A stretch of 63,482 nucleotides of DNA, filler included, from Reticulomyxa filosa (Eukaryota; Protista; Foraminifera), in NCBI GenBank assembly GCA_000512085.1. It is 12 parts of 12 records of this genome, joined end to end, with 100 filler letters (N's around TTAATTAATTAA, not from the genome) between each part and the next. Parts side by side here need not be neighbours in the genome. Positions count along the whole stretch, not along the records: positions 33,457 to 43,819 come from ASPP01025306.1; 11 more parts are not named here. The stretch is one strand, 5' to 3'. The position numbers were made by a program, and so were the translations under genes. Shown here one piece after another: positions 1 to 63,482 of this stretch. Positions within the stretch are counted from its first letter, which is position 1. Each line of letters opens with the position of its first letter. Under the pieces are notes generated by a model. It was not told the origin of the DNA, ran no database searches, and saw only the letters and a program-made list of their open reading frames with translations.

Positions 1-1160
1 TTTTTTTATGCGTTAGTAATTGTAATTTAAAAAAATTTGAAAAGCAACAAAGATACCTGTAAGAAACAATCGAAAAATGTTTTGTGCAAGACTTGCAATA
101 CACTTAATGATGATATACATTCGAAAAAACAGATAAATCACTACGCTAAAAAAATGGAAATACAATAATAACAGGCTCTGCTGATTGCGAAATTCGAATT
201 TGGAGATAAAAATATGTAAATAAACAATAAACCTTTTTGAATAATTTCTGAAGTGAATTTGTGTAAAAAAGAAATGCACACTAATATGTTGAGCTTTGAT
301 TCCTTAATTGCCTAGAGCATTTGGATAACTTTTTGCTAAAAATTTCATCGAATATCCGTTTATCTCAAAAAATTTGATTACTTTCATTTTAACATTTTGT
401 CTCTTTTTGTTAACCCATTTTCTTGGCAACGTACAACTTTCGTACTGCAAATGAAAAATGGTTTTATTTTTAGATTTAACTATAAAAGTAGAAAACGCCA
501 AGAAGTTTTGTTGATTTTTATCGAAAATTTTTGCTTCTAAATGAATAAAGGACAGTATATTGTTCAATTGATTTGTATATTTCTCCGAGTGTTTTTGTTT
601 TAAAAACGTTTTTAACGTTTTCATTTCTGTTGTTTCAGTTTAATTTTATTAAATTTTTAGAATATTCCAATTTTTTTGGAGTAGAAAATTGGACAAAAAT
701 TCTACTTTTACAAAATTGTTATTACCAAAGAACAAAATAATTACGAATATTATCTATTTTTTCAATTAATTGAATAAATTAATCGCCACATAAAAACGTT
801 TTATATCGTGTAACAACATCAAAATTTGTTGGATACGAAAATAAAAAAGTGTAATTCAAGTGAGCATAGAAGACATTTATTTTTACAATTGAATTTTATC
901 GTAGTATTTCGTTTGTTTCAAACTGAAATGTACATTATTCCTTTGGTGTTATGTATAATTTTGTGAAAGTTAATCCTAAGTGTATTAAAGAAAATCTCAA
1001 AACTTTTTTTATTCCGTCTTAATATAATTCATTGAAGTGCCATCAATTTCATCATTAAAACATTGAAGATATTTATAAAGTAGAATTACAAATTAATGTA
1101 CTTGACCAAAGGGCACGTTTTGTTGGAGGAGGAAAACTCAAGTTCATTTTAATTCTTGAA

Positions 1161-2660
1161 ATGTTATCATACAAAGCAACTGTAAACGATGGCATAGAAG
1201 TGCATACAATAATACTCACAGAATTGACAATAGAGCACTTGAAACAACAGATCGCTCAAATCACTCAACTGATTCATGTAGACGGCACGTTGATTGTGAT
1301 TACGGACGAAAAAGGTCGTCATATTGCAACAGATGAAAATGTAGTTAATGCGTTTGCAGACGATACTGTGTCTTTTCATCTTCAATTTCAGCCGAGTTAC
1401 TAAAATTTTCAAATGATTTTAGTTTTTAATGCAATATGAAAACAATTTATATATTAATAAATAGAAGAAAGCTCAAACAATAACGAAATTGAAAAAAAAG
1501 ATGAAAAAGATAAGAACATCATTTTAGAAACTCTGGACTTTACGAAGCATTCAAATAAAAATTGGAGGAGAGAAAATGTAAAAGCAGCAAAAATGGTTGA
1601 AGAAATGATAACTAAAAATGAACAAGGATTAATTATTGTTGATACAAAAAAGAAATTTGGAAGATATTGTAAATCAACAATGAAAGGAGCAACAATTGTT
1701 TTGAAAGATATGAATATTGATGGAAATGTATATGTTGTGGATTGTAAATTACAATGTGAAGGAAAAGTGTCAATTACAACGCAGTTATTTGTTACAAAGA
1801 ATGCAATTATTGATCAGCAGTTGAAACAATCTATTTCTCCAATTCAATGGAATAGCAAGATACATTATGATATTCCAATGAGACTCCAAGATCTCGAATA
1901 TAAAGCAGAAGAGAGTCGAAATAAAAAATTGCTCAACGAATCTCTTATTTTTTTGCAAACGTATTTACAAATTTCAACAGATAATTTTGGACCAAATCAT
2001 TCGTACACTATTATTGCTTATAATCTTATTGGACGTATCTATACCAATAAAAGTGAATATGATAAAGCAATCAACACCTTTGAAAAAGCCTTGAAAATCA
2101 TATCCAGTCTTTTTGGGCTTAATTGTATTTTTGGTGCACAATTGTATTACAATTTAGCAAATCCATATATTCAAAAAAAAGACTATGACAAAGCAATATC
2201 ATATTATGAAAAATCATTGTGCATTTGTTACAAATTTTTTGGAGACTGTCACAGTCAAATTTCTCGTTTATACAATACTTTAGGACTTTCCTTTATTAAG
2301 AAAGAGAATTATAACAAAGCTATTGACTATTTCGAAAAGTCATTGACAATCAAATTAGAAATATTTGGAGCCAGTCATATTGGTGTCACAAACTTGTACC
2401 ACAACTTGGGATTTTGTTATACTCGTAGACAAGAATATGATAAAGCAATTGAATGCTTTGGAAAGGCATTAAAGATAAAAAAGGAGATATTTGGAAATAA
2501 AGATCTATCGCTCGGTGAGATATATTGTTCATTGGGATTGTCGTTTCAAGCAAAAGCATATATCGACACAGCATGTCAACAGTTTGAAGAAGCATATAAA
2601 GTGTACAGTGTAGCATTGGGAGAACCACATCCAAAAACATTGAAAGCAAAAAAAAGGTAA
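1161..2660 (+). CDS. TPR-repeat protein (kinesin-light-chain/TPR_12-like) with a small N-terminal PB1/ubiquitin-like domain; 2 exons (1161-1395, 1465-2660)
   Basis: A GT..AG intron at 1396-1464 (69 nt) joins ORF 1161 in frame to ORF 1593. There are about five 42-aa repeats of the type 'YNNLGxxYxxKxEYDKAIxYFEKSLxIKxxIFGxxHxxV'. The N-terminal domain assignment is inference. Confidence 0.85.
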
Positions 2661-3479
2661 AAAAATTGAGCAAAGGATTTCTATGAGCATGGACATTTTA
2701 TTAATGAAAAAGAGACAGATCAAGCTATTCTTTTTTTTTCTTGTAACTTTTCTTTTTATTAAAAAATTTTTACAAAAGAGAAGATGGATAAAAAAAAAAG
2801 ACATTTGCTACAATTAATTCTTAAAATTAAATCGTGAAGGAAAAAGATTAAAGTATTATACAAAAAATTAATCTTGCCAAATACATTATTTGTTAAATCC
2901 ATACAAACGCAAAATTGAAAATCTGTAATTTTTTTTTTTGATTGTCTTAAAGAGAGTTTTTCAAAGAAGAGTTGGAAGCATTCACCTTAAACAAAAAAAG
3001 CTTGAGTGCTTAATAGAACATCTTCAAGAATCATTCAACACATTGAAAAAGGATTGCCTCAAAGACATGGAATTTGTGTAAGTAAAGCATTCACAAAGCA
3101 ACTATGGTTCTGGGTTCCATAATAGAATAAAAAATTTAATATAACAACCAAGGATGCCAAAAACATCTGTTAATAAAATTCTTTATTATTACTTGTTTTC
3201 AACATAGTATTCTTTTTGTTTCTGCTGCAGTTATATTCCATTCACAAACTAATTAACATTCACCTTTCATGATCCTTCGAAATATTTTTGTATTGTATCT
3301 TATTCCAAATAAATGTAGTAAAATCATTAAGAATTTTTAAAAAATTCAATTGCATCAATGTCCTCCTTTATCACATAAATTATGACAGAATAAATAAAGC
3401 AATGTTATCATTTATAAAAATAAATGTTTTCCTTTTTTTAAAAAGGTTAAATTTTGAAATTGAAATAGCAAAACAAGAA

Positions 3480-3717
3480 TGGAATTGAATATATTGAATG
3501 GACATTTAGACGGTGTGAATGATATAAAATGTTTTCCAGATGGTCGAACAATTGTATATGTTCAAGTGACAGAACAACTCGATTTTGGAACGTAGAATCA
3601 GCAAAGGAAATACAAAAGTTGGAAGGGCGTCATTATATGTCATATATAGACGCTTCTCAAGACAGTAGTACAATTGCAGTGAGTGCCTTTCGCAAAATTG
3701 AAATTTGGGGATTATAA
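3480..3717 (+). pseudogene. WD40 gene remnant
   Basis: Reads LNGHLDGVNDIKCFPDGRTIV, then a 1-nt deletion (GTA TA TGT where GTA TCA TGT is expected), then CSSDRTTRFWNVESAKEIQKLEG...KIEIWGL*. No intact upstream exons were seen. Confidence 0.65.
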
Positions 3718-4096
3718 ATTTCATACAAATAGATAACATTTTTTTAAAAGATGCAAGAAGTAAATAGACTGTTTTGTTGAAACTATTACAATTTCAAACA
3801 TGTAAATTATTTCTGTTTTTATTTTCAATGCAATAACAAACTTGAGTTTTCACATTTACAATACCCTTTCTAAGATTAAATATACTCAATTCGCTGTAAT
3901 TCGCTATGTCCAGTGCAAAAAACTACAATGCAAAGTAATTTTAGTTTTTTTATTCGAGGGAATCAACAATACGGTATCAGAAAATAAAAGTAAAGGGCTT
4001 TGACAATATTTTTTTTAAAAAAAAGCAGTAAATGCGCTGCGCACTGCAAGTATGACATCTGTTTATCTGATGTATCAGAGATTATAATTCGAGTAT

Positions 4097-4196
4097 NNNN
4101 NNNNNNNNNNNNNNNNNNNNNNNNNNNNNNNNNNNNNNNNTTAATTAATTAANNNNNNNNNNNNNNNNNNNNNNNNNNNNNNNNNNNNNNNNNNNN
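4097..4196. other. Artificial contig linker (N44-TTAATTAATTAA-N44)
   Basis: The same 100-nt spacer, which stops all six frames, also occurs at 6315-6414, 9913-10012, 13409-13508, 15570-15669, 33357-33456, 43820-43919, 46059-46158, 51002-51101, 55024-55123 and 62323-62422. Confidence 0.98.
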
Positions 4197-4255
<59 letters not shown>

Positions 4256-4309
4256 GTGTTTTTGTGATTTGTTTTTTTTTTAGGCTTTTTGGTCGGCTTG
4301 TCATTGTTA

Positions 4310-4356
<47 letters not shown>

Positions 4357-4357
4357 G
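4197..4357. repeat. (TAT/ATT)n microsatellites encoding poly-Asn
   Basis: Visible trinucleotide runs. Similar tracts occur at 46159-46203, 48814-48878 and 49517-49640. Confidence 0.95.
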
Positions 4358-5085
4358 CTATCAGTATTGTGCTTGTGATTAGACTTATGCTTTTTTTTTC
4401 TCTTTTTCTTATGCTTGGTATCTTTTGCTGCATTGGTTGCAACGACGGGGGACGGCTGTGGAGGGTTGTTTTCGTCCACACTCGCAATGTCAATGTCCAA
4501 GTCATTACTCAAGACTGCGTCCATGTTACTCACTTCGGTCTGATGTCGCATATACTTTTGTGACAGTTCCACTGACTTGCGTTGAGCCAAGTGCTCGATG
4601 CGCGCTTTTTCTGCCTTGTCTGAAAGCTCACTTATCGTTCGGTTAAACGAGCGTCGCGCTTGTATGCGCTCTGGGTCATTTTCATTCACTCTAGTGTTAC
4701 CCTCGATTGGCGACCCTTTTGCTTGTCTGGACTCGCTTGCTTCTCTTCCCTTGCTTTCATTCGCATTTGCTTCCTTCCAATCCTTCTCTTGTAGCATCGC
4801 CACTGATTTCAATGTTCCTTCATTTGGACCTTGCTCAACTGCACACAACAACACATTCCATATTTTCATGCAAACTAACTTCACGTGCAAACGTCTCTTC
4901 TCCACGCCCTCTCCTTTTTAGTGCTACTGTTTCTATATTGTTGCAACTCAAAATTGCACTTTAACTCCCTTCATTTATCGTCCGAAGTATATTGCCCTTG
5001 CTATCTCTTGATTCTGTTTCATTCAAAGGCTTAAAAATTTTATGCAGGTCGTCTGCAGGTACTTGACTTCGCTGCTGATATGACA
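4197..5085 (-). CDS. Hypothetical charged/coiled-coil protein with Lys/His-rich and poly-Asn tail, 3'-truncated
   Basis: Probable first exon MSYQQRSQVPADDLHKIFKPLNE..., then short introns, then ORF 4141..4905. It runs into an (AAT)n tract at the contig end. Confidence 0.5.
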
Positions 5086-5663
5086 TTCTTCAACTTTTTT
5101 CAATGGTTCAAGGTGGCCTGTCCGTACTTCGAGTCTTTTAAACACCATTAATTTTTTTAACAAAGTCAAGAAAAGACAGATAAACATGCGTCGTTTTGCA
5201 AAAAAAAAAGGCTCAGCTGTTATTAAAGCTTTTGTTTATCTCTCAGCATATGAACCGCTTAAAATATAAGAGGATGTAAAAGAAAATGTGACCAAGCATC
5301 ACAAAATCGGGTAAATTACATTGTTATCTTCTCTCCAAAAACTTATTCGATTATAGACCTTTACCAACTTTGCTTGTTTGAGTTCGTTCCCTTTTTCAGC
5401 TCCAAATTTTATGTGCAAAAATGCTTATGAAGCAAACGTACAAGCCGAATAAAATATGCGGAAAATTACATTGGATTTTATCACATAAAATTGGTGCATC
5501 ATTTTGTCCATTATGGACTATGATGTAAGATTTAAATTGCATCACGAATTACAAAACAAGAAAAAAAAGGAAAACAAAGAAAAATAAGTTTTTGTAATTT
5601 TGCGTGTTAAAAATTTTACTTTCTTTGATATTCGTAACACGATAAAAAATTGACGAATATTCT

Positions 5664-6290
5664 TTAACAGCAGGCATCAAACCATAACCATATCTGATCA
5701 AAACAAAGCGCAGAAAAAAAAAATATGTACAACATAAAAAAAATAAATACAAATAAATAAAACGTACACTCCAGCAATGGTAATCCAACATTGAATTACA
5801 AGAGCAATAATAATCGTGGTTATAGCAGAAGCAATGGCAACCACAATCACCACAAATGAAAGCCCAGCAGTTGCAATCAGGGCCACATAACCCAAAGCAA
5901 GAATTACCACAAGTAGAACTACGGTCTTCAATTTCACAAGTACAATTGGAATAGCGATCACAAGGACCATATCTAAATTTTGCATCTAATAATCCGTAGT
6001 TTTTACCTTCAAACCATAATAAAGATTCATGTTTAGGTTTTTTTTTTTCTTCAAAGATTTTGGCATTAATTTCAGTAACCAAAGCAGCCATTTCGGTAGT
6101 GAATCGTTTTGATTGATCACGTTGTTTAGCTAAAGTATGAGCAATGCTATGAAAGCCTTTAATAACAGGAGCAGATTGGCCAGTCAAACCAGTTTGAGCC
6201 AATTTTAATGAGATCAAATAGGTGTCTGCTAACAATTCACTTGCCATGTATTTTTTAAAGGCATCAAAAGCATCGGTTACGGTTTCTTGT
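5664..6290 (-). CDS. Cys-rich protein with a PLA2-like CxxHDxxC motif, 5'-truncated
   Basis: ORF 5549..6247 contains 'CGNSCFGLCGPDCNCWAFICGDCGCHCFCYNHDYYCSC'. An intron probably follows HCWS (GT at about 5766), with a short last exon. The ends are approximate. Confidence 0.6.
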
Positions 6291-6580
6291 CTATTATTAT
6301 ACGTTTTTTTTTTTNNNNNNNNNNNNNNNNNNNNNNNNNNNNNNNNNNNNNNNNNNNNTTAATTAATTAANNNNNNNNNNNNNNNNNNNNNNNNNNNNNN
6401 NNNNNNNNNNNNNNAAATGATACGCATTCTCGCAAAATTTTCAAAAATCATTTGAAAGAATGTTGATTTCATCCAACAAAAAAAAAAGATATTAAAAAAC
6501 AAATTTCATATTTAAAAACTACAAAATTTGTAGATATTTTTTTAAAAAAAATTAGGTATAAATGTTGATTTTTCATGGAC

Positions 6581-6641
6581 AAAATCAATTATCATCATAT
6601 GATATCTTTTAGGCGTTTAGTTTTCTTTGCAACCTACTGTA
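6581..6641 (-). repeat. Dispersed ~61-bp repeat copy 1; candidate Tc1/mariner-like terminal sequence
   Basis: Near-identical to 10015-10076. The reverse complement begins TA-CAGTAGGTTGCAAAGAAA. Confidence 0.6.
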
Positions 6642-8422
6642 TGAGCCGAAATGAATTGAAAATTTGATAAAATCGTTGATGTCCTCGTTGTTATTTTGAG
6701 GAAATAACGACAACGGCAGAGAAGGCTCAAGCATGAAACAAGAGAATTGCAAATGTTTTTGCGTGGATATGTTTTTTTGTTAACGGCTTTCCACTCTTGT
6801 TTCTGAGCGTGTTCTGCAAAACAAATATTAATAAAGAAAAAATTAAGAAAATTGTGGAGCTCCACATTCACTTTCTCTATTAAAGTAAAAATACATAAAA
6901 AAACAATTGAACCATTCTTAGAAAAATTCCTTCCACCAAAGAATAAGATATTCACTATTTTATGTTTCAAATATTTTTTATTGTTATTCATCACTTTTAT
7001 TCATTAGCATAAACTTTGAGTTACGTTTTTTGCTTAACAAAAGCATCTATTTTCGTGGAAAGATCAAAACAAAACTTGGATCACTTGCAAGACGCTTTGT
7101 CAGTCAATTTTTCTATGTTTAAATAATATCAAAATTAATATTTGCAAAAATCAAATAACAATAAATTGTACTTTATATATGTGGTGACAAAATTACTCCA
7201 ATATTAAAATGATCAAATTTCTATTTGAAAGAATCGAGCAATTAACAAAAAATTGTATATATTTTCAAAAGGGTGTGAATGAAATGATGATATTTCACCA
7301 TTTTGTCAACAAGCAAATAATTCTTTTTAACTACTTTAAAAGGAATGTAAAAAATGTTGAAAATAAATTAAAGGTTTTCGATCATTATATCATAAAAAAT
7401 TTGAATAAAAAAAGAAACAAATACAAACAAAAAAATGCTTTTAATAATGACAATTTTTTTATAATATGATTAAATGAAATTTTTTTAAGTTCAAAAAATG
7501 AATTTTTAGATAGATTTTCCCTCATTTTTTAATTAGTTAATATGTTAAGTATTGTAGCGTTGTTGTGTGATATCAATTTTGATAGTTATAACAAATCTGG
7601 AATTATTTGCGTTATTGTGTTGGCGATATTTTTTATTTGATTATGTTAGTTGTTCCACTAACAAGTTAATTATATATATCTTTTTTTTTTCATTTAAATA
7701 TTTTATTGTTGTTTTTTTTAGGGATGACCGTTTTGGTCCGTGAACAGCGTATTGGCAATTCTAATTATTCAAGATATTCCAAATATCCAAACTCTTCTAA
7801 CTCTTATAACTCTTCAAGCTTTTACAACTATTCCAACAACACATAGAACAACTTTTAACGTCAATAAGTTTTCGAGATTTTGAACTGTATGCAAAAAAAT
7901 CGAACAAGATTACCTAAGAACTTATATTTTTTAATTTATTTGCAAGAGTTTTTTTTCATTTTGTTTGTCTCTTACTTTCAATATAATAAATTTTATTTTG
8001 CTCTTTTTCCAGTTCAATATGGTTTTGTTGAACATTTGGATTTCAACTTCTTTTTTTTTTTTATGTCTTTTTGCTTTATCTTCGAGAAAATGAAAGACAT
8101 CACATTCGTTTAATTTTTTTTTTTTAAAAAAAGGAAAAGTGTAGTTAAAAACAAATTTGGCAATTAAGAGTTACGTTCCCCTTTGTAAGTTTATAGCAAA
8201 ATTCTGTTTGTCAATATCAAATTGCAACTATAGTTAAGCTGCACTTTCATTACTGCCCTTGTGATACTGTTCTATACAAACTTTTTTACATCATCTCTTA
8301 AGCTACTTCAGTTTCACATTGCAAAAAAAATTGCAAATGAGTTGATATTACACTTTCATACTGAATCAAGCAGTGAAATACATTTTAACAACGTACGAGT
8401 AAACAATTATAAGAAAAACAAT

Positions 8423-8830
8423 TCAATCAGAAATTTTTGAATTTCTTTTTGTCTCTTTATCAAAAAGTTCTACAATATAAGCAATGTATTTTTCAAACTG
8501 CTCTTCTGCTTCTTCTTCGAGTCGCTTTCGTAACAATTTGTCATACAATGAGTCAAACAACTCTTTTTCTAAATTTAGACACTTATCTTGGATTTGGTCT
8601 AATTTTTTCTTCATTTCATTTTGTAATGCATCTGTTTCTTCCACAGTTTGACATTCGTCAATTATTTCAGCACACTTGTACAGTGTTTCTTTTCGAATTT
8701 TTTCGTGTTGTGATGCAATAATTGTTCGTGAACGGACAAACTCTTTCCACAACTTTACGTCTGCTTGCAGTTCACGTAATTGAGCTCGTGAAACAAGAGA
8801 AGGTTTAAACCAAAACTCATTTGGTGTATC
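8423..8830 (-). CDS. Hypothetical helical/coiled-coil protein (last exon)
   Basis: The frame is open from an AG at about 8831: DTPNEFWFKPSLVSRAQLRELQADVKLWKEF...KISD*. Upstream exons are uncertain. Confidence 0.45.
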   Translation of the reverse strand, partial: DTPNEFWFKPSLVSRAQLRELQADVKLWKEFVRSRTIIASQHEKIRKETLYKCAEIIDECQTVEETDALQNEMKKKLDQIQDKCLNLEKELFDSLYDKLLRKRLEEEAEEQFEKYIAYIVELFDKETKRNSKISD

Positions 8831-9585
8831 TAATTAACACGAGCACGAATTATTTTTTGATCACTCACTTTCAGTTTTTTTTTTTTGCAGCATAAGTATT
8901 AGCCTGTTGGTAAAAAACAAACCGTTCATAGTACGAAATTATCCTTTGATATTGTGTAAAATTGATTTGCTCAAAGCTCTCTTCATATGATATTGTTTAT
9001 GAGAAAATAAGTTTGAGGCAATTTTTAGAAAGAAAATGCTTTTTGAACTCATAAATCAATATAAACGAATTTTTTGTGTACGTATTTAAATTCTCTTTTT
9101 TTTTTTAAGATTCTGTGAAGATTTATTCAAAATCCCTCATCAAATACTGAACTAAACAAGCAAGCTTTTAAAACTGGGTCCTACTTTATTCAATCACAAA
9201 AAAATTTTTTCTTTTACCAAATTTGATATTATCTATTCAAAAAAGAGGAGATATATTATCGCATGACTCTTTTTTTCGACCTTTGTTAATCATTTTTTGA
9301 ACTGGCTCAGTTAATATTGAGTGAATATATTGGCTATATTTATTGAATCCCAATCAGAGTGTTTTAATCTTGTGATATGGATGGAATATCTTACAAAAAA
9401 CAGGACAAGCCAATTGCACACAGCCCGACAAAAAAAAGAAGGATAAAAAAAAAAGGGGATGTTCAAAAGCGCAAACACAGTCACAAAAAAAAGAACGAAA
9501 AGAAAAATGATAGCCAATAAAGCAAAACACAACAAACGCAGTAAAATAATAATGGAGGAAAAAAAAACAAAACAAAACAATGAAA

Positions 9586-9900
9586 TCAACTTTGTTGTAC
9601 ATCGTCTATCTGACCATTGTTATTATTATCTTGGGGTTGTGATTCAACGTGACCGTTTGTTTGTGTGTCTGTTTGTTCTGGGTTACCTTTGTTTTTTTTC
9701 TCTTCGTTTTCATCGCCGTCATCATCTTCGTTATCCTCTTCCTCATCATCGTCTTCTTCTTCGTCATCGTCATCCTCCTCTCCTCCTTGTGCGTCTTCAT
9801 CGTCCTTTTCTTCTTGTTCATTGCCTTCTGCAATTGATTGTTCTTGTGATTGATTTGGATGTCTGTTCTTTTTCTTTTTGCTGTGGATTAGTGTTGTCAC
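9586..9900 (-). CDS. Acidic low-complexity C-terminus of a 5'-truncated gene
   Basis: Asp/Glu-rich ORF ending DDVQQS* near the contig edge. Confidence 0.45.
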   Translation of the reverse strand: MTTLIHSKKKKNRHPNQSQEQSIAEGNEQEEKDDEDAQGGEEDDDDEEEDDDEEEDNEDDDGDENEEKKNKGNPEQTDTQTNGHVESQPQDNNNNGQIDDVQQS

Positions 9901-10014
9901 ATCACATCACATNNNNNNNNNNNNNNNNNNNNNNNNNNNNNNNNNNNNNNNNNNNNTTAATTAATTAANNNNNNNNNNNNNNNNNNNNNNNNNNNNNNNN
10001 NNNNNNNNNNNNAG

Positions 10015-10076
10015 AAAATCAATTATCATCATAAGATATCGTTTTATGCGTTCAGATTTCTTTGCAACCTACTGTA
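10015..10076 (-). repeat. Dispersed ~61-bp repeat copy 2; candidate Tc1/mariner-like terminal sequence
   Basis: aaaatcaattatcatcataagatatc...tttctttgcaacctactgta. Similarity to copy 1 ends exactly at ...ctactgTA. Confidence 0.6.
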
Positions 10077-10932
10077 AAAGGTGATTTTTCAAATAGAAAG
10101 TTGATAGTCATATGACGCTATTTTTGTGTGTTATGAATTGTGATTCAATATTTTACAATAACTGTTACACCAAAATTAAAACAATGTAATTTGAAGTGAA
10201 CATGAAAAATTCAATGGAAGAAAGTAATGTATGAAATGACTTGATAAAATCATATACAATTATCATTTCCAGATTATAAGGATGCCAAGGAACTAGTTTT
10301 CAACGATTTGAATTCCAGCATTAAGTTAATTGTCAAATAAAATATTTTCTAACACGAACAAAATGACATGTCTCCACTGATAAAAATGATAAAGTGGATA
10401 CTATTATTGATATTTTGAAAAAGAACGCGAATTGAAAAAGATTAAAATAGAAATATTTATGAATTTAATGTTTATTGCCATTAACATTTTAACACTAGAA
10501 TAAAAATCAAGTTTGCAAATAAAGATAACCACAGTAACTTGTCAATTGTCGAACATTATTTATCGATATAATAGACATTCACAACAATTAAAAATTTTAA
10601 AAAATTACTGGACAAAGTTCCTCAGATAAACTATCGAGTTTGGAATTAAAAGAACGTAGCATCATTTGAACCTAGTCATAAATATCATACTATCTATGAT
10701 TATGGCAATAGTGATCCAACATTTAATAAGAATACTACAAAATTGTTTATTTTGAAAATACAAGCGTAAACTTTTTTTTATATTGTTACTCTTAAGAAAA
10801 AATTTAGTGACTATGAGTTTGAAGATTGATGTATAATAATTTGAACCTTTTTTTTAGAAAGGACGTATAACTCTCTTTTGCTTTCAAGTTCAAAAAATTC
10901 CAAAAAATATGTCATTAAAAAAGACAAACAAA

Positions 10933-12794
10933 TCAAATTCGGATTTGGTAATCCCCTCCATTGGTGACATATCTGACCCATTTAATCGATTTATACTGAA
11001 GTTTTTGTTCATGCACATTCAAAAATCGAACCTTGATTCCCGACGCAGGCCACATAGGAATGCTAAATTTAAGTTCAATTGGCGGACGTTGCCATGCTTT
11101 ATCTTGTATCAAATGTGCCAATTTCACCTCACCCCGAAATGTTGCAGATGCTCCTCCAGCCAGCCGAGAAATTTGCCATACCACTGAAGCTTTTGTCGGC
11201 TTGTATTCCCATTTTCCAGCTTATAAAAAAAATGTGATATATACACATACAAATATTTTGATTGTAACATAGGTGTTAAAATGCGAATATGCAGAATGAC
11301 GAAATGATAGTGTGACATGAAAAAATAAAATGACAAATGAAACTTGTGGTTTTAATATTGACGGAAGAAGTATGAGACGGGACAGGGACAATAACTCGAA
11401 CATCATTGGCTTGATAAGCAGTTTCAAACTTGGATTTGATGGTGATGTTGTACTCCACTCGATTTCTTCCTCTTTCATGAATTTCTTTTTGTACCATAAA
11501 AGGTAGCGTGATTTTATTGATTCGATAAGTCATCAATTCAAACTCACCATCAGGAGGCGTGAACATTATGGTTTTGTCCTGATCGTAACGTGTCAATCGT
11601 ACGGACTTGTGAAATGTCACATCTTGTAAATCTATTCCACTTCCGTTGTCCACCCTTTGTTGTTATTTTATTTCAATAAAAATGTGGCTTTATTGATTAT
11701 CGTTTAATTTCATGTGTTTGTTTAAGTATATATATGTACATACTTTTTCTTAGATCCCCTGGCTTCTTTTCTCTTTTGCATAGCAACTTTGTCATTCAAT
11801 CCAAATCGGCAAACAGGCATACCGCTCAAAGATGACTTCATGGCAATTTTGCCGTTGCAATAGGCACTAAGTTCTTTTCCTTGTTGGTTCACAATGACAT
11901 GTACATCTTCGATCACGTCTAAGTACACTTCGTTGGTTTGATACATAAATTTGCCTTCCGGTCGCCAATTGTTGGCTCCCGTTATTGTGCTTGTGACGTC
12001 GCGAGCATCACGAATCTCATCTACCGCGTTGTTACGAGAGGATGGCACTTCCTTCGCACTGCCTTGGTGAATGTACTGCTTCAGCAAATCCACGCTTACT
12101 ATTTGAGGATATCCATGGTCCATCACCTCATCTAACAGCTCGTACACGAGCACAAAGTTGCTTCGAAGAGCTTGTTCATTGAATGAGCCGTTAAAATATG
12201 TACTTTTTTTTTTTTTTTGGAATAATATGTCAATTGGTGCAAAGTCAACACCTTTTTTTTCTGCTCTTCTTTAACAACAAAAGTATACGTATTCATTATA
12301 AAAAAAAAAAAAAGACTATCAGGAAAAAAAGGGACATTGATAATAATAACTTTTTTTGTCTGCTTAAAAAAAAAAATGCCACTTAACTCTGAACACGTCC
12401 ACAAGTTCGTACAAGAATGCAAAAATCAAGTTTGCATTTGCATTTTTCCTTGTTAATGCGACAACTACCAAGTCATCATATTTTATAAACATAAACGACG
12501 AACGATCCAGCATCTTGTCAAATTCACATTCAATATACCTTATACAAATAAATATTATTTGCCAATTAGTTGTGTGTTTTTTTTTGCACGTACCACGACA
12601 GGTTGAGAATAATTTTTAGCCGCAACAATCTTCACACGAAATGCTTCAGCAGCTACACGACTTTGTTTTTGTTTTGCTGGTTCTGAACCTAGTTTTTTAG
12701 AGAAAGTCTAAATATCTTGCCTGTAGTCACTTTTGTAAAAACGCGAGAGTATCAATTCGGCCGCGGTATTAAAAAATAATACTCCTGAAATCAT
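10933..12794 (-). CDS. AP2M1: AP-2 adaptor complex subunit mu (about 6 exons)
   Basis: MISGVLFFNTAAELILSRFYKSDYSRVAAEAFRVKIV; NFVLVYELLDEVMDHGYPQ; NEVYLDVIE; LSGMPVCRFGLNDK; FTPPDGEFELMTYR; WQRPPIELKFSIPMWPASGIKVRFL; KWVRYVT..GDYQIRI*. These are the standard mu2 motifs. Confidence 0.93.
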
Positions 12795-13082
12795 TGCTCT
12801 TTTTTTTTGTTTCAAATCACCAAATGTATATCGTTCTTTCCTTTAATGCCCCTTTTTGACATTGAAAAAGCGAACGATCGCCTCACCGTTCTCCAGGCAG
12901 ACAAAAAAATTTTTTCTCTTTGTGACAGCATTGTCTGATAGTCTACAATTGATTAAAATGTTTATGCTTAATTTTCCTAGTACCAAGGAACTTTCCTCTT
13001 CAGAACATACGTTTTCTTTGTTGGAATTTAAAGGGGATATTTTGGAAGAAAACTTTCTTGTTTGAGAAACGAAAAGAAAATA

Positions 13083-13408
13083 ATGGCGGAAGGATTTGAA
13101 TTAGGACTATTGGGTGTGTTGACTTTTTTTTTTGTTTTGTTTATATGCGTATGAATAAGAAATATTCGGCAAAAAACAAGTTCAAGCGAAAAACTTCTCA
13201 ACTCCCTCTTCCTCCTCCTTCGTCCTTCTCCAAGGAATGAGATGAATAAATTGCTTCTATATGTATGTGAACCGATCAGCATTACTGGCAGCACAGCTGG
13301 CAGGCCCGGGCATGATAGAAGAGCGTCTGTTTATCGAATGTCCATGCGGTGTGAAGTTGGAGCGAATATCGTTACAACGAACATATGGCCCAACAGTGAC
13401 AGTCCGTT
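13083..13408 (+). CDS. Hypothetical protein, 5' part, divergent from AP2M1
   Basis: ATG at 13083 (MAEGFELGLL), then a short GT-AG intron, then a frame open through ORF 13242 to the contig end. Confidence 0.4.
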
Positions 13409-13508
13409 NNNNNNNNNNNNNNNNNNNNNNNNNNNNNNNNNNNNNNNNNNNNTTAATTAATTAANNNNNNNNNNNNNNNNNNNNNNNNNNNNNNNNNNNN
13501 NNNNNNNN

Positions 13509-14400
13509 CATTGCGTATATTCCTTATCGCTCATTCCCCTCCACAAAGGCATGTCCACAACATTGTGAGCTCCGCCTGTCTCTTTCACAAATCCACTTTA
13601 TGGATAAAACGAACCATTGTTGCCATGATGAATCGATATGTAAAATACGTATCAGTCATTCCAAAACAAGTTTTGGGTTCCATTGCCATGATGAATATCA
13701 CTTTTTTTATTATTGTTGATATTATCATTATGGTGACGATTTTATTGATTTTTGATTAGTTGACTTTATTTTATTTTTTTTTCTCTGATATTTGTTGGAA
13801 CTTTTGTATTTATGTTTGATGGTATTGATCACGACCATTACATTGCTGAATAAGCAAAACCCCATTGAGTGTACTTTTCGCAGTGATGCCCTGGCAGTCT
13901 CACCACTATCCAATTCTTTTCTTATTACCCTTTTCCATCAGGTCGATGATCGATCCGACCGCCAGCAACTCTTTTTTGTGTCTATCTAACTACAAACGAC
14001 CAAAGGAGATGGGATTTATATTATAAAGTCTTTTTCTTGATATATAAGATCGAGTTGAAATCCTTTCTCGAATGCATATACCAGCTTCTGCTAAATCTTT
14101 GCAAAAGTATGTATCTGAATCAATGTAGTAGTAATCCTTCATGTACGCGCTCGAATCTTTGTGTCCATTCAATCTTTAGTAATATGAGACTCGTCATGAG
14201 TTAACAATAGTTGCTCTTCTGTCGCTAACGGGATATCTTTCCCCGTCACTTGAACACACTGACCAAGTAGTCCTTGTTTTTCCAACCCTTTTACAATCTT
14301 CTCCACTCTCGCCGGAGATTCTGGATGATTTTTTGTGCCAATATGCAAGAGATATTTTTCATGATACACAAGTCAATATTTTTCTTTTTACTATCTGGTC
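13509..14400 (-). pseudogene. Class II histone deacetylase (HDA1/HDAC6/10-like), disabled
   Basis: Motifs HPESPARV, ATEEQLLLTH, DSDTYF, VRLPGHHCE, MGFCLFSNV and DIHHGNGTQ are present. There are in-frame stops TGA (13652-13654) and TAA (13598-13600), and frameshifts near 14170 and 13867. Confidence 0.85.
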
Positions 14401-14876
14401 CTTTCATTTATTCAGGCAGTTTTTTTGGTGACAATTATCTCCTTTTCTCCTTGTACTTTTTTTGTTTTTTTTTTACAGTAGGCAAAAAAAAAAAGAATGC
14501 ACCAGATTAAAAGAAATGTAACATGTTAGAAGTGTTTGTCGTATTTGTCAATTTTCAAGTCCATTTTGTTAGTGACAATGAAATCTTGTTTCAATGTCGG
14601 AGAAGACAACACGACTTGCTGTTTGTCAAATGATAGAGTATAAGAAGAAGAAGTCGAGGTATCGGATGGGATCGAGGATTGTTCGGCATAGCTTTGAGCA
14701 TAAAGGGGATCGGTCATAAGAAGTTGGTTGCTAACATGTGCTGTTTGTTGTTGTCGTTCAATTTGTTTTTGTTCCCGCAACGACTTCAGAGCTCTTCTTT
14801 CTTCCGGCGTCAAGTTATTCATCGTACGCCATTCTTGCTATCTTCATGAAGCCAATAGAAGGGATGCTGTTTGAGA

Positions 14877-15564
14877 TTACCCGCTTTTTTTTTTGGCCCC
14901 TAGGCCATCAGGAGTATAATCACTGTGTTGTATCACACATGCAATATGTACATATATGTATAAATGTATATTTATATAACCTGTAAACTTGTTCCAACAA
15001 TTGATGATAAATGTCATTGCAAATTTGCTCTTGTTCTTTTGTTGGAACGAGATCGAGACTCCTTTCATCTTCGACGTTATTGTGCTGGAGGACGGTTTGC
15101 TTGACAACTTGCTGATGGATTTGTACCAACTTCTGCTTGTACTGCAAGGCCATTCCGTCGGGGTCCTCGTTCATTTTGAAGATCAGACGCGGTGTTTTGT
15201 GCATGTTGACGTAACTGGCCAGAACATCGCGTAAGGCGTTCTTGTAATGGCCCAGCACTTTGAGAGTGAGCTCGGATCCGAATGGTAACTCGCACAGCGA
15301 ATTATATGTCCACCATACCACTGCGTACTGTCGATGGTTGGGCATCGTCACGCACTTCAATTCAAATCCGACTATGTTCAAATTTATTTGTACGTGCAAC
15401 TTGTCATCATTACTGTTGTCGTCCATTGTTATGTATGTTTGTTTGTATGTGTTGCAAAATGTAAACACAATTGAAAATATGTTTTGGCAATGCATTGTTC
15501 CCCACGAAACACTTTCAAACTTGTAACTTGTACCCATTTTGGAGCTACGCCCAGTTGTCTCCAT
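14877..15564 (-). CDS. RbfA (ribosome-binding factor A)-like domain protein, probably organellar; partial, possibly decayed
   Basis: 'LNIVGFELKCVTMPNHRQYAVVWW...LKVLGHYKNALRDVLASYVNMHKTPRLIFKMNED' fits the RbfA pattern (V.vspD...A.Vyw...l..aag.lR..la..l.lr..P.L.F..D). Recognised by eye. Confidence 0.55.
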
Positions 15565-15813
15565 GTAATNNNNNNNNNNNNNNNNNNNNNNNNNNNNNNN
15601 NNNNNNNNNNNNNTTAATTAATTAANNNNNNNNNNNNNNNNNNNNNNNNNNNNNNNNNNNNNNNNNNNNGATCTCTTTGAAAGAAGGCACTAAGATACCA
15701 AAAAATTGGTGCCACATTAGTCTTGCTCCCTTTTTTCAGACAAACTAACATAATCTTGCATTTCTCTCTTAAAATTTGCTAAATTTTGGTTCTCTACAGA
15801 ATATTTGTTATCA

Positions 15814-16566
15814 ATGAACGTAAGAAAGGCGTTTTCACCTAAAATTGCTCTTATACTGCATTCGGTCTTTTTTTCTTTAGCTTTACTGCAAAGACAATTT
15901 GAGCTTGGGTATGCGTATCTTTAGTTTTGATTTGATTTGATTAATTTTTGGATTAAAAAAAAAAAAACAATAGATTGCTGTGGTTTATCATAAATGTATT
16001 TGTATTGGTCACATTATTGAGAGCGGTGTATACTCCCACTGATTCTAATCGATTAATGTGTTGGTATGTTTACATCCTTTCTATTTTTACAGATGTGGTG
16101 TCATTTGGAACTTTTGGACATAACCTGAGTAATGGAGATGGATATGAAGAGTTTAGATTCTTAAAAATCAAAAAAGATATACTGAATTGTATCTGGAAAA
16201 AAAAAATAAAAAATAAAAAATAAAAAATAGTAAATCTACTCAAGAATTCATCCTTGTTATGGCAATCACCACATTTCTTCCAAAACCATTTTTTGCATTT
16301 TTCATGTATCGATTTATGCAAGATGATGGAATAAATGTCAAACAAGGTAATCTTTTTTATTTTTAGCATTGAAACCAGACTGAATGAAGAATTAGTTTTT
16401 TTTGTTCAAAAAAAAAAAAGGCTTGAGAGACAAGCAAGCACTGGCATCACCACTTAATGCGGACCCAAATCAACAGCAAGGAGTTTTTGTTCATGAAGAT
16501 AATCAACATCCGGTCCAATTTGCTGAAGATGCCCCATTGAACACTCAGGGAGTACCTAGTCAATAG
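15814..16566 (+). CDS. AGTRAP: AGTRAP-family small multi-pass membrane protein (4 exons)
   Basis: Spliced product: KIALILHSVFFSLA...INVFVLVTLLRAV...ILSIFTDVV...EFILVMAITTFLPKPFFAFFMYRFMQDDG...VPSQ*. This parallels AGTRAP (KVILLGHW...TIFLDIV...GMAILSLLLKP..CFVYHMYRERG). Confidence 0.6.
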
Positions 16567-17058
16567 GAGGGGTAACTCAAATAAAAGGTGTTTATGTTTT
16601 TTGTTGGTTTTAATTAGTACAACTTTTATCTTAGTAATTACGCTCGCACTGTTTTTTTATTCAGGGTGTTTAAGGTAATAAATTTAGATTCAAGATCTGT
16701 TTGCATCGTAAGTGATAGATGATAGAAAAAGCATACTAGCTTATACAACACACTTTACATTTCGGCTGTGTTGCTCGAATAGTCTTTTACTTACATTATA
16801 ACATCATGTTTTTTTGTAAACATTTACATGCAGACTATTTACTCTTCAAATTTTTACGCTTGCCTTGATTCTTGTACTAGTGCAAAGACGAAACAAAAGG
16901 ATCTGAAAATTTTCATTAGTCGACTTTCCCGTTTTAGGCTATTGTAACAGTTATAATTTAGGAATAGCATTTGTTTCGAATGAAATAATAATGTTTTTAG
17001 TAGTTCCTTTAGTCACAGGGGGGTGAAAAAAAATGCAACAGGAGTGAGACAGGGTAGA

Positions 17059-18398
17059 ATGGATAATCATGTAGGAGATCCATTGTCCTACTCGTTGGAC
17101 GAGTTGGCACAAATGGAAGAAAGTAAAGGCTATCATAGAATTAAAAGCAGAAGAAAATATGCCGAAGAGAGAAGATACCATGTTCGTAAGCAAACAAAAA
17201 ATATCAAACTTTTATTTCTGTTCATAGTTTTTGCTTTTTTATAAAAAAAAAAAAAAAAATGAGTTAGCCATATTCCAGTAGAAGAAACGGAAGAAGTGAC
17301 AGAAGCAGAAAAAGTGGCAGAAGCAGAAGAAGAATACTCTCAAAAGAGCGGAAAGAGAAAGAATTACGTGACAAAAAATACGAAAGAGAAAGAGACAGAA
17401 AAAAAGAAAAAGAAACAGAAAAAGAAAAAAAAGAAGAAGAGGCAGTGATAGGACAAGAAATAAAATATTTGGACAAAAGATATCCGAAAGAAATGCATCA
17501 ACTATTGTTTCGACGATTGAAAGATTATTTTGAAAACAAAGCAAAACTTGAAGAGTATTTGCATGAAGCAATAAATGAATCAACGGATGACATGGCCGTA
17601 TTGATGAAACTGAGAGATATAATAGTCGAAAAAAGGAGGAAAAAACAAGCCAGCGACACATACAAAAACAAAGGGTACAGTGGACATATGAACTATGACA
17701 ACGAGCGGGCACATCACCGAAGCAAAGAGATCATAAAAATTTGGAAGGAGGGCAAGTTTGCAAATAACTCAGATAATTGTTTGTTTGGTGAAGATACAAG
17801 TGAGATAAAAATATTGGATGTTGGATGTGGCAACGGGGACATCCTTGCTATGATGGGGGATTTACTTAAGGTTCAAAATAAAAAAGAGCAGTTATTTGGA
17901 GTAGATGTGGACTCATTTCATGGGGAGTGTGTCCATCGATTTGAAAATGAAATAACGTTTGTTAAATACGATGGCACTAATTTAACTGCATTTGCCGATA
18001 ACACATTTGATTTTATTATTGCTTTGCAAACTTTGCATCACATTGAAAATTCTCAACAACTGAAAGTGTTGACACAAGAAATTTCAAGAGTACTGAAACC
18101 AAGAGGATACATTTTGGTTCGGGAACATGATTGCAATACGCTTTCTATGAAATATTTGATTAACTTGGAACACCACCTGTACTCTCAAGTTCTGGCTGAA
18201 CATGTTGATGTAAAGGCTTATACCCAATATAAGGCCCATTATCGAACGAAACAAGAATGGATTCGCTTGTTTCTGTCACTTCCTACACTTGTTCATCTCC
18301 CTCTTGTTAATGATGCTATCATCTCTTATTCAAACAACATTACCAACCATTATTATGATCGTTTTTCAAAACATCTTAGTGAGCTTTTTTATTTTTAA
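17059..18398 (+). CDS. Class I SAM-dependent methyltransferase (Methyltransf_11-like) with a charged N-terminus; 2 exons
   Basis: Motif I ILDVGCGNG; FADNTFDFIIALQTLHHI; RVLKPRGYILVREHDC. Intron at about 17186-17267. Confidence 0.85.
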
Positions 18399-18589
18399 AA
18401 AAGACTTGGAAAAAACAAGTGCAATTTTAAGTGGAACATGTACTAATCGGGTATTTTAAAATCCACAACAAAGAAGTGAAAGAACTTTCAAATATTGTCA
18501 GTGGCTACTGATGAAAATTCATGTATTGGTTTTTTTTTTGTATTTTCCATAATTTTTGTTTTAAAAAAGTTCTTTCTCTTCCAAAAATT

Positions 18590-21500
18590 ACATTTCGCAA
18601 GGACTTTTAAAAAATGACTCGCTTCAAGTTCCTTTTTTCTTTGAAGTTTCTTCTCAACACCAATTTTATTGGCATATCATGAACCAACGAGGTCATATCC
18701 ATAATCCAGATGCAATAGACTGCTATTGTCATTTCCATAATCAAAAGTTACTGAAGGAAGCCGGTCAAATGGACTTAAAACACCATTTTGACTCAGTGTG
18801 TCTGTCACGCATTCCAATATTGCTTTTCCATAGCAATGTCTCTGCAGCGTTGCTTTTTTTATTGTTGTTTACGTGTTTTTGTTACTGTCTCAAACAAATG
18901 AGTAATAAAAGATAAATATATTCGCAACAAAGATCTTCAATGTATTCAAGATGTTGAGCTTTAGTTGGGCCATATTTGGCAAGACTTTCCAACGCCAACT
19001 CTGAGAATACATCATATACTTGAGGCACGTTCTGCTGCTCAGCAATTTGTTGTCGCAGTTCATGCAGTTCAGAGTGTAAAGCGTGCATATAAATATCTGC
19101 TAAAGGCTGTACGACACACCCCTGAATTTGGAGTGAGTTGTAAGCATCGGAAGGGTCTTCTGATTTTATACTTTTACTTACTTTCTTATCTTTTTTATTA
19201 TTCGTTTTTTTTTTTCTTTGCGCTTTTCTTTCCAACGTTTTCAGACAGGTCACTTTTTTTGGTCTGTTTTTCCACTTCTTCTGACGCGTTTGCTTTTTTC
19301 TTCTTTTTGGTCTTACCTTTATGCTCAGAAGCAGGTTTCATTAAATCCTGGTTATTTTTCTTAGTTTTGCTGTTTGCATTTTTTTTACTGTTACTTCGTT
19401 CTTCACCTGCTGTCGATGCATCTTTCTTGTCTCATTTATTTTTGTAATGTTTCTTATATGTGTATCGTGCCCTTGATTTGTACATGTGTTTGTGTGTATG
19501 ACCCATTCAAAACTTCCGATTTATGTTGTTTCATTTTTAAGCAAATGTTGATTTGTCCACGTTGCAAAAAGGCAGCATTTGGACCAGGCTGCAAAATCGA
19601 AGTAAGATTTCCATGATTGACTTGAATTTCCTCCAAGATGACTTGTTTGCTTAGGAGCTGTACCAATAATCGGCGAGCTTCATTTTCTGTCTGTTTGGCT
19701 CCTTTGCCATAGGCAAAAGGCAAGTTTGTTTCTGCTTGTGTGTCCACCACGTCTTTTGCTTTGCTTCCTCGATATATCTTTAGCATCAAATCACAAAACT
19801 TTTTTTGATATTTTTGCCGATGCAAGTATTGCACAATTTCGACCATCGCCAAAGCCTCTTCGTTGTAGTTTTTATCGATTACAACATTTTCATCGTCTTC
19901 AGCGAAACTATCGCAAACGTCGCATCCCAAGCAGTGATTCTTGCAGTCGTCTCTTGAAAACGCGTTACCAAATGCTTGCAGCAAACAGATACGACGACAT
20001 TCGACGTCGTTTTGGCCATAGCAAACCATTTCATAAAACCTTGTTATTTTTCTGTCATTTGTAAATTAAAACAAAACATTATTGTTCTGATCTTGTTCCA
20101 ATAAATTTGTATTGTATTGTTTTTTTTTTTTTTTTTGAAGAGATATTGTCCCTCTTCGAGCAATATATAGCTGTGAGAATTTATTGTCATTGTCGCGCCT
20201 TTGGGAAATGGCGTGTTGCACTTTGCACCGATCAGTCAGCGTGAAATACAAAACGCACCAAGCCGGGGACCCATCTCTACCAGCTCTGCCAGTTTGTTGG
20301 TAATAATCTTCCAAGGATTTTGGCATGGTGATGTGAATAACGAATCTGACATCGTACTTGTGCACACCCACTCCAAACTCACACGTGGCCACCATCAGCT
20401 TGGTCTGATCGCTCTTCCACAGCAGGAGATTTTTTTGCAGTTCTTCGACGGCCATTCCGAAATGGACACAGACACACTCGAGCCCACTGCTTCGTAGCAG
20501 GGCTGCCGTCTTGTCTGCTTCGGTGTTATTCAAACAGTAAATGATCCCACATGGATTGATCACGTTGTGTTTGGATTGAAGGGTATCGAACAATCCACGG
20601 AGATCGGCAATCAAATCGATCTTCTTCTTTTCGCGAACGCACCAGTACAAGTTGGGTCGATTCAGACTGTGCTGAAACAAATAGCAGTCACGCATCCTCA
20701 GTCCATTGACAATGCTGTCCACCACTTGATTTGAGGCCGTGGCAGTAACTGCCAAGATCGGTACCGTGGGAAAGGCATTTCTGAGACTGCCGAGCTTTTC
20801 GTAGGACGTTCGAAAGTCATGTCCCAATTGACTGATGCAATGCGACTCGTCCACTGCAAATCGTCTGAGCAAACGCTTGGAATATAGCGCTTGAATGACG
20901 TCCCACAAGGAATTATTAGGCTCCAATGTCTCGACGTTGATATATACCAATGCGTATTGGCCACTTTTTGCAGCTTGCAGTGACAGCATCTGATTGCTGT
21001 TTCCTGTTGCAAGACTGTCCAACGATATTGCAGCGATTCTCAAATGCTCGCTCAACTCGTATATTTGATCTTGAATCAATGAGGATAGTGGACTTATCAC
21101 AACTGTTGTCCCTCCCTCACATACTGCCGGCAATTGATAGGTCAATGACTTGCCATGACCGGTTGGCAGCACCACTACGCAGTCCTGCTTTTGTAGCACA
21201 CATGTGCAAATCTCTCTTTGCATTGTTCGAAACTTTCCCACGCCCCAATGCTTTTCCAAATTTCGCATCAGTTTCGTGTCAAACTGGTGGCTATTCTTGA
21301 ATCCTGTCATGCCATCTTTCCAATCTACAATTGCCAATGTCCATTTATTTATTCATTTTTTTTGTTGTGATAAAAAAAAAAAAATAAAACTTTGTGAAAA
21401 ACACAAGATATGTCCAAATAGCCCAGTCCTCCTCTGTAAAAAACAAACACGTTTGTAACTGATATTGGCCAAGTCTTTTGTGTTTTCAATTTTGCCATTG

Positions 21501-23120
21501 TCAAAATGCGAATCAGGAGTGATCTCTCTTTTGAAGTGAGAATAGTCAATTGAATGAAACTTGTCAGTGCGAGGCAAGTGAAAAGTTTGTTCGTGCTCCC
21601 CCATTCTGTGTTCACACTCAACTTTGTTACCAAGTGAGACGTTGCCGTCAGAGTGCGAAACACAAGCGTTGACACAAACATTGTCATTAACCGTTTGGAC
21701 GTCTTGCTGGCATTCCAACTTGGTTAACTCTGCCGTGGAACAGCTGGAATGAACAACGTGCACTCTCGTTTGTGACAGCGCTTGATTTTTTTTTTAATCG
21801 AATCCCATTCCTTCTTGTCGCTTTGCCAGAGTAAATCTTGTTTCATTGGCTCCCACATTTCAATCAAATCAATTAGTAACTTGCGTTCATATGACAAGGT
21901 TTCATTCATCTTGCGGAGACTAGCAACCTGCTCCAGTTCTCCACCCAACTCTTGATACATTTTGTCGATCTCTTCCCGCATTTTGCGGCTGTTCTTGGGA
22001 ACAACAACAATAACAGCAATAATAACAAACAACAAAAAAGTGCTAAGTGTATGTGCACCGACATTGAGCACGCAGTTTGCATTAACAATCAAAACAACAA
22101 AAAATTAGACTCTTTCTTTTTTAACCATTTGTCCCTATAGCGGACAAAAGTGAGCTGATCAGTGATATTTTTTTCGATTAATTGAGCCATGAATTCTCGC
22201 TCTTCGTGTAAACGCTCGACGAGAGTAACGAGGTCACTTTTCTTTTTGTCAATGGGCTTGACTTCGCTGTGATCGTTACTCTTGGACACGCTGCTCGTGG
22301 TCAGACTGTTGTCGCCACTGGCAATGCTCGACTCATCGTTCATTGTCATTTCCACAAAAAATGAGTCGTCCAACTCGTCAAAGTAACTGGTGAAACCAGC
22401 GTTTTCACACCCTCGATTGCCTTTGTGCTCTTGTGATTCACTGGAAATGCGCTCGTTTGCACCTGTCTTTCGACACTTCAATCCGGCGCTGTTGTAGTCT
22501 CCGCTGTCTTTGTCGTTCTTCCGTTTTATCACGCTCCTCTTCTTTGTCGACGATTGGACAAGTCTTTCTTCGCTCGGCGCAAACTTGTCTCCTATCGTAT
22601 TACAGTCATGATTTTGATTGGTTGAAAAACTTTTTGATTGGTTGCAACCCAGCTCTTTACCTTTACGATCTCCATTACCATATCTTTATCACACATTTTG
22701 TTCCACTTTTTTTTGGGAGAGGTAAAGAAGGAAACTTTAATGACAACTCTTTTTTTTTTTTTGTTTTTGATTAATTTTTAAAAAAATAAAAATTGTGCAA
22801 CTTTTCATTAGTATGGACACTTTTAAACTGAAAACAACTCGCTTCTGTCATATCAAAGAAAATACTCTGTGGAACTATTGTTGCTATTTTGGGCAGTCTT
22901 GTACTCGTCTCTTGGTTCCACTTTTCGCTTGATAACATTGTTTCATTCTTTTTTGTTTTCAAAGGCCAAAGTGCACACGTCAGTTCGTCATTGTGCACAC
23001 TATTTATCACAAACTGTGCTCAACAAACGAGACAAAAGTGTTACAGTAAACTCGAGGGTGTTCTTCAGTCAAACGCACCATATATTCATTGAAATGTCCG
23101 TCCACGTCTTTATTTGTCAT
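18590..23120 (-). CDS. RecQ-family DNA helicase (helicase core, RQC Zn/winged helix, HRDC), multi-exon
   Basis: LPTGHGKSLTYQLPA; VDESHCISQLGHDFR; TATA; NRPNL; YYQQTGRAGRDG; CRRICLLQAFG..CKNHCLGCDVC; HRDC-like HELRQQIAEQQNVPQVYDVFSELALESLA. The gene ends are approximate. Confidence 0.9.
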
Positions 23121-23556
23121 GTTAAGCATCTCTTTTTGCAGCTTGGAAGAAACAAAGCAAAAAAAAAAGGACACAACGATTCTTACTTAGCGTGGTAGAG
23201 CTTGTGTTATTAATCTTCTTTACAAAACTTGTGACGACGTTTTTTAAACGCAGATATTTTCTAATTAAATGACTAAGATAGAATTGAATGAGTTATCATT
23301 GATTCTTAAAATGAGATAGCTACACAGTGGCCTCTAATATTCTCTTAAGTAAAATTGGGCACTATATTAACTTAGTTTTTAATATTGCGAAGCAATACCT
23401 TTCCTTGAAAAACAAAGGAACACAGGATTTGATCAAAAAATATCTCATAGCCAATCGACTAGTTAAAAGAAGCGGTAACTAACAACAGGCGCTTTCAAAG
23501 TTTTCGCTATACCCTTTTTTTCCCCTTTGTTTTAAATTTTATTTTTTTTTGTATAA

Positions 23557-26500
23557 ATGAAGGACCCAATGAAACGTGTATGGCTTGGTGCGCTAGCGTT
23601 TCTAGTGACGCTTTTGGTCGGAAGCACCGCAACCTCAGTGGAATGCAACAGTCCCAACGAGTGCGAAAACAAAGTGTTGATATGCAAAGACAGCAAAGTA
23701 TGTGAGTTGACTTGTTCAGGGGACTTTAGTTGCCGCAACGCGCATTATCACATTTCCGGGTCAACAGTAGAGCAGGTGATTATCCGATTGAATGGGCTGC
23801 ATAGTGGAGAAGGAATGACAATTAACTCGGTAAATAGAGAATGGAGAACGACAACAGTGCAGCGCGTCATACAAATATCAAGTTCCAATACCAACGCAGC
23901 CAAGTCATTGCGTGTATATGGTCAAAATAGCGACCTCATTGAAATGCATTGTTCGAGTAAAGACAGTTGTCAAGTTAGTGTCCCCAAATACAAATTAATA
24001 ATTTTTTATTTGCCCTTTTTTTTTTTTTAACCCGAGCATCTTATAAAAAAATATACGAAAAAAAAAATCAATCATCTCCCATTCCCCCTCTCCTCACTTT
24101 CCATCGTCCTCCTTATATGTTTCCCTCAATTTTTTTTTTTTGCAACACTAAAATAAACAGGTTTTTTTTTCTTTGCCTCATATATTTCAAAAAAAAAAGT
24201 GTACGTGGCTGTGTGTTGTGTGCAAAAATCTTAACAGGAAGCCAACATATGGACCACCCATGTCTCACAAGTGCAGTTGGATTGTCAAGAAACCGATTAC
24301 TGTCCACACATTTCTATGGTATGTATGTGTGGGACTTTTTACCTCACTTATTGTACCCTTCATCTTCATTAAAGTTTTTTTTTTAAGGGAAAGCAAATTC
24401 AAAAAAAAAAAAAAGGGGAGGGCGGAAGGACAAAAATTTAGTTTTAAAAAAACCCCTCCTTAGAAAACTACGTACACTATTACGCCATGATATACGTACT
24501 TGTTTCTTTGTGTGTTTTGGAAAAAAAATAAAATGAAAAGCATTGCGGAAGAAAATTTGAAACAAGTTGCGAGTTCGAATATGACGCCTTGACAGGATGG
24601 CGATGCCCGACATGTGAACAAATGGAAATAGAAACATCAGGCAAAAAAAAAAAAAAAAAGCAACATTATTAAGCTTGACCGCCAAAAAACAATAGTTTTT
24701 TTTGTGTGGTGTGTATAACCTGTTCATCCTTTTTTGTTTTTCGCATCCACACAAGAACCTAAATCGTTTATTTTATTTTTTTTTGTTGTTGTGTACATGG
24801 GAATATTTTGTAATGTTAAGACGGAGAAGAAGAGGGACCGGTGCAATCAAAGAGAGTGGGTCGTCGTTTAACGGGCGTTGGTGGAGGTATCGTAAGATAT
24901 TGCAATGGATATTGTGACTGTTCCGGAGACTACACGTATTGCAGTACATTTGTTTTTTTTATATTTATTTATTTATTTTTGAATTGTTTGAAAATGAAAT
25001 GTGAGACGAATTGAAAACAAAACAAAACAAAAAGTTGTTACCAAGATACGTTGATTTGCAATACACGAGTTTGCCACGTAAATTGTACCGGAACCTCAGC
25101 GTGTGAGCAAGCAATAATAGATTCGTCCAGCCTCGATATTGAAATTCTTGATATACGCTTGTCAGGAGTTCGAAGTGGTGCCAACGTAGAAATCATCGGT
25201 TACAATACCGACTTCAACAGCACGGTGTATCAAAATTCGTTGCGACGTCTCGAACAAGGCAAATCGCTGAAAATGACCGTTGCAGTGGAAGATAGTCAAG
25301 GATTCATGGGCGGCAGTATAATTGCAGGACATTTGGCGGACGTTAGCGTAATGTGCAATGCTTCGTACGCTTGTGCGTTGACTCGCTTTTCAACGGCCAA
25401 TGCTTGGTTGTTCCATTTGGATTGCAATCCAGATTTAGCGAACTTTGAGTCGGAATCGTACACGTGTTTGGATAGCGTGGTGTATTGTCCAGTCAGCGCA
25501 TATCTGGAGGACGACCCTTATATGTGTACCATTGATTGTCTTGATCAATTTAGTTGCCGAGAAATGAAAGTATTCCATGTAGGAGGAACGAACGCGATGA
25601 GTCTGTCGTGCGATGCCGTCGAAGATACGTGCAGCAATTTGAACGTTCGTTGTGGATTGGGTTTTGAGAATTCATGTATTTTTGATAGTGATGACTGGTA
25701 TTCATGTCCAAGTTGTACTGAGCTTCAAATTGAAAAGCCCAATGTGACCAATCCCAATTACTTTATTGCCGATTATTCCAACAAATTTTTGGGCCGAGAG
25801 ATTGTTTGTGATCGACGCTGGGGAGGTGATTCGTGTGTAATTGTTAGTGGAACCGCGGTGTATTATGACAAATCGACACCCGATGCGAGAGAATCAAGCA
25901 TTCAAGTCAATTTACCAAAGGCATTGTGGATGTATGGTCATTCGAAGAATTCGTTTCGACATGCAAATATCTCATTGACATCGTCAATGACGAAAGAAGC
26001 GCACCTGTTCAGCTATATGAAAAATTCCGTGTTTGAAAAAATCAAAATGACCGCTCCTTCGGAATTATTGGAGCTTCATTGCAATACACCGTATTCTTGT
26101 CAACAAACTGAAATATTGACAAATCAGACACAAAATCAATACGAAACGATGATCAACATTAATTGTGGTTCGAGTTTTGCTTGTTATAATAGTATGTGGG
26201 ATTTTACTTGGGGAAAGCACGCCGAAATTGTTTGTAGCGCGTTTGATGGATCCTGTGCGTCGACAATGCTGAAAGCGCCAAGAGCCAATGATACCGATAT
26301 CATGAATGGATTGTCAACAGTCAATTTGACCTGCTTCGATGATTCGACTTTGCAAAACGAAGCATGCCACAAAATGGTTTTGTATGCTGTTCGGGGATTA
26401 AGCGAAATGAAAATTAATTGCTGGGCACCGCAATGGGGATCTCAATCGTCTGCGCCATCCACTGACGCATTTGCTTGCAATCGTACCGTCATCTTTTGCA

Positions 26501-29500
26501 GTCCAATGTTTGAATTTAGTTGTGAATTGGAGCCGAATTATTATAGCACGTATGGTTATGATTGTAACTCGATTTGTTACAATTACACACGCAACCTGTA
26601 TTTGGAATACGCTCCTACCATTGTGCCCACTCGCTCTCCTTCCATGTCTCCTGTGCAACCCCCAACCTTTGCTCCAGTAAAGCCACCTACCCGATCTCCT
26701 TCACTGGGACCTTCTCCGCCTCCAACGCGAGCGCCATCTCAACCTCCGACCCCGAACCCAACTTTTACCCCTACTCAGCCTCCAACGCGAGGGCCATCTC
26801 AACCTCCGACCTCGGCCCCAACTTTTTCCCCCACTAGCGCTCCTACTCAGTCTTGCTCTTACTATGGTTGTGTGATCAATTGCACTAGCGAATTTAAATG
26901 CATAAACTCAACTCTTTCGTGCCAATCGCCTTATTGCATATTGTTATGTCATGGCTATGAAGCCTGTGCATATGCGCAAATCACAGTCGAATGGCAGACT
27001 CTCCAACTTGATGTAATATCGGAAACAGATTACGCAGCTAGATACTTGAAAATTGTTGGCTATGATCATAACTTTTACAATTCTTATTCGTTGATGGATC
27101 GTGTCAATTACAATCAACCATTAGCAATTAATGTTAAAGCCTCTGGATGGAATGCTTTTGCCGATGGAACTATCTATGCAACCCATGGCATTTCCGTCAA
27201 AACGGATTGTACCACAGAGAATTCATGTGTGGGAATGCGAATATATGCAGCAGAGGCAGAGCAAGTGAAGATTCGTTGCGGACCAGATCCCAGCCCAATC
27301 CAACTGCAGCTCCTACTTTCGCTCCTACCGCATCTCCCACTCCACAAACTACTGGTTCGGCGAGAAGAAGTCGTAGTTTGCAAGTCACAGTGCAATCGTC
27401 AGCCGACAATGCCTGCATGGACATGATTGTTTATTGTCCAGTTATCACTATAGATTCGAACAATCGCTCCAACTGTGAAATTGACTGCAGTTCGGGCTCT
27501 TATTCGTGTTATAACTCGCGCATCTATTCGAATGCTGGTTTCAATGGAATGCGTTTGCATTGTGATCCTTGGCTTTCGCAATGTGATTCGTCAACAATTT
27601 TCTGTTCGGAGACATTTGAGACAAGTTGCGATTTAGACAATTATGGCAATCGCTATGCTTGTCAGAATGGTGATTGTTGGTCGTCATACAACTATTCCAT
27701 CCCACCTGCGTTGACCAAAGCCAACTATTTTGTTTCTGAATTTTCGAGAAAATATAATTCAAAGTATATTATCTGTAATGGTGCATATAATGGATATACT
27801 GATGATTGTCTTTTGGTTGGAGGACTGGGGTTTCTCCATTATGGTGAGGGAATTGGTGAAGATTTTGCATTGAGTTACATTTATTCAAACTCGGCTCACA
27901 AAATATCATTGATTGCATTTGGAGATTTCTTATTTGGTGGTGTTACGCTGGATGCTTCATCCTCTCAATATGCCTTCCTCTATTCCCCTTTTCCACAGCA
28001 AGTGGCGAATCGACGCTTATTAACTGCTCGATCGAGTTCCTATCAATTTGAATCCATATATCTATTCGCCCCGCAAACTGGATTGACCATGAATTGTAAT
28101 TCTCAGGGTTCATGTAGGTACTCGTATATCATTAGCAGTGATTCCCACAATAACTTGACTGCCTTGATTTATTGTAACAATGTCGACTCATGCCGGTACA
28201 GTGCGTGGTATCTTGACCAGGCAAAATCAGTGGATATAACTTGTAACGATGAAGCCAGCTGTGCTCAAAGCACAATATATGCTCCAACCTCAAATCATAC
28301 GTGGATGTCAAGACCTTTGCTCTCAGTCTATTGCAATGTATTGTATTCTTATCCCCAGTCCTGTGACAGCATGAACTTTTATGCCATAAGAGGTACCAAC
28401 GATTTGAATTTGAGTTGCAACAACATAAGCAATAGTTATTTCTCTTGCGAATATTCGACTATCCATTGCAGCCCAAAGTACGAGTTATATTGCAACGTGG
28501 AAGCGGGACGTTCTGGATACCTTTGCAACAATCCCTCTGATGTTTGCACAAATTACTCGTATACAAATTGGCTAAACCATGCCCCAACAACCGCCCCAAC
28601 TCCAAATCCAACGGTGCATCCCTCGATGTTCCCGACAAAAACCCCTACAATGTCGCCCACGCCTTTCCACTACACCTGTGAGGACGATACGTATTGTGAA
28701 TTCCCAATGTGTCGCGGCGATTATAGTTGCTACAGAGCCATCTTGGAGTGTGCCAGTCCAACGTGTTTTTTGAATTGCACGGGTTATTATTCCTGCGGAT
28801 CAGTTTCATTGACAGTGAAGAATGAGAGTGTATCTGTGTTAGAAGTAGTTTTAAATGGCGACTACAGTGGTGCATCCATGAATATTTCCGGTTACAAAGT
28901 AGATGAGTATACCAACACCATTGAACTGGCGGAACGAGTGCTAACTATGAAGCCATTGCGAATTGAAGTAACTGCTGAGTCGTATGCTGCATTCCAATCC
29001 GGACAAATAATCGCAACGCATGGTACTGACGTTGTGGTGCATTGTAACAACCTTTATTCGTGCCTCTCTTCCTCTATGCTTGTGAGTGACGCAAACTCAT
29101 TGGTGATGAATTGTGCTGGCAACCCCAAGCGAGGAGGATCTTCTTTTCAATGTGAAGGCATAAAACTCTTTTGTCCAACAAGAGCCAGTTTGTTAAACGA
29201 TACATCACGTTGCAATATTGATTGCAGTGGTTACAATTCGTGCGATTACTCGCTAATGTTTACTTTAAGTGGAGAAAAGGGAATGAATTTGACCTGTGGT
29301 TATAACAGTGGATGTACATCCACAGAATTAGTATGTGGAGATTTTTACCAGTATGAATGCAGTAATAATCAGGAAGGCTACTTTTCTTGCAGCGAGTGCC
29401 AAAATCTTCAGCCAACATCAGGCACAAATGCAGTAGCATACTTTAACAATTTTGAAGTTTATTCCAGCCCAGACATGGATCCTTTGGATTATTTCATTGC

Positions 29501-32500
29501 GGACGTAGAACATAAATTTAAAGACAAAACAATACAATGTCTGGGTACCAAACAATCAAGTGAATGTCGTGTGGTGAGTGGGCTTGAATATTATTATGGC
29601 GGAAGTTCAGCAGTGGCAATGCATTCGCATGTGGAAGCAGCTTTGAATGGCTTCACTTCAATTTTGTCAGTGGTTGGATTTATGCCTTATAATTATTATG
29701 GCGCTACCATTAACGCCACTTTGGCGAATTCTTTGGCTTTCTATTCCATGGAACGCGGATATTACTGCGAAGGACCTTTTAACCACGCCCAAGTTTGGAC
29801 AGCACAGCATGACCTTAGTCTCCTTTGTGGTGGCACTTTTAGTTGCTTCAATGTGACGTTTTCAAATCCTAATCCTTTGACCCATCCGGCAGAAGTAACG
29901 ATACTCTGTGGTGATTCATACGCATGTAGCAACGTGTCGCTAGATTTAAGATATGGCAAGCATGTAAATTTATCTTGTTTTGGTAGCAATTCATGCAGTG
30001 GATTCGAACTGTTTGCACCAACCTTGAATATATCAGATCCTTCTTTGTCGAAGAACTGGACCACGGCAATCTCTTGTTTCAATTCAGGATCACGTTATGA
30101 GGAACCTTCTTGTGGAAATATGAGTATCTATGCGGTTCGAGGTAGTGAAGATCTCCAACTGGATTGTTGGCAACCAGTGCGCTATGCACGAAAGCTAATG
30201 ATCGTACCGCAGCCGACAATGTCACCATTTTCATATGCGTTCACTCCAACTTCTGCTCCATCGTCATATACCTTCAGTCCACCTACTTATTCGCCGACTC
30301 AACTGTCTGAAACATATCAGTGCCAAGGAACGCGCATGTATTGTGATCCATCTTACGAATTTAGTTGTTTGTTAGAACCTAATGAACACAATTTCTATGG
30401 ATATACCTGCAATTCCATTTGCTTCAATTTCACATACGAAAAATATCAACAATATGCCCCAACGTCAGCTCCAACTTTCTCTCCGACAGCCTTGCCAACC
30501 TCTATGACAGCCACTCCAACTCAATATCCAACATCACAAAAACCAACGCAAAAACCAACACCAACACCAGTGACAACAACCACACAGGGTTCCACTAATG
30601 TAAATATTAACCTGAATATTCCTTTGTTGAACAAAGACGGCACTTTGAACAACAACTTGCGCTTCCAGGCTATTGCAACCATCGACTTTTCAAGTAGTAG
30701 TGCAAATTACAGTTCTATTACGTCCCAAACTATTAAGAGCATATGGACACTGATCGACCATACTTCTGGAACCACCTTCAATTTGACCACTAATTACACC
30801 ACGTTATCCAAAAAGTTTGACTTTGTTTCTTCTCGAACGTCAGCCGGACTCGTACAACCAAGAGGTCGAAATTTATTGGCAAGCTCGAGCACGTATTACG
30901 AGGTTGTTGATACTTTTGTCTTCAACTCCAAGGGAGGTTACACTCAATCAAACCAGTATACCCTCGACATTTGCAATCTGGGATCTCAATTGTTGCAGCC
31001 TGGACATTCTTACACATTAAACGTTGACTCCAAGGTGTCATATCGAGACACAAGTGGGCAATCCTTGTCATATTCAGGAAGCAAACCGATTTCATTCCAA
31101 ACAAATAATCCTCCAATTAACAGTACAAAATCAAATTCTACATGTTCAATTTCGCCATCAAAAGGAGATGCTCTGAGCACAATCTTTACCATGTATTGCA
31201 AAGATGGATGGAGCGATGACAGCAGTAACGCTTTGAACTTCAACTTTGAAGTCAATGGCATTTTTGTGGCTCCTTATTTTACATTTAACACCAGCAGTAC
31301 GCACAATCAATTCATTCGAAGTAATGGTGGGCTGTATTATGACAACATAACTCACGAAATCGCTTATTCGAGCAGTTTGTCGACCGGCGTAACGGAAGTG
31401 GTCGCAGTTATTGTTGACACGTATGGAAAAGCCAAGTGTATCCACATACCGGTTCAAGTAAATGAAGGACAAGCATTCACTGGAGTGACACCGTCCTCTT
31501 TCTTCAACTTTTCCACTCCGCAATCATCTCCAATTGGTGCGTTATTGTTTGGCTCTTCCCCTGTGGCTGTAGATTTGAACAACAAGACGGCAATCCAAAA
31601 GTTTTTGTATCAAGAATTATATCCCAATGGAACATTGAGCCAGGTGAAGGCTTTAGAGATTATTAACAATCTATCGAAAGCAGCATCGGCATATAACACG
31701 TATACTTCCAGTCTTACCAGTGTATCCATAAGTGATGTGCCTATGGTTGTCAACTTTTCATATTCCATTGCAGATTATGCTTTGGTTGTTGTGCAAGCAT
31801 TGAATCCTCAAGATTTGAATGGTGTGGCGGAAGCATTGAACGTTTTATCCTCGGCAACAAATGGCATTGGCACTGTTTGCGGACACTTGGGCTCATCGAA
31901 TAATAGCGCTGCTCTTGCTTCTGCTTCTCAAATTGCCTCCTCTCCGAATCGTGTTGCCACGGGCAATCAAATTTTGAACGTGACCAACCAACTTATTAGC
32001 ACGGCCTCCAATTCATTGACATCGTCGTCGGATAGTGTGTCATTAGATAAAGGCACTGCGGAAAACGGCTTGAACACAATTGGTAACGTAATGAACAATT
32101 TTGCGTGTGGTAACGTCAAACAAACAAATGGATCGGGATCAGGCTCAGCAATCTTGGGAGCCGCTCAACAACTTGGTCAATTGGCAGCTTTGGATTCGAT
32201 TCCTGGAGAGCAAATCACAATTACATCGCCAATCATAAATGTTACTGTGTCACGAGTTACCACCGAGGATGACAACGGTGATTTGAATCCATATCCATCA
32301 ACACAGTGCAGCGAAACTGTGTCATTGCCCAACTCAGCTTTCTCGGCATATCGCAACTCCAGTTCAAACGTGGATTGCTCCGTGGTGAGTTCACAAATCA
32401 ATCCATATAATCCAGGAAAGGAACGAGAAGATAACTTTACCGGAGTTGTGGTGAATGTAAATGTAAGTGTACCTTTGACAACGGTGGCAGAGAATGGTGG

Positions 32501-33356
32501 AGATATTCAAGTTGATGCATATTCCGCAGACAACTTCCCTGTGGTATGCAATCCTGCTATTATTCAAATTCAAAATAGAGAATGGGCTGATTATAGTAAT
32601 ACAAGTGTATCTTATCCATCTTGTGTGTTTTACAACACAACATCAGGACAATGGGACGGTTATGGATGCTATGTATGGAAACGAAACACGAGTGATAATG
32701 GGGTGGTATGTGTTTGCAATCACACTACAACATTCAGCTTAAAACATACAACTTTCACTCCCAAGATTAACTATGTGAAATTTAACTCATTCCAAGTCAT
32801 CAACGCACATAACTTGGCCAAATACCCAGCTGGTTGGATATTGGTATTGGTTGCCTTTACTGTATTTGCGATTATGTTATATGTGGCCCCTGATGTCAAT
32901 GATAAACCTTTGGTATCACATACCAGAGGTGTATGGAAACACTTCCGAGATGCAAATTGGTATGATTTCCGTGTTGGTTTGGAAACTAAGATATTACGAG
33001 GCAGTGATCATATTTTATGGAAGATATTAAAATTGTGGTATATTGCAATTCGATGTGATCACATGGTAATTGGATTGTTTTTCCGATACAAAGGAACTGG
33101 TTATCGTCGTCAAGCGAGATTGGCAGGCTTTTTAGCCAAATTGTTTACTTTAACCGCCGCTAACGGATTATTTTATGGAAATCCTACTGATCCTTGGGGA
33201 AATGACTGGATTATTTCATTTTACGCTTCGTTGATCCAAATGCCTTTGATTTTGGTCAAATTTTGTTTCAAACGTTATCAAAACATTGAAAGAACTGATA
33301 AAGAAGATGTTGATGTGCAATTGCAAGCAACTGTTTTGTTTTTATTTTTATTTTTA
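23557..33356 (+). CDS. Giant polycystin-1/PKDREJ-like surface protein: signal peptide, Cys-rich modules with Pro/Thr linkers, REJ, GAIN/GPS, TM region; 3'-truncated
   Basis: Signal peptide MKRVWLGALAFLVTLLVG; several small 5' exons; ORFs 25051 and 27147 join through one frameshift near 27296. REJ-like TNNPP..CSISPSKGDALSTIFTMYCKDGWSDD at about 31100. GPS motif SCVFYNTTSGQWDGYGC...VCVCNHTTTFS at about 32615-32740. PKD1-like TM motifs HMVIGLFF..YRRQARL..LFTLTAANGLFYG follow. Confidence 0.85.
26716..26835 (+). repeat. 60-bp tandem duplication in a Pro/Thr linker
   Basis: cctccaacgcga-g(c/g)gccatctcaacctccgacc... occurs twice with a 60-nt period (PPTRAPSQPPTPNPTFTPTQ / PPTRGPSQPPTSAPTFSPTS). Confidence 0.85.
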
Positions 33357-33482
33357 NNNNNNNNNNNNNNNNNNNNNNNNNNNNNNNNNNNNNNNNNNNN
33401 TTAATTAATTAANNNNNNNNNNNNNNNNNNNNNNNNNNNNNNNNNNNNNNNNNNNNCGTTTTAACCAATTCAAACAATGAGA

Positions 33483-33490
<8 letters not shown>

Positions 33491-33544
<54 letters not shown>

Positions 33545-33557
33545 ATATATAATATAT
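33491..33557. repeat. (AT)n microsatellite, intronic
   Basis: Visible dinucleotide run. Confidence 0.95.
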
Positions 33558-33593
33558 AAAAGTGACAAAAAACAAGAATTACATTAAGTAGTA

Positions 33594-34254
33594 CTATTTT
33601 CTTTGTTTTTCATTGTCATTCTCTTTAAGCGCCTCAATTTGTTTTTGACTTTCCAATGTCTGCAATTTTTCAATGTGCAATTGTGATTGCAAATCTTTGA
33701 ACATTTTTTGAAATTGCTCGATCTGTGCATTCAGTGCATTGAATTGACTTTGAATATCCAATGAATTATTCTGTCGGCTTGCAAGTAATTGGCATGACGT
33801 CTCCAAATGGTGCTGCACTTCTTTTATCTCGCCTTTGAATCTGCAAATACTTTTTTCATCTTCTCTTGTTTTTGTTCTTTCACTCAGCTGTAGATCTTCA
33901 TTCGATTTGTATTGCCGAGGGCACATCACCAACAATTCTGAAACGCTTTGTCGTGCAGTTTTGCTTTTGAAAAATTCACAGTGGTCGTGCCGTCCAACTG
34001 GACATTTTCTATTGCTTTGTTGCAAATATTGCCGCAAGCATTCCTCTCCAATCAAAAAAAATTTGCTCAAAGTTTTCATGCTCGTCACAATGCAATTCCA
34101 CTGCATTGTTGGCTATTTGCTTACACAGCAGGCACGTCCAAGTATTTAACTTTTGTGGTTCATTTGTCAATGAAATCCAATCCTTGTTATAACAACCAGA
34201 AATTGAAAAGATGGCTGTTTTCTTCTCTTTTTCTCCTTCTTCAATTAACAACAT
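33594..34254 (-). CDS. RING-like/TRAF zinc-finger plus coiled-coil protein, 3'-truncated; one homopolymer frameshift near 34055
   Basis: CYNKDWI...TCLLCKQIANNAVELHCDEH, then (other frame) LIGEECLRQYL..SNRKCPVGRHDHC..VMCPRQY..CRFKGEIKEVQHHLETSC, then a heptad-rich coil. Confidence 0.75.
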
Positions 34255-34697
34255 ATTGTTTCTATAAATATCAAGTTTTTTTTAAAAGGCCTGTGAGGGA
34301 GTACGTAGAAAAAAAAAAAAAATTAAACAACACGTCTTTACAATACAAAGTAATTTCTCAAGTTGTAACATTTAACGTATTCTGCTTTATTTTTATCACA
34401 TCTTTTTTAATTGAAGCATTTTATCCCAAAAAAAAACTTGATGCACGTTTTTTTTTGGACGAGAGGTCTCTTTCAAACCTATTTTGACACTCATCAAAAT
34501 TGCAAACAAAGTAAATGTCTTTTCTTGATCACCATTTCTAGCCACGACAGTAATACTCGAATATATTCCGATTTGCAAACCTTCGTTTTTCGATCACTGC
34601 TTAAAAGTCCCCTTAAAAAAAAAAAGACCAGAGAGTTTTTTGTTTTGTAAAACTACTTTTTAACAAAAATTCCTATATAATAACGACAAAAGAAGTT

Positions 34698-35134
34698 ATG
34701 CTAAAACAAATTGACAATGTCAATAATGAAGATGAATTAAGCCATGCACAAAAGGAGAGTGCCCGACTATTAGGAGGGATGCAACAAGAGCCCACAAGCA
34801 AGAAGTACGCCAGGGAAATTCGAGTGTTGAAGAGATTATGTGGCGACATTATTGATGAAGAAGCGTTGAAAAAGCAAATGGAAGAAAGTAAAGGTGACAT
34901 ATCCTTAGTTATTGAGAACATAATTTCTAAGGTAATAACACAAAACAAACATATTATTAACATTGAAAAAAAAAAAAAAGATAACAACAACTGATTTAAG
35001 TACATTTCCAAAACAAACAAAATAGATGGATGTGCAAGACTCTGAAATAGAGGCCACGCAAGAGCTACCAGAAGCTAAGCATAAGCAGGTCCCTCTATAT
35101 TAGACTAGTTAACACATGATTTGATTGCAATGTG

Positions 35135-35180
<46 letters not shown>

Positions 35181-38100
35181 GAGTGAAGAAAATGCAAACA
35201 TAGAAAAAGATGGAAAATCAAAAATTCTAAAAAAAGAAGATGAAAAGAGAGAGACAGGAGAAATTAAGCCGGGAATGAATTTGCAAGGTTATTGCAGAAA
35301 TGTAAACTGTTTGGCGGCAAATGCACAGTTTCCTGTGTGGGTGAACGAACATTTAAAAGCATTTCACTCACAGCCGATAAGACACACTATCATTGTCCAG
35401 ATTGCAAGCAGTTAACAGTCACGTGCATTGCCAAGGTAATGTTTTTCAATTCCGAGTATTCGATCGCTACAGATGATGAGTCGGTGAATGTGAATGATAA
35501 CAATTACTCACGTACTTATCCAATCCGATCGGGATTAATATACAAATTGAAAGCTGACAAAATTAGACAACATGCAACAAGCTTGGAGGATTTAATCCAT
35601 CGAAGTGAAATTGCAATGACAAGTGAAGAGATCACAAGTTTGGTGAAGGAATTGGAGAAATATTCAATTACGGTTGTGAAACCGGACAAAGTCAAAGATA
35701 AGCAAAGACTATTGGAAAAAATCAAACATGATTACAATGGAGATTTTAATCAGGTATTTGATGTTGGTCGATTCACCATTTTATGTGAAGATCATATCAA
35801 ATTGAAAACAGCTGTAATGGTGATGAAGGAAGCCAAACAATTTAATTTGATTGTGTCTGAAGATAAAGATTTCTTTGATAAACAATCCAAAACACATCAT
35901 CGCTTTCATAACATTAAGTTGTATGTTCCGAAGCATGATGTCTATGTGGAGATGCAAGCCACATTGAAAAGTTACACAACTTTGGAAGGTTACAGTGTAA
36001 TTGAACACCCAAAATTGAGTCATTTATTTTATGAATTTATCAGGGCGTGGGAACCAAAAAATGCGAAGGAGGAGAATCTGAAACAGGCAAGTGATGAAAC
36101 ATTAACCAAAATCAATGATGTCATTTGTGGATGGATCAATGATAAGGCAATACAGAAACTAGCAAGCTGTTATAAATCTCATTCGGATATTGGAATATTA
36201 AGGCCAGCACAGTTGTTTAATAAAACGAAAGCAGAAATCGATAATAATATATCATTGACGATGGCACAATTTGTATATGAACAACTTTGCAACTTTATGC
36301 CAACGCAAACAAAGGGAAAAGCCATTCATTGGCTGCTGTATCAATACTATAAAGATTACATAATTGAAAACAAAAATCCGGCAAGCTGTGCTGATTTCGC
36401 ATTATTGTTGAAACAATCTACCAAACAAGAAATGGAAGAAGACATAACAATATTGCAAGCACTTGAAACATATATCCCGTTACAAGCAAATAATTATCCG
36501 TGCACTGATAATGACGACAATGGAAAACATGACTCATATGATTGCCATCAACGTGTCGTTGATTTGTTAGCCGAAGAAAAAAAGAACGAGCAAGAATACG
36601 AAAGAAACATAATGCTAATTCAAGGAAAGTCAGGATCAGGAAAAAGTCTATTTTGTCGTCATTTGGAAGAGTTTTTGTGGGAGTCATACACAAGTGGCTC
36701 CACAATATCCATCCCTCTTTATATTTCATTACCAAAGTGTTATAATGAATTAAATGAAAAACAAATCATTTCTCAAGCTTTACAAATGAAGCAAATCAAT
36801 AAAGAGATCATTGATGCTATTCGTGAGAATATTTCATTTGTATTTATTTTGGATGGATTTGATGAAATATTTGATAAATACAATAAGAACGACAGTGATG
36901 CAAGATATTTCTATGATCGATTCAATTTAAATGAATGGAATGCAAAAATCATTGTCACTTGTCGAAATCATGCGTTAAATGATGGAGATATTAAACATGT
37001 CTTAATTGGCCCAAACAACATGACAACAACATCAATGATATATTTGTGGCCTTTTTCAAAGGAACAAATGAATGGATATATTGAAAAGTTTGTGAAAATG
37101 AATAAAAAAAATAAAATGAATGATTATTCGAATTGGGCAACACAACAATATGAAGAGACATTAAGTAATTATCCAAATTTACATAAAATGATAGAAGAGC
37201 CATTTTTGCTTCGAATGATATTAACTGTGTTGCCATCATTGATGAAACAGCATCCGACTGGAACTAAAATATCAAAAGCACAAGTTTATGAAGCATTCAA
37301 TGAACAATGGATTGATATGCATATTAAAAACATTTCAGATAAATTATCAGAATTAAGGATTCAAATGAATCCTAAAAAAATCAAATTAGCATTCCAACGG
37401 TATTGTCAAGACTTAGCCTTTGAAATGTTTATTCAACAAAATCAAGTTGCAACAGAAAACGATAAGATCTTAAGCAAATCAGATTCAGAAACAGAAATGG
37501 ATGTTAAAAACGTAGATAAAGGTGTAGAAGCAAAAGTGAATGAAATTGATGCTTCAGGTGCAAACACGAAACATTTTTGGAAAAAATACTTTAATAATGG
37601 TAATGCTTCAAAAAGAAATGAAGACGACAAAAACCAAAATGTGAAGGAAAATATAAAATCAGAGTCACAAGATGTTTGGGCAAGGTATTTTAATGGTGAC
37701 AGTATTGCAAAATATGTATTGAGAAGAGTTGGTGATAACAAGTATCAATTTTTACATAAATCATGTCAAGAATATTATACCGCACAAAAAATCATATTTG
37801 ACATCCTTTCGTGTAAACATAATATCCTTGATAATATCGATAGTGCTGATCAACAATTCGAAACATATGTTCAAAAGTTATTTATCAATTACGAATTATT
37901 AAATGAAGAATTAGGAATTATTCATTTTATTGCAGAACGAATTCACGACACAAACCCAACATTTACAAACCTGAAGCCAAGATTGTTTCACATCATTGAA
38001 GCTTCGAAAACAAGTGTGCATGTCCAGGTTGCAGCGGCAAACGCAATCACCATACTCAATGCAGCAAATGTGAATATGCATTACAAAGATTGGAGTAATA

Positions 38101-40002
38101 TCAAAATTCCTCACGCAATTTTAGATCGTGCATTTCTTGAAGGAACTAATTTTAGTAATGCCAATCTGGACAATGTCACTTTTTATCAAGCTTGCTTAAA
38201 CAAGGCCAATTTCACAAACGCATCAATGAATGGTATTTACTTTGGAGAATATGCATATTTAGAAGGACATTTAAGTGCAGTAAGAGGAATTAAATTTTCA
38301 CCAGATGCGACAAAAATTATGTCCTATTCAGATGATAAGACCATTCGAATATGGGACGCATCATCAAGAAGGCTGCTTCATATACTGGAGGGACATTCAG
38401 ATCTTATAACTGGAGTTCAATTTTCGTCAGATTCTTCGAAGCTCGTTTCTTGTTCAAGGGACAAAACAATTCAAATGTGGAATGTAATGTCAGATCAGCA
38501 AAGTCAAGTATTGGAAGGGCACTCAAGTGGAGTAACAGCTGTCCAATTTTCACCAGATAATTCCAAAATTGTTTCTAGCTCGTTGAACGGAGATATTCGA
38601 ATTTGGGATGTATCATCTGGAAAACAAATTCAAATGTTGGAAGGACACTCACACTGTGTGAATGCAGTGCAATTTGTTTCAGATGGATCCAAGATTGTAT
38701 CATGTTCAAATGACAAAACAATTCGAATATGGGATGTGTTGACTGGAAGACAGCTTCGAATATTGGAAGGGCATGTAATGGATATACTTGGTGTAAAAAT
38801 TGTGGACAACGAATCAAAAATAATCTCTTATTCAAATGACAAGACTATTCGAATATGGGATTTGTCTTCAGACCAGTCAATAATATTGGAAGGACATTCA
38901 TATGGCATAGCAGGAATTCAAGTATCACCAGATGGTTCAAAAATTTTGTCATATTCAGATGATAAAACAATTCGAATATGGGACATTTTTTCTGGAAAAC
39001 AAATCCAAGTATTAGAAGGGCATTCACACATTGTAGGAACAGCACAATTCTCATCGGATGGCTCCAGGATTGTATCTGGCTCACGTGATAAGACAATTCG
39101 AATATGGGATGTGCTGTCAGGAAAACAGCTCCAAGTATTGGGAGGACATTCTTATAATGTAATTGGTGTGGAATTTTTCCCAAATGAGCCCAAAATCTTA
39201 TCGTGCTCATATGACAGGACAATTCGAATATGGATGTCCCTCTTGATAGACAAATTCAGTTAACAGAAGGACACATGGATAGTATAAACAAGGTTCAATT
39301 TTCACCAGATGGCTCCAAAGTTGTATCAGGATCGTGGGATAAAACAGTTCGGCTGTGGGATGTACAGTCAGGAAGACAAATACAAGTATTGGAAGGACAC
39401 ACAAGTGCTATATCTGGAGTTCAATTTTCTCCAGATGGATTAAAATCGTGTCTTGCTCAAATGATTCAACTATTCGTCTTTGGGATGCAATATCAGGAAA
39501 GCCACTTCATGTGTTGCGAGGACATTCGAATTCTATTCGTTCAGCGCAATTTTCGCCGGATGGATCCAAAATTGTGTCCTATTCGTTTGACAAAACCGTT
39601 CGAATATGGGATGTATCTTCAGGACAGCAAATTCAAATACAGACAGACTATCCTGGCGATGTCGATGCGATAAAATTTTCGTCGGACAGTTCCACTATTA
39701 TTCCATATAAAGAGAACAGCATAGCACAGCATTTATCCGATGAAAAATTAATTCAAGTGACACAAGGACATGCCGGTGTTACATTTGAAATGCAGTTGTC
39801 AGCAGATGGTTCCAAAATTGTATCAAGTTCAGGTGATAGAACCATTCGGCTATATGATGCCACTGGCCTTGAAATAAGATGTATTTGGCAAGCTGGAATT
39901 CAACGTTATGGTTTATTAATGAAATGGAGTGTTTGGAAAGGCGTAAAAGGCCTGAGTCATCAACAGAAATTGCTTGTAAGACAACGCGGTGGAAGGTTTT
40001 GA
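34698..40002 (+). CDS. NLR-like STAND protein: UBA/CUE-like, Zn-binding, RelA/SpoT-like nucleotidyltransferase, NACHT, pentapeptide repeats, about 13 WD40; 3 frameshifts (possible pseudogene or sequencing errors)
   Basis: Walker A IQGKSGSGKS (36624-36647); Walker B FVFILDGFDEI; IIVTCR; PFLLRM; YQFLHKSCQEYY; AAANAITILN plus pentapeptides; GH..WD repeats at 38260-39860; terminal GLSHQQKLLVRQRGG. Frameshifts lie near 35347, 39232 and 39440. Confidence 0.88.
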
Positions 40003-40713
40003 TTTTTTCAATTTTTTTGGGTATTCATTGCGAATGAAATTAAGTATTCTTAATACTTTAGATAATTTTTGCAAAATATTCCAGCACTTGTTACACTTGA
40101 CAAATTGCAAACCGTTTCTTAATAAAATAGAATAAGTTCAAACACTTATTATTTGGTAGACATATACAATAGAATGCTAAAAAAAAGAAAATTTTGTATT
40201 TGCAGCAGAATGCAAAAAAAAAAAGCTAATATCTGTGAGGTTTGCCGACTACCACTTGACTGGTACAAAGTGTAATACGAAAATCTCACTATATGAGCAA
40301 CTTTTCAATAAGAATAAGTAAATGCAAATCAACAGAATAACAATAACCAACAAAAACAAAAGAAAAGATAGAAAGTGAGAAGTAAGTTGGTGGAGAAGTT
40401 TTTTTTAAAAAGGGACTTCAAGATTCACTTGAACCTTGACACCAATAGTAGACCTTGTCCTACACAACTAAAATGGTACACTATAGAGATAATAGATTTT
40501 TTTTATGAAGAAAAACATTTAATCTAATTTCCTTCATATCTAGTCTTTATGTTGTTTTGTTTTTTGTTCATCTTTCCTTGTTGTCAACTTTCTTTTTGTA
40601 ATATATCAATCAAATGTTATGATGGATTTGACTGGACAAATTACCAGTTGAAAAAAAGATTTTTTTTCTGTAAAAGGGAAACACTCAGGACGTAATCTTC
40701 ATAATAATTGGTA

Positions 40714-43300
40714 ATGCTGCAAGAAAGTCTGCTAGGTAAAAAATTTTTGAAAGGAGTAGGCATTGTCTTTTTGAAATCTTCCATTGCAAATGAAGCCAAA
40801 AAAAAACAACAAGAAATAACGCAGGATAGCACAAGAAAAAGCGTGAGGGGTACCATTTACGATATTACAAACGCGGTGATACATATTGCAGATTTGGTAA
40901 CCGATTTGTATATATTAGCTCAATTCCACGAAAAAAAAAGACAAAAATATTTTTCTTGGAGTTTGGCGATATTGTTACTGGCACAGTTGGCGTATTGCAT
41001 AACCTTTGTGCGAAACTATTGTTATCGATGCACATTCCTGAAAAAAGTAATGTGGCTCATACTGCTGCTCCCATTTGCGTGGCTACTACCTTTTATATTC
41101 CACTTCTTCAGCAACTATCAATCATCAATGGCCCGATATCTCCACTTTTTTGGTCTTGGTGTTTCTGTGCCTTATGGTCCTTATGTGACTGGATTGAGGA
41201 AGTGGTCACTAATTTTTTTTTTCCTCAAAAAAATTATATCAACTTAATGTATACGTCTATGTAAATGTATATGTATACGTATAAACAGGTTGAAGAGACA
41301 AGAGATGCAAGAAAATGTTGAGTAAATGGATAAAAAAAATTTTACATTTTTAAGAAATGGCAAGCGAAAACGATAATAACAATGCATATTTTTTGTTTAC
41401 AAAAAAAAAAAATCGATTCCAAAATAAAAAAGATTGGATTTGTTATTGAAGCGTTGTTTGAAGGTTTGTTGTAAAAAGTCACTTGCAAGGACATGTTCAT
41501 AGGCGATCATTATAAAAATTTTGTTTTTTGTAACTATCTAAATTTTACTTATATGTGTATATGTATGTGTGATAGCGTTACCTCAAGCAATATTGCAAAT
41601 ATCAGCGATGCTGGTCTACAACGAGGCCAATGTAATGTCTGTAGTGTCTCTATTTGTTTCTATCGTCAGTATCTCCACGAAATTGCTGTTGGTCATTGAC
41701 TTCGACTTTGACAATGAAACGTATACTCGCATTTGGTTATGGCTCTGTATCGTTACAGGTTTTTTTGTTTTTTTTTTTTTGTATACGTATGCAAATGTAA
41801 TTCTATTATACGATAAAAGAGGACGAGTATAAAAAAAAAAAGGTTATATGTTTGTTTGCATTACTTGGATGCACAAGACTTCTTTGGTGCGTTTTTTGTC
41901 GCTGCACTTGTATTGGATGCACCGACGGCGGATGGGCATACGTATAATTTGATGAGCACTTTGTTTTATTACAAATTATTTATTGTAAGCATTCCGTTAA
42001 TTTTATGGCCTCATATCAACTATCTCTTAGGCGTAGTCATTGCTTTGACTTCAGGTCTCGTGCAAGAAATTCCAATAGGTTGTTATTTCTGCATTCTTTG
42101 TTGGTGCGGTTACTGCCATGTCATCATTCGTTTTGTCGGTATGGTCGCTGCTTCGACTTTGTTATGCCACTTTCCATTTTTTTTTTTTTTTAATTTTTTG
42201 ATGTCTAGTCGTTGACTCTTCTTAATTTTTTTTTCCACTCAAAAAAAAAAAAAAAAAGAGTGGAGTTGGCACATTTTACCATTCTCGCAATGCTCGTTCA
42301 ATTTGTATTAACAAAGCGTATTGCTCACTGTTATACATTTACACACATATATGTATATGTATTTGAATGCAATGTAAACAAATTTTTTTTTTGTTTTAAA
42401 AAAAAAAGCTAAGGAAACAGATTGGGATCAAGTTTTACAAGTGCTGTCATTTTTGCAAGAGGGACCTGATATAGGTCTACGTATGGCATGTGCAAACCAC
42501 GAATTTGGATATTTGAAGAGTTATCTGAATAAAGAGGTCGAAACCTTGTATGCTCACGTCACGTTGAAGACTTTACGTCAGGCTGGACAGTCTTCGTTTG
42601 CAAGAGGTAACTTTTTCTTTTGTTTTACTTGTAACATGTAATTTCGCTCATTTTTTTTTTTGAATGATAACTAATGTGTATGTACATATGTATATAAGTA
42701 CTTTTGCTTGAGTATATGGAACCGTGGAACCATGTGAAACAGAATATGCTTCCTCATTTGGCACAAGGAAGAAATATATGGACATGGAATGACCTTTTTG
42801 TTACTTTTTCTACATTTGGATTGACATTTATATTGCTTCCTCTGTATTCTCTGTCTCGTTTCTTAACTGTGCTTTTTCCTGTCATTTTTGCTTTATACGT
42901 ATACCACTTTGATTTATGGGCGCACGTTGGCACGTTGCAAATTGTTTTGACTTGCGTCTATTTCGCTTTGCAACTCATTTGCTGTGTCTTATTCATTCCT
43001 GTCTTCCGAATTCATTATCTTCTGTGGTTAAACTTTTTTTTTAGTAACACTAAAAAAAAGCAATTTATGTTTCAAGTGTTGTGTTGTTTTGGATGAAGGC
43101 ACATATCCCCTGGAGTGAAATTGATTACTCCCGATTGGAGTCGGTTGCCTCGAATTAAAAAAAGATATGATTTAGTCAAAGCTTGGCCTGTGCGAGAACA
43201 ATTGTTGAATGATATTTTTGGAAGTGATGTAACCCATGTTATTAACAGTTATTTGCCAAAGATTGATTTTGGGGATGACAATAGCCAGAAGAAAATATAA
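40714..43300 (+). CDS. XK-related (Xkr scramblase family) multi-pass membrane protein, multi-exon
   Basis: 'IHIADLVTDLYILAQF..KYFSWSLAILLLAQL' and the spliced 'IGFVIEALFE|ALPQAILQ...SLFVSIVSISTK' match the XK-family D..TD and E...E..PQ..LQ motifs. Confidence 0.7.
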
Positions 43301-43919
43301 ATTTTTTTATGATTACTTCAACCGCTTGATTAAAAGAATAAGTAACCTTTTTATTCAATAGCAAGCAGCTCCCCCTTTTTTTTTGTAATGACCAATATTT
43401 CTTTAATTTGTCTCGCATTAAATTTAAAAGTAAAAATAAAAAAATTCACTAATTGACTCTAGCATATAATTTGACAAAAAGCAACAATTTTAAAATATTT
43501 AAACGATATTAATGGCTGGAAAAAAGTTATTGATACTTGAAGTTGTTTTCATTCATACATTTAAAAATCATTTTTGGCTCGAAAAAAAAATTTGTTTAAG
43601 TGAAAAAAAGTCGTTGGATGATATATTATAAAAATTATTAGCTCCTTCAGACTGTGGAAGAAGAAAGCATTGGAAATCCCTCTTTTGCTAAAAAAGTAAA
43701 ATACAAGTACTTTATTTTTTCAACTAATCGGGGTCCCTTGCGCGATCATCGAGAAGTCCATTGTTCATCATTTTAAAAAAAAGAACAAACAACAAACATC
43801 CAAAAAGCGGTGATATTGANNNNNNNNNNNNNNNNNNNNNNNNNNNNNNNNNNNNNNNNNNNNTTAATTAATTAANNNNNNNNNNNNNNNNNNNNNNNNN
43901 NNNNNNNNNNNNNNNNNNN

Positions 43920-44128
43920 GCTCCAGTTACTGCCACTTTTATTGTTTGTGGCTTTGGTTGGATATATTCCAGTGCTCTCAGTTCTGCCAAATCGTCTTTT
44001 TTTTGCCAACAAAACACGTCTGTTCCAAGCAAATCTGAGCGAAAGGTTCGCTTTGAAGAAGCCAAGACACTCCATTTGGCTGAAGAATTGGCCACAAAAT
44101 AAGATAAGCGGGAGTTTGATAACATCAT
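43920..44128 (-). CDS. Probable malate dehydrogenase N-terminus with a targeting presequence, 3'-truncated
   Basis: A Ser/Arg/Leu-rich leader is followed by 'QTIKVAVTGA', the start of the MDH Rossmann motif (VAVTGAAGQI), cut by the contig end. Confidence 0.5.
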
Positions 44129-44376
44129 CAGCCTGAAAGGTTTCAACACAAGAGTTTTTTATTTATATTTTTTTTCAAAATGAAAATTTAAATGCAAGTC
44201 TTTCATATCTAAAATTTTTTGTAAATAACTTAAAGTAATAAAAACACTACTATGGCGAAATATAAAGTGTAATCAAAAGTATGAAAAAAAAAAGGTAAGA
44301 ATGATTTTAATATTTTATTTCTATGAAGGTAAAAAAAAAAACCCTTGCATCATCGAGCCTGTCATAAAAAGATAGT

Positions 44377-44751
44377 ATGTCACCATACAGATCATGTGTT
44401 ACCCCAGAAGAAATGGAAGATGAATCTATTTACGATGAGAAAGATACAAACAAAGAAAAAGAAGAGATGAAAGATACAAGCACAGAATTATCTCGAAGCT
44501 TGAAAGAAGAAAAAAATAGTGAGAACAAGCATTGGATGAAACAAGCAAATCAAAGTGTGATGAAGCAAATGTGGAAAGAAAAGAGACGATACTATGGCGA
44601 TTATCGTCTTTTTTATGGAGATGTGACAATGTTGATTGCTTGGAGACGCGTTATTGCTGTGGTGATCGCCTCTCCTATTCGACTTGCGTGTTGGTCACTA
44701 TCTCACACAAGTGACTTGAGTCGAGATAATAATTATCAAAGTGGATATTAG
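44377..44751 (+). CDS. Hypothetical protein, possibly a decayed fragment
   Basis: 124-aa ATG ORF with a charged N-terminus and no recognisable motif. Confidence 0.25.
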   Translation: MSPYRSCVTPEEMEDESIYDEKDTNKEKEEMKDTSTELSRSLKEEKNSENKHWMKQANQSVMKQMWKEKRRYYGDYRLFYGDVTMLIAWRRVIAVVIASPIRLACWSLSHTSDLSRDNNYQSGY

Positions 44752-46158
44752 TCACAAGGAAAACAATAATGGCAATGGAGCAAAAGGAAAGATGATTGTT
44801 CATCATTACGATAATATCAATCGTAAAATGCCAACAGTAACGAGAAGACTGGAGAGAGCAAATGTATCGTGTGTGTGTGTGTGTGAAGGAGCTGACAACA
44901 AAATCAAAAAGGTACATGTTTTATTGGTATATACATGTTCGATCGCAATAGAAAAAGACTTTGGAATTTGGTATGCTTTTTGGTTTGAATGAATTCACAT
45001 AGGCAAAAGTGAAGACATAGATGAAAGAGTGATCACAATAACCACTTCGCTCAATGAAATGTGTTATTACTGTCTCGGAACCAAATGGAGGGCATTTTAC
45101 ATAAATAAAAAAAAAAAAGACTGCAACAAAGAATAGATAGATAGATTGATGATGAACAATCAAAGAGACAGCAGTCAAAAATATATACCAGTGAACATGC
45201 AAGTCCAATTATTTCCAAAACGTGCAAACTGCGTAATATATTGTTGCACAAAGTGGATCACAGAAATGATCGTCAATATCATATTATTAAATGTTAGTAC
45301 TATTTCTCTTTTGCTACATAAAACAGCATATTATCATTTCGTTTTGCACGTAGTCTTATGTAAAATGATCTTACCGTACTTTTAAATGAGCATTATCCAT
45401 TGTAGGTATTGCATATGTGTTTTTGTTTTCATTGATTTGAGTAAAATATTTGAAAGATAAGAAAGTGAAGTTTGAAACATTGGTTTGGTTTGAATGGCAA
45501 TAACAAGTGTTTATACAATTATTTAAAAGAACATGCAAATTGTATGTATTTTTCGTTATGAACGCTCAAAGGGGGGGGGAGGGGGGGCCATTCTGCAATC
45601 TCAAAAAATGAATTTAAAATTAATCATGTATGAAATTTTTATCTGAATATGAAAGATTCTAAAGCTATGAAGATAATTATCATTATCCATTATTAATTTA
45701 ATTTAAAAATTAATTAATTAAATATAATTAAAATTTAATAAAAAAAAAAATAAAAAGTGGGATGAGTCAATGATGGACCAGTAATCTTGGACATATGCGA
45801 ATATTTGCCAACTATTCAAGTAAACAATGCCGTAAAAGTGTGATAGGAAACAGCGCATGGAACAAACAAGAAAATTGGAAAAGATTTATTCAAAACTGGA
45901 ACAATCGGAGCATCACGCCGTGACGGCCGTAAGTCTTGAGTGTTGTTGATTGGCCACTTTATCGAGGATTGCAAGCGATCCCACAAACGCTAAAGTGGTT
46001 GCTTGCAGACCCTCCAATTAATGGTAGACCACATTATAGTGGGGGGTGCAATGCACCANNNNNNNNNNNNNNNNNNNNNNNNNNNNNNNNNNNNNNNNNN
46101 NNTTAATTAATTAANNNNNNNNNNNNNNNNNNNNNNNNNNNNNNNNNNNNNNNNNNNN

Positions 46159-46204
<46 letters not shown>

Positions 46205-46733
46205 ATCGTAACTCATTGTCAATCACTTGTTGCAAGTCCGCCAATCTCTGTGATCGACTTTGCTTCTCTCGCAATCGAAACTCTTTTGTCATGTCCACTG
46301 CCCATTGTGGACCTCCCCACGGCGGAATGCATTGATAACATGTCTTCAAATCATTTGCGTACTCACACCCGCTCAGTAGGCGGTCGTACACGTGCAGCTT
46401 TCGACATATGTTCTCCAATCGATGCGTCCCGAGCACTCCTCGCGGGTAACCCACTGGCAGTTCTTTGCAGTCCTTTGCCAAGGGCGGCCTGCGATGGTAT
46501 GATACAAACTTTGCCACTTGCTCCTCGCTTCCTCTGTACTCGTTGCTACTTTTGTTCCCCTGCTTGCTTACACACGGCTCAATTATTCGGATCACCTTCG
46601 CTTCATTGTTCGGACCACTGTCCAAGTCGAACATCGTTGAAGACACCAAATCCAACCAGCCTATCAACAATAATACGGATAACACCAACAGTATTATTAT
46701 ATACGTCCATTTATGCTTTGATGATTTTATCAT
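46159..46733 (-). CDS. Type II membrane protein (N-terminal anchor, Cys-containing luminal domain), 3'-truncated
   Basis: KHKWTYIIILLVLSVLLLIGWL signal-anchor; the frame is open to poly-Asn at the contig end. Confidence 0.65.
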
Positions 46734-47771
46734 TTTCTTTTATATTTAAAAAAAAGACCCATTGTTTTTGTTTTTTAAAATATTTTTGGGCAAAAGACTT
46801 CTTCTTTTCAAGTGTAAATAAAAAGGTGTTTTTCATGTTTTTTATTTCGATATGTTTCATCTATTGCTTTCTTCGTTGTAATAAAACTAGTCATTGTATC
46901 CTTGTCCTGCAAACGCTTAGAAGGAAATTTGTATGGTAACGCCATACTAATTATGACTAAAGTAGGTAGTGACTTGAACCTTTTTGTTAAATAAAACTTT
47001 ACTTTCACTTTCACCAAAAGTCTTTTTCTTGTTTTTTTATTTCATGTTTGCCTTGTGTCTCGTGATCTATATTCTTATTTAATTTACTTTTATTTTATTG
47101 AAAAGCTTATTACAGTAACAACTCTTTTGTATTACATTTAAGTAATCACCTCCTATATTTGGACACGCTGTCATTGAACGAAATAAATACGTGTTGTTAA
47201 TGCAAGAACAAGTTTGGAATGATATAACAATAGATAGGTTAAGCAGAATAACAAATCATAACTATATGTTAAATATATTTTAGAGCTAGTGAAAGATAAT
47301 TGGCTGTCAAAATTATCAACAACATCGAAAACCTCAAGAATCTGTAGGAATAGTGAGGTGGATTAAGTGTAATACGAAAGGAATTTAGTTCTAAAATCAA
47401 TTTCAGTAAAAAGGATTAAATTAACAACAAATGATTACAACACAATAAGGAAAACGAGTAAAAAAACAACAAAACGAAAGCAAGTTGTGTTTGAAGAAGA
47501 TTTTAACCCACCAGGGGTCCCACCGTTCCTTTAATACTTAAAATTGCATTATAGTGACTTTCCTTACAAATCATTGTAAATGCATAAGAACAAAAGAATT
47601 CTGATAAATCTAGAAAAACATGCTTTTTCATCCGAAAATAGAAATACTATATTACAGCAGTAAAAAATATTAGTTTAAAAAGATGAAACAAAAAAATAAT
47701 AATAATAAGTTGTCAGTAATCGACAAAAAGTTACGTTTCTGTCTGCTTGCCAAATTAAAAAAAAATCTAGC

Positions 47772-49515
47772 ATGATGGTCAGTAATGTGACTTTTCTAGA
47801 AACAACTAAGAGCCTGGAAAGGGCTTCTTTGTTAGATAATTTCACGTTTAGCGTGTTTTGGTTAGTGTTGTCCTCGTTTGGGCTGTTGTTAATGATATTT
47901 CCAGTGTACGCACTAATGTATAATTTTTGGTGCGTTGAGTGTGGCGGTCGGAAACACAAACCCGGACACCGACTGGCTTTGTCGCAAGGAACAAAGATGG
48001 TAGAGACACGAGTAAAGCGTCTGCGAATGATTTCGCGCACACTAGTGAGTTTGTATGTGATGGTATCAGTAATAACAGTAGTGTGTTGGTATTTGACCGA
48101 TTTGAATTTTGCAGTGAAAACGTCGAGTTATCGGTTATATTGTCAATTGATTTTAGGAGGAGCTCAGAATGGATATATTCTTAGCAAATGTTTATTATAC
48201 GTATACTTCATTTTAAGGTAGTTATTTTTATTGTTATATTATTATATATATGTACATATACATATATATATATATATATATTCCTTCCCCCCCCCTTTTT
48301 TTTTTTAAAAAAAAAAAAACACGTATAAAAAAAAAAAAAAAGGAAGCTATGAAATATTCTTCGATACGTTGTACTCGTACAAACTCCGATGGATATTAAT
48401 GATGATAGGATTGACGATGGGACTGAGTATGCTATTGATAATACTGACATTAGAAAAAGTGAGTGTGAGGATAGCCGTAGAGGAGACAGCGTGGCATACG
48501 TACTTTTGCATAGCCAAACACCATCACGAGACCAAGCGAAAGCTGATCGAGTTTCAGAGCTTTGGAGCCCTCTTCGGCCTTGTCGACGTGCTGTTTGCAA
48601 TTGCCACGGTTTGTGGGCGGAGTCTGTGTGTATTAATTTACACTTTTTTTAACTTATTTATGAAAGTGCACTTAAAAAAAAAAAAAAAAGGCGTGGCTTT
48701 TGGTCGGCAAATTGTTCGAATTTGTTGGTGCGACAATCCGAGAACGTACTCCGACCATTGGTCTGTCTTCCATTACATTGATCATTGAAGATGGCGAGGA
48801 ACATGGCAATGGCAATAACAATAACAATAACAATAACAATAACAATAACAATAATAATAACAATAACAATAACAATAGCGATGCAAATGCGCGCAGAGAA
48901 AAACGGCAATGAAAACGAAGAAGACCTTGTAACGGCGGTAGACTTTGCGAAATCACCCAGTCTTCACACTATTCGTGGCACTCGAATCGACACGTCACGT
49001 GCGATCCCTCGGTTTCATCAAGCCACGAAAGATCAAAATGATATCCTATTCTTGGCCGTCAAACTCGTCACCTTACTCGTTGCTTCGATCCTCTCCAGTC
49101 TGACGTCCTTGATTTTCATCATCGTTTTTAAAGAAGCGGGCACTCCTCAAATCATTGATATTGTTTGCTTTTCTTTTCTTTTCTTTTTCAAACAGAAAAA
49201 AATTTATATATACATATAATATATATATATATATTATATGTATATATAAACCCCTTGTGTTTTATTGTTTGAAAAACAGTTGGTAAATATGAGCTGCTTA
49301 TGGTTTTCATTTTCATTTGGAAATCCGTATTATCGACGTGTCGTGTGTGGAGACATGATGTTGGGGTGCTGCTTCCCTTTGATCAAAACCGCTGCTTTGA
49401 CTTGGGTGTGCTGTCCTGAACAGCGTCATCGCGTACACCCCATCCATTTGCAGTTGGCCAGTAACAGTAATAACAATAGCAATACCAGTCCTGCTTACAA
49501 TAATGCTATGAACAA

Positions 49516-49563
<48 letters not shown>

Positions 49564-49573
49564 TAATAATAAC

Positions 49574-49614
<41 letters not shown>

Positions 49615-49981
49615 TAATTATAATGATAATTATAATAATATTAGTAATAGCAACTTCAATTTTAATAGCATAATGCAATCGTCGGAAAAAAAATGCTTTT
49701 GTGGATGCGGATGCAATTGCATTTGCTGTGGCTCTCAATCTGTTCGAGATGAACAGTGGGTCATTTATGCTGTTGCAAAAGAAGAATATATTTTACACTG
49801 CAAACAACAACTGGCCGACATTGAGAGTCAACGTCGCAATCAAAACAACTCTTTCAATAATCGTAATATGCATACAAATGATAATGGCTGTAAAAATAAT
49901 AGAACGACCACAAGTGGCAGTCGGAAACATAGTATTGAAATGAATCTCTCTGTCACTCCTGATAATAATACCCCTCTTTAA
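47772..49981 (+). CDS. Seven-transmembrane GPCR-like protein with poly-Asn loop and tail, multi-exon
   Basis: Seven hydrophobic segments across the exons (FSVFWLVL.., LVSLYVMV.., YCQL..YILSKCLLYVYFILR, WILMMIGL.., FGALFGLVDVLFAIA, LAVKLVTLLVASILSS, IIDILVNMSCLWFSF). Cys occurs at the TM3 start and in ECL2. The frame in ICL3 (48740-48900) is unresolved. Confidence 0.7.
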
Positions 49982-51101
49982 TACCTTTGGCTATCTAAGG
50001 AGGAAGGCTTAGAAAAGTCGTTTACATGTTAATACTTTTCATTTATTATTTTTATTTTATATTCTTTTTTTTTTTTTTTTTTTTTCGCCAAGTATTATTC
50101 TCTCACAATCCGGGTATAATTAATCTATTTCTACTTTTTTTTTTTAATAAAAGATTTTACTTTTTAAGAACATATCATTGATCTTTTTAATTTCAATTAG
50201 TTTTGTCCACAATTCATACTCACATTTATTTCCTCATCTTTTTTTTTTTTCCTCACGTACTTTGAGTCCATTTAAGGTTTACGTACTTTGCTTTTTTTTT
50301 GTTCATTACACACCGAAAGGACTGTAAATTACAGAAATGGGATCTAAAGTGTCGCACTACATTCATGAGCTGTTTTCGCTTTTAAAACAGAGTAGGTTTT
50401 CCATTAATGTTAATGGAATTTGAAAAACAATATACTGGCAGCCACACAAAAGGGGGAGCAGGGAAAAAAAGTTTAATTACATGTGTTCTTATCCCCTCTG
50501 GCGTTGCTAATTTCTTGTCATTTCTTGAAGCACGAAAGTATCTCAATGGCCAGTATTGTAAGTTTCTTTTTTTATTTTCTTCGTTCGAGGCCAATGACAA
50601 AAAAAAAAAAAGGTAAGTTAACAGCAACGTACAACGACAAAGAGAAAAAAAAATGTGGATTAAATTATGACAAGTATAGAAGAAACAAGACAGGAAAGAA
50701 AAAGAGGCAATAAACACCAATGAAAAAACAGAGAGAATGCAGAAATGCAAAGAGAACATTTACGAATTGATGTGGTTTTCAAAGCAAAAAAGCCAAGAAA
50801 TGTCAGTAGACGTGGCGTCTTCGATATCCGACCGAAGTGCTGCAGACAGTTCCATTAATTGCAGTCACCAACGAAACCATTCCTTCGTTGTAACTTCCTC
50901 TGTACACAACTTAATATGACTTTACACATGCATATTTTTTTGTAAACTACGTACACTAAAAAAAAAAAAAGAATTTTTTTTTTTTTTTTTTTTTTTTTTT
51001 TNNNNNNNNNNNNNNNNNNNNNNNNNNNNNNNNNNNNNNNNNNNNTTAATTAATTAANNNNNNNNNNNNNNNNNNNNNNNNNNNNNNNNNNNNNNNNNNN
51101 N

Positions 51102-53575
51102 CTCCCTGTCTCAGAACAACAACAACAACAAGAAGGAAGACGAAGAGGACAGGGGGAAGAGGAGGAGGAGGAGGACGGAAACAAAGGAGTGCATACACGC
51201 ATAAAAGCAGAGATTGAAGAAAAAGAAAAAAAGAACGAGAAAAGGTGGACAATATTCGAATGGACAAACTTCGACATTGTTATTCGTTGCTTTTGTTTAA
51301 ACAAAAATTGTTTCTTCGTTCATTCAAACAAATGACAGCTGCCATTCATTTCTTAAAGCAAAACTTGTACTTTCACCTTCTCCCAATTCGTACCCTTTCC
51401 AAATATTATTCTCACGTCTTACACACATGCAATGTCTTATTCGATGCTCAAAATACTTTGCTTTTTTTTTTGGATTTTGTTCGCTCTGTTTCCAATCCTC
51501 GTTCCTTTTCACAACCCTTTTCGCAAGGTCTGGTTCTCAATATACACAATATACACATAAATATATAATTGAATAATACCATTTCATTAACCATACGTAT
51601 ATACATACATATTTTTTAAATACACGTGCGTGTACGTACTTTTTTATTTTTATTTTTATTTTTTAAATGTGTATTTTTGCTTAGGAACGGGAACGGACAC
51701 CGATTGGTCGAAGGTACCATTGGAAATGTTTGCGGAAGTGATATTCTGTTTGAAGAATTGCAAGCGCTATAGTGAAGCGATGGAGTATGGGAAGAAGGCG
51801 TTAGCGGTGTATCGCGACTCGAAGCACAAGGCCTGTGACCTCTTCTTGCTGCAGTCAGTCGAGGAAGTCATGCAGTTGCTGCAAAAAATCCAAGCAGCTG
51901 AGAAAATCCACATGCGAATACGCGACTCCAAGAGCTTTGACGACGTGGAGGGCTTTGTTCATCTCTGCGAAACGTACAATCTCCATTTCAATTCGTCACG
52001 CGCAAATATCGACACTCAACAAAAGTTCGAGTCATTAGTGCGCAGCTATCAATCACAGCGCAAAGCCAAGGCCAAGTTGGAGCAAGATTACAACCTTTTG
52101 AAAATGCGAACAGAGTTCGAACTCAGGCTACTAGTTAATTAAACATTATACAAAAAAAAAAAACACACATAAACAATGTAATAACAATAATAATAATAAT
52201 AATAAGTGATAACTGGTCTGGATGTCTTTATTTAGAAAAATGAAAACGAAAGACTGAAAGCACAAATAGTGGAGCTATTGGCAAATGCGCAATGTCTGCG
52301 TAGCATTGTGATATATGGAGATGCTCCACGAAGACACAAAGTGAACGAGGCCAAACCGAACTTTGAAACCGGAGACAACTTCAAAGGCAGTGTGTCTGCA
52401 CATGAACTTCGAAAGTTTATTAAAAATATTTACTCCCAACAGAAAAAAGTTTGGTTTTTTTTTTTTTTTGGAATAAGATGGAGTGAGAAAAAAATTTGGA
52501 GTCAACTGATTTGAATTTACGTATACGTAATTTAAAAAAATTTATAAACACAACAAAGGGGTGTGGGGGTTTGCTATTGTCGTCGATTTGCAAAAAAAAA
52601 AAAAAAAAGTCATTAAATATGAATGAAAATGAAATAACAATAAAAACCCGAGAAAAAACACATAAATGCTACTTGGAAAATATCAAGCGTTTTGTGAAAG
52701 AAAATGGAGAGTACAATGAAAACCCGCAGCGATGCGTGATCCCGTGTCCGAATGGGACCGTTCGCCTCGTGTCTTGTCACGATTTGATAATGGCGGTGAC
52801 GATAACGAACGATCCGCGGATTCCGTCACTGAATGGAGAAAATGGAGTGAAGGCCAAGATGGATATTCCAATAGCAAGTGTATTGGTGCAGTATTGTGGG
52901 ATGGAATATTTGTCGACCGAATTTGATGAAATTTATCGAGACACCACCGAACAAACATCGAGGAACCGCTATGCCTTTGAATTGGCAATCGAAGAGAAAC
53001 GCATATTGCAACGACTGGAAGAAAATGATTGGACTTTGAATGGATGTCATTACAAACAAGACCTGTGCTCTCACGAAAATTGCACGCCTACCATTCGCGT
53101 TGGCAATCAACACTTGCATTTTGTCATTGACGGAATGGGACTTAATCCGTGCAATGATGTCACTAATTTGTGGTGCTTGTTCAATGATTGCCGGAAAAAC
53201 ATCAATGTTCAAACTCCGACTACAGACGATCTACGTTTCCAAAATTGCGAATTTGTTCAGGTTTTTACAAAATAACTACTTTGATGCAAACAAAATTTGA
53301 TTGTGTTGCACATCTATGTGTATAACATATACATATATGTATATGATATGTGCCATGGGACAAATGTATAGGTCACTGTGGATGGGTGGACCTCGGTCTT
53401 TGTTGTTACTAACAAATACGTCAAAAAAGGGGAAGATCTTATGCTTTATTACGGACAAACTTACGGAGAGTCTTTAGTTGAACACAGTCAATATGTTCAA
53501 AATACCAAAGAAAAACAACAGTTCATTGATATGCAAATGCCCCGCGTTTGTGAACCTCTTTGTTTAACTGACTAA
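51102..53575 (+). CDS. SET-domain protein with an N-terminal TPR-like helical region, 5'-truncated, multi-exon
   Basis: GVKAKMDIPIASVLVQYCG; RYAFEL; FVIDG..NLWCLFNDCR; NCEFVQ|VTVDGWTSVFVVTNKYVKKGEDLMLYYGQTY. The upstream YSEAMEYGKKALAVY is TPR-like. Confidence 0.75.
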
Positions 53576-54163
53576 TTTCTTTTTTTTGTTTGTTTGTTTT
53601 TCAATTTAAAGGGCATCATTTACTTTTTTTGTATGTCTTATATTTAATTGGTGTGTTTGCAAATACATTTGTGTTGTTTACAAAATTTTATTTATTTAAC
53701 ATTTCGTGCTGATGCGTGTCCAAAATTAAAATCAGTGCATACAATACTATGTATCCGCTTTCTTTCTAATAATCCGATGTATAACATTGCTCACTCGTAT
53801 TACATCTGAAATTAGTCTTACTATGATAATATGGAAAGGCTAGATCCAAGCGTTGTTCAGATTTGTAAAAACAGTTTAAATTATTGATAGATGAATTAAT
53901 CATAAATATATTTTATGTTTAATTGTTTGAGCCAGGCACATATAAATTGCAGAAATACCACAAAAACTCCACGAATCAGGGAGTTGATAGTTGCATAAGT
54001 GACACTACGATAATCGCCTGCCCAGAAGGGGAAGGGAGAATGAAATATAACGTACTGCTGAAAGTGCAAACTGAGACAGGGGAGAGAACAAAAATTCCAA
54101 TTTTTTTTTGGTATATGTCTTTGTCCCCCTGTTCATCTTGAGTTCATCAATTCTGGTTGAAAC

Positions 54164-54920
54164 ATGTCAAACTTTAAGACAGGTGGTCGTCAAACAGAAA
54201 CACTTGGCCATATCATTGAAAAATTGCCGCCCTCGTTGTTCCAGCCCGAGACAGGTTACAATCCGTTTGAGTTTTGGAATTTGGACGAGGACACGTTAGA
54301 AGACTATAGCGAATGTGTGGAGAAGGGTGTGGAGATGGCGATTGAACGCCACCACAAAGGATTCAACACAGCGACGGTGAGTTTCAACATAATATTGGAA
54401 TCGTTTAAAGACGCGCAGCACAAGTTGCATACGTTAACAAACAATTTAATGCAATGCAAAAAATTGATTGGAGAGTCGATAATAAGAAAAGGCGACGGCA
54501 GTGATGAAGCAGTAATCGAGCCGATCAGCCATAGCAATACTAATGTAGCAACAACAACAGCAACAGCAGCAGCAGCAGCAGCAAATGCAAATAACACACA
54601 TAGTACCAACAATAATGAAGAAAGTAAGACTTCCGAGACAACAGCAAAAAAAGGCGAAGTGGTGGACTACAGTATCAGCAAAATTGAACAAATGAAAAAA
54701 ATGTGGGAAAAAAGCAAAGAATACAAGACAAAGCTCATCCTTCACGAAAAAGAGGAATACTTTCTGCAAGTTCCGGAGATCTTGTCCATCTATATCAAAA
54801 ACAAACAATTTGTCCACGCAGTTGTACTCGTGACCGATGCTTTGAATCTCTACATCAACGACTTGACCGAAGTCGATCAACTCAAGCATCACCAACAAAC
54901 TTTGCTCGAAAAAAAAGTTG
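54164..54920 (+). CDS. EXOC4: Exocyst complex component 4 (Sec8), N-terminal part, 3'-truncated
   Basis: IERHHKGFNTATVSFNIILESFKDAQ..L..CKKLI; MWEKSKEY; QVPEILSIYIKNKQFVHAV..ALNL...DLTEVDQL. This matches the Sec8 N-terminal pattern. Confidence 0.8.
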
Positions 54921-55133
54921 CGCTTTCTTTGTTTTGCATTTCTTTGGTTTTATGTCTTCTTGTTGAGGTAGTTCAAAGAGCACTCTGGGAAGCACTACGG
55001 AGAGAAGAGAAGGAGGGGGGGGGNNNNNNNNNNNNNNNNNNNNNNNNNNNNNNNNNNNNNNNNNNNNTTAATTAATTAANNNNNNNNNNNNNNNNNNNNN
55101 NNNNNNNNNNNNNNNNNNNNNNNAAAAAACCAA

Positions 55134-55168
<35 letters not shown>

Positions 55169-55169
<1 letters not shown>

Positions 55170-56729
55170 TGAAAAGTGCGTGTTATGGGAACTCGAAGCA
55201 AAGGACTTTTATGCACTGTTGGGACCTGTGGTGGATATAATCGACGACAAAATCAATTCGTACAAGCGCAGCGCGGAAATAATAAAGCAAGACAAAGAGC
55301 AGGAAAAGAAGAGACAGACGTTGGTGGCACAACAAAACAAAAACTCAGAAGCGCGTCGCGAATCGAAGAAGCACGTGTGCGGGTTGAAAGAACTGAAACA
55401 CATTGGCGTGTTAGGAAAAGGTGGGTTCGGCTTGGTCACTTTGGTCGTCGATCCAAACACAAACAAATCATACGCGTTGAAAGCCATTAAAAAATTTCAA
55501 GTGGTCGAATTGGATTTGTCAAAGCACATTGTCAGTGAAAAGAAAGTCATGGATATGATGCATAATAAATTCTTAGTCAACTTGTTACGTACGTGTATTA
55601 TTATTATTATTAATTGTATTTTATGTGTACATTTACATTTACGTTTACATTTACATTTACGTTTACATTTACATTTACATTTACGTTTACATTTACATTT
55701 ACATTTATATTGACAATATCGCTCTTATGCTCTTTTTGTAGACATGCGACTTACAAAGATAAATTACGTGTATACTTTTTGCTCGACGTGTGCTTGGGAG
55801 GCGAATTGTTCACCATTTTACGACAAAAGCGATACTTCAATGAGCCCACGTCAAAGTTTTATGCTGCTTGTGTCATTGAGGCTTTTGACTATATGCATTC
55901 CATGGACATTATTTATCGAGATTTGAAGCCCGAAAACTTGGTTTTGGATAGCGATGGATACTTGAAAGTCACCGATTTTGGTTTTGCTAAAGTTTGTCCG
56001 GACAAGTTACGCTTTTTTTTCTTTATTTATTATGACTTTTTATATAAATATATGTACATATATTTATATACATATGTACATATATACATATATGTATATA
56101 AGAGAGTTATGATTTCTATTCATTTTTGCAAATGAATAGAACATACACGTTGTGCGGAACTCCGGATTATTTGTGCCCAGAAATTGTGACTGGACAAGGA
56201 CATGGAAAAGGTGTCGATTGGTGGACTTTGGGTATATTGATCTATGAAATGTTGGCAAGCTTCCCACCTTTTGTTGCCGATGACCCTGTCGACACGTATC
56301 GCAAAATCGTCGCCGGTAAAATTCGCTTCCCACAATACTTTAGTCAAGAGGCTAGAGACTTGATTCGCGCTTTGCTGCAAAATAAACCTAACCGTCGATT
56401 GGCGTGCTTACGAGGCGGGGCTGAAAACATTCGCACACACGCTTGGTATAAAGGTTTCAAATGGGATCAATTGAGAGAAGGAAAAATTACTGCCCCTATT
56501 ATCAACAAGGTTAACATACTAATCCACGACTAAAGACATACACATACATATTTATATACACATATATATATTTGGGAAAGTTTGATCTTTTTTTTGCATA
56601 TACACTTAACTCCCCATAAATAAATAGGTACGTGATCACTTGGACTGTTCCAACTTTGCCGAAGTTGAGGTTGGTCCTGATGATGCAAAACCTATCCCAG
56701 TTGAGAAAGAGTTTGACCAGGACTTTTAA
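55169..56729 (+). CDS. PKG: cGMP-dependent protein kinase (end of cNMP-binding domain plus AGC kinase), 5'-truncated, 4 exons here
   Basis: [12 protein letters not shown] (cNMP-domain end); LGKGGFGLV; YALK; [10 protein letters not shown]; [10 protein letters not shown]; DFGFAK; [14 protein letters not shown]; [12 protein letters not shown]; C-terminal FDQDF*. Confidence 0.88.
55629..55708. repeat. (TTTACA/TTTACG)n hexanucleotide microsatellite in a PKG intron
   Basis: Visible tandem hexamers. Confidence 0.9.
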
Positions 56730-57183
56730 GTTTGGGTGTTGTCAAAATTTTGTACAGTCAATGGACTAGGAGGCCTTTTTCCCTTTGTTTGTTTGAGAGA
56801 ATCAATTGAAAAATGCACAAAACAAAACTAATTAAAAAAAATTATACCTCAGTATTTAAACGGAGCACAGTCTATTTTTTGGCTCAAAAAAAAGGGGAGT
56901 CCGCAGTTTTTACTTGAAGCAAAAAAAAGGGAAATTATCTGCCAAAAATTGTAAGATTAGATCCGAGGAAATATTAGTTGCAAACAAGAAAGTTTTTTGT
57001 GCATTACTTTAGTTAATATTAGTGTTCATAGAAAGATTTTTTTTAAGCTTATATGCAAATCGTCATAATTCCAAAATAAAAACTGTTGTGATTTTTTGTT
57101 TCTGCTCAAAACACATTGTCAATCAGTGGAAAAAATATATTTGAATAAATTCAATCAAAAAATCAAACATTGAAACAAAATGA

Positions 57184-58533
57184 TTAATATCCCCAAATAC
57201 AAATTGGACCTTTGAATGAACCATAACACAGATTAACATCACAAACAGTATCACTTTTACGCTTCATATCCTTTTTTAATTGAAAAAATTTAACACACAA
57301 TATTCCATTACAGTCTTTGATTAAATGCAAACTATTCTTATTTGACCTAATATCCCAAAATCGGATTGTACTATCTCTTGATCCAGAGCATATCACATTT
57401 GATATTTCACCAATATCAATGTTATTTGTTACAAATGGTGAATATGCAACAGCCCATACTTCACTTGTATGTCCATTGAACACTTGAATTTGTTTACCAG
57501 ATCGAATATCCCACAAACGAACACTTTTATCTTCTGATCCAGATAATATTGTATTCATTAATTCATTTGATCCATATTTTACACTATTCAATGCTTGTTG
57601 ATGTCCTTCAAATGCAATGAATTGTTTGGTTGTTTCAATGTCCCATATACGAATGGTTTTATCACTTGATCCAGAACAAATTGTATATCCATTTCCACCA
57701 ATCACACCAATATTATTACTTTTATTACTGTTGCTTTGCAATGGTGAAATATCAATACACCAAATGCTATATTCATGTCCATTGAAAACATGTAATGGTT
57801 TTGATGTTTCAACATCCCATAAACGAACAGTGTTGTCACCAGATCCAGAGCACAAATATCGACCACCATTAAATGGTGAAAATTCAAGTCCACCAACCCA
57901 TTTATTGTGTCCATTGAATTCTTGTAATTGTCTATTATGTTTGAAGTCCCAAAAACGAATGGTTTTGTTAGCTGATGAAGAACAAATGACATTTTGATTA
58001 TGATTGTAATAATGATATGGTGAAAATTTTGCACAATATACCCAAGCTGAATGTTTATTGAATGATTGAATTTGTTTGCTGGTTTCAACATCCCACACAC
58101 GAACTGTTTTATCATATGATCCAGAGCAAATTAATTGACAATCATTAAATGTCGAAATATCGATACTATAAACAAAATCAGTGTGCCCAGTGAATGCGGT
58201 AAGTAAATGTGACGATACACGAAATATATCAAGCATGATGAAGGTGTTTGCCTGAAATTTTTTTTTTTTATGAAATAACAGCAAATAAATAGCTGCCGTT
58301 GAATAAAATAAACTTACATATTTAATAACAATTTTGTCAAAATCGTGGATCCACCCTAACTTAATGTTTAATATTCTAATCCAATATTTAATTACTTTAA
58401 TTTCTTTTTCTTCTGACAGATTTATCTAAATCACAACAAAGCAAACGTTAAAAGACAGCTCTTTCTGAAGGACGTGCTGAAATGAACTTACCACTGGTTG
58501 TCGCATTGTTAACCCTTTTTCAAAAGTTTCCAT
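57184..58533 (-). CDS. WD40-repeat protein (lineage-expanded type), 3 exons
   Basis: METFEKG..|INLSEEKEIKVIKYWIRILNIKLGWIHDFDKIVIKY|ANTF... followed by about seven GH..WD repeats ending ICIWGY*. Confidence 0.9.
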
Positions 58534-61500
58534 TTTTTCAGCTTCTCTTAGATGATGATAATGATGTATGATGCAAGATTTAAACTTGGAATTTTTTCTA
58601 GCTACAAGGGATTACAACATGTAGACCAATTTTTGTTACACAATTTCATTTTCCCTTTCCTCAAAAATCATTAAAGTTTATTCCTTATAAAATTTTTGTA
58701 TTCATTTCATTCAACATGGATTACTAAATAAATGAATTTAAAACTTTTTGCTTGTAAGTATTCAAAACACGATACTTCTTTATCAAAGATTGAAGATATG
58801 CTCATGATAATTCTCTCTGTTCTAACAAAAATGACTGAAAGAAGTTTCGATCATTTTTGCCATGCAAAGTTTTTGAGAAGGTTGATATCTATACGGAAAG
58901 TATTTCAAATGTACGTATTTTGAAGTAAGAATATACATGTTTTCATCTCTGTATTATCTAAAAACCGTCATTTTATACAATATTCCTAATGAATGTTTTG
59001 AAAGCACAAAAACGACGCAGTAACATCTATTGATACAGTACTTTGCTATAGCATTACGCTCTCTTTTCTTCACTTTCTGATCCTTTCAAAATATTTGAGT
59101 GTCGATTTTTATGACATTTTAAATATTTTTTGATGTAATCAAATAATATTCTTTTCTTTTTTTGGAATGTGACGCATGAACCTCTTAAACGATCACAATT
59201 TTGATACTCTGGCCATCATATTGATGTTCTTCTTCCTTTCTCCCTACTTTAAGCAAAGTTGATTTATTCCAACAACAACTTCTAAGTACTTTGTTGGATG
59301 TCTGAATGACAAGGAGTGAATTATGAAGTCAGTGGAAATTAAAAGGAAGAGTCTTTTTTAGTATTGTCTCGAGGAAGCATTTACTTATAACATGCTCAAA
59401 ATATTATAATTGTCATGTCACTTATGCCACGAATAGAGACAACTTCGAAGCTATTTCCTGTTTGAGTTGGAAAAATTGTATTACTTCTTGAAATAAAAGC
59501 TAACTTGTAATAGATGATATATTCAATTTAATTTTCTTTTTAAAATTTTTTTCTCATTGAAAAAGAAAACAACAATATTTTTGAATTCTATTTTTCATAC
59601 ATTAAAATATTTTTACAGCCCATTCGTTGTCATATTAAAAAAGTTCAAATATTTTCCATTTTATATCAGCAACGACAACATCAAGCGAAAAAACAAAAAA
59701 AGTCAAAAGAATGAAAACTCCTGACAATGGAACACAACAAGCGTCAGTAACTTTACTTCAAATTTTCAGCTGTTTTTATGCTTTTATTACAGTTGAATTT
59801 ATTACATAAAATTTGTGATTGAAAAAGTCAAAAGAAGAAGAGGCTTATCCAACATTGGATTCGAACAGGACGAATTTCATTCAACCTGCTCTAGTTTGTA
59901 TGCAATCTCACAAACTCTTAGAACATCCAAAAATTCATTTACTGGCTACTCAATTGGCTTTTGGCTGTATCAAAATTGATGTGTCATTGCGTATTAAATT
60001 CCAAATAAGATAGATAATGACCTTAAGGTCTTTGGATAGTCTATTTATAAGACAGAACATACAAACTTAAATCAGTGATGTGAACATTCTGACAGACTTG
60101 ATCAAATAATTGGATAACTAGCTATCGCAACGAAATTTACTTTCATGCTAGAAAGTTGGTCGTGAAACAAGAAATATATGATATAATTCGCAATTACACG
60201 CAAAACAAGGTAAATATAAAATCTTTTCAAGGCATAATGAATTTAGGATGATGCAAAATAAAAAACCTATTATAAGGAAGCTTTATGGAAAAACGACTTG
60301 TCCTAAGTGACTATTGAGAATCCCGGGGAGCTACAAATCATTTCGAACAGCCTATCTGTTATTTTTTCCAATGCACCAAAAAAAAAATTGATTGTTGAAT
60401 ATACTTTTTACATTGGAAAGAGGATGATCAGTATATGTCAAAATATACCAAAAATGACTACGTTTTGTGTAAACAGATATTATTCATCATTTATATTTTT
60501 TGTCCTTTAAAATGTACAATAATTTATTTACTATCATAAGTTCATCAGTGCCACCTCTTGTGAAGTTTAATATTCGCAATTGTGTTAGCATATGCATTAA
60601 AATCGCTAACAGATCTTTCGGCAATATATTACGCTGCATACTATAACTATATACATTCGTTCACACTTAACTGCTTAAAATACCAAAAACACACAAATAC
60701 TGAGATAAAATTTACATTTAACTACACTTTTTCTAAAAAAAAATTTTTAGTCATACATACATTATAAATTTTGTTTTTCATTTTTATTGAATGCATTTTC
60801 AAAAAAATTTTAAAAATGATGAAATAAAAAATATTAAGTTTTTATTGCATGCGTCACAATGTGGCTCAATGTCAAAATTTTTATTTATCATTTTTTTTCG
60901 AACAAATTTTGTTAATGTGTTTTTGTTTGTCTTATTATGTAATTTTTTTTGACTGCAATTTTGTTATAATAAATTTTATCTATTAAATAGTTTTTATTGT
61001 TATGTAGAATGATTGTGATTAAGAATATTGCTTGTTTATTTGTGTTTGTTTGAATTTGCATTATTGTTCATTATTTTGCGCTTCCACAGTTTTGGTTAAT
61101 GCTTACGTTTATTATTGTTGCGAATGTTTGTTGTCAACTTACCATGATCTGATCATACTTGTTATCATGACTACAAACATTGTTCGGTCAATATCTTCTA
61201 CTTTGCTTCTACTGCTGAAAATTATATTTGTTCTAATATATCACGTAATATTCGTTTTGAAGACACATACTATTGATATGTTCAACATGGGTTTTTTTTT
61301 TTAAAAGAAATTTTTGTCGCTTAATTATTATAACTTTGTATATTATCATTATTACTATTGCTTTTATGATTGCCAAAAAAGCTTAATTTATTTTTATTTC
61401 ATTGCTACATCTCTTTTCAAATGTTCAATTTTGTTTAGCTACTCATATCCTTGCAAATGTGATATTGTAGTACTATCAGTTCCTCGTACGAAACTTACTT

Positions 61501-61649
61501 GACTTAATATTTCTATTGTTGTTACTACAATCTATTGTTGTCCTTTTTTTGAAATATATTACTTTGTGGACAGTCATATTTGAATCCACTGTAATATTCC
61601 TTTTCTTATTTCGTGCTTTGAACTGTTCCAAAAGGTTTTCTTTGCAATT

Positions 61650-61830
61650 CTATTATAAATCCAAATCCTGCTTAAAATATTGCACCATCAAGTATTTTGT
61701 CACTTCCACTTTGCTGTAGCTGCATGCCATGTGCAAACTCGTTCGTTAGTAGTATATCCTTTAGGTTCTCTTTTAACACTTGAAGGACAAAATCAAGGTC
61801 ACCTCTACGATAACCATCAAAGATATCCAT
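61650..61830 (-). pseudogene. Ankyrin-repeat gene remnant
   Basis: MDIFDGYRRGDLDFVLQVLKENLKDILLTN, then a frameshift, then TSLHMACSYSKVEVTKYLMVQYFKQDLDL**. It is not in the ORF track. Confidence 0.55.
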
Positions 61831-62422
61831 TACATGCTTTTAATCGCTATCAGGTCCAACCCACTGGCATGCGAAGCTATGATGTCCGAGAATTAAAAAA
61901 GAGGATCTCCAAAGTTCAAAAATCGGTCTGTTGTATGTTCACTTTTTAGTTTCAAATTAATTTTCCATAAATGAGAGGGTAAATCAAAATGTACTTACTG
62001 CGTGTAAAAAAAAAGAACATAATTTTTTCTTAGTTTATGATGACACCTCTTTGTATTCGAAATCAAATGAAATCATTTATTGGGCTTAGTTGTGTCAGTT
62101 CTCCAAGACCAGACCGAACAACAAAAAGAAATGAAGTGACCGTGTCGAGCACTCAAAAAATACTTCATTCAGATTATTCCACTTCAAAAATATAGCGTTC
62201 ACAAAAGATTTTTTGCAATACATTTTAACCAAAAATAAAAAACGTAACAGATGGACACTTGGAGTGTCTCAATAGGGGAAAAAAATATTATGTATTTTTT
62301 TGTTTTTTTTTTTTTTTTTTTTNNNNNNNNNNNNNNNNNNNNNNNNNNNNNNNNNNNNNNNNNNNNTTAATTAATTAANNNNNNNNNNNNNNNNNNNNNN
62401 NNNNNNNNNNNNNNNNNNNNNN

Positions 62423-63480
62423 CGGCGCGACGGTGTCAACGTAAGCGGATTGGCGATAAATGGCTCGCTGAGCATCTGTTCGACCACCGGGTGGCGGCCT
62501 TCGACAATATGGATACCCACTGCCGGTTGTAACTCTGGCCGGCGGTAATTCAGCGTCAGCGCACGTTCGGCGAAATTGGTCAATACGTCTAATTCGGCCA
62601 AACTGCCTGCCAGTTGTTGCAATGCAGCTAAGTCAGGCGCGACCAGTTCGAATAATTGCTCATAAAGCTGCTTTTCCAGCGCCAGCGCTTTACTCTCACT
62701 GCCCAGCACTTTGTCTTCATATTCTTTCAGCTCGGGAATGATGTAGCGCTCATTGTTTTTTAGTGTTTGGCGGCGGATATAATCAGCCGGTACCGCGTCT
62801 GCTGCCGAGCGACCGGTTTCGATGTAATAACCGGCGACACGGTTAAAGCCAACTTTTAACGAGGCAATTCCGGTTCTGTCGCGCTCGCGGATCTCCAGTT
62901 GTTCCAGATAATCGGTGGCGCCTTTGGCCAGCGCCCGCCACTGATCAAGCTCAGCATGATAGCCATCGGCAATCACACCGCCGTCGCGGATCAGCACCGG
63001 TGGGTTGTCGATGATGGCCCGTTCTAATAGCGCAGTGAGCGCTGGTAACGGCTGGCAATCTGCGGCCAGCTGTTGTAACAACACTGCATTAAAACCCTGG
63101 GTCAAGCCACTGAGTTCGGGCAATTGCTGCAGCGCCTGTCGTAAGCGGGCAAAGTCACGAGGCCGGGCGCTACGCAGTGCGATACGGGCGACTATCCGCT
63201 CGATATCCCCAATGTGTTTGAGGAGCGGTTGTAACTCAGTAAGATGGTCTTGCAACTCCGCAACGGCCAGATGACGGGCCTGCACTTTGTCTTGGGCCCG
63301 TAATGGTGCATGGATCCAGCGCTTTAGTAACCGACTGCCCATCGCAGTCTGACATTGATCGATGACGGCAGCCAATGAGTGAGCGTATTGGCCACTCAGT
63401 GTTTGTGTTAATTCCAGATTCCGCCGGGTGGCAGCGTCCAGCACGATGAACTCGTCTTGTTTTTCCAGCGCAACGGCACG
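62423..63480 (-). CDS. mutS: Bacterial DNA mismatch repair protein MutS, internal fragment
   Basis: [12 protein letters not shown]; [11 protein letters not shown]; [19 protein letters not shown]; LKVGFNRV; [26 protein letters not shown]; [14 protein letters not shown]. The contig is intronless, GC-rich and E. coli-like (gammaproteobacterial). Confidence 0.97.
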
Positions 63481-63482
63481 CA

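What the first reader, a model, noticed from the sequence alone, without database searches (positions are those of the whole stretch)
35620..36050. RelA/SpoT (alarmone-synthetase-fold) effector domain fused to a NACHT-WD40 NLR-like receptor in a protist
Seen in sequence: N-terminal to the NACHT is 'KPDKVKDKQRLLEKIKHDYNGDFNQVFDVGRFTILCED...VSEDKDFFDKQSKTHHRFHNIKLYVPKHDVYVEMQATL'. Established: RelA/SpoT synthetase domains follow the order (R)xK..S..EK / D..g.R / KDy...k.nGY.slH / EiQiRT. Here the Lys, EK, metal-binding Asp (FDVGR), KD and catalytic Glu-x-Gln (VEMQ) fall in that order with plausible spacing. The guanine-stacking GY is replaced by HH, so the acceptor may not be GDP/GTP. RelA_SpoT N-termini are annotated in some fungal NLRs, and bacterial toxSAS/CapRel enzymes act as toxic defence effectors. 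Inference: ligand binding by the WD40 propeller oligomerises the NACHT and switches on a nucleotide-messenger or toxic pyrophosphotransferase. That would be an apparently uncharacterised rhizarian innate-immunity or allorecognition system.
Basis: partly seen in the sequence, partly recalled or inferred. Interest (0 to 1): 0.9.

Follow-up and report, generated by a model that had tools for sequence, protein, structure and literature searches.

The report
Alarmone-synthetase-like effector on protist NLR
A gene of the amoeboid foraminifer Reticulomyxa filosa joins a divergent bacterial-toxin-like RelA/SpoT (alarmone synthetase) domain to a NACHT-WD40 immune-receptor scaffold, an architecture so far described only in fungi and not annotated in this organism.

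Summary
The quoted residues lie in ORF 35292-39263 (+), and the domain at about 35577-36134 has the RelA/SpoT-homologue (RSH) synthetase fold.

- **Pfam:** PF04607 alone is sub-threshold (22.4 bits; cut-off 27).
- **Profiles:** a Reticulomyxa-only profile hits only the (p)ppApp-synthetase toxin Tas1 in the PDB. It matches a bacterial/metagenomic RelA_SpoT-positive family at hhalign probability 99.5%, E 1e-22.
- **Structure:** an AlphaFold model (pLDDT 85.7) returns only RSH synthetases among the top 50 Foldseek hits. Z is 12.7-13.3 to RelQ, RelP and Tas1.
- **Motifs:** the donor-ATP Lys/Arg/Lys, the Mg-Asp and the Glu-x-Gln are 90-100% conserved in about 30 paralogue clusters. The acceptor loop reads H-H where the family has G-Y (Y or F in 8 of 30 clusters).
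- **Selection:** pN is 0.11-0.15 against pS 0.63-0.78.
- **Downstream:** an intact NACHT, pentapeptide repeats and about 13 WD40 repeats.
- **Upstream:** a CUE-like exon and a Cys-rich beta module.

This copy has three single-base frame breaks in short runs of one base, which could be assembly errors or decay.

RelA_SpoT-NACHT-WD40 NLRs are already catalogued in fungi, so the architecture is not new. The rhizarian family, its Tas1-like affinity and its altered acceptor loop are. Enzyme activity, product and activation by oligomerisation remain inference.

The parts
34698..34931 (+). Probable first exon: CUE/UBA-like N-terminal segment, ending at a GT splice donor
   Evidence: Matches the N-termini of paralogues P0002, P0007, P0018, P0027 and others (blastp E 2e-14 to 2e-8; tblastn 34722-34946). 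Pfam CUE is only E 0.032.
35185..35561 (+). Cys-rich beta module (consensus GINLxGxCxNxxCLA...WxNxG...CPxC), read in two frames with a frame change near 35341-35346
   Evidence: Both halves match paralogues collinearly, with no length difference across the break. The module is modelled as a beta domain at pLDDT 83-92 in paralogue P0003. No Pfam family.
35577..36134 (+). RelA/SpoT-homologue (RSH) synthetase-fold domain, Tas1-like (ORF aa 96-281)
   Evidence: PF04607 22.4 bits, E 1.6e-4. PDB profile hits: Tas1, RelP and RelQ. AF2 pLDDT 85.7. Foldseek top 50 all RSH. Z 12.7-13.3 over model residues 6-191. hhalign 99.5%.
35694..35720 (+). Basic donor-ATP motif K135-x3-R139-x3-K143 on the helix after beta-1
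   Evidence: Aligned to Tas1 K-SRE-R-AMQ-K. Conserved 28/29, 26/30 and 30/31 in paralogue clusters.
35760..35771 (+). D157-V-G-R160: putative Mg-binding Asp and following Arg at the start of beta-2
   Evidence: Aligned to Tas1 D-LA-R and to the Asp of RelP/YwaC. D 28/30, R 27/29.
35895..35903 (+). Acceptor ('G') loop H202-H203-R204 in place of the family's G-Y-R/S
   Evidence: Alignment to Tas1 'LGYSG' and RelP 'NGYRS'. H202 31/31. Position 203 is H in 21, Y in 7, F in 1 and R in 1.
35949..35957 (+). E220-M-Q222: catalytic Glu-x-Gln strand
   Evidence: E is the only invariant column across Reticulomyxa plus bacterial relatives. It aligns to Tas1 'GEIQ' and RelP 'EIQ'. E 23/25, Q 26/28.
36021..36044 (+). 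H244-x3-E248-x2-R251 helix (family motif H..YE..R)
   Evidence: Aligned to Tas1 'GHKYYEDWR'. Conserved at 90% or more.
36609..37094 (+). NACHT NTPase domain, with Walker A GKSGSGKS (36624-36647) and Walker B VFILDGFDE (36840-36866)
   Evidence: PF05729 E 6.7e-10, 39.5 bits, above the cut-off of 26.7. Motifs found by script.
38067..38249 (+). Pentapeptide repeats between the NACHT-associated helical region and the WD40 array
   Evidence: PF00805 E 3.6e-7, 30.1 bits, above the cut-off of 20.2. Also present in 4 paralogues.
38232..40002 (+). About 13 WD40 repeats (enough for two propellers), read in three frames (to 39233; 39230-39440; 39445-39999), stop at 40000-40002. Frame changes near 39219-39233 and 39438-39446
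   Evidence: PF00400 E 6.8e-79 with 8 stretches, plus 2 and 3 stretches in the next two frames. Repeat units listed. Collinear with paralogue P0005 across the breaks.

Best explanation
This is one copy of a Reticulomyxa filosa-expanded family of NLR-type (STAND) receptors. Its domain order is: CUE-like segment, Cys-rich beta module, RSH synthetase-fold domain, NACHT NTPase, pentapeptide repeats, about 13 WD40 repeats. Shown: the RSH fold, its closest kinship to Tas1-like bacterial toxin domains, retention of the donor-ATP, Mg and Glu-x-Gln residues, strong purifying selection, and an intact NACHT. Inferred: the RSH domain is the executing effector. In the resting state the receptor is closed. 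A ligand bound by the WD40 propellers allows nucleotide exchange and oligomerisation of the NACHT. That releases or assembles the N-terminal RSH domains, which transfer pyrophosphate from ATP to the 3'-OH of a purine nucleotide acceptor. This most likely resembles Tas1/FaRel (p)ppApp synthesis, which consumes ATP. The result would be local growth arrest or death of the affected part of the syncytial cell, in defence or allorecognition. The H-H acceptor loop suggests an acceptor preference different from classical GDP/GTP enzymes.
For: Fold and homology:
- PF04607 E 1.6e-4.
- A paralogue-only profile hits only Tas1 in the PDB, E 3.6e-4.
- hhalign of Reticulomyxa-only against bacterial relatives gives 99.5%, E 9.8e-23 over 174 columns. 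Those relatives hit Tas1 at 1.4e-20, the small alarmone synthetases and long RSH, and some pass Pfam's RelA_SpoT cut-off (P0052, 40.6 bits).
- AF2 pLDDT 85.7. The Foldseek top 50 are all RSH, with Tas1 first at 3.5e-8. Z is 12.7-13.3 over 161-172 residues, against about 8 for other nucleotidyltransferases.
- A model of paralogue P0003 built without any bacterial rows still hits Tas1 first.

Active-site retention:
- K135, R139, K143, D157, R160, E220, Q222, H244, E248 and R251 are 87-97% conserved, against a background of 0.69.
- They sit on the expected helix and strands of the model, matching the FaRel2 description in PMC11782079.

Selection: pN 0.11-0.15 against pS 0.63-0.78 between four paralogous loci.

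Scaffold: NACHT, Walker motifs, pentapeptide and WD40. The same architecture recurs in paralogues.

Precedent:
- Fungal NLRs with RelA_SpoT N-termini are classed as direct enzymatic effectors (PMC4986451; PMC12258605).
- Tas1 and FaRel kill by (p)ppApp synthesis and ATP depletion (PMC11782079).
- The nearest bacterial relative P0057 carries an eCIS_core toxin-delivery domain.
Against: - No biochemical data exist for this family or for the fungal RelA_SpoT NLRs.
- The Pfam score is below the gathering cut-off.
- The acceptor loop lacks the family's Gly-Tyr in this copy, and the 'RT' after E-x-Q is absent (EMQATL), so the acceptor and even the chemistry could differ.
- This copy has three frame breaks and may be a pseudogene.
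- No RNA or DNA reads could be obtained.
- Activation by oligomerisation is by analogy only. Tas1 is a monomer and RelQ/RelP are tetramers, so no rule for induced-proximity activation of RSH domains is known.
- Whether (p)ppApp is toxic in a eukaryotic cytosol is untested.
Confidence: 0.55

Rival explanations
1. The RSH domain is active but acts like FaRel2 or CapRel. It pyrophosphorylates the 3' CCA end of tRNA and shuts off translation, rather than making a free nucleotide.
For: CapRel aligns at Z 10.3-11.1 over 166 residues, close to the Tas1/SAS values. The model has the two N-terminal helices (8-19, 22-33) that in FaRel2 anchor tRNA (PMC11782079). An altered acceptor loop is compatible with a non-nucleotide acceptor.
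Against: Sequence kinship is clearly closest to Tas1: it is the only PDB hit of the paralogue-only profile. CapRel does not appear in any sequence search. The acceptor-loop region is very basic (KQSKTHHRFHNIK), like the large positive patch described for alarmone synthetases rather than the small one of FaRel2. That last reading is mine and is not computed.
Confidence: 0.15
2. The domain is a catalytically silent RSH-fold module. It would be kept as a nucleotide-binding regulatory domain or an oligomerisation/adaptor domain, not as an enzyme.
For: Gly-Tyr of the acceptor loop is replaced by His-His. Pfam is sub-threshold. The large divergent family has no known product. Purifying selection would also be seen for a structural role.
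Against: The residues that are nearly invariant are those with catalytic or ATP/Mg-binding roles in RSH enzymes (K135, R139, K143, D157, E220, Q222). E220 is the only column invariant across Reticulomyxa and bacterial relatives. Pseudoenzymes usually lose such residues.
Confidence: 0.15
3. This particular copy is a decaying pseudogene of an otherwise functional family. This rival concerns the locus, not the family.
For: There are three frame changes: near 35341-35346, 39219-39233 and 39438-39446. The family is large, and such families carry many dead copies.
Against: All three breaks are single-base shifts in short runs of one base, with the reading continuing collinearly with intact paralogues and without length change. 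There is no in-frame stop or indel within the 1323-codon main ORF. Paralogous loci in the same assembly show gene models split in the same way at the WD40 end, which suggests assembly error. pN is much lower than pS for this copy too.
Confidence: 0.3
4. The enzyme makes a bacterial-type alarmone ((p)ppGpp or (p)ppApp) aimed at bacteria rather than at the host cell. The targets would be prey, symbionts or intracellular invaders. This is the idea Dyrka et al. raised for fungal RelA_SpoT NLRs.
For: The hypothesis is stated in PMC4986451. To my knowledge, R. filosa is a bacterivorous amoeboid organism. Exported alarmone synthetases exist in bacteria (PMC12691689).
Against: No signal peptide or export module is seen. 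The domain is embedded in a cytosolic-type NLR scaffold. Nucleotides do not readily cross membranes.
Confidence: 0.08

Closest known systems
Fungal NLRs with an N-terminal RelA_SpoT domain (for example RelA_SpoT-NACHT-WD40 of Gaeumannomyces graminis; Dyrka et al. 2014, PMC4986451; Sordariales survey, PMC12258605)
   Same: The three-part logic is the same: an RSH-type enzymatic N-terminus, a NACHT and WD40 repeats. Both occur in organisms with a syncytial lifestyle. Both are classed from sequence only, with no biochemistry.
   Different: A different eukaryotic supergroup (Rhizaria). The domain is below Pfam's cut-off, whereas the fungal ones were found by Pfam. This family has an extra CUE-like segment, a Cys-rich beta module and pentapeptide repeats. 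No fungal protein appeared among the 64 hits in 1.84 billion representatives; only 31 of the 64 were looked up by name, and none of those was fungal. That hints at separate acquisition, but no tree was built.
Tas1 (Apk1), the type VI secretion (p)ppApp synthetase toxin of Pseudomonas aeruginosa (PDB 6OX6)
   Same: Best sequence hit and best Foldseek hit, at 20% identity over about 172-204 aligned positions. Both share the K-x3-R-x3-K, D-x-x-R, E-x-Q and H-x3-E-x2-R motifs, including the three-residue D-to-R spacing where RelP/YwaC have five.
   Different: Tas1 has G-Y in the acceptor loop where this family has H-H/Y. Tas1 is a secreted bacterial toxin neutralised by the immunity protein Tis1. 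Here the domain is fused to a eukaryotic receptor scaffold, and no immunity gene is seen.
toxSAS toxins and the fused sensor-toxin CapRel (FaRel, FaRel2, CapRel SJ46; PMC11782079, PMC7229694)
   Same: An RSH synthetase fold used as a growth-arresting effector, held inactive until a trigger. CapRel couples a sensor to the toxin in one polypeptide. Z 10.3-11.1.
   Different: Control there is by small antitoxin or pseudo-zinc-finger domains, not by a STAND NTPase with repeat sensors. There is no detectable sequence match to CapRel.
Small alarmone synthetases RelQ (SAS1) and RelP (SAS2)
   Same: Highest structural Z (12.2-13.3 over 156-163 residues). Profile hit to YwaC at E 1.3e-6.
   Different: They are housekeeping (p)ppGpp makers, tetrameric, with G-Y and E-x-Q-x-R-T motifs, and are not fused to receptors.

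Membership tests
RelA/SpoT homologue (RSH) synthetase superfamily | Synthetase alpha/beta fold (mixed sheet with flanking helices), distinct from other Pol-beta-type nucleotidyltransferases | tested here: met
   The Foldseek top 50 are all RSH. Z is 12.7-13.3 to RelQ/RelP/Tas1, against about 8 for Cid1/TUTases. The ESM Atlas neighbours carry PF04607.
RelA/SpoT homologue (RSH) synthetase superfamily | Basic donor-ATP triphosphate motif after beta-1 (R/K-x-K ... S/R ... K) | tested here: met
   K135, R139 and K143 align to the Tas1 and RelP motif and are 87-97% conserved. The first Arg of R-x-K is not conserved here (position 133 varies), nor in Tas1 (P-I-K).
RelA/SpoT homologue (RSH) synthetase superfamily | Mg-coordinating Asp at the start of beta-2 | tested here: met
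   D157 is aligned, is present in 28/30 paralogue clusters, and is nearly invariant with the bacterial relatives.
RelA/SpoT homologue (RSH) synthetase superfamily | Acceptor ('G') loop with Gly-Tyr, the Tyr stacking on the acceptor base | tested here: not met
   This copy has H202-H203. H202 is invariant in the family. Position 203 is H in 21, Y in 7 and F in 1. An aromatic or imidazole side chain is kept, but the motif as defined is not.
RelA/SpoT homologue (RSH) synthetase superfamily | Catalytic Glu in the E-x-Q strand | tested here: met
   E220 is invariant across all 24 aligned sequences. Q222 is present in 26/28. The following R-T of long RSH/SAS is absent, as in Tas1.
RelA/SpoT homologue (RSH) synthetase superfamily | Pfam PF04607 gathering score | tested here: not met
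   22.4 bits against a cut-off of 27. 4 of 24 related proteins reach E < 1e-3. Membership rests on profile-profile and fold evidence.
RelA/SpoT homologue (RSH) synthetase superfamily | ATP-dependent pyrophosphate transfer to a 3'-OH | not testable with these tools
   This needs an enzyme assay.
Tas1/Apk1-like (p)ppApp synthetase clade | Closer to Tas1 than to other RSH groups | tested here: inconclusive
   Tas1 is the best sequence and Foldseek hit, and the D-x-x-R spacing is shared. However, the structural Z ties with RelQ/RelP, and no phylogeny with the published Apk1/Tas1 set was possible.
Tas1/Apk1-like (p)ppApp synthetase clade | Adenine-nucleotide acceptor specificity | not testable with these tools
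   No sequence rule for acceptor choice was found in the papers read.
NLR / STAND receptors (NACHT clade) | NACHT NTPase with Walker A and Walker B (hhhhDGhDE) | tested here: met
   PF05729 39.5 bits, above 26.7. GKSGSGKS and VFILDGFDE are present.
NLR / STAND receptors (NACHT clade) | C-terminal superstructure-forming repeats as the sensor | tested here: met
   About 13 WD40 repeats, preceded by pentapeptide repeats.
NLR / STAND receptors (NACHT clade) | Ligand-induced oligomerisation that activates the N-terminal domain | not testable with these tools
   Inferred from the family. No complex prediction or experiment was done.
Fungal-type NLRs with highly similar, concertedly evolving WD40 repeats (HNWD-like) | Near-identical tandem repeat units at the DNA level | tested here: not met
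   Tandem Repeats Finder found no array in 38000-40050. The repeat units are similar as protein but diverged.

The most novel reading that the evidence does not exclude
A rhizarian protist independently captured a Tas1-like bacterial toxin domain and wired it to NACHT-WD40 receptors. On receptor activation, the domain, with its remodelled His-His acceptor loop, pyrophosphorylates an adenine nucleotide or a non-canonical acceptor. That would make hyperphosphorylated-nucleotide synthesis and ATP depletion a eukaryotic NLR death or signalling output, in parallel with the NADase output of TIR domains.
Probability: 0.3. Interest if true: 0.8.

Novelty: new variant of a known kind. Interest (0 to 1): 0.6.

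Why it matters
NLR-type receptors in animals, plants, fungi and bacteria use a small set of executing domains. For most fungal-type enzymatic N-termini, including RelA_SpoT, nobody has shown what they do.

A second, independent eukaryotic lineage has the same pairing, expanded to dozens of copies and under strong purifying selection. That argues the pairing is functional rather than accidental. It also gives a compact domain of about 190 aa that can be expressed and assayed.

Its closest solved relative is an ATP-depleting (p)ppApp toxin. This suggests a concrete and testable death mechanism. It would extend alarmone-type nucleotide chemistry into eukaryotic cell-autonomous immunity or allorecognition.

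It also corrects the public annotation. The paralogues are named only 'hypothetical', 'NACHT domain-containing' or 'NB-ARC domain-containing'.

Tried and rejected
- **NCBIfam and PADLOC** scans of the domain found nothing relevant.
- **Sequencing runs.** I looked for runs to decide whether the three frame breaks are real and whether the gene is expressed. None was listed.
- **Tandem Repeats Finder** on the WD40 DNA found no array. This rejects fungal-style near-identical repeats.
- **Cys-rich N-terminal module.** Pfam, the protein atlas (only unnamed rotifer clusters) and Foldseek on the two-domain model (only non-significant BclA-like rows, probability 0.15) left it unexplained. Whether it docks on the RSH active site as an autoinhibitor, like the pseudo-zinc-finger of CapRel/ATfaRel2, could not be read from the outputs. 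I do not claim it.
- **Contexts of distant relatives** gave no toxin-immunity or secretion neighbourhood of use. P0064 sits on a phage-like 95 kb contig and P0058 in an ordinary bacterial neighbourhood.
- **Literature searches** for Reticulomyxa with NACHT or NLR, and for STAND NTPase with RelA SpoT, found no prior description.
Cid1/TUTase-type matches score Z of about 8, against 12.7-13.3 for RSH.
- **Not done, under the operators' rule.** All searches used the pieces by reference.
Full report
**What is there**

The piece (33457-43819) is AT-rich (about 30-40% G+C). It carries one long ORF, 35292-39263 on the + strand, 1323 codons. KPDKVKDK begins at 35679 (aa 130) and VEMQATL ends at 35966 (aa 225).

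Close relatives of the region are almost all proteins of Reticulomyxa filosa, assembly GCA_000512085.1. So the source is this naked freshwater foraminifer (Rhizaria). A few 40-51% identical fragments come from metagenomes (P0016, P0024, P0037).

**Is the N-terminal domain RelA/SpoT-like?**

Taken alone, Pfam RelA_SpoT (PF04607) scores 22.4 bits, E 1.6e-4. That is below the curated cut-off of 27, so the public annotation pipelines miss it. The paralogues are named 'hypothetical', 'NACHT domain-containing' or 'NB-ARC domain-containing'. Four further lines of evidence settle the question.

1. **PDB sequence searches.**
   - A plain phmmer search ranks Tas1 (6OX6), the type VI (p)ppApp-synthetase toxin, first (E 0.021).
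   - A profile of 16 Reticulomyxa sequences hits Tas1 only (E 3.6e-4).
   - After adding eight distant bacterial, phage or metagenome relatives, the profile hits Tas1 at 2e-15, YwaC/RelP at 1.3e-6, and then RelA/Rel.

2. **The link to the distant relatives is not circular.**
   - hhalign of the Reticulomyxa-only profile against a profile of the distant relatives alone gives probability 99.5%, E 9.8e-23 over 174 columns.
   - That second profile hits Tas1 (1.4e-20), the small alarmone synthetases and the long RSH enzymes.
   - Some of its members pass Pfam's own cut-off (P0052, 40.6 bits). One (P0057) carries an eCIS_core toxin-delivery domain.

3. **Structure.**
   - An AlphaFold2 model of window:35562-36260 has mean pLDDT 85.7.
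   - All 50 best Foldseek matches in the PDB are RSH synthetases, with Tas1 first (E 3.5e-8).
   - Re-alignment gives Z 13.3, 13.1 and 12.7 to RelQ, RelP and Tas1 over 161-172 residues. Other nucleotidyltransferases (Cid1, TUT7, GLD-2) reach only about 8.
   - A second model, of paralogue P0003:1-369, was built from Reticulomyxa rows only. It again finds Tas1 first (1.2e-6), so the fold is not imported from bacterial rows in the alignment.
   - ESM Atlas neighbours are RelA_SpoT clusters.

4. **Motifs.** The motifs fall on the right elements of the model.
   - K135-x3-R139-x3-K143 lies on the helix after beta-1. This is the basic triphosphate-binding helix described for FaRel2 (PMC11782079).
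   - D157 lies at the start of beta-2.
   - E220-M-Q222 lies in the later strand.
   - H244-x3-E248-x2-R251 lies in the following helix.

**Are the key residues kept?**

47 cluster representatives were aligned to the family profile. About 25-31 of them cover each position.

| Residue | Conserved in |
|---|---|
| K135 | 28/29 |
| R139 | 26/30 |
| K143 | 30/31 |
| D157 | 28/30 |
| R160 | 27/29 |
| E220 | 23/25 |
| Q222 | 26/28 |
| H244 | 28/30 |
| E248 | 30/31 |
| R251 | 28/31 |

An average column has a commonest-residue frequency of 0.69, and only 17% of columns reach 0.9. E220 is the only column invariant across Reticulomyxa and the bacterial relatives together.

Between this locus and three paralogous loci, the RSH domain shows pN 0.11-0.15 against pS 0.63-0.78 (Nei-Gojobori). 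Synonymous sites are saturated, so omega is at most about 0.1. The domain is at least as constrained as the NACHT domain.

The one defining motif that is not kept is the acceptor loop. Where RSH enzymes have G-Y, with the Tyr stacking on the acceptor base, this copy has H202-H203. H202 is invariant in the family. Position 203 is His in 21 clusters, Tyr in 7 and Phe in 1.

**The rest of the gene**

- **NACHT.** Downstream lies a NACHT domain (PF05729, 39.5 bits; Walker A GKSGSGKS at 36624, Walker B VFILDGFDE at 36840).
- **Repeats.** After a helical region come pentapeptide repeats (PF00805), then about 13 WD40 repeats, enough for two propellers.
- **Cys-rich module.** Upstream, the reading continues into a Cys-rich module conserved in paralogues (GINLxGxCxNxxCLA...CPxC). 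It is predicted as a beta domain and has no known family.
- **CUE-like exon.** Further upstream, beyond probable introns, is a CUE/UBA-like exon (34698-34931). It matches the N-termini of several paralogues, though Pfam CUE is only E 0.032.
- **Paralogues.** The full architecture recurs in them. P0005 is collinear with 35352-39233 at 59% identity. Of 24 related proteins scanned, 7 carry NACHT, 4 WD40 and 4 pentapeptide repeats; many of these gene models are cut by short contigs.

**Integrity of this copy**

The gene as assembled changes frame three times: near 35341-35346, 39219-39233 and 39438-39446. Each is a single-base shift in a short run of one base. The reading resumes collinearly with the paralogues.

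Paralogous loci of the same assembly show gene models split in the same way. I therefore lean towards assembly error, at about 0.7 against 0.3 for real decay. I could not check this, because no sequencing run was listed. All searches used the pieces.

**How it probably works**

Shown: the fold, the kinship to Tas1-like toxin domains, the retained catalytic set, purifying selection, and an intact STAND NTPase with repeat sensors.

Inferred from what is established for NLR/STAND proteins and for toxSAS and Tas1:
- The WD40 array senses a ligand.
- The NACHT exchanges nucleotide and oligomerises.
- The N-terminal RSH domains are then released or brought together.
- They transfer pyrophosphate from ATP to a purine nucleotide. 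The outcome resembles Tas1/FaRel: (p)ppApp accumulates and ATP is depleted.
- The result is local arrest or death in a syncytial cell.

The rivals are tRNA-CCA pyrophosphorylation of the CapRel/FaRel2 type, a silent regulatory fold, and an alarmone aimed at bacteria (the Dyrka et al. idea). The sequence cannot tell the acceptor. None of the papers read gives a rule for it.

**Comparison with what is known**

RelA_SpoT-NACHT-WD40 proteins are already catalogued in fungi (PMC4986451). RelA_SpoT is treated there as a canonical fungal NLR N-terminus (PMC12258605), although it has not been functionally studied. The architecture is therefore not new in kind. The following points are new:

- **Lineage.** No paper was found linking Reticulomyxa to NACHT or NLR proteins.
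- **Expansion.** There are dozens of 50%-identity clusters.
- **Divergence.** The domain falls below Pfam's threshold.
- **Nearest relatives.** They are bacterial, phage or metagenomic Tas1-like proteins, not fungal ones. Among the 64 hits in 1.84 billion representatives, 31 were looked up by source name and none was fungal. No tree was built, so independent capture is suggested but not shown.
- **Acceptor loop.** It reads His-His.
- **Extra modules.** The CUE-like segment, the Cys-rich beta module and the pentapeptide repeats.
- **Repeat DNA.** Unlike fungal HNWD genes, the WD40 repeats are not near-identical at the DNA level.

**Verdict**

The fold and architecture interpretation is supported. 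The mechanism is plausible but untested.

Noticed in passing
window 35131-35181: A run of about 30 T directly followed by about 20 A. It lies in the probable intron just upstream of the exon that starts the Cys-rich module. Long runs of one base like this are where the assembly is least trustworthy.
   Followed up: no
window 35185-35561; paralogues P0003:30-137 and others: A conserved Cys-rich beta module (four invariant or near-invariant Cys, C-x4-C ... C-x2-C) sits directly before the RSH domain. It has no Pfam family. The only look-alikes by language-model features are unnamed rotifer protein clusters (score 0.90-0.93). It could be a zinc-binding regulator of the RSH domain, reminiscent of the pseudo-zinc-finger antitoxins of toxSAS. 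This was not tested.
   Followed up: partly
window 33594-34106 (-): A 170-aa ORF on the opposite strand has a Cys/His-rich start (CPVGRHDHC...) and a coiled-coil-like tail. There is no significant Pfam family. It is probably a separate neighbouring gene.
   Followed up: partly
window 40708-43096 (+): A series of ORFs rich in hydrophobic stretches (40708-41247, 41569-41832, 41856-42215, 42704-43096). They look like exons of a multi-pass membrane protein gene downstream of the NLR. There is no Pfam match.
   Followed up: partly
L001 8001-9983 (protein P0064): A distant RSH-like relative (660 aa, RelA_SpoT E 1.5e-4) lies on a 95 kb contig of many small same-strand genes with a UvrD-type helicase and a LAGLIDADG hit, which looks phage-like. 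The ESM Atlas shape search also returned clusters from Nucleocytoviricota and Uroviricota. So Tas1-like folds may be common in large viruses.
   Followed up: no
L007 4364-7224 and L008 7357-7827: In paralogous R. filosa loci, the annotated NLR gene is followed at once by a second gene model made of WD40 repeats. The public gene models of this family are therefore often split at the repeat region, as in this window.
   Followed up: partly
L005 508-2025 (protein P0052) and L006 (P0048): The two nearest non-Reticulomyxa relatives with a full domain share the RFT(V/I)xC and Y(V/I)EMQ motifs with this family. They join the RSH domain to ankyrin and/or TPR repeats without an NTPase in the part seen. 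They come from short metagenome contigs of unknown organism.
   Followed up: partly
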